Source of the DNA: Macrostomum lignano
Lineage: Eukaryota
Assembly (NCBI GenBank): GCA_002269645.1
Contig: NIVC01000594.1
Span: 434,001 to 498,000 of the forward strand
Direction: 5' to 3'
DNA length: 64,000 nucleotides
Of the stretch, positions 1 through 64,000 are shown one piece after another (position 1 is the stretch's first letter; each line of letters opens with the position of its first letter). The notes beneath the pieces are model-generated. The model was not told the DNA's origin. It did not search any database and saw only the letters and a list, made by a program, of their open reading frames with translations. The position numbers and the translations under genes were made by a program.

Positions 1-568
1 AGATAGTGGAAGATTGGGTAGATAATGGGAAGATTGGGTAGATAGTGGGAAGATTGGGTAGATAGTGGGAAGATTGGGTAGATAGGGGAAGATTGGGTAG
101 ATAGTGGAAGATTGGGTAGATAATGGGAAGATTGGGTAGATAGTGGGAAGATTGGGTAGATAGTGGGAAGATTGGGTAGATAGTGGAAGATTGGGTAGAT
201 AGTGGAAGATTGGGTAGATAGTGGAAGATTGTGTAGATAGTGGGAAGATTGGGTAGATAGTGGGAAGATTGGGTAGATAGTGGGAAGCTTGGGTAGATAG
301 TGGGAAGATTGGGTAGATATTGGGAAGATTGGGTAGATAGTGGGAAGATTGCGTAGATAGAGGTATCAGGTAGATTGGGTAGATAGTGGGAAGATTGGGT
401 AGATAGTGGGAAGATTGGGTAGATAGTGGGAAGGTTGGTTAGATAGGGGAAGATTGGGTAGATAGTGGGAAGATTGGGTAGATAGTGGGAAGATTGGGTA
501 GATATTGGCAAGATTGGGTAGATAGTGGGAAGATTGGGTAGATAGTGGGAAGGTTGGGTAGATAGGAG
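1..568. repeat. Minisatellite, 20-bp unit AGATAGTGGGAAGATTGGGT (runs off window start; intronic to the gene at 638)
   Basis: About 28 near-identical units read directly; ends about 70 bp before the AG acceptor at 636-637. Confidence 0.95.
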
Positions 569-637
569 ATTAGAAATGGTTTGGGAAGAGAATCAAGCCA
601 CCAAAAGACTTTATCCCCCCCCCCCCCACCTTCTCAG

Positions 638-1992
638 CCTGTCGGTCTCGCGCGCCTTCCGCATCCGCTACCTGAAGCACCTGCCAGCCGCCGGCAACAA
701 CTGGAGCATCTCTGAGCAGTCGGTCCGCAGTCTGGACGACGTCGTCAGGCACCTCTGCGATGGCGTCGCTGGTCGCCCAGCCTCTGGCGGCGTCGAGACG
801 CACTCGTCGCTGTCGCTGAAGGCGGGGTCGAGCGAACCGGGTGGCGGAGCGGCGGCCATGGCCACCGGCGTCTCCGCGGCCTCGGCTGCCTCCGGGTCAA
901 CTTCCGTAACGGCTGGGATCCTCGGCGACGATCCCGGAGCTACCGATGCTGCCGCCGGTGGTCTCCTTGCCGACCCGGCTGGTCAGCAGATCTCTAACGA
1001 AGACTTCGAGGCGTCGATCTCAGTGACCCTGCTGCTGGGGGACAGGTACCAGCATCACCAGCGGCGGAAGGCCGAGTCGCAGGCTCGGGCCCGGCTGGCT
1101 GCCATCGCGGCCGCTTCGGCGGCGGCTGCTGCTAGCGGCGGGTTGCAGCTGCGGGCGGTGGTCACCGAGCTCGGCGACTCCAGCCATCGCCAGCTGGTTG
1201 CCTGTCTGCGACCGGCTGGCACGGAGGACGACTGGCAGGTGAGCCTGAGAATATTAGCCACTGCTTGAGCAAGCCGGAGAATCTGCCCCCAAATCTCACC
1301 TGAGAATCGGTCTCAAATCTCACCTGAGAATCGGTCTCAAATCTCACCTGAGAGTCGCCTCAAATCTCATCTCAGAACCGGCCCGAATCTCACCAAAGAA
1401 TCGCCTCAAATCTCATCTCAGAATCTGGCCGAATCTCACCAGAGAATCTTCTCAAATCTCTTCTGAGAATCGCCTCAAATTTCACCTGAGAATTGCTTAA
1501 AATCTCACCTGAGAATTGCTTAAAATCTCACCTGAGAACCGCTTATAATCCCATCTGAGAATCGCCTGAAATCTTTACCTGAGAATCACCCCAAATCTCA
1601 CCTGAGAATCACCCCAAATCTCACCTGAGAACCATCCCAAATCTCATCTGAGAATCACCCCAAATCTCACCTGAGAATCACCCCAAATCTCACTTGAGAA
1701 TCACCCCAAATCTCACCTGAGAATCGCCCTAAATCTCACCTGAGAATCGCCCTAAATCTCACCTGAGAATCGCCCCTCCAAATACCTGCAGGCGGGCTGG
1801 AAAGAGGCCCTTGGCGAACACCGCCGTGAAGCCACCGGGCAGCGCAAGCTTCTCGACCGACTTCGCCGTTGGCTCACTGATTTCCGAGCGAAACGCCGTC
1901 AAAGCGTCGCCCTGGTCTTCCTGGTCGGCATTGGAGACGACAGCGGCGGAGGCAGCGGCCTCTGCCCGCCTTTGGTGTTCCTGCCGACTTGA
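638..1992 (+). CDS. Last two coding exons (638-1238, 1792-1992) of an unidentified gene whose 5' part lies outside the window
   Basis: Acceptor ttctcag|C (phase 2), donor CAG|gtgagc at 1239 (phase 0), acceptor cctgcag|GCG at 1792. The frame continues ...TEDDWQ|AGWKEALGEHRRE...PPLVFLPT to TGA at 1990-1992. GC-rich codon usage like the other exons. I do not recognise the protein family. Confidence 0.7.
1288..1780. repeat. Intronic minisatellite, about 23-bp unit AAATCTCACCTGAGAATCACCCC
   Basis: Fills almost the whole 1239-1791 intron; contains a TCTCA-CC-TGAGA micro-hairpin. Confidence 0.9.
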
Positions 1993-2083
1993 ACCGCATT
2001 GTAGCGACGATTTTATGAAAATGTACATCCACATGTACATATGTATGTGATGGCATTTCCTGTGTGTTCTCGATCATAGATCC

Positions 2084-2883
2084 CCCCGGTATCTCACCAC
2101 TGTCTGTCCCCGGTATCTCACCACTGTCTGTCCCCGGTATCTCACCCTGTTTGTCCCCGGTATCTCACCCCTGTCTGTCCCCGTTATCTCACCTGCGTCT
2201 GACCCCGGTATCTCACCTGTCTCTGACCCCGGTATCTCACCTGTGTCTGTCCCCGCTATCTCACCCCTGTCTGTCCCCGGTATCTCACCCCTGTCTGTCC
2301 CCGGTATCTCACCCCTGTCTGTCCCCGGTATCTCCCCTGTGTCTGTCCCCGGTATCTCATCTGTGTCTGTCCCCGGTATCTCATCTGTGTCTGTCCCCGG
2401 TATCTCCCCTGTGTCTGTCCCCGGTATCTCATCTGTGTCTGTCCCCGGTATGTTACCCCTGTCTGTCCCCGGTATGTTACCGCTGTCTGTCCCCGGTATG
2501 TTACCCCTGTCTGTCCCCGGTATCTCACTCCTGTCTGTCCCCGGTATCTCACCTGTGTCTGTCCCCGGTATCTCACCTGTGTCTGTCCCCGGTATCTCAT
2601 ATGTGTCTGTCCCCGGTATGTTACCCCTGTCTGTCCCCGGTATGTTACCGCTGTCTGTCCCCGGTATGTTACCCCTGTCTGTCCCCGGTATGTTACCCCT
2701 GTCTGTCCCCGGTATCTCACTCCTGTCTGTCCCCGGTATCTCACCTGTGTCTGTCCCCGGTATCTCACCTGTGTCTGTCCCCGGTATCTCATATGTGTCT
2801 GTCCCCGCTATCTCACCCATGTCTGTCCCCGGTATCTCACCTGTGTCTGTCGCCAGTATCTCATCCCTGCGTCTGACCCCGGT
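2084..2883. repeat. Minisatellite, 24-bp unit CCCCGGTATCTCACCCCTGTCTGT
   Basis: About 33 units; source of the 8-aa periodic ORFs 2064..3037. Confidence 0.95.
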
Positions 2884-3511
2884 TTCACCACAAAATCTCA
2901 TTATTCAACCATTGCTGCTGGCACTGAATTGCAAAATAGAATTCCAAAAAGGTGTCAAAAGGTTTTACCAACTAATAATAAACACATTCTGTTCCAATCT
3001 TTTGTTTATTTGCTTAATCACCTTGGCCTGTTTTTAATCGCATTGTATGAAAATTTTATTCCTTTAACAAAACTTACTGGTAATAGAAAATGTGAAAAAT
3101 AATACTTACAGTAGCATGAGTGGCATTTATTTAATGTATGCAAGCTACGCTATGTACACAATAGGCCTGTGCTAGTGGGCACAGTGTTCCCGTAATATCA
3201 ATCGCTTGCAATGCAGCGTGATTTTTTTGCAATCTGCCATGTTTTAACACTGCTATTAAAATCTGCCATGCCAAAGCACTAATCTCATGGTTGCTTGAAG
3301 TTGAATTTAAAGCTTTTGAATAAAATCAACCGAGATTAATCTGTGATTGATTGGGATTTGTGTTTTTTGTTACAACCGTATTTCAATGTCGTGAATATTA
3401 TTTATTAATGTGCCTGGCGTAAATATTGCGTTTTTGTAACTTATTTGAATAATAAGTAAGGTCGCAAGTTCGAATCTCAGTTCTCAAGTAGATAAAGAAT
3501 CGTTTTCCGCT

Positions 3512-4795
3512 TATTCTATTCTACAGAATCAGCCTCACTATCTAATCTATTCTACAGAATCAGCCTCTCTATCTATTCTGTTCTACAGAATCAGCCTCTC
3601 TATCTATTCTGTTCTACAGAATCAGCCTCTCTATCTAATCTATTCTACAGAATCAGCCTCTCTATCTATTCTATCCTACAGAATCAGCCTCTCTATCTAT
3701 TCTGTTCTACAGAATCAGCCTCTCTATCTATTCTGTTCTACAGAATCAGCCTCTCTATCTATTCTGTTTTACAGAATCAGCCTCTCTATCTATTCTGTTC
3801 TACAGAATCAGCCTCTCTATCTATTCTGTTCTACAGAATAAGCCTCTCTATCTATTCTATTCTACAGAATAAGCCTCTCTATCTATTCTATTCTACAGAA
3901 TCAGCCTCTCTATCTATTCTGTTCTACAGAATCAGCCTCTCTATCTATTCTGTTCTACAGAATCAGCCTCTCTATCTATTCTATCCTACATAATCAGCCT
4001 CTCTATCTATTCTATCCTACATAATCAGCCTCTCTATCTATTCTATCCTACATAATCTGCCTCTCTATCTATTCTATTCTACAGAATCTGCCTCTCTATC
4101 TAATCTATTCTACAGAATCAGCCTCTCTATCTATTCTGTCCTACAGTATCAGCCTCTCTATCTATTCTGTTCTACAGAATCAGCCTCTCTATCTATTCTG
4201 TTCTACATAATCAGCCTCTCTATCTATTCTGTTCTACATAATCAGCCTCTCTATCTATTCTATCCTACATAATCAGCCTCTCTATCTATTCTATCCTACA
4301 TAATCTGCCTCTCTATCTATTCTATTCTACAGAATCTGCCTCTCTATCTAATCTATTCTACAGAATCAGCCTCTCTATCTATTCTGTCCTACAGTATCAG
4401 CCTCTCTATCTATTCTGTCCTACAGAATCAGCCTCTCTATCTCATCTATTCTACAGAATCAGCCTCTCTATCTATTCTGTTCTACAGAATCAGCCTCTCT
4501 ATCTATTCTGTTCTACAGAATCAGCCTCTCTATCTAATCTATTCTACAGAATCAGCCTCTCTATCTATTCTATTCTACAGAATCAGCCTCTCTATCTGTT
4601 CTGTTCTACAGAATCAGCCTCCTCTGTTCTACAGAATCAGCCTCTCTATCTATTCTGTTCTACAGAATCAGCCTCCTCTGTTCTACAGAATCAGCCTCTC
4701 TACTATCTACTCTGTTCTACAGAATCAGCCTCTCTACTATCTACTCTGTTCTACAGAATCAGCCTCTCTATCTACTCTGTTCTACAGAATAAACT
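3512..4795. repeat. Minisatellite, 31-bp unit AGAATCAGCCTCTCTATCTATTCTGTTCTAC
   Basis: Period 31 measured (3591 to 3622); about 41 units. Confidence 0.95.
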
Positions 4796-5213
4796 ACATA
4801 ATCTGCCTAGCACCACGCTGTACTTATCTATAAAGTTCTCAGTCTCCCCAAGGTGAAGTTGTCCCATAATTTCGCGAGCATTCCCACTTTCCGCAGAAAA
4901 ACTCTTTTATTCCGGCCTTGGCGCATTTAGATTGGCTAATTTTCTGTTGGGAATTCTCGACAAAATTATATACGCAAAGTCATTCCCAAATATGCGAATG
5001 TGGGCGGGTAGTCGGGTAAAAGTTGTTGGAAAATTTTAGGCTCAGCCATTTGTCTGTCTGTTCGCCTTCATTTGCATGGCAATTTCATTTTGTTTCATTT
5101 GCATTTGGAAAAAAGGAAGCCGAGTTTTGTCTGTCTAAGGTCACGACTGTGTTGCCATTCCGTGCGTGAACTCGGCTGTTAACTGGTAGTTGGAAGACGG
5201 CTGGCTTTTGTTC

Positions 5214-6445
5214 TGGCGCCACAATTAGTGTCAGTTTTGGCGCCACAATCAATGATAGTTTTGGCGCCACAATTAATGTCAGTTCTAGCGCCACAATCAA
5301 TGATAGTTTTGGCGCCACAATTAATATCAGTTCTAGCGCCACAATCAGTGTCAGTTTTGGCGCCACAATCAGTGTCAGTTTTGGCGCCACAATCAGTGTC
5401 AGTTTTGGCGCCACAATCAGTGTCAGTTTTGGCGCCACAATCAGTGTCAGTTTTGGCGCCACAATCAGTGTCAGTTTTGGCGCCACAATCAGTGTCAGTT
5501 TTTGCGCCACAATCAATGCCAGTTTTGGCGCCACAATTAATGCCAGTTCTAGCGCCACAATCAGTGTCAGTTTTGGCGCCACAATCAGTGTCAGTTTTGG
5601 CCACAATCAATGCCAGTTTTAGCCACAATCAATGTCAGTTTTGGCGCCACAATTAATGTCAGTTCTAGCGCCACAATCAATGCCAGTTTTAGCGCCACAA
5701 TCAATGCCAGTTTTAGCCACAATCAATGTCAGTTTTGGCGCCACAATCAATGCCAGTTTTAGCGCCACAATCAATGTCAGTTTTGGCGCCACAATCAATG
5801 TCGGTTTTAGCGCCACAATCAATGCCAGTTTTAGCGCCACAATCAATGCCAGTTTTGGCGCCACAATAAATGTCAGTTTTAGCGCCACAATCAATGCCAT
5901 TTTTAGCGCTACAATCAATGCCAGTTTTGGCGCCACAATCAGTGTCACTTTTGGCGCCACAATCAATGCCAGTTTTGGCGCCACAATCAATGCCAGTTTT
6001 AGCGCCACAATCATTGCCAGTTTTGGCGCCACAATCAATGCCAGTTTTAGCCACAATCAATGCCAGTTTTAGCCACAATCAATGCCAGTTTTAGCCACAA
6101 TCAATGCCAGTTTTAGCCACAATCAATGCCAGTTTTAGCCACAATCAATGCCAGTTTTAGCCACAATCAATGCCAGTTTTAGCCACAATCAATGCCAGTT
6201 TTAGCCACAATCAATGCCAGTTTTAGCCACAATCAATGCCAGTTTTAGCCACAATCAATGCCAGTTTTAGCCACAATTAATGCCAGTTTTAGCCACAATC
6301 AATGCCAGTTTTGGCGCCACAATCAATGCCAGTTTTAGCGCCACAATCAATGCCAGTTTTAGCGCCACAATCAATGCCAGTTTTGGCGCCACAATCAATG
6401 CCAGTTTTAGCCACAATCAATGCCAGTTTTAGCCACAATCAATGC
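5214..6445. repeat. Minisatellite, 24-bp unit GGCGCCACAATCAGTGTCAGTTTT grading into 22-bp AGCCACAATCAATGCCAGTTTT
   Basis: Direct reading; source of the 8-aa periodic ORFs 5085..6490. Confidence 0.95.
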
Positions 6446-6916
6446 TTTTTAGCCATAACAGTGCAAAATAAGCGAATGTTACAGAGCTAACATATAGTTA
6501 CTGACATAGCTAACATGTGATCTACGTAATAGTAAAGTTACATAGGTTACACTGTACGCTCGTAGAGTCAGCAGGTTTGCATTTTTCTTTTCCAAGTTCG
6601 AACTGCAAACGGAGCGCCACAAATTCATGCCCTGCAGGAAAGTCCCAAGATCTCTCTTGTTGCAGTGCAGTCGGGGTACATACGAATAATTCACTTTTTT
6701 TGTTATAAGGGAGGCTGATGCCTCGAACATGTACACGCGGTGTAGCAGATGATTGACTGGGGCATGCCGCTAACGGAGAGCGCAGAGACACGCCAAGTCA
6801 CTGCGGTGTGTAGTCAGCAAGGAATTGATGGATGTCTAGGCGAACAGACGCTGAAGAATCGGACAGAGGGTAAGAGAGACAGACAATTAATAGGATACGG
6901 CCGGGTATCGAAATGC

Positions 6917-7110
6917 ATAGACAGACAGACAGACAGGCAGACAGACACAGAAAGACAGACAGGCAGATAGACAGACAGACAGATAGACAGACACAGACAG
7001 ACAGACAGACAGACACAGACAGACGGACAGACAGACAGACAGACAGACGGACAGACAGACACAGAAAGACAGACAGGCAGATAGACAGACAGACAGACAG
7101 ATAGACAGAC

Positions 7111-7145
<35 letters not shown>

Positions 7146-7201
7146 CAGACAGACAGACAGACACAGACAGACACAGACAGACACACACACACACACAGAC
7201 G

Positions 7202-7232
<31 letters not shown>

Positions 7233-7251
7233 ACAGACAGACAGACAGACG

Positions 7252-7282
<31 letters not shown>

Positions 7283-7312
7283 ACAGACAGACAGACAGAC
7301 GGACGGACAGAC
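6917..7312. repeat. Compound (GACA)n microsatellite with GATA/GACG/CA variants
   Basis: Direct reading. Confidence 0.95.
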
Positions 7313-7887
7313 AGGGGGATGAAAACTAAAAAGCCTTGAGCAGCAGATTGCTTGTATTCGGAAAATACTCTATCCAGCCTCTGAAGTCCCGGTGTAATCC
7401 CACTGCCTATTTCCTTCACACGTTCCCCAGCGCTCCAACACCTGTTGCCAGGAGTGCAGAGCAGCCGGGGGGGGGTCTATTTCTATTCTGTTGGAGCAGC
7501 AAATCTGCTTTTGCACTTTCTTATACTCGTAGTTTCGGCTTTGATAGAAGACCTCGCACTGTGACGAGAAGTGGGGTCGGAGAGAGGTGAAGGGGAGCTG
7601 CAGGGTCGTTCGTTGGGCACACAGTGTCCATGGTCATAAATTTACAATCAAATGACCCTTGAAAAAACCTAGATAGCTCAGAGTCCTCTCCATCTTATCT
7701 TAGCTGCTGCTATTGCTGAACGCGCTGCTCAGACGCCATGAAGTTCCCAAGGGGATTGCTGATAGCTGCGTGCTGATCGTTAAGATATTCTCTTTTTGGT
7801 CGGAAATTCTGTCCAGTCTCTTTGACGAAATTTTATCTCAAAACGGTTCATTCTTACGATTTTCGCGTGCAGTAGCGAAATTAAAAT

Positions 7888-9643
7888 GAGGTGTCGATAT
7901 TGGGTGTCCATTGGTGTCGATATTGAGTGTCCATTGGTGTCGATATTGGGTGTCCATTGGTGTCGATATTGGGTGTCCATTGGTGTCGCGATATTGGGTG
8001 TCCATTGGTGTCGATATTGGGTGTCCATTGGTGTCGATATTGGGTGTCCATTGGTGTCGATATTGGGTGTCCATTGGTGTCGATATTGGGTGTCCATTGG
8101 TGTCGCGATATTGGGTGTCCATTGGTGTCGATATTGGGTGTCCATTGGTGTCGATATTGGGTGTCCATTGGTGTCGATATTGGGTGTCCATTGGTGTCGC
8201 GATATTGGGTTCCATTGGTGTCGATATTGGGTGTCCATTGGTGTCGATATTGGGTGTCCATTGGTGTCGATATTGGGTGTCCATTGGTGTCGATATTGGG
8301 TGTCCATTGGTGTCGATATTGGGTGTCCATTGGTGTCGCGATATTGGGTGTCCATTGGTGTCGATATTGGGTGTCCATTGGTGTCGATATTGGGTGTCCA
8401 TTGGTGTCGCGATATTGGGTTCCATTGGTGTCGATATTGGGTGTCCATTGGTGTCGATATTGAGTGTCCATTGGTGTCGATATTGGGTGTCCATTGGTGT
8501 CGATATTGGGTGTCCATTGGTGTCGATATTGGGTGTCCATTGGTGTCGATATTGGGTGTCCATTGGTGTCGATATTGGGTGTCCATTGGTGTCGATATTG
8601 GGTGTCCATTGGTGTCGATATTGGGTGTCCATTGGTGTCGATATTGGGTGTCCATTGGTGTCGATATTTAGTGTCCATTGGTGTCGATATTGGGTGTCCA
8701 TTGGTGTCGCGATATTGGGTGTCCATTGGTGTCGATATTGGGTGTCCATTGGTGTCGATATTGGGTGTCCATTGGTGTCGCGATATTGGGTTCCATTGGT
8801 GTCGATATTGGGTGTCCATTGGTGTCGATATTGGGTGTCCATTGGTGTCGCGATATTGGGTTCCATTGGTGTCGATATTGGATGTCCATTGGTGTCGATA
8901 TTGGGTGTCCATTGGTGTCGCGATATTGGGTTCCATTGGTGTCGATATTGGGTTCCATTGGTGTCGATATTGGATGTCCATTGGTGTCGCGATATTGGGT
9001 TCCATTGGTGTCGATATTGGGTGTCCATTGGTGTCGATATTGAGTGTCCATTGGTGTCGATATTGGGTGTCCATTGGTGTCGATATTGGGTGTCCATTGG
9101 TGTCGATATTGGGTGTCCATTGGTGTCGATATTGGGTGTCCATTGGTGTCGATATTGGGTGTCCATTGGTGTCGATATTGGGTGTCCATTGGTGTCGATA
9201 TTTAGTGTCCATTGGTGTCGATATTGGGTGTCCATTGGTGTCGCGATATTGGGTGTCCATTGGTGTCGATATTGGGTGTCCATTGGTGTCGATATTGGGT
9301 GTCCATTGGTGTCGATATTGGGTGTCCATTGGTGTCGCGATATTGGGTTCCATTGGTGTCGATATTGGGTGTCCATTGGTGTCGATATTGGGTGTCCATT
9401 GGTGTCGCGATATTGGGTGTCCATTGGTGTCGATATTGGATGTCCATTGGTGTCGATATTGGGTGTCCATTGGTGTCGCGATATTGGGTTCCATTGGTGT
9501 CGATATTGGGTGTCCATTGGTGTCGATATTGGGTGTCCATTGGTGTCGATATTGGGTGTCCATTGGTGTCGATATTGGGTGTCCATTGGTGTCGATATTA
9601 TGTGTCCATTGGTGTCGATATTGGGTGTCCATTGGTGTCGATA
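7888..9643. repeat. Minisatellite, 23-bp unit GGTGTCCATTGGTGTCGATATTG (about 76 units)
   Basis: Direct reading; source of all ORFs 7780..9749. Confidence 0.97.
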
Positions 9644-10180
9644 TAAGACGCCAACTCACTACTTCAGTTGTCAGGGCAACTTTGTAAGAGCTCCTAGGTT
9701 TCTATGGGAAAATTGTATCAAAAAACCCGTGTTGACCAGAAGTTTTTGAAAATCATTGCCCAAACTTCTGATCCAGCAGTCCATGGCGCTGCAGGACCCA
9801 CCGACCCCCTGCTACCATTTCAGCAATTATCATGCTTAATTCCATAAAATGATAATGCTTTTCGCTACCTGGGAAGAGGACAGCTCTTAGCAGCAAGCTC
9901 CGCAGGAAGGCTAGCTATGGTCATAAATAAGCTCATGCGCTGCCACGCAGTGGAAGGGGCGGTCAAAAACTTTTATGAGCAGCATTGGTGCAATCAATGT
10001 CAGCACAGCACGTCAGCGCTGTCATAAAACTGCTGCATGGCTGGGTTTATAGCTCAAACACCGCGGAGCATGAGGCTGCAGGAACCAAGTGTAGGACAGT
10101 ACTTTTGCTTGCAGGGACTTTTTTAGCTTATGTGTCTCTCCATGAGTACGTACGGTACTCTCAATTTTCACAACGTCTAA

Positions 10181-11420
10181 CTTTAGGGTTTGTGAAGTTA
10201 AGAGTTTGTGAAGTTTAAGGTTTGTGAAGTCTAATAAGGTTTGTGAAGTTTAGGGTTTGTGAAGTTTAGGGTTTGTGAAGTTAAGGGTTTGTGAAGTTTA
10301 GGGTTTGTGAAGTCTAATAAGGTTTGTGAAGTTTAGGGTTTGTGAAGTTTAGGGTTTGTGAAGTTTAGGGTTTGTGAAGTTTAATGTTTGTGAAGTTTAG
10401 GGTTTGTGAAGATTAGGATTTGCGAAGTTTAGGGTTTGTGAAGTTTAGGGTTTGTGAAGTTTAGGGTTTGTGAAGATTAGGATTTGTGAAGTTTAGGGTT
10501 TGTGAAGTTAAGGGTTTGTGAAGTTTAGGGTTTGTGGAGTTTAAGGTTTGTGAAGTCTAAAAAGGTTTGTGAAGTTTAGGGTTTGTGAAGATTAGGATTT
10601 GCGAAGTTTAGGGTTTGTGAAGTTTAGGGTTTCTGAAGTTTAGGGTTTGTGAAGATTAGGATTTGTGAAGTTTAAGGTTTGTGAAGTTTAGGGTTTGTGA
10701 TGTTTAGGGTTTGTGAAGTTTAGGGTTTGTGAAGTTTAGGGTTTGTGAAGTTTAGGGTTTGTAAAGTTAAGGGTTTGTGAAGTTTAGGGTTTGTGAAGTT
10801 TAGGGTTTGTGAAGTTTAGGGTTTGTGAAGTTAAGGGTTTGTGAAGTTTAGGGTTTGTGGAGTTTAAGGTTTGTGAAGTCTAATAAGGTTTGTGAAGTTT
10901 AGGGTTTGTGAAGTTTAGGGTTTGTGAAGTTTAGGGTTTGTGAAGTTTAATGTTTGTGAAGTTTAGGGTTTGTGAAGATTAGGATTTGCGAAGTTTAGGG
11001 TTTGTGAAGTTTAGGGTTTGTGAAGTTTAATGTTTATGAAGATTAGGATTTGTGAAGTTTAGGGTTTGTGAAGTTTAGGGTTTGTGAAGCTTAATGTTTG
11101 TGAAGTTTAGGGTTTGTGAAGTTTAGGGTTTGTGAAGTTTAATGTTTGTGAAGTTTAAGGTTTGTGAAGTTTAGGGTTTGTGAAGTTTAGGGTTTGTGAA
11201 GCTTAATGTTTGTGAAGTTTAGGGTTTGTGAAGTTTAGAGTTTGTGAAGTTTAGGGTTTGTGAAGATTAGGATTTGTGAAGTTTAGGGTTTGTGAAGTTA
11301 AGGGTTTGTGAAGTTTAGGGTTTGTGAAGTTTAGGGTTTGTGAAGTTTAGGGTTTTTGAAGTTTAGGGTTTGTGAAGCGTAGGGTTTGTGAAGATTAGGA
11401 TTTGCGAAGTTAGGGTTTGT
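10181..11420. repeat. Minisatellite, 16-bp unit GTTTAGGGTTTGTGAA (contains TTAGGG)
   Basis: About 77 units read directly. Confidence 0.95.
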
Positions 11421-12306
11421 AGAATTTTTTAAGCTCATTAAATGCGATTCTTAAGCATATTTTGGATTGAATTTTCGGGTTTTATAATCTTAAAATCGAC
11501 CACCACGAAACTTCAAAATCTCTGAATTTCGCTCTCTAAATGTCGGATGCAAAAACGAGCGTTGAAATTCTCGAAAAAAACTTGCAATTGCGTACACAAG
11601 AAAACGAATGCGGGCGAAAGAACTTCCCCATCCCCAAGGCCCTTCATCACTAAGTTTTCTTCTCCCTTTCTCCCCTCTCTCTTGGGCCCTCCTCTTATCG
11701 CCAAGAACTGATCCTATGCAGCTGCTTGCGGCATTAAATTTTCTGTGTGTACCAACCTCTCCGCGCCCGCTGCTCTGTCTGCAGGCTCTCTCTCCTGGCA
11801 GACGTTGCCATCAAAGCTCCTCAGCCTCTGCGCGCCTCATCCTTATAACCCTCTACCCGTCTGTCTGTTCCCATCCCCCATCGCCAACTCTCTGGGCGAG
11901 GATTGGCTTAGCCAGGACGGGACGCGAGTGATTTAAGAGTTGGAACAAAAAGTACAGAACTGCCTGGCAACCAACCGTTTCACTCACTCAGTCGTTCGTT
12001 CGCTCGCTCACCCTCCAAGGCCTGGAGGACGCTTAAGCCAGTGAGCTCAGTTTGGCAGATTAGCCAAGCAAAAGAAGTACTCATATTTCCTACTTTCCCA
12101 CTGCAGGGGCAGCTCCCATATAGTTCCTGTAAGTCCGCGAACTGCAGAGTGGACTCCATGTTCTGCCCCATTGTTTTAGCATTACTGCCCGACAGTTTGA
12201 CAAAGCCGGAGTAAAATTTCGCTCGCTTTCTGCTAATCTACCTGTCCCTTAGTAACTAGCTCTTACATTTTTGCAGTGGCCTCAAAGTTCTGTAGTTCAC
12301 GACATT

Positions 12307-15300
12307 ATGGATGCTAACACTGCAGCTGTGAGGTGAGCATTAGTATATTTCTAAATCTATTTTACTGACCTATGTTTGTAAATATACTTGATAAATCTGG
12401 TGGGTGCCATTTTTTCTGGGTGGGTGCCACTTTATCTGGGTGGGTGCCATTTTATCTGGGTGGACGCCATTTTATCTGGGTGGGTGCCATTATATCTGGG
12501 TGGGTGCCATTATATCTGGGTGGATGCCATTATATCTGTGTGGGTGCCATTTTATCTGGGTGGGTGCCATTTTATCTGGGTGGGTGCCATTATATCTGGG
12601 TGGGTGCCGTTTTATCTGGGTGGTTGCCATTATATCTGTGTGGACGCCATTTTATCTGGGTGGACGCCATTTTATCTGTGTGGGTGCCATTATATCTGTG
12701 TGGACGCCATTTTATCTGTGTGGGTGCCATTTTATCTGGGTGGGTGCCATTTTATCTGTGTGGGTGCCATTTTATCTGGGTGGGTGCAATTTTATCTGGG
12801 TGGTCGCCAGAACCTGGGGCGCCAGCAAGAAAGAGTTTGAACACTTAGGGCAGCTGAGTCACCAATAGCATTGCAATATTCTAACTTTTGTGCAATATCA
12901 CGAGTGTATGTACGTACATTGGGGTCTTTTTATAGCTGGCTCTGAATTATATGTGTAATCCACGGCCACGCTCACACGTGTAATATTAGAAATGGAATGT
13001 ATGAGGGTTTAAAATGAGCTAGAACTAATCTCAGTTATAGTCCCTATCAGTCCTTCCTTAGGCTAGAGATTGCCTCCTCAAGCAATCTGGTAAATTGCGC
13101 ATTCAAGTAGAACTTGATTACATTTCCCCCAGCCTTCTGCCTTCAATAGTGCTGTCATGGGGACGGCATACAGTAGCGACTGTTTCCGAATTTCCGATAT
13201 ATCTGCCGAGCATATAGTGAACTAGTGCAGCGCTATAGTTGGTTATCTTAGTCCCCTCAGGACAAATTTGCTCAGACCCCGCCGGCCTCGTGACCAAGAC
13301 TTGCGCCGCATGAATATAAAGCCTATGACGACGAGCTAGGGGAATACGGTTGAATGGACACAGGACAGTTGCCTGCACACTGCACTGCAGCAGCAGCAGC
13401 AGTATCTATCTATCTGTCTGCTGCGTATCGTATTGAAGCATGAAATTGGGATTTGGGAGCTTTTCTCCCCAGACCAGACGAGACGGCAGTCCAATATAGC
13501 TGATCCACCGACCGACCGACCGAAGTGCTCAGAAAAGCAGGCAACAGAAAGTCCAGTCAAGTTCGCTCCAATTCAAGCGAATCAGACTCCAGAACCAGAC
13601 AGACTCATACCCCATCCACGCCCAGTTCATTCCCCCAATGACACTGATTGCTAGTTTTGTTGTTTGGCGTTGGCATTGGCGATGTTTGCTTTGCCTTTGC
13701 CCCCCTCTCTCGGGCTTAGTTAGCTTGGCCTTGCATAATAAGTTGAGCCAAAGGCAGCCTGTGGGCTTCACATCCCAACAGTTAAGTTCTGGCAATCTGT
13801 TGCAATCTGGAAAAAGTCAATGAATGTACATTAAGCAGCGAGAGAGACCCTAACTAAGCTCTAAAGCCGATACACTTCCACTAACGAAATTAGTGTATTG
13901 ACTCTGGGTATGTACATATAGTTTGAGGTGGGGGCATGGGAAGTTCAGGCCTGGGGGTTAATAAAAACGACCGCTCTCAATTTAACAGCCAATTAAAAAA
14001 CAGCGCTCGGTGGGGGGCCCTTAACTTACTTAGCTTAGCTAGCATTTATTGCCTTTTATTGGATTGATAAAACGGTTAACTGTGTCGGTTATCCTCAACT
14101 TTGATAATAAAACAGTTAACCGTTATCTTTAACATGAAGCGATAGATGGGGTGGGCTAGCAAGACTTATTATTATTACGGAGTGACGAAGCGAAAACGTG
14201 TACTTTATTCAATGTACATTTATCAGGCCAATGCTGTTAATATACGCATAACAGGATCCAGCAGGCTTGGCGAGGCTGGCAGAATCGATCAGCAACTGAC
14301 GGCTCCTCCCTAGAAGAGGACGAAGCTGCTCAAACAACTTCTGGCTACATGAGCGCCAGTAGCAGCGCCGAACACGTGACCGTCTCAACAGCGGCGGCGC
14401 ATAAGTCGCCAAGGCCACCGCCGCCACCGAGGCGAAGCTGGACGTCGGCCGCGCTGCCGTTGAATTTGCATTGCTTCGGCGACAGCTCCGGCGACGCTTC
14501 GTCGGCGTCTTCGTCTTCCTTAGCCGCGCCGTCGCCGCCGCCGCCGCCGTTGTCGGTCGGAGCCTCGCGCACGGATCTGACCGGCAGCGTACAGGTGCCA
14601 GCCTATTGCGACTCCTGGCTGCCAGGCCTGTCGTCGGATTATCGGGTGAGTCAAACTTTCGAGAGATGTTCGAAAAGTGCACAAGGTACTTATTCATTAC
14701 TGGAATCACATTGTCGCATCCTTGCTTCTCCCCTCTATGCTAACACAGTCGGGTCCAGAAGCAGCCATGGAGCTGTGCTATCGAAACGATGCGGCCTCGG
14801 ATTTCGGTGATTTAAGCGATATCGACTGCGAAGCTGGAGGAAACGGCGGCGGCGGCGGAGGAGGATGGCAGCGATTCTGCAGGCCGTCGCTGCTTAAAAA
14901 CTCGGAGGTGATAATGATAATTAATAACTAATTACGCCTGCACTAATGGGCAGATATGCAACCGACAGCTTAGCCTGAAGGACTAGAGGGTCGCACTCCC
15001 AACTACCCCAGCTAATACTGGTGGGTGAAGTTGTGAACTGCAGCAATGCAGAGTTAAGTGTCCTGCTCAAGGGCACAAATTGTTTCAAGTGGGTTGAGAA
15101 TCGAACCCCCTATGTTTTAGGTCGTGAGTCCGACGCTCTAACCAGTAGGCTACAACCCCTATAGGTGATGAAGTTGTATATCGCTCGTAGGCTGTTTTAG
15201 TAAGATGCTAATCACTTCTATAATCACATGCTTATCGATTCATCAACAATACAACATGTACGAGCGTATATTGAATTCACCGATCTTTGATACTCTACTA

Positions 15301-18139
15301 TCTACTATGCTTTCTCGAATTTCAGGGCAGCCGATCTCAGCAGATCAGTGGAAAATCGGCCTCTAGATCATTGGTAAACCTATATTAGTCTACAACTCTG
15401 ACTGTGATTTTTGTGATACCCCGCGACTTAAAAATTCTCATAATCCTATATCTATAGACTCGCAGACCATTGGAGCCTGAACTGCTGGAAAGTCTTGGTC
15501 TCGACTGTAATCACGAGATTTTGTCTGTTCACACTCGACTTAGAGGCGAAGCCCAATTAGCACTGGCTCAGGTATATTCAGAATGTCTGCAAAATTTTTC
15601 ACAAACGGTGGATAGAATCTTTATAGTATCTAAGGATAAAAAAGGTTATAGACCAAAATCTACCATTAAATTTACGCGAGGAGATTAAAAGAAAAATGAA
15701 GAATTTAATCTACACTAGAAAGCGTAGAGAGAAAATCTAGGTTTCAATGTACACTAGAAGGGGTAGAGAAAAATCTAATGTACACAGAGGGGCAGAAAGA
15801 ATAATCGATAAAGAGCAGTGTACATAGAAGCGATAGCGAGAAGAATCTACCACTGTACACAGTGAGGTGGAGAAATTCACTTTTCTATATAAACAAACAA
15901 CTGTGTCCAAACTCCGCAAATCAGGCCAAGCCCATGGCCCGTATGCAGCTGCAGTTGGACAGCAGCCCCAGCGACGAGACCAAACTCCACGTTGCCGGCC
16001 CGAACCACCCTGTAGTCGTTTCAAACCGCGCCGGGTTCAACTGGCCCGGCCGTCTGTCCGAAAATGATCTGCTCTGCGCTAGTCGAGGCGCCTTGAAAAT
16101 GCTGCACCGATGCCTGCTGACTAAAATTGATGGTGAGAGTTCGATGCCCGACGCACATATCACATATCGAATATAAGTACGGGCTTATACTAGCCACTTG
16201 TAGATAACTTCGATAGATAGCAACTCACGCCATGGATCTTCAGCACAATCTGTGCGGTGTTGAATAGCCTAGATAATTATGTACTCAACAACATTAAAAA
16301 GTCGCCACCTTTGAGAGTGCGCAGTAAATTCTAGCTCAGTATTGACTTTTGAGTGACGCAACTTGCGTCACGCGACGCAGAGTTGGGTAAAGTCATGTGA
16401 CTTGATTGATTATCGATGGTAATTTTAAAGTCACGTGACTTGATTGATTATCGATGGTAATTTTAAAGTCACGTGACTTGATTGATTATCGATGGTAATT
16501 TTAAAGTCACGTGACTTGATTGATTATCGATGGCAATTTTAAAGTCACGTGACTTAATTGATTATCGATGGTAATTTTAAAGTCACGTGACTTGATTGAT
16601 TATCGATGGTAATTTTAAAGTCACGTGACTTGATTGATTATCGATGGTAATTTTAAAGTCACGTGACTTGATTGATTATCGATGGTAATTTTAAAGTCAC
16701 GTGACTTAATTGATTATCGATGGTAATTTTAAAGTCACGTGACTTGATTGATTATCGATGGTAATTTTAAAGTCACGTGACTTGATTGATTATCGATGGT
16801 AATTTTAAAGTCACGTGACTTGATTGATTATCGATGGTAATTTTAAAGTCACGTGACTTAATTGATTATCGATGGTAATTTTAAAGTCACGTGACTTAAT
16901 TGATTATCGATGGTAATTTTAAAGTCACGTGACTTGATTGATTATCGATGGTAATTTTAAAGTCACGTGACTTAATTGATTATCGATGGTAATTTTAAAG
17001 TCACGTGACTTGATTGATTATCGATGGTAATTTTAAAGTCACGTGACTTGATTGATTATCGATGGCAATTTTAAAGTCACGTGACTTAATTGATTATCGA
17101 TGGTAATTTTAAAGTCACGTGACTTGATTGATTATCGATGGTAATTTTAAAGTCACGTGACTTGATTGATTATCGATGGCAATTTTAAAGTCACGTGACT
17201 TAATTGATTATCGATGGTAATTTTAAAGTCACGTGACTCGCGAGCAGCTCAGTGATAAACGAGCCCGGCCTAGTTCGACGACAGCACAACAAGGCAAACA
17301 TCAAACAAAAACTAATTTTGTCGTTTAAAAAGCAAAGTGACTCTGGCTTTTTTACTGGCTGGGCAAAGAGCATTGCTTGCTTCATTTTTACATTCTGCCC
17401 CGAGATGCCTCGAGGATGAATCATTGATTAGTGGAATTGGTTATATCGTACAGCACTGGATCTGTACCAGAGAGAAATCTATATCGTAATGCCCACTTGG
17501 GTTGTTTCTACGGCAGGTATGATACAACTCCAGTTTTAGGCCCGAACTGTCTCACATGCATACTCCTGCAAACAGGATTGAATTAGTTAATCAGATTGAA
17601 GTGGGAAGTCTGGTTTAACACCCGTGCATGGATACACATTGCAGTAACTGTAACCTGGAATGAAGACAATTTTAACATTGACTTGATGGATCGGAGTGCA
17701 TGTCCCTGAACGAGAACATTATTTATACAGCAGAATTGATGTTGAAAATTAATTTTGAATGATCAGAGGTCGGACCTTTTCATTATACAATATACATGTA
17801 TACTTAGTGTACATTCAGCTTATTCCAAGCATCGAGTATGCTTCGTGCCCACGCGACACAAATCAATACGACCTCACAAATCCGCAGCATGCAACAGCGA
17901 GCTGGTCAACTGCCTTGTTGAGCGAGACGATCTGCACATGGAGCAGGACTCCCTGCTCATTGAAGTCGAAGATCTCACTCGGTAAGTCAATGTTTTCTTA
18001 TCGAGATTTTTTACAACGTAGTACTTGTATTTTCGATACATATCGGTCGAACAATTTCAGGCGAGCTAAAGAGGCAGCCAGACGCCTTAATGCGAAGGAG
18101 CTGGGAGGCTGGAGCGATTCATCAATTAATTGCAATTAA
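12307..18139 (+). CDS. SCHIP1: Schwannomin-interacting protein 1 homolog with N-terminal IQ motif (IQCJ-SCHIP1-like), about 372 aa, 8 coding exons
   Basis: Exons 12307-12332, 14255-14645, 14749-14907, 15326-15373, 15458-15571, 15925-16132, 17888-17981, 18061-18139; all GT-AG and phase-compatible (1119 nt). RLRGEAQLALAQ|AKPMARMQLQLD matches SCHIP1 [55 protein letters not shown] matches [39 protein letters not shown] matches LQICFVND. Exons 1+2 give MDANTAAVR|IQQAWRGWQNR. The start could lie further 5' (open frame back to an acceptor at 12276). Confidence 0.85.
12398..12803. repeat. Intronic minisatellite, 20-bp unit GGTGGGTGCCATTTTATCTG
   Basis: Starts about 65 bp after the SCHIP1 exon-1 donor; source of ORFs 12372..12868. 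Confidence 0.95.
14940..15159 (-). mobile_element. tRNA-derived SINE (CORE-SINE-like) in SCHIP1 intron 3
   Basis: The minus strand reads GGGGTTGTAGCCTACTGGTTAGAGCG (A box) ... GGTTCGATTC (B box, 15098-15107), then GTGCCCTTGAGCAGGACACTTAAC (15052-15076), which resembles the MIR/CORE segment GTGACCTTGGGCAAGTCACTTAAC. The 3' end is approximate. Confidence 0.6.
16390..17237. repeat. Intronic minisatellite, 38-bp unit AAAGTCACGTGACTTGATTGATTATCGATGGTAATTTT
   Basis: 22 perfect GTCACGTGAC copies at 16430+38n (last at 17228) plus one variant; in SCHIP1 intron 6. Confidence 0.97.
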
Positions 18140-18529
18140 ACAAAGTTGGTTCTGCATCGGCACTAAACTGAGGTTAAGTGCAACTGCGAGACTACAAAGA
18201 ATCCTTCAATCATAAAACAACATTTTAACTGGTCTACTTGAAGTAACACGGTTATAGATTTTCATATCCTTTGAATTGACTACGCAGACAAATGTTTTAA
18301 TTAGGGCTTAAATATTAGTTCAGTCTAGTATTTTTCATACACATAGACTCACTTCTTGTTCAGCCATTCTTGACAACTGTTACACTAAAGTACAATGCGA
18401 TATTTTATTTTTCGAAAGAAATTGCCAATGCGAAATTTAAATTAAATGAGTAATTTTTTGTGCCGAGGTTCCTGAGAAACACAAGATGCAAGTTAAGGGA
18501 TTTCAATTGTCTTAGTGAACGAAGATGCA

Positions 18530-18975
18530 ACCCAGATGATTCACAGCTGCAACCCAGCTGATTCACAGCTGCAACCCAGCTGATTCACAATTGCAATCCA
18601 GCTGATTCACAGCTGCAACCCAGCTGATTCACAGCTGCAACTCAGCTGATTCACAACTGCAAAATAGCTGATTCACAACTGCAACCTAGCTGATTCACAG
18701 CTGCAACCCAGCTGGTTCACAATTGCAACCCAGCTGATTCACAACTGCAACCCAGCTGATTCACAGCTGCAACCCAGCTGATTCACAGCTGCAACCCAGC
18801 TGATTCACAATTGCAATCCAGCTGATTCACAGCTGCAAAATAGCTGATTCACAACTGCAACCCAGCTGATTCACAACTGCAACCCAGCTGATTCACAACT
18901 GCAACCCAGCTGATTCACAACTGCAACCTAGCTGATTCACAGCTGCAACCCAGCTGATTCACAGCTGCAAAATAG
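18530..18975. repeat. Minisatellite, 22-bp unit GCTGCAACCCAGCTGATTCACA
   Basis: About 20 units; downstream of the SCHIP1 stop. Confidence 0.95.
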
Positions 18976-19496
18976 CTTATTCACAAGTAATTTAGATGCA
19001 ATGGTATCTAAACGAGATTGCATAATAAGTGTTCAGAACGTGAAACGAGGCAATGGCAAATAGATAAAGCAGATGAAAAAGTTTATATTTATACAATAAC
19101 AACAATTTACAAAAATCTTACTGTGCATAATCAACTGCTATTAGCATATTTAACTGGTAAACCCAGGATTAATACATTGGCTATACAAGCAATTGCAGAC
19201 ATAGATTTTAGTAAAAAAAAATTTAAATAAAAAATTACAAGCAAGGTAATACTTATAACTGTTGTTTGTTAAGCGAATAAAATTCGAAGTTTAACAAGAC
19301 GTCAATAGCAGGTAATGGTGTGCACATATTTATGAGATAACTGGTCGATCGAATTTGGGAAAATCAAATGGCTGGCTAAATGGGTTCAGGCCAGTTGCTA
19401 GGATATAATATCGTCAGCGCTGCGTCAGTGTAACATGGAAAACAATTTAACAAATATTGAATTGATTCATAGTGAAAAAAACTAATCCATCGACTA

Positions 19497-20248
19497 ACTT
19501 CTCAGTCAATCAAGTAACTTCTCAGTCAATCAAATGACTTATCAATCCATCAACTGACTTATCAATCCATCAAATGACTTATCAATCCATCAACTGACTT
19601 ATCAATCCATCAACTGACTTATCAATCCATCAACTGACTTATCAATCCATCAACTGACTTATCAATCCATCAACTGACTTATCAATCCATCAACAAACTT
19701 ATCAATCCATCAACTGACTTATCAATCCATCAACTGACTTATCAATCCATCAACTGACTTATCAATCCATCAACTGACTTACCAATCCATCAACTGACTT
19801 ATCAATCCATCAACAAACTTATCAATCCATCAACTGACTTACCAATCCATCAACTGACTTATCAATCCATCAACTGACTTATCAATCCATCAACAAACTT
19901 ATCAATCCATCAACTGACTTATCAATCCATCAACTGACTTACCAATCCATCAACTGACTTATCAATCCATCAACAAACTTATCAATCCATCAACTGACTT
20001 ATCAATCCATCAACTGACTTATCAATCCATCAACTGACTTATCAATCAATCAACTGACTTATCAATCCATCAACTGACTTATCAATCCATCAACTGACTT
20101 ATCAATCCATCAACAAACTTATCAATCCATCAACTGACTTATCAATCAATCAACTGACTTATCAATCAATCAACTGACTTATCAATCCATCAACTGACTT
20201 ATCAATCCATCAACTGACTTATCAATCCATCAACTGACTTATCAATCC
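19497..20248. repeat. Minisatellite, 20-bp unit ATCAACTGACTTATCAATCC
   Basis: About 37 units read directly. Confidence 0.95.
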
Positions 20249-20927
20249 ACAATTAAATTACCAATCGATCAATCGCTACTTGTTGGATTGGTTGATGAAT
20301 CAATGGAAATAGTTACAATAAATATTATACTCCAAATCAGTGCTCAAAGCAACTTGAGTCCCTAAAAACTATCATTACGATGAACTTTGAAAGACAGCAA
20401 GCCAAAGGTCAGGACCGTTTTGACATTTTAAAGAAAACACGAGGAAGACGCAAATGAAGCGACATCATTAACAGCACGGCAGCAGCTTCCAAGCTAGCAG
20501 GTTGACTCAACACAAAAGTTCAGTTCGCCATAAACAACTACACTGGGAATTTCAAAAGCAGCAAAGCTGACCATCGGTCTTCACTGGAAATACCCGTATT
20601 TGCAACTCTCATTCAAATTGATTATCAACTGCAACCCAGCTGATTCACAACTGCATATTACAAAAAGATAACGAATTAATTAACCAAGAGAAAGCAATGC
20701 TAAAGATTATAACAACAGCATTAAAAACAAGTTTCAATACTTGATTTTATCATGGGTTTTAAAGTATAGTTATTGTGAAACAAGGAAGCAAAGCATTACT
20801 GAGAACATATAAATAAGTATAATAATATTAGTAATATTAATAATAATAATAACAATAAGTATACAATATTAGTTTACAATCTGATGGAAAGCTCCATTAG
20901 ACAAAATTCGATACTCAAATCTCTGAT

Positions 20928-21125
<198 letters not shown>

Positions 21126-21176
21126 GATGGGGGAAAAACGATCAAATATACTATTACCACCGTTGTCATTATTATT

Positions 21177-26864
<5,688 letters not shown>

Positions 26865-27334
26865 AATACTAAATGTTTGCTTTGAAAAGACAGCAAAACA
26901 AATTGCTTTGTTAGTTAGTTTAGACAGTTTAGAAGTGATTAGTAAGATACTCAAGTCGTAACAGTCGCTGTTGTAATAGTTAAGTCGTGAAAAATTAACG
27001 AAAATACGCGAGCAGTCTTCTCATCCTGAAATCCTAGACGTAAATTATTATAATCTGACACTAAATTGTAATGTCGCGATAAAAGTTGTACTTTAAACAA
27101 ACTTTTAAACTTTGAAAACCCATTTAACAAGAAAGAGATTTTTCATTACTTACTAAGTTTTTTATTTGTTTTGAGACTAATTTAGTTTATAAAAAAACGC
27201 TAGGAGTTTTAAAGATACTGGTTGCTATCATAAGGCTGGAATTATTTGAGTAAAAAATATACCTTCATTTTTTACAACGCAACTGAAGTTGTTTAGACTA
27301 GACAGCAGATTTGGTGCGACTTACTAGGTCAGAA
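26865..27334. promoter_or_regulatory. Putative bidirectional promoter region between SHP2 (-) and NME8-like (+)
   Basis: The two start codons diverge 470 bp apart in AT-rich, repeat-free sequence. TSSs are unknown. Confidence 0.55.
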
Positions 27335-29896
27335 ATGGCAAGGAAAAAGCAAGAAATAGCCCTTCAAAAGGAGCTTAACACGCAAGAAGAATGGGACGAC
27401 GCAATGACGAAGGAAGGTCTTTTGATTGTTGACATTTACCAAGACTGGTGTGGTCCTTGTAAGTCGATCGTTAGCCACTTTAGAAGAATAAAGAACGAGT
27501 CCGGTGAAGATCTTCTTAATTTTGCTGTTGCGAAAGCCGACACAATCGATAGCTTGGATAGGTACAGAGGCAAATGCAAGCCATGCTTTCTATTCTACGG
27601 ATCAGGAACGTTAGTAGAAGTCATTCGCGGAGTCAATCCCCCAGTGCTGGAGAAGAAGATCAAGGCTCATTTGACCAACGAACTCAACGTACTGAAGGGC
27701 GAACCAGGTGCCGAGCGAGTAGAAATCAGAGATCCAGAGTTTAAGCACCTTGATGAAGCTGAGCGACTGGCTAAGCAGAAAGCGGACGAGGAAGAGGAGG
27801 AAGAAGAACTCGAGAGAGAAGTCACGGTTGTGCTCATTAAGCCTGATGCGCAACACAGGATTGACGAAATCATGCAGAGACTGGAGGAACGAGGAATCGA
27901 AATCCTAGAACAGCAAAAGCGAAAACTCACTGACGAAGAGGCCAGGGACTTTTATCGACACTTGGAGGACCAGGAATGGTTCGAGCAGATGATCACCTAC
28001 ATGACGACTGACGAATCCACGGTGTTGGTCATCAGCAAAGGCAACTCTGGTATCATCTCGGAATTCCGTGAAATTCTCGGTCCAGCCAATGTTGAAGAGG
28101 CGAAGGAGACTCAGCCGGAAAGCTTGCGAGCCATGTTCGGCTCAGAGTCATATAAGAATGCCATTCACGCTGCCGACTCTGGTGAAAAGGCAGCGAAGGA
28201 GCTGGAGTTCTTCTTCCCCGAGTTCAAGGTTCCGACTTTTAAAGTTCAGAAAGCCAAGAAGGAGAAGCGCAAAGAGATCGAAAAAACAGTTGCGCTCATT
28301 CGGCCTGACGCCTTCATGGAGTTCAAGGACGAAATCTTGGCCAAGATCAAGGAGGCCGGCTTCGCCATCGCGCTGAGAAAGGAGGTCCAACTGACCAGGG
28401 AGCAAGCGGAAGAGTTCTACTCGGAGAAGAAGGACAGTCCGTTCTTCCCGGAGCTCATCACCAGGATGACCAATGGCCCTGTGCTGGCGCTGGCGCTCGC
28501 TAAGGAGGACGCCATCAAGGAGTGGCGCAACGCTCTCGGCGAGAAGGACCCCAAGGAGGCCAAGCAGACGCATCCGCAGAGCCTCCGAGCGATGTACTCA
28601 AAAGAGGAAATTCAGATCAACCTGCTGCACGGCTCGGACTCGTTTAACTCGGCCAAGAAGGAGCTGGACTTCTTCTTCCCGGTCGAGCAGACCCTGGTGG
28701 TGATCAAGCCGGACGCATACGAGAACCGTCGCGAAATCATTCAGAAGGCCAAAGAGGCCGAATTCCGCATTGCAGCACGCAAGGAGCTGGTGCTCAGTGA
28801 CGAGATGGCGCGCGAGTTCTACAAGAGCCACGCCGAGAAGGAGTACTTCGAAGAGCTGGTGGCTCATATGACCAGCGGCAAGTCGATCTTCCTCGTGCTC
28901 TCCCGCAACGATGCCATTCAGGGCTGGCGAGAGTTGATGGGCCTGCCGGATCCGACCCAGGCCCTGGACAACGACCACTCCATCCGGTCAATCTTCGGCA
29001 AGGACATCAAAGCCAACGCTGTACACGGTTCGAGCAGCAAAGAGCACGCGGCGGCTTCAATCCGTTTGATCTTCGGCGAAATACAGTTCGACCACGATGG
29101 TAAACGAGTTCCAGGAACGGGCGACCTGACAGAAGAAGACGAGCTGGAGACCACTGAGGATGAAGACGCCGAAGGGGAGATGCGCGGTCCGAATGGCGAG
29201 ATCGTTCGAACGGACGCTCAAGCTGCTCAAAAATCTGACGAGGAGGAAGGCGAAGGCGGCGACCACGAGCGAGAGCATGAACACGAAGATCAAGAGGGTG
29301 AGCACGGGGAAGGTGAACAACACGATGAAGGAGAGCACAAGGATGAGCATCACGAGGAACAGAAAGAAGAGCAGCATGAAGAGCAGAAGGAAGAGCAGGA
29401 AGAAGAGCAGAAGGAAGAGCAAAAGGAAGAGCAAAAGGAAGAGCAAAAGGAAGAGCAGGAAGAAGAGCAGCATGAAGAGCAAAAGGAAGAGCAGAAGGAA
29501 GAACAGGAAGAAGAGCAGAAGGAAGAGCAGAAGGAAGAGCAGAAGGAAGAGCAAAAGGAAGAGCAGAAGGAAGAGCAAAAGGAAGAGCAGAAGGAAGAGC
29601 AGAAGGAAGAGCAGAAGGAAGAGCAGAAGGAAGAGCAGCATGAAGAGCAGAAGGAAGAGCAAAAGGAAGAGCAGAAGGAAGAGCAGAAGGAAGAGCAGAA
29701 GGAAGAGCAGCATGAAGAGCAGAAGGAAGAGCAAAAGGAAGAGCAGAAGGAAGAGCAGAAGGAAGAGCAGAAGGAAGAGCAGAACCAAGCGCAGAAAGAA
29801 GAACAAAAGGACGAACAAAAGGACGAGCCGAAAGAAGAGCAAAAGGACGACGGGTCGAAGGATGGGCAGAAAGACGGAGAACAACCAACAGCATAA
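27335..29896 (+). CDS. NME8: Thioredoxin domain + three NDP-kinase-like domains (NME8/NME9/TXNDC3; outer-arm dynein IC1-type) with acidic EEQK tail, 853 aa, intronless
   Basis: True ATG at 27335 (MARKKQEIALQ, cf. NME9 MGSRKKEIALQ); WCGPC; three T(V/L)xxIKPD/RPD...H(G/A)(S/A)DS-type repeats (NAIHAADS, NLLHGSDS, NAVHGSSS); single uninterrupted ORF. NME8 versus NME9 orthology is uncertain, but three NDK domains fit NME8/IC1. Confidence 0.9.
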   Translation: MARKKQEIALQKELNTQEEWDDAMTKEGLLIVDIYQDWCGPCKSIVSHFRRIKNESGEDLLNFAVAKADTIDSLDRYRGKCKPCFLFYGSGTLVEVIRGVNPPVLEKKIKAHLTNELNVLKGEPGAERVEIRDPEFKHLDEAERLAKQKADEEEEEEELEREVTVVLIKPDAQHRIDEIMQRLEERGIEILEQQKRKLTDEEARDFYRHLEDQEWFEQMITYMTTDESTVLVISKGNSGIISEFREILGPANVEEAKETQPESLRAMFGSESYKNAIHAADSGEKAAKELEFFFPEFKVPTFKVQKAKKEKRKEIEKTVALIRPDAFMEFKDEILAKIKEAGFAIALRKEVQLTREQAEEFYSEKKDSPFFPELITRMTNGPVLALALAKEDAIKEWRNALGEKDPKEAKQTHPQSLRAMYSKEEIQINLLHGSDSFNSAKKELDFFFPVEQTLVVIKPDAYENRREIIQKAKEAEFRIAARKELVLSDEMAREFYKSHAEKEYFEELVAHMTSGKSIFLVLSRNDAIQGWRELMGLPDPTQALDNDHSIRSIFGKDIKANAVHGSSSKEHAAASIRLIFGEIQFDHDGKRVPGTGDLTEEDELETTEDEDAEGEMRGPNGEIVRTDAQAAQKSDEEEGEGGDHEREHEHEDQEGEHGEGEQHDEGEHKDEHHEEQKEEQHEEQKEEQEEEQKEEQKEEQKEEQKEEQEEEQHEEQKEEQKEEQEEEQKEEQKEEQKEEQKEEQKEEQKEEQKEEQKEEQKEEQKEEQHEEQKEEQKEEQKEEQKEEQKEEQHEEQKEEQKEEQKEEQKEEQKEEQNQAQKEEQKDEQKDEPKEEQKDDGSKDGQKDGEQPTA
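29345..29845 (+). repeat. Coding 12-bp minisatellite (CAGAAGGAAGAG)n encoding about 40 EEQK tetrads
   Basis: Inside the NME8-like ORF. Confidence 0.95.
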
Positions 29897-30943
29897 AATG
29901 AATATCAGAAATATGCACAAAGCTTTTTATTACAACAAACTTTTTAAATTGCCTACTTCTGGTTCGAAACAAAATTTATTCTTGCTGATGCTCTGAAAAG
30001 TTTTAACGTTGCTAAAAAATGCGTGCGTATATCATGCCCTTAAATGTCTGAATTTTCTATTTCCTATGATGCGTACAGTTCGCGGTGACTTTGACTATAA
30101 TTTACCGATTTATTTATTTCGTTATTGCTTCAAATTGCTTTTGTCGTGCTAAGAACAATTTTAAAGAAGACTGCGATAAAAAATAAACATTTGATTTTCA
30201 TAAGTTACGAGTATATAGTTAATAGTAAAACATTTTTTGTTATTTTGAACCGTGTCTCGAAAGTTACGTCGACAAAAGCAGAGGGTATATCATGCGCTGA
30301 TACTCGTACACATTTACATACATATGAAAAAAATCTGTGTATGAAAAAGATGAACTGTTGATATTTACAATTAGCTAGCTCGTATATTGCAAATTCCAGC
30401 TTTCCAACAAAATAAAATAAAAATCTGTGATTTAAACTAGCTTACTAGTTATTCTATTCCAAGAATAAAATCTATATTTAAATCGTACCTAACTTATCCT
30501 CTACAGGTATAATTAAATTCTGCAAATATATTCTCTGTAGTCATGGTAAATAGTAAGTTTCTTTTTGCAGAAAAAACCAAAAATGAATACAGTTCGTAAT
30601 AATAACCATTTCTACATGTATGAACTTTTAATAAAATAAATTATACACATGTATATATGAAGGCATGCTTATAGTTTAACAAAATGAAAAATACAAATTG
30701 AGCAATAAGTTTGAAGTTTAAATAATCAAAAATGTATAGTTCGAAATTAATCCAATGAATAATTTCATGTTTTAAATTTCCGGTGTTAGGACCAGACGTG
30801 ACTTTTCATTTTGATTTTAAGTAGGTTTCTCCAGTAAAAATTGCATATTTATTTTGCAATCGTAGCTGGAAAATCAATACTTTGTTTCTTATTATTTTAC
30901 GCGAATAATTTGTTAAAGTCTTCTTCTTCTTCCCCACAATGAA

Positions 30944-33900
30944 TCAACGAGTCGCAGGCTTCTCCGCGTCCGTCTCCCGATCCGTTAGGTCAGTTTTGCT
31001 TGTTCTATCGAAAGGTTTCGGAAACAGAATTTTGACGGCCAATTCCGATGAGCTGCTAATCCTAACCGGATGGAAAGTGCAGCACAGGTTGCGGTGGATT
31101 ATCATGATAGCGCCAGTTACAGGCCTGTCGTCAACTTTAGAAGACGAATGGAATGAAATGAGCGCATTGTTGGGGCCCTCAACGGTGGGGCAGCGTTGGC
31201 CAATCCAGTCAATGTCGCCCGTTTTTACCACTGCAACGAGGCCGTTCCACTGCAGGAACAGTCGAAGGTTTCGGTACTCTGCAATTTTGGGTTTGGGGTT
31301 TGGTTTTTGTCTTTCCACTCGATTTTCTCTCACCCCTCTCAACTATCACGTCGTTGTGTGCCTGCCTCAATACTTCTCTTTCCTCCCTCTATCTTAACCC
31401 TCTTTCCTCCCTCTATCCTCCCTCTATCCTCCCTCTATCTTAACCCTCTTTCCTCCCTCTATCCTCCCTCTATCCTCCCTCTATCCTCCCTCTATCTTAA
31501 CCCTCTTTCCTCCCTCTATCCTCCCTCTATCCTCCCTCTATCCTCCCTCTATCCTCCCTCTTTCCTCCCTCTATCCTCCCTCTATCCTCCCTCTATCCTC
31601 CCTCTATCCTCCCTCTATCCTCCCTCTATCCTCCCTCTATCCTCCCTCTATCCTCCCTCTATCCTCCCTCTATCCTCCCTCTATCCTCCCTCTATCCTCC
31701 CTCTATCCTCCCTCTATCCTCCCTCTATCCTCCCTCTATCCTCCTTCTATTCTCCCTCTTTCCTCCCTCTTTCCTCCCTCTTTCCTCCCTCTTTCCTCCC
31801 TCTTTCCTCCCTCTTTCCTCCCTCTTTCCTCCCTCTTTCCTCCCTCTTTCCTCCCTCTTTCCTCCCTCTTTCCTCCCTCTTTCCTCCCTCTTTCCTCCCT
31901 CTTTCCTCCCTCTTTCCTCCCTCTTTCCTCCCTCTTTCCTCCCTCTTTCCTCCCTCTTTCCTCCCTCTTTCCTCCCTCTTTCCTCCCTCTTTCCTCCCTC
32001 TTTCCTCCCTCTTTCCTCCCTCTTTCCTCCCTCTTTCCTCCCTCTTTCCTCCCTCTTTCCTCCCTCTTTCCTCCCTCTTTCCTCCCTCTTTCCTCCCTCT
32101 TTCCTCCCTCTTTCCTCCCTCTTTCCTCCCTCTTTCCTCCCTCTTTCCTCCCTCTTTCCTCCCTCTTTCCTCCCTCTTTCCTCCCTCTTTCCTCCCTCTT
32201 TCCTCCCTCTTTCCTCCCTCTTTCCTCCCTCTTTCCTCCCTCTTTCCTCCCTCTTTCCTCCCTCTTTCCTCCCTCTTTCCTCCCTCTTTCCTCCCTCTTT
32301 CCTCCCTCTTTCCTCCCTCTTTCCTCCCTCTATCCCCCCTCTATCCCCCTCTATCCCCCCTCTATCCCCCTCTATCCCCCTCTATCCTTCTTCTATCCTT
32401 CCTCTATCCTCCCAGCTCACCCTCAATCTCCAGCTCCCTATCCCAGTCCTGGAAGCGCAGCAGAGTCTCAGTGCTCAGCCTGTTCGGCAAGTAGGAGAGC
32501 CGGTTACTGGACTGGGAGCAAGTGGTCCTTGGCCTGTCCACAACCTCGTAGTCGATGAGAAATCCGCGAGACAAAGAGAGCGACGAGCAGGATAGAAAGT
32601 ACACATCGCCAACCAGGGCGGCCAGTGGCAGGTATTTAAATAGCAGCACGAGGTCGCGATACAGGTATCCGCTGAACTGCTCACAGCCTGCGGTGAATTC
32701 ATTGGAGGAAATGAAGCTTGTGATGGGGCGCCCTCTTTGTCAGCGCCTTCTCTGATGGCGCCTTCTATGTTGGCGCCTTTTATGTTTGGCGCCTTTTTAT
32801 GTTTGGCGCCTTTTATGTTTGGCGCCTTTTATGTTGGAAGCCAGTTTTATGTTTGGCGCCTTTTATGTTTGGCGCCTTTTATGTTGGCGCCATTTATGTT
32901 TGGCGCCTTTTATGTTTGGCGCCTTTTTATGTTTGGCCCCTTTTTATGTTTGGCGCCTTTTATGTTTGGCGCCTTTTATGTTTGGCGCCTTTTATGTTTG
33001 GCGCCTTTTATGTTTGGCGTCTTTTATGTTTGGCGCCTTTTATTTCGGTGCCTTTTATGTTGGCGCTGGTGATGTCGCTGCTAACTCTTTCGCTGTTGGT
33101 GTTATGGTGCATTCTTGAGAGAACACCCAAAATTGAATAAATAAATTTTTTGTTTAATACACATAAATTTACTTTTGTGGCTTGCGAAAATTGTATCGAA
33201 CAAATGGCATGTTTGATTTTAAATTTAAATGTCATGCAGAAGTTAGTTTCCCGTTATTTTGATTTTAAAGTAATTACATGGATATGAATGAAAGGAATAA
33301 ACATGATTAAAACAAAATCAGGTCCGGTTAAAAAATAGGTTTACTCCCTCTATGAGTCTATTCCCTCTATCCTCCCTCCATCCTTCCTTTATCCTTCCTT
33401 TGTACTCCCTCTATCCTCTGTCTCTCCTCTCTACTCTATCCTCTCTCTATCCTCCCTCTATCCTCCCTCTATCCTCCCTCTATCCTCTCTCTATCCTCTC
33501 TCTATCCTCTCTCTATCCTCCCTCTATCCTCTCTCTATCCTCTCTCTATCCTCCCTCTATCCTCCCTCTATCCTCTCTCTATCCTCTCTCTATCCTCCCT
33601 CTATCCTCCCTCTATCCTCCCTCTATCCTCCCTCTATCCTCTCTCTATCCTCCCTCTATCCTCTCTCTATCCTCTCTCTATCCTTCTGAAGCTTCCTGAA
33701 AACAAGTCCCAGCTAAAAGCCGAGCACAGAGGAAGCAACTCACAGACGTCCATGAGCCCCATCTCAGCGGCGCAGTGCTCGCACTCGCTCAGGCCTCGCA
33801 GTACAATGATATTATTGGGGTAGACAATTTTAAACAGCAACAACATCTGCAGTACATTGAGCTGCACCTGGCCCTGCACGTTAACATACAAATAGTTGCC

Positions 33901-34176
33901 AAGGAACACGTAGGTGGTGCTGCTGGGCCAGCCGTACTGCCGGAAAATGGCCAACAGGTCTCCCAGGTTGCCGTGCAGCTTGCCAACAACTCTACAGCCG
34001 ACGCTGGACTTCAACTCCAGCAGCGAGGGCTCCAGACGAAAGATAGCGACGGCGCGTTTGACAATCTGGCTGAAATCCACGCTGGTCAGCGTCTCGCCGT
34101 TTATGAGGCGCTCAGCTGACAGACCGGCCCATTCCTGACAGCTGCTCAAGGCGGTGCGAACCTTCATCGCTGACAT
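30944..34176 (-). CDS. PP1/PPP-family serine/threonine phosphatase-like protein with degenerate catalytic motifs (pseudophosphatase), about 344 aa, 3 exons
   Basis: Exons 34176-33744, 32687-32421, 31278-30944 (phases 1,1; 1035 nt). Collinear with PP1: EPSLLEL, GKLHG (GDIHG), YVFLGNY (YLFLGDY), FKIVYPNNIIVLRGLSE (YKIKYPENFFLLRGNHE), LPLAALVG (LPIAAIVD), TGAIMIIHRNLCCTF (AGAMMSVDETLMCSF). Confidence 0.85.
31375..32410. repeat. Intronic 11-bp pyrimidine minisatellite (CCTCCCTCTAT)n then (CCTCCCTCTTT)n
   Basis: Direct reading; intron 2 of the PP1-like gene. Confidence 0.95.
32745..33065. repeat. Intronic 16-bp minisatellite TTTGGCGCCTTTTATG
   Basis: About 19 units; intron 1 of the PP1-like gene. 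Confidence 0.93.
33355..33685. repeat. Intronic 11-bp minisatellite CCTC(C/T)CTCTAT
   Basis: Same family as 31375-32410. Confidence 0.9.
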
Positions 34177-35362
34177 TCTCGACTGTTAATGATTTCTATT
34201 CCAGTTGATATATTGATTGGCTCTTGAAGCTGATTTTTAAACAAAAATTATTGAAATTATTTCTTTTTTTGCTGCTTTGAAATTACCGGTAAATCAGAGC
34301 ATACTTGCTGATTGCTATGAGGCCGATTTTTACCATAGACTGTCGGTTCTGTTAGATCAAGGACTGCTATAAATAGCGTCTATTTTTTACTAGTCCCGAG
34401 GGCAATGGTTCCCACGCCCGGGGCTTTCTAAGAAATGATGTTTTTGCTAGGAAATTTTAACAAATAATTTGTTAGTGCCGACTTACGAATAATTACGCTT
34501 AATCTACAGAAAATACATTTCTGCGTTACTGTCAGTAGTCCAGTGGGCGAAAAAATATGTAAAAAAGTATACACAGCGGAAATTAGGAGATTAGGTGAGA
34601 AATTTAAAATGGGCCACCCTTTGAGCTGAGCAGGAATCTGCGCGTGACTGACGGGTTTACAATCAACAAATAACTTTTAAAATTTTTATTTTAGCGGCAT
34701 AAAAACAAACAATTGAATTTCAAGCAGATAAACAATAAGGTCACTTCCGAATCGACTCTGTACCAAAGTTCATTCCGTATTTTATATTTTTAATATTTGC
34801 ATGCAGAAATATGAGCAGATCTTCTAATAACGACATTCGATGAAAATATTCAGGTTTGGAGTGAAGTTGAAACAAATATAAATACCATTGTGCCGCTGCT
34901 AGTTCTTAATTCTCTGGCGCATTTTTTGAAAATTATGTTACTAATGGGATCAGTTTCGGGGTTATAAATCATACATAGCACAGTTAATGGCTTTATTAGC
35001 TTTCAACCTACTCGTATCTTTTAATACAGAGCATCATTTTTTAAAATACTTTTAGTTTATGACTTATTTTAAGCCTCATCACATGAGACTGAAGTGTTGT
35101 TTTAGACTTTTAAACAAATTAAAAGTAAAATTTCAACAATAATGGGGAAACTAATTAAAAAAATGATTAATTGAACCAAAGTTAAACTTTAATTTAAAAA
35201 TAAACTTAAATAAATTAAAAATTAAACCTTAGAAACTAATTTAAATAAAAAAAATTATTTCAAATAATAATTTAAAAGATTAAATTTTTTAGAACTAATT
35301 TAAACAAAATTTACACAATTAATTTCAACAAAATAGTTTTAATTGGTTCAAAATCAAGCGCC

Positions 35363-56380
<21,018 letters not shown>

Positions 56381-56829
56381 TCCAAACGACTGCCATGAAG
56401 CATTGCCTGATGCCAGCTCTGGAAATTGTTGTCTAAAGGAAATTTTTTGGCTTTCAAAAACTGATCAGTTGTTCGGCTACTGAGATCGGTAGGGACGCGG
56501 ACTTCTGGCTTCTGTGGAATTCTTTACAGAATGGCGCGCATGGACCAAGACAGACGGCGAGTTGGGAAATTTTATTAGCTGGTTTGGCGAATTCTCATTG
56601 GCTGAGGGGTTCGAAAATTTGCCACTGTTGCATGAACTGGACAGACAAATCAGGGGAACTTCAGTGCAGCCTCAGTGGAGCCAAGGTTTTTTTTAGCATT
56701 GGCGCCAGAATCGGATTATGATTGGCGCCAAGATTTGACAGCATTTGGCAACAATTTTTTTTGCGATCAGCGCCCAGAATTGGTTTGTAATTAGCGACAA
56801 TTTTTGCGACCAGCGCGAAGATTGATTGT

Positions 56830-57418
56830 TGGCGCCAGAATTGGTTTTCAATTGGCGCCAGAATTGGTTTGCAATTGGCGCCAGAATTGGTTTTCAATTG
56901 GCGCCAGAATTGGTTTTCAATTGGCGCCAGAATTGGTTTTCAATTGGCGCCAGAATTGGTTTGCAGTTGGCGCCAGAATTGGTTTTCAATTGGCGCCAGA
57001 ATTGGTTTTCAATTGGTGCCAGAATTGGTTTTCAATTGGTGCCAGAATTGGTTTGCAATTGGCGCCAGAATTGGTTTGCAATTGGTGCCAGAATTGGTTT
57101 GCAATTGGCGCCAGAATTGGTTTGCAATTGGTGCCAGAATTAGTTTTCAATTGGCGCCAGAATTAGTTTGCAATTGGCGCCAGAATTGGTTTGCAATTGG
57201 TGCCAGAATTGGTTTGCAATTGGCGCCAGAATTGGTTTGCAATTGGTGCCAGAATTAGTTTTCAATTGGCGCCAGAATTAGTTTGCAATTGGCGCCAGAA
57301 TTGGTTTGCAATTGGCGCCAGAATTGGTTTGCAATTGGCGCCAGAATTGGTTTGCAATTGGCGCCAGAATTCGTTTGCAATTGGCGCCAGAATTATTTTG
57401 CAGTTGGCGCCAGAATTG
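56830..57418. repeat. 23-bp minisatellite AATTGGCGCCAGAATTGGTTT(T/G)C
   Basis: About 26 units upstream of the Neto start. Confidence 0.95.
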
Positions 57419-57834
57419 ATTTGTGATTAGCGACAGTTTAGCTTAAAAACCGGCCATATTTTAGCAGAGGTCTCTCATCCGACAGACAGACGGGGCACAT
57501 AGAACTTGATTACGGCAGCCAGCCATATTTTAATTTAAAATTTTTGCTTCCATTCAAATACTCTCTAAAATTTAAATTCGACTGCCTACCTAATTTTGTC
57601 TCAAGATGATCACGGATTGAGAAATTTTCTACATTTAAACCGCGGTATTGGCGTTAGGGGAGTTTCTTGGAAAGAATCTGAAATTATTCTGAGAAATCTT
57701 TCAGAGAGGGTGATAATCTTTTTTTAATTTGTTTGTAACAGGAATGCATAGGATCTTCTGACTATGCAAGGAACTGGATTTTGTAAAAGTACACGCAAAG
57801 GCATATGAAAACAAAAAATTACAATGTTTGATAT

Positions 57835-58488
57835 TAGAGTCACACTGTTAGATATTGGAGAGTCACACTGTTAGATATTGGAGAGTCACACTGTTAGATA
57901 CTGGAGAGTCCCACTGTTAGATATTGGAGAGTCACACTGTTAGATATTAGAGAGTCACACTGTTAGATATTAGAGAGTCACACTGTTAGATATTGGAGAG
58001 TCACACTGTTAGATATTGGAGAGTCACACTGTTAGATATTAAAGAGTCACACTGTTAGATATTGGAGATTCACACTGTTAGATATTGGAGAGTCACACTG
58101 TTAGATATTGGAGAGTCACACTGTTAGATATTGAAGAGTCACACTGTTAGATATTAGAGAGTCACACTGTTAGATATTGGAGAGTCACACTGTTAGATAT
58201 TAAAGAGTCACACTGTTAGATATTAAAGAGTCTCACTGTTAGATATTGGAGAGTCACACTGTTAGATATAGGAGAGTCACACTGTTAGATATAGGAGAGT
58301 CACACTGTTAGATATAGGAGAGTCACACAGTTAGATATTGGAGATTCACACTGTTAGATATTGGAGAGTCACACTGTTAGATATAGGAGAGTCACACAGT
58401 TAGATATTGGAGGGTCACACTGTTAGATATAGGAGTGTCACACAGTTAGATATTGGAGGGTCACACTGTTAGATATAAGAGAGTTAGA
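57835..58488. repeat. 23-bp minisatellite GAGAGTCACACTGTTAGATATTG
   Basis: About 28 units. Confidence 0.95.
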
Positions 58489-59034
58489 CAATGTTAGACA
58501 ATTATCTAAAAGAGAATTAAATCTGAAAACAATAAAGACATTTTCACCAATAGCTGCTAAGCGAAGAAGGTTAACCTGTTTAATGTAATTTGTAATTGTA
58601 CAGAAAGTGCAAACGCCAAGTTCATAGTAAACTTAAAAGTGCATCGCAAGACAAACAGACAATATCCATGTGCCATGACTGTACTGCGACGAAATAAAAA
58701 CGCAATTTTATTACTATAATTAGGTATTACGCATTTTCTAAGCTAAAAATAGGCAAAATTAGCATTCGCTTACTATAAGTAGCATGGTTGGAAACTTAAA
58801 CAAAGCAAAGAGGAAAAATTAAACAAAAAAAACTGAAATATAACTGGCCATTTTTTTAAAATGAACTTTTTATAAGCGAAACTGTGACAGATCGGAGAGG
58901 CAAAGTATTTCGAAAATTCGGTCGAGCGCTGCAGTTCTGATAGAAATACAGAAGCATAAGCTGAGTAAAACAAATTCCTGGCTAACGAAAAGGATAATAA
59001 TTAAGAGAGAAACTGCCTAACATCAACCTCAAAG

Positions 59035-59942
59035 TCTCACCCTTAATGAGATTATCGATTTCTTAACATCTCACCCCTAAGGAGATGATCGATTTATCAA
59101 AATCTCTGCATCCCTAAGGAGATTATTGATTTCTTAAAATCTCTGCATCCCTAATGAGATTATTGATTTCTCAAAATCTCTGCATCCCTAATGAGATTAT
59201 TGATTTCTCAAAATCTCACCCCTAATGAGATTATCGATTTCTCAAAATCTCACCCAATGAGATTATCGATTTCTGTAAATCTCACCCCTGTTGAGATTAT
59301 CGATCTCTCAAAATCTCACCCTAATGAGATTATCGATTTCTGTAAATCTCAGCCCTGTTCAGATTATCGATTTCTGTAAATCTCACCCCTGTTTTTCATC
59401 GATTTTTCATAATCTCACCCCTAATCAGATAATCGATTTTTCATAATCTCACCCCTAATGAGTTTATCGATTTTTCTAAATCTCACCCTAATGAGGTTAT
59501 CGATTTCTCTAAATCTCACCCTAATGAGATCATCGATTTTAAAAATCTCACCCTAATGAGATTATCGATTTCTCTAAATCTCACCCCTGATGAGATCATC
59601 GATTTCTCAAAATCTCACCCTAATGAGATCATCGATTTTAAAAATCTCACCCTAATGAGATTATCGATTTCTCAAAATCTCACCCTAATGAGATTATCGA
59701 TTTCTCAAAATCTCACCCTAATGAGATTATCGATTTCTCAAAATCTCACCCTAATGAGATTATCGATTTCTCTAAATCTCACCCTAATGAGATTATCGAT
59801 TTCTTTAAATCTCACCCTAAGGAGATTATCGATTTCTCTAAATCTCACCCCTGTTAAAATCATCGATTTCTCAAAATCTCATTCTAATGAGATCATCGAT
59901 TTTTCATAATCTCATCCCTAATGAGTTTATCGATTTCTCAAA
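59035..59942. repeat. 33-bp minisatellite AAAATCTCACCCTAATGAGATTATCGATTTCTC
   Basis: Period 33 (59641 to 59674); about 27 units. Confidence 0.93.
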
Positions 59943-60117
59943 GTCCCACTTTTCTCGTCCCTAGTACCTTACTTACTACTGACTGGGGCCGCGAGGCCCC
60001 TATCGCAACCCCAAGGTAAAAGAGCACAAGGATTAGGGATTATATCTTGAAGATCTGCACTTTAATAATGCTGCAGAGCAGTCGCGCAGAGGCAGCTGAG
60101 TTCAGTCAGATCCCTAA

Positions 60118-61270
60118 TTAATCTTCATCCTCAGGCGGCGGCACGATGGTGACAGGCCGATGGGCGTGGTGCAGCACGTAGTCGCTGACAGATCCCAGGA
60201 AGGCCCTGCGCAGCTTCCCGATTCCGCGCGAGCCCATCACGATGAGGGCGACATCCTCCTCATCAGCGATTTGCACGATGGCCTGCGTTGCAGCGTTGAA
60301 GAAGTACAAGGATGAGGCTCGTGTTCGACTTTTTTAAATTGGCAGAAGAAGTAGAGTAGTAAATATATATAGAGCGTTTTTTCATGCATGTGGTACCTGA
60401 AAGAGTTAACCTTCAAAATATCCTGACTTAACACCCTCGTGCTGGCGCCCCTGGTGCTGGCACCTCTGGTGCTGGCGCCCCTGGTGCAAAAGCCCCTGGT
60501 GCAAAATCTCCTGGTGCTAAAGCCCCTGGTTCTAAAGCCCCTGATGCTAAAGCCCCTGGTGCTGAATCTCCTGATGCTAAAGCCCCTGGTTCTAAAGCCC
60601 CTGGTGCTAAAGCCCTTGGTGCTAAAGCCTCTGGTTCTAAAGCCCCTTGGTGCTAAAGCCCCTGGTGCTAAATCTCCTAATGCTGGCGCCCTTATCATGG
60701 TACGGGCGCCAGCTGAAGCCCCATAGCACTCACACACGCTCACACAGGGTGCACAGCGATCGTGACTTTCTAATCGTCAGACATGTACAATCTCTGTGCC
60801 ATGGGGGTTGGACCTCATGGCTGGGAATGAATGGGTGCTGCTGGTGAGAGTCGGACGCGAGGCCAGTCAGACGCATATGTCAGCTACTCGCCGATATGTA
60901 TCGATAAAACGCATAACTAAAGGCCACAAACCTGCCCGGTGCCGTGGGCAATACGCTCCAAGAAGCGGATGTGCGCGATGCCCAGCGACTGGCAGAGCTC
61001 GCGCACGTGACCGGCCAGCTGCTTGGCCTCGGCCACCTTCTCCTCCACGGCCTTGGCGTACACCTCCCCGGCTGCCACCCCCGCCATGCCGAAACCGATG
61101 GCCACCTCCGGCGGCTCGCTGACGTTGGCGAAGATCACCTGGTCGGTGTCGCGTTTGATGTGCTCGGCGTAGAACCGGAGGCCGCGCTCGCTGTGCTGGC
61201 TGCGGTCGATGCCGATGAGCACCTTCCGGCCTTGGTGCTGCTGCTGCTCACCGCTGGTGCTGGTTGCCAT
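60118..61270 (-). CDS. Universal stress protein A (USP)-domain protein, 167 aa, 2 exons
   Basis: Exons 61270-60932 and 60282-60118 (phase 0; CAG|gtttgt, acgcag|GCC). RKVLIGIDRSQHSERGL...; GQAIVQIADEEDVALIVMGSRGIGKLRRAFLGSVSDYVLHHAHRPVTIVP contains the USP ATP-binding G-x2-G-x9-G(S/T) motif. Confidence 0.92.
60440..60690. repeat. 15-bp intronic minisatellite CTGGTGCTAAAGCCC
   Basis: USP intron. Confidence 0.88.
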
Positions 61271-61321
61271 GCGGAATCTGAGGGATTCGATTTCGGTGTC
61301 AAATGAATATCTCCCACACAA

Positions 61322-61608
61322 TCTGAGACACGAGAGGCGCCACAATCTGAAATGACAAGAGGCGCCACAATCTAAGATAACAAAAGGCGCCACAATCTGA
61401 GAAACAAAGAGGCGCCACAATCTGAGACACGAGAGGCGCCACAATCTGAGACACGAGAGGCGCCACAATCTGAGACACGAGAGGCGCCACAATCTGAGAC
61501 ACGAGAGGCGCCACAATCTAAGATAACAAAAGGCACCACAATGTAAGTCACGAGAGGTTCCAAAATCTGAGATAACAAGAGGCGCCACAATCTAAGACAC
61601 AAGGGCGC
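61322..61608. repeat. 24-bp minisatellite GGCGCCACAATCTGAGACACGAGA
   Basis: About 12 units directly upstream of the USP start. Confidence 0.9.
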
Positions 61609-62354
61609 CATATCATACAAAACAAGCGCCAAGCGAACGCATATCCAGCATCAAAGCAGAATCAAATTAATAAAAAACTACAGAAATCTGGCTATAAAAA
61701 GACTCACCAGTCTCAAATTCTAGAATAGAATTTACAGTTCTGCAAGATAAAAAACTTTGTTAAAACGCCTGGCTGCTCCCGGGTCTGTGGGAAAACTGTG
61801 GCAGACAGAGACAAAGCCAAAATAAGGGCGAGTTGATCAAGCCGGGGCTCAAATTTTAAAGCCTCTTTGCTGACAGGTTCTGATAGGGTCTGGGAAGGAG
61901 AGAGGAAGAGGAGCTGGAAGGTTTGAGAAAAGAAGGGATCGAAAGATAAGCAAAGAGCTGCCAGACCTCGCTTCTCTGAGCTGTGGAGAATGGGGAAGGT
62001 AGCTTATATAGTTGAGATTGATTAAAAAATGAAGGTCGATGTCAATGCATGAGTCTGTGTGTATTTGGCCACTATTGCCTATGGAATATATGCTAATATA
62101 TGCTTAATATAGGGGATTGCGCCCCATCCTGCCATTGGTTGAACATGCAGCTCCCTATGCATGCGAAAATCCCGCCTGCAGATCCTTCGACCGCGTACAC
62201 CATCTCAAACAGGAAGGTGGGGATCTGGGAGGAGGCAAGTAAGGGAGAAGAAAATATATTATTAGTAAGAGGCGAGGTCTGAGGGTGGAGGGTTGGTGCT
62301 TCTGGAGGGGGCGGGGGGGGGGGTAATATCGATCGATTTTCGTCAGAGAAAGAC

Positions 62355-62358
<4 letters not shown>

Positions 62359-62397
<39 letters not shown>
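62359..62397. repeat. (GA)n microsatellite
   Basis: Direct reading. Confidence 0.9.
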
Positions 62398-62398
<1 letters not shown>

Positions 62399-62779
62399 GA
62401 ACTGCAAGTTAAACCGGGTGTACACTAATCCCTTCTGGCTGAGGGATAGGGATTAGTAAAGAGAGAGAGAGGAACAGAAAAAATCCAGAAGCCTTTAGTT
62501 AGTCAAAGACTGTACATAGCTATGGGCAGTGCACACTCACACACCCCCATGTCCTGCTGCTGCCGTACACTCAGTGAGCAAATTTATGAAGCAAAGATTC
62601 CAGAAATATAGCTTGTATGCGCGTGAGGGATAGAGGGAAAGGGAGAGAAGGCAAAAGCCGGGGGAGTCAAGGAGGTCACAAACGAAAAACTGGAGTAGGA
62701 AGGCAAAAGGTCGTAGAAGACCGACAAATAATCTTGATCGACCATTAAAACTCTGAATTAAACGTTTTGAGTTTAGCAT

Positions 62780-64000
62780 TTGGCGCTAAAATCTAGCCTT
62801 CTGTGGCGCTGAATTGGCACTAAAATCTAGCCTGTGGAGCTGAATTGGCGCTAAAATCTAGCCTGTGGAGCTGAATTGGCGCTAAAATCTAGCCTGTGGA
62901 GCTGAATTGGCGCTAAAATCTAGCCTTCTGTGGCGCTGAATTGGCGCTAAAATCTAGCCTTCTGTGGCGCTGAATTGGCGCTAAAATCTAGCCTTCTGTG
63001 GCGCTGAATTGGCGCTAAAATCTAGCCTGTAGAGCTGAATTGGCGCTAAAATCTAGCCTGTGGAGCTGAATTGGCGCTAAAATCTAGCCTTCTCTGGAGC
63101 TGAATTGGCGCTAAAATCTAGCCTGTGGAGCTGAATCGGCGCTAAAATCTAGCCTGTGGAGCTGAATTGGCGCTAAAATCTAGCTTTCTGTGGCGCTAAA
63201 TTGGCGCTAAAATCTAGCCTGTAGAGCTGAATTGGCGCTAAAATCTAGCCTGTGGAGCTGAATTGGCGCTAAAATCTAGCCTTCTCTGGAGCTGAATTGG
63301 CGCTAAAATCTAGCCTGTGGAGCTGAATCGGCGCTAAAATCTAGCCTGTGGAGCTAAATTGGCGCTAAAATCTAGCTTTCTGTGGCGCTAAATTGGCGCT
63401 AAAATCTAGCCTGTAGAGCTGAATTGGCGCTAAAATCTAGCCTGTGGAGCTGAATTGGCGCTAAAATCTAGCCTTCTCTGGAGCTGAATTGGCGCTAAAA
63501 TCTAGCCTGTGGAGCTGAATCGGCGCTAAAATCTAGCCTGTGGAGCTAAATTGGCGCTAAAATCTAGCTTTCTGTGGCGCTGAATTGGTGCTAAAATCTA
63601 GCCTGTGGAGCTGAATTGGCGCTAAAATCTAGCCTTCTCTGGAGCTGAATTGGCGCTAAAATCTAGCAAAATGGAGCTGAATCGGCGCTAAAATCTAGCT
63701 TTCTGTGGCGCTGAATTAGCGCTAAAATCTAGCCTGTGGAGCTGAATTGGCGCTAAAATCTAGCCTTCTCTGGAGCTGAATTGGCGCTAAAATCTAGACT
63801 GAGGAGCTGAATTGGCGCTAAAATCTAGCCTTCTGTGGCGCTGGATTTGCGCTAAAATCTAGCCTGTGGAGCTGAATTGGCGCTAAAATCTAGCCTTCTG
63901 TGGCGCTGAATTGGCGCTAAAATCTAGCAAAATGGAGCTGAATCGGCGCTAAAATCTAGCCTGTGGAGCTGAATCGGCGCTAAAATCTAGCCTTCTGTGG
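62780..64000. repeat. 31/34-bp minisatellite CTGAATTGGCGCTAAAATCTAGCC(TTC)TGTGGAG with 192-bp higher-order repeat (runs off window end)
   Basis: GTAGAGC marker at 63029, 63221, 63413. Confidence 0.95.

What the first reader, a model, noticed from the sequence alone, without database searches (positions are those of the whole stretch)
12307..14290. Invertebrate-style SCHIP1 gene carries a canonical IQ motif assembled across a 1.9-kb intron (IQCJ-SCHIP1 architecture)
Seen: a 26-nt exon ATG GAT GCT AAC ACT GCA GCT GTG AG|gtgagc (12307-12332) joins in phase to aacag|G ATC CAG CAG GCT TGG CGA GGC TGG CAG AAT CGA (14255). This gives AAVRIQQAWRGWQNR, an exact IQxxxRGxxxR motif, in frame with the SCHIP1 domain. 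The ORF track misses it. Known: in vertebrates IQCJ-SCHIP1 is a read-through fusion of two loci giving a calmodulin-binding protein at axon initial segments and nodes, and Drosophila Schip1 acts in Hippo signalling. Inference: the IQ+SCHIP1 protein may be the ancestral bilaterian form rather than a vertebrate read-through novelty, or it was gained convergently. I cannot verify whether this has been reported.
Basis: partly seen in the sequence, partly recalled or inferred. Interest (0 to 1): 0.75.

Follow-up and report, generated by a model that had tools for sequence, protein, structure and literature searches.

The report
Flatworm SCHIP1 gene with ancestral IQ motif
The flatworm Macrostomum lignano's SCHIP1 gene starts with a calmodulin-type IQ motif that matches the one in human IQCJ-SCHIP1, down to the intron position, so the human "read-through fusion" looks like an old single gene; public annotations already show this architecture, so the finding is real but ordinary.

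Summary
A 26-nt first coding exon (12307-12332) joins in phase to 14255 and gives MDANTAAVR|IQQAWRGWQNR, at the head of an 8-exon, 372-aa SCHIP-1 protein. The 11-residue IQ core lies entirely in exon 2. Exon 1 supplies only the start codon and flank.

The window is Macrostomum lignano. An RNA-derived GenBank model of a 97%-identical copy (BOX15_Mlig006465g1) begins with the same peptide.

The motif is orthologous to the vertebrate IQCJ IQ, not convergent. SCHIP-1 proteins of molluscs, an annelid, a nemertean, a brachiopod, chelicerates, echinoderms, a hemichordate and amphioxus carry I(T/I)IQRAWRxY upstream of the SCHIP-1 domain, often with a second IQ. In flatworm, leech, limpet, nemertean, acorn worm and a bird, an intron splits the codon just before the I/L of IQ, always in phase 2.

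Novelty is low. RefSeq already names invertebrate proteins "IQCJ-SCHIP1 readthrough transcript protein-like", and Pfam PF15157 hits them. I found no paper stating the ancestral-gene conclusion.

The flatworm gene is a trimmed member that keeps only the second IQ. Calmodulin binding is inferred, not shown.

The parts
12271..12276 (+). Putative SL trans-splice (or cis) acceptor TTGCAG, 30 nt upstream of the ATG. Sequence from 12277 is in frame with the CDS and has no stop.
   Evidence: Read from the sequence. It matches the M. lignano SL-acceptor motif [T/C]TNCAG reported in PMC8629364. Use of this site is inferred, not shown.
12307..12332 (+). Coding exon 1 (26 nt): ATG..GTG AG, encoding MDANTAAV plus two bases of Arg9. 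Donor is gtgagc. Start context is A at -3 and G at +4.
   Evidence: The same exon, with one synonymous GCT>GCC change, starts the RNA-derived GenBank model in L001.
12333..14254 (+). Intron 1 (1,922 nt, GT..AG, phase 2). It contains a 20-nt tandem array at 12395-12803.
   Evidence: The position and phase are shared with Helobdella, Patella, Tubulanus, Saccoglossus and a bird IQCJ gene.
14255..14645 (+). Coding exon 2 (391 nt). It holds the IQ motif followed by a Ser/Pro/Ala-rich region predicted to be disordered.
   Evidence: AlphaFold2 on the deposited copy P0001 predicts residues 25-220 as disordered.
14256..14288 (+). IQ motif core IQQAWRGWQNR (residues 10-20), fitting IQxxxRGxxxR. It is orthologous to the second IQ of the ancestral module and to the vertebrate IQCJ IQ.
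   Evidence: Regex and shuffles; alignment A3 with I, Q, A and W (near-)invariant; Helobdella RIQQAWRRY; predicted helix at residues 3-23.
14749..14907 (+). Coding exon 3 (159 nt). It carries the conserved MELCYRNDAASD..SD acidic/Ser box, where the family consensus is LQICFMNE..SD.
   Evidence: The Cys is an invariant column in family alignments A1/A2.
15326..15373 (+). Coding exon 4, a 48-nt micro-exon (GSRSQQISGKSASRSL), phase 0 on both sides. It may be alternative.
   Evidence: Present in deposited protein P0001. Splice sites ttcag|GGC and TTG|gtaaac.
15458..15571 (+). Coding exon 5 (114 nt); start of the SCHIP-1_C helical region (..RLRGEAQLALAQ).
   Evidence: Aligned to human IQCJ-SCHIP1.
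15925..16132 (+). Coding exon 6 (208 nt); AKPMARMQLQL... part of SCHIP-1_C.
17888..17981 (+). Coding exon 7 (94 nt); the most conserved coiled-coil core, NSELVNCLVERDDLHMEQDSLLIEVEDLT.
   Evidence: Pfam SCHIP-1_C, 44 bits on this segment alone..
18061..18139 (+). Coding exon 8 (79 nt including the TAA stop).
   Evidence: The C-terminus is identical to P0001.

Best explanation
This is the Macrostomum lignano member of the IQCJ-SCHIP1 gene family. It has 8 coding exons (12307-18139, + strand) and encodes 372 aa. The protein consists of a short N-terminal amphipathic helix carrying one IQ motif (IQQAWRGWQNR), about 200 residues of disordered Ser/Pro/acidic linker, and the C-terminal SCHIP-1 coiled-coil domain.

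Shown: the start codon sits in a 26-nt exon, so the IQ can only be translated through the 12332|14255 splice. Shown by comparison: the IQ is the retained second IQ ('IQ-B') of a ~96-residue N-terminal module (IQ-A ... QVEEGELLVENHKLEV ... IITIQRAWRxY). That module precedes the SCHIP-1 domain in spiralians, chelicerates, ambulacrarians and amphioxus, and vertebrate IQCJ is its second half.

The vertebrate 'IQCJ-SCHIP1 read-through' therefore reflects an ancestral bilaterian single gene. The flatworm has trimmed the module down to IQ-B.

Inferred, not shown: the IQ helix tethers (apo-)calmodulin or a related EF-hand light chain to a SCHIP-1 scaffold that oligomerises through its coiled coil. This would put the scaffold's cortical-cytoskeleton or Hippo-type partnerships under Ca2+/calmodulin control.
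For: Gene model:
- All junctions are GT..AG, phase-consistent, and fit the M. lignano splice motifs GT[G/A]AG and CAG (PMC8629364).
- Pfam SCHIP-1_C scores 77.7-82.3 bits against a 23.5 cut-off.
- BLASTP to human IQCJ-SCHIP1 gives E=2e-20 over the C-terminal 144 aa.

Junction:
- GenBank protein BOX15_Mlig006465g1 (P0001) starts MDANTAAVRIQQAWRGWQNR.
- Its locus L001 is collinear with the window at 91-97% identity, with the same donor and acceptor and one synonymous change in exon 1.
- That annotation is purely RNA-derived: StringTie/TACO, a de novo transcriptome and TransDecoder (PMC5730564).

Orthology of the IQ:
- An exhaustive profile search found 1,215 family representatives.
- IQ-B-like motifs occur N-terminal to SCHIP-1_C in Haliotis, Patella, Tubulanus, Lingula, Helobdella, Branchiostoma, Saccoglossus, Asterias, Lytechinus, Apostichopus, Anneissia, Tachypleus, Centruroides, human and goose.
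- The 96-aa module aligns without gaps across these taxa.
- PF15157 scores above its cut-off in six invertebrate phyla.

Intron: a phase-2 split of the codon just before the [I/L]Q is seen in the window, Helobdella, Patella, Tubulanus, Saccoglossus and the bird Todus IQCJ gene.

Structure: AlphaFold2 predicts a helix at 3-23, disorder at 25-220, and confident helices at 235-267 and 309-371.
Against: - No RNA reads were examined for this particular copy. Transcript support is by proxy, through the near-identical deposited copy.
- Pfam IQ is below its gathering score (14-16 bits against 20.3).
- PF15157 does not hit the flatworm protein at all, so IQ-B homology rests on about 10 residues plus intron position.
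- The hydrophobic residue expected three positions after the last Arg of a full IQ motif is Thr here.
- Calmodulin binding is untested in any invertebrate SCHIP1. The vertebrate data are known to me from Martin et al. 2008 and Kwasnicka-Crawford et al. 2006, which I could not open.
- Two M. lignano paralogues (P0002, P0003) and all pancrustacean representatives lack the IQ, so it is dispensable for some SCHIP-1 functions.
Confidence: 0.82

Rival explanations
1. The IQ-like string is not translated. Exon 1 is an annotation artefact, transcripts start within or after intron 1, and the protein begins at Met41 (ATG 14349). On this view the motif is a chance match in a 5' UTR.
For: The mechanical ORF starts at 14349. 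Pfam IQ is sub-threshold. No reads from this exact locus were inspected.
Against: The RNA-derived deposited model of the 97%-identical copy uses the junction. The chance of the strict motif in this region is about 1e-3. The intron position and phase are identical in five other lineages, with near-identical codons in Helobdella (AG|G ATC CAA CAA GCC TGG). The ATG has a good start context and an in-frame stop lies 51 nt upstream.
Confidence: 0.04
2. The IQ is translated but arose independently in flatworms (convergence). It is unrelated to vertebrate IQCJ.
For: PF15157 does not detect the flatworm N-terminus. No trace of the rest of the ancestral module lies upstream in the window. IQ motifs are short and arise easily.
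Against: The motif occupies the same place as in other phyla: the first residues of the large variable exon that precedes SCHIP-1_C. It has the same phase-2 intron one codon upstream as in annelid, mollusc, nemertean, hemichordate and bird. The I-Q-x-A-W-R residues are shared with all of them. Helobdella shows an intermediate, partly degraded module.
Confidence: 0.04
3. The motif is orthologous and translated, but its partner is not calmodulin. It could bind a myosin-light-chain-like or other EF-hand protein, or simply act as a basic amphipathic membrane- or actin-binding helix.
For: Outside Macrostomum, IQ-B lacks the Gly of the canonical motif (IQRAWRxY), and Pfam calls it 'IQ-like'. The flatworm motif lacks the terminal hydrophobic position. 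No binding data exist for invertebrates.
Against: From my knowledge of Martin et al. 2008 and Kwasnicka-Crawford et al. 2006 (not opened here), vertebrate IQCJ-SCHIP-1 binds calmodulin through this motif. The flatworm version is closer to the canonical consensus than the human one (PF00612 15.2 against 13.6 bits).
Confidence: 0.1

Closest known systems
Human/vertebrate IQCJ-SCHIP1 (NP_001184042.1; 'IQCJ-SCHIP1 readthrough')
   Same: The IQ motif (IIQRAWREYLQR against RIQQAWRGWQNR) is N-terminal to a disordered Ser/acidic region and the SCHIP-1_C coiled coil. The intron before the IQ has identical position and phase (bird IQCJ). The C-terminal domain aligns at E=2e-20.
   Different: The flatworm protein lacks the ~50 residues upstream of the IQ (ENHQLAMD...) that define PF15157. 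It is 372 aa against 563 aa. The gene is compact at 5.8 kb. Its motif has the canonical Gly. No separate 'IQCJ' or 'SCHIP1' transcription units are evident.
Invertebrate IQCJ-SCHIP1-like proteins (e.g. Haliotis XP_071086652.1, Branchiostoma XP_066266423.1, Saccoglossus XP_006811401.2, Tubulanus XP_074657986.1)
   Same: One gene encodes IQ plus SCHIP-1_C. IQ-B opens the large variable exon. The phase-2 intron is in the same place.
   Different: Those proteins carry the full ~96-aa module with two IQ motifs, IQ-A (IQxxFRGxxxRK) and IQ-B. Macrostomum keeps only IQ-B, behind an 8-residue leader.
Helobdella robusta HELRODRAFT_188645 (XP_009019680.1)
   Same: This is the closest IQ sequence (VLRIQQAWRRYRES). 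The split codon is the same (AG|G = Arg). PF15157 is not detected here either, and IQ-A is lost.
   Different: It retains a degenerate stretch upstream of the IQ (VEDHNNNN...), a 257-nt intron, and a longer protein (566 aa).
Drosophila/pancrustacean Schip1 (Hippo pathway adaptor; PMC5882220)
   Same: The SCHIP-1_C domain.
   Different: Insect, crustacean and myriapod representatives in the top 150 hits show no IQ. Drosophila itself was not examined.

Membership tests
SCHIP-1 family (Pfam PF10148 SCHIP-1_C) | C-terminal SCHIP-1_C domain above Pfam's gathering score | tested here: met
   77.7 bits on the window model and 82.3 bits on P0001, against a 23.5 cut-off. E=2e-20 to human.
SCHIP-1 family (Pfam PF10148 SCHIP-1_C) | Predicted long C-terminal helices (coiled coil / leucine zipper) | tested here: met
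   AlphaFold2 predicts helices at 235-267 and 309-371, with pLDDT up to 98.
IQCJ-SCHIP1 architecture | IQ motif and SCHIP-1_C encoded in one polypeptide | tested here: met
   Phase-consistent 8-exon model. The same N-terminus is found in RNA-derived GenBank protein P0001.
IQCJ-SCHIP1 architecture | N-terminal IQCJ module (Pfam PF15157) above its gathering score | tested here: not met
   No PF15157 hit at E<=1 for the window model or P0001. No upstream module exons in the window. Only the ~12-residue IQ-B part is retained.
IQCJ-SCHIP1 architecture | Intron in phase 2 within the codon immediately preceding the [I/L]Q of the IQCJ IQ | tested here: met
   Window GTG AG|..|G ATC. The same split is seen in Helobdella, Patella, Tubulanus, Saccoglossus and Todus (bird) IQCJ.
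IQ calmodulin-binding motif (PF00612) | Consensus [FILV]QxxxRGxxxR | tested here: met
   IQQAWRGWQNR at residues 10-20.
IQ calmodulin-binding motif (PF00612) | Pfam gathering score (20.3 bits) | tested here: not met
   14.0-16.3 bits. The human IQCJ-SCHIP1 IQ scores 13.6 bits on the same model, so this threshold does not separate them.
IQ calmodulin-binding motif (PF00612) | Binds calmodulin | not testable with these tools
   Needs a pull-down or ITC experiment.
IQCJ-SCHIP1 architecture | CK2-phosphorylated acidic/Ser box that binds ankyrin-G (human residues 383-428, per PMC9356056) | tested here: inconclusive
   The neighbouring LQICF.N[DE]..SD box is conserved (MELCYRNDAASDFGDLSDID; invariant Cys). 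The downstream acidic Ser stretch is poorly alignable.

The most novel reading that the evidence does not exclude
'IQCJ' and 'SCHIP1' were never two genes. The bilaterian ancestor had one gene encoding a two-IQ N-terminal module fused to the SCHIP-1 coiled coil. Vertebrates lost IQ-A and evolved internal promoters and poly(A) sites that make it look like a read-through fusion. Mandibulate arthropods lost the module. Macrostomum pared it down to IQ-B alone, marking IQ-B as the minimal retained calmodulin handle. As far as I could find in the held literature, this has not been stated in print, although database annotations imply it.
Probability: 0.45. Interest if true: 0.4.

Novelty: new member of a known kind. 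Interest (0 to 1): 0.3.

Why it matters
For genome annotation, this shows how a 26-nt first exon can hide a functional motif from ORF-based reading. It also shows that a sub-threshold Pfam IQ can be validated by intron-position orthology.

For SCHIP1 biology, it reframes the human 'IQCJ-SCHIP1 read-through' as the ancestral gene form. The literature describes it as a fusion bridging two separate genes (e.g. PMC4373682). It also points to a conserved second IQ and a 96-residue module in invertebrates that vertebrates have partly lost.

M. lignano can be made transgenic (PMC5730564). It therefore offers a minimal one-IQ version in which to test what calmodulin tethering does to a SCHIP-1 scaffold, outside the vertebrate axon-initial-segment context.

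The architecture itself is already visible in RefSeq names and Pfam, so the advance is modest.

Tried and rejected
- The word-index profile search with the family alignment returned almost only ticks and M. lignano. I replaced it with the exhaustive representative search.
I used deposited P0001 instead.
- tblastn of 13 N-terminal modules against the whole window found no upstream IQ-A or ENHKLEV exons. The weak hits at 561-608 and elsewhere (E>0.1) look like chance.
- Exact-protein locus look-ups failed for Lingula, Asterias, Anneissia and Apostichopus. The Branchiostoma locus came back truncated to 2 kb. Intron mapping therefore rests on Helobdella, Patella, Tubulanus, Saccoglossus and Todus.
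- The human gene was not requested, because DNA is not returned for gene ranges over 100 kb.
- Martin et al. 2008 (PMC6670540) is not held. Four literature searches found no paper linking IQCJ to invertebrates.
- My regex count of IQ frequency among long representatives was unreliable because the anchor motif misses many taxa. I do not use it.
- I considered and rejected two readings: translation from Met41 only, and convergent origin (see rivals).
Full report
**1. What is in the sequence**

ATGGATGCTAACACTGCAGCTGTGAG at 12307-12332 is followed by gtgagc. The acceptor ...cgcataacag lies at 14245-14254 and is followed by GATCCAGCAGGCTTGGCGAGGCTGGCAGAATCGA. Joining 12332 to 14255 keeps the frame and gives MDANTAAVR-IQQAWRGWQNR.

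Two points refine the description:
- The 11-residue IQxxxRGxxxR core (14256-14288) lies entirely in the second exon. The first exon supplies the start codon, eight residues and two bases of Arg9.
- The splice is nevertheless obligatory. The genomic frame opens only after a TAA at 14238-14240, there is no ATG until 14349, and the only AG in between is 14253-14254.

The strict IQ pattern occurs 3 times in all six frames of the window, against 0.59 +/- 0.85 in composition-preserving shuffles. That is about 5e-6 per position.

**2. The gene**

Reading downstream, I traced a phase-consistent GT..AG chain:
- 12307-12332
- 14255-14645
- 14749-14907
- 15326-15373
- 15458-15571
- 15925-16132
- 17888-17981
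- 18061-18139 (TAA stop)

This gives 372 aa. The 48-nt fourth exon became apparent only from the deposited homologue; without it the product is 356 aa. The donors (GTGAG x3, GTAAG, GTGAT, GTAAA, GTATA) and acceptors (CAG x6, TAG x1) fit the M. lignano splice motifs GT[G/A]AG and CAG reported in PMC8629364.

Pfam gives SCHIP-1_C at 77.7 bits (cut-off 23.5) and IQ at 14-16 bits (cut-off 20.3). BLASTP to human IQCJ-SCHIP1 gives E=2e-20 over the C-terminal 144 residues.

AlphaFold2 on the deposited copy predicts a helix at residues 3-23 (the IQ), disorder at 25-220, and confident helices at 235-267 and 309-371.

**3. Source organism and transcript support**

The best database hit is GenBank 'hypothetical protein BOX15_Mlig006465g1 [Macrostomum lignano]' (P0001, 381 aa). 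It begins MDANTAAVRIQQAWRGWQNRSAT.

Its locus (NIVC01000522.1, L001) is collinear with the window at 91-97% identity. It has the same neighbours: a GCN2-like kinase upstream and an SHP2-like phosphatase downstream on the other strand. Exon 1 there differs by one synonymous change (GCT>GCC), and the donor and acceptor are the same.

The GenBank annotation of that assembly was built only from RNA evidence: StringTie/TACO on RNA-seq, a de novo transcriptome, TransDecoder ORFs, and SL-read-defined 5' ends (PMC5730564). The junction therefore has transcript support in a near-identical copy. M. lignano is a neopolyploid with a redundant assembly. Reads for this exact copy were not examined.

**4. 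Is the IQ related to vertebrate IQCJ?**

An exhaustive HMMER profile search of 1.84 billion representatives found 1,215 SCHIP-1 family members. I screened the best 150 and named them. An IQ of the form I(T/I)IQRAWRxY lies N-terminal to SCHIP-1_C in:
- Haliotis and Patella (Mollusca)
- Tubulanus (Nemertea)
- Lingula (Brachiopoda)
- Helobdella (Annelida; VLRIQQAWRRYRES, almost the flatworm sequence)
- Branchiostoma
- Saccoglossus
- Asterias, Lytechinus, Apostichopus and Anneissia (Echinodermata)
- Tachypleus and Centruroides (Chelicerata), in degenerate form (IQ[RQ]GWH)
- human (P0059 = NP_001184042.1) and goose

Most invertebrate proteins carry a second, canonical IQ (IQxxFRGxxxRK) 68-73 residues upstream. 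The ~96-residue stretch between the two IQs aligns without a single gap across phyla, and vertebrate IQCJ aligns to its second half.

Pfam's PF15157 ('Fusion protein IQCJ-SCHIP1 with IQ-like motif') scores above its cut-off in Haliotis, Lingula, Branchiostoma, Asterias, Tubulanus and Saccoglossus. It does not hit Macrostomum or Helobdella. On PF00612 the human IQ scores 13.6 bits, below the flatworm's 15.2. The sub-threshold score is therefore not evidence against the motif.

**5. Intron position**

I mapped deposited proteins back onto their loci.

| Species | Sequence around the junction | Split codon |
|---|---|---|
| Macrostomum (window) | GTG AG\|gtgagc..aacag\|G ATC CAG | Arg |
| Helobdella | CTA AG\|gttaag..ttcag\|G ATC CAA (intron 257 nt) | Arg |
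| Patella | ..ATC AT\|gtaagt..tgcag\|A CTG | Ile |
| Tubulanus | ..ATT AC\|gtgagt..tgtag\|G ATT | Thr |
| Saccoglossus | ..ATT AC\|gtaagt..tttag\|A ATT | Thr |
| Todus mexicanus (bird) IQCJ | ..AAG AT\|gtaagt..cgcag\|T ATT | Ile |

In all six, the intron splits the codon immediately before the I/L of IQ, in phase 2, and the exon that follows is the large variable one. The preceding intron, before HKLEV, is also shared by Patella, Tubulanus, Saccoglossus and the bird.

Together with the sequence match, this makes convergence very unlikely. It identifies the window's intron 1 as the orthologue of the vertebrate IQCJ intron.

**6. What the flatworm gene is**

No exons for the rest of the ancestral module exist upstream in the window, and the deposited model also starts at this ATG. 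The M. lignano gene is therefore a trimmed IQCJ-SCHIP1 in which only IQ-B survives behind an 8-residue leader. It has acquired the canonical Gly (RGW), where other taxa have RxY. Two M. lignano paralogues (P0002, P0003) lack any IQ. Insect, crustacean and myriapod representatives lack it too, which suggests loss in Mandibulata.

**7. Mechanism**

Shown:
- the gene structure;
- the need for the splice;
- orthology of the IQ;
- the predicted layout of helix, disordered linker and coiled coil.

Inferred:
- The IQ helix binds (apo-)calmodulin, as reported for vertebrate IQCJ-SCHIP-1. That is from my knowledge of Martin et al. 2008 and Kwasnicka-Crawford et al. 2006; the former was not retrievable.
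[quoted passage not shown] In vertebrates the scaffold binds ankyrin-G and spectrin after CK2 phosphorylation (PMC9356056, PMC12190637). In Drosophila it links Expanded to Tao-1 (PMC5882220).
- Whether flatworm SCHIP1 has any of these partners is unknown.

**8. Novelty**

The architecture is already public. The M. lignano protein is deposited. RefSeq names Haliotis, Branchiostoma and Ixodes proteins 'IQCJ-SCHIP1 readthrough transcript protein(-like)'. Pfam PF15157 detects the module in invertebrates.

I did not find, in four full-text searches, any paper saying that IQCJ-SCHIP1 is the ancestral single gene. Papers still describe it as a fusion bridging two separate genes (PMC4373682). The flatworm locus is a new, reduced member of a known kind. 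The evolutionary reading is well supported but only modestly surprising.

**9. Verdict**

- Observation: confirmed.
- Interpretation (ancestral rather than convergent): supported.
- Novelty claim: largely removed by existing annotation.
- Interest: 0.3.

Noticed in passing
window 12271-12306: TTGCAG|TGG... fits the M. lignano SL trans-splice acceptor motif [T/C]TNCAG. The 35-nt SL ends in ATG (PMC8629364), and 12277-12306 is open and in frame with the CDS (WPQSSVVHDI-MDAN...). If the SL is spliced here, its own AUG would be in frame and could add 11 residues before Met1.
   Followed up: partly
window 16388-17238 (intron between coding exons 6 and 7): A 38-nt tandem array of 22.4 copies at 97% identity. 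Each unit carries the 10-bp palindrome GTCACGTGAC (E-box core CACGTG) plus ATCGAT. Overlapping blastn alignments over the matching part of the deposited copy L001 suggest the array is there too.
   Followed up: no
window 7890-9644 and 10182-11420: Two large intergenic satellites lie upstream of the gene: 23-nt x 75.5 copies, and 16-nt x 76.8 copies (TTTAGGGTTTGTGAAG, which contains a TTAGGG-like core). They generate the long spurious ORFs in all frames.
   Followed up: no
window 12395-12803 (intron 1): A 20-nt tandem array of 20.5 copies (ATCTGGGTGGGTGCCATTTT). It produces 150-aa artefactual ORFs in three frames inside the intron.
   Followed up: no
window 15326-15373: A 48-nt, phase-0/phase-0 micro-exon (GSRSQQISGKSASRSL) is present in the deposited protein. 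Skipping it keeps the frame, so it is a candidate alternative exon.
   Followed up: partly
window 21177-24882, minus strand: An SHP2/corkscrew-type tyrosine phosphatase gene (two SH2 domains plus Y_phosphatase). A long in-frame (PSNLTNP)n repeat sits in the SH2-bearing ORF, so the ORF may read through an intronic microsatellite.
   Followed up: partly
window 27311-29896, plus strand: A single uninterrupted 861-aa ORF encodes thioredoxin plus three NDK domains (NME8/TXNDC3-like) and ends in a long (EEQK)n low-complexity tail. An intronless gene is unusual among its intron-rich neighbours.
   Followed up: partly
window 33667-34176, minus strand: By eye, this 169-aa ORF resembles the core of a PPP-family Ser/Thr phosphatase with the catalytic motifs altered (GKLHGN, LGNYLYVNVQG, LRGLSE). 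Pfam gives no hit at E<=1e-3. It could be a pseudo-phosphatase or a decayed exon.
   Followed up: partly
P0038, P0061, P0062, P0064, P0072, P0100, P0143 (other species): Invertebrate IQCJ-SCHIP1 proteins share a gap-free ~96-aa module with two IQ motifs (IQ-A IQxxFRGxxxRK, then QVEEGELLVENHKLEV, then IQ-B). Vertebrate IQCJ lacks IQ-A. The Pfam PF15157 match on these proteins starts after IQ-A and covers only the second half of the module.
   Followed up: partly
P0098 (Saccoglossus), P0134 (Lytechinus), P0029 (Limulus), P0032 (Centruroides): RefSeq names for several clear IQCJ-SCHIP1 orthologues are misleading: 'SUN domain-containing protein 2-like', 'dentin sialophosphoprotein-like', 'general transcriptional corepressor trfA-like' and 'myb-like protein P'. 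The names probably reflect the low-complexity linker.
   Followed up: no
window exon 2 (aa 77-90) and exon 3 (aa 146-165): Two copies of an LxxC[FY]xxD..S(D) acidic box (LNLHCFGDSSGD and MELCYRNDAASD). The M. lignano paralogues P0002 and P0003 also have two (MELCFRNDAAS, MQLCFISD). Human has MNLQICFVNDSGSD, plus a weaker SMNTFSDSS in the IQCJ exon.
   Followed up: no
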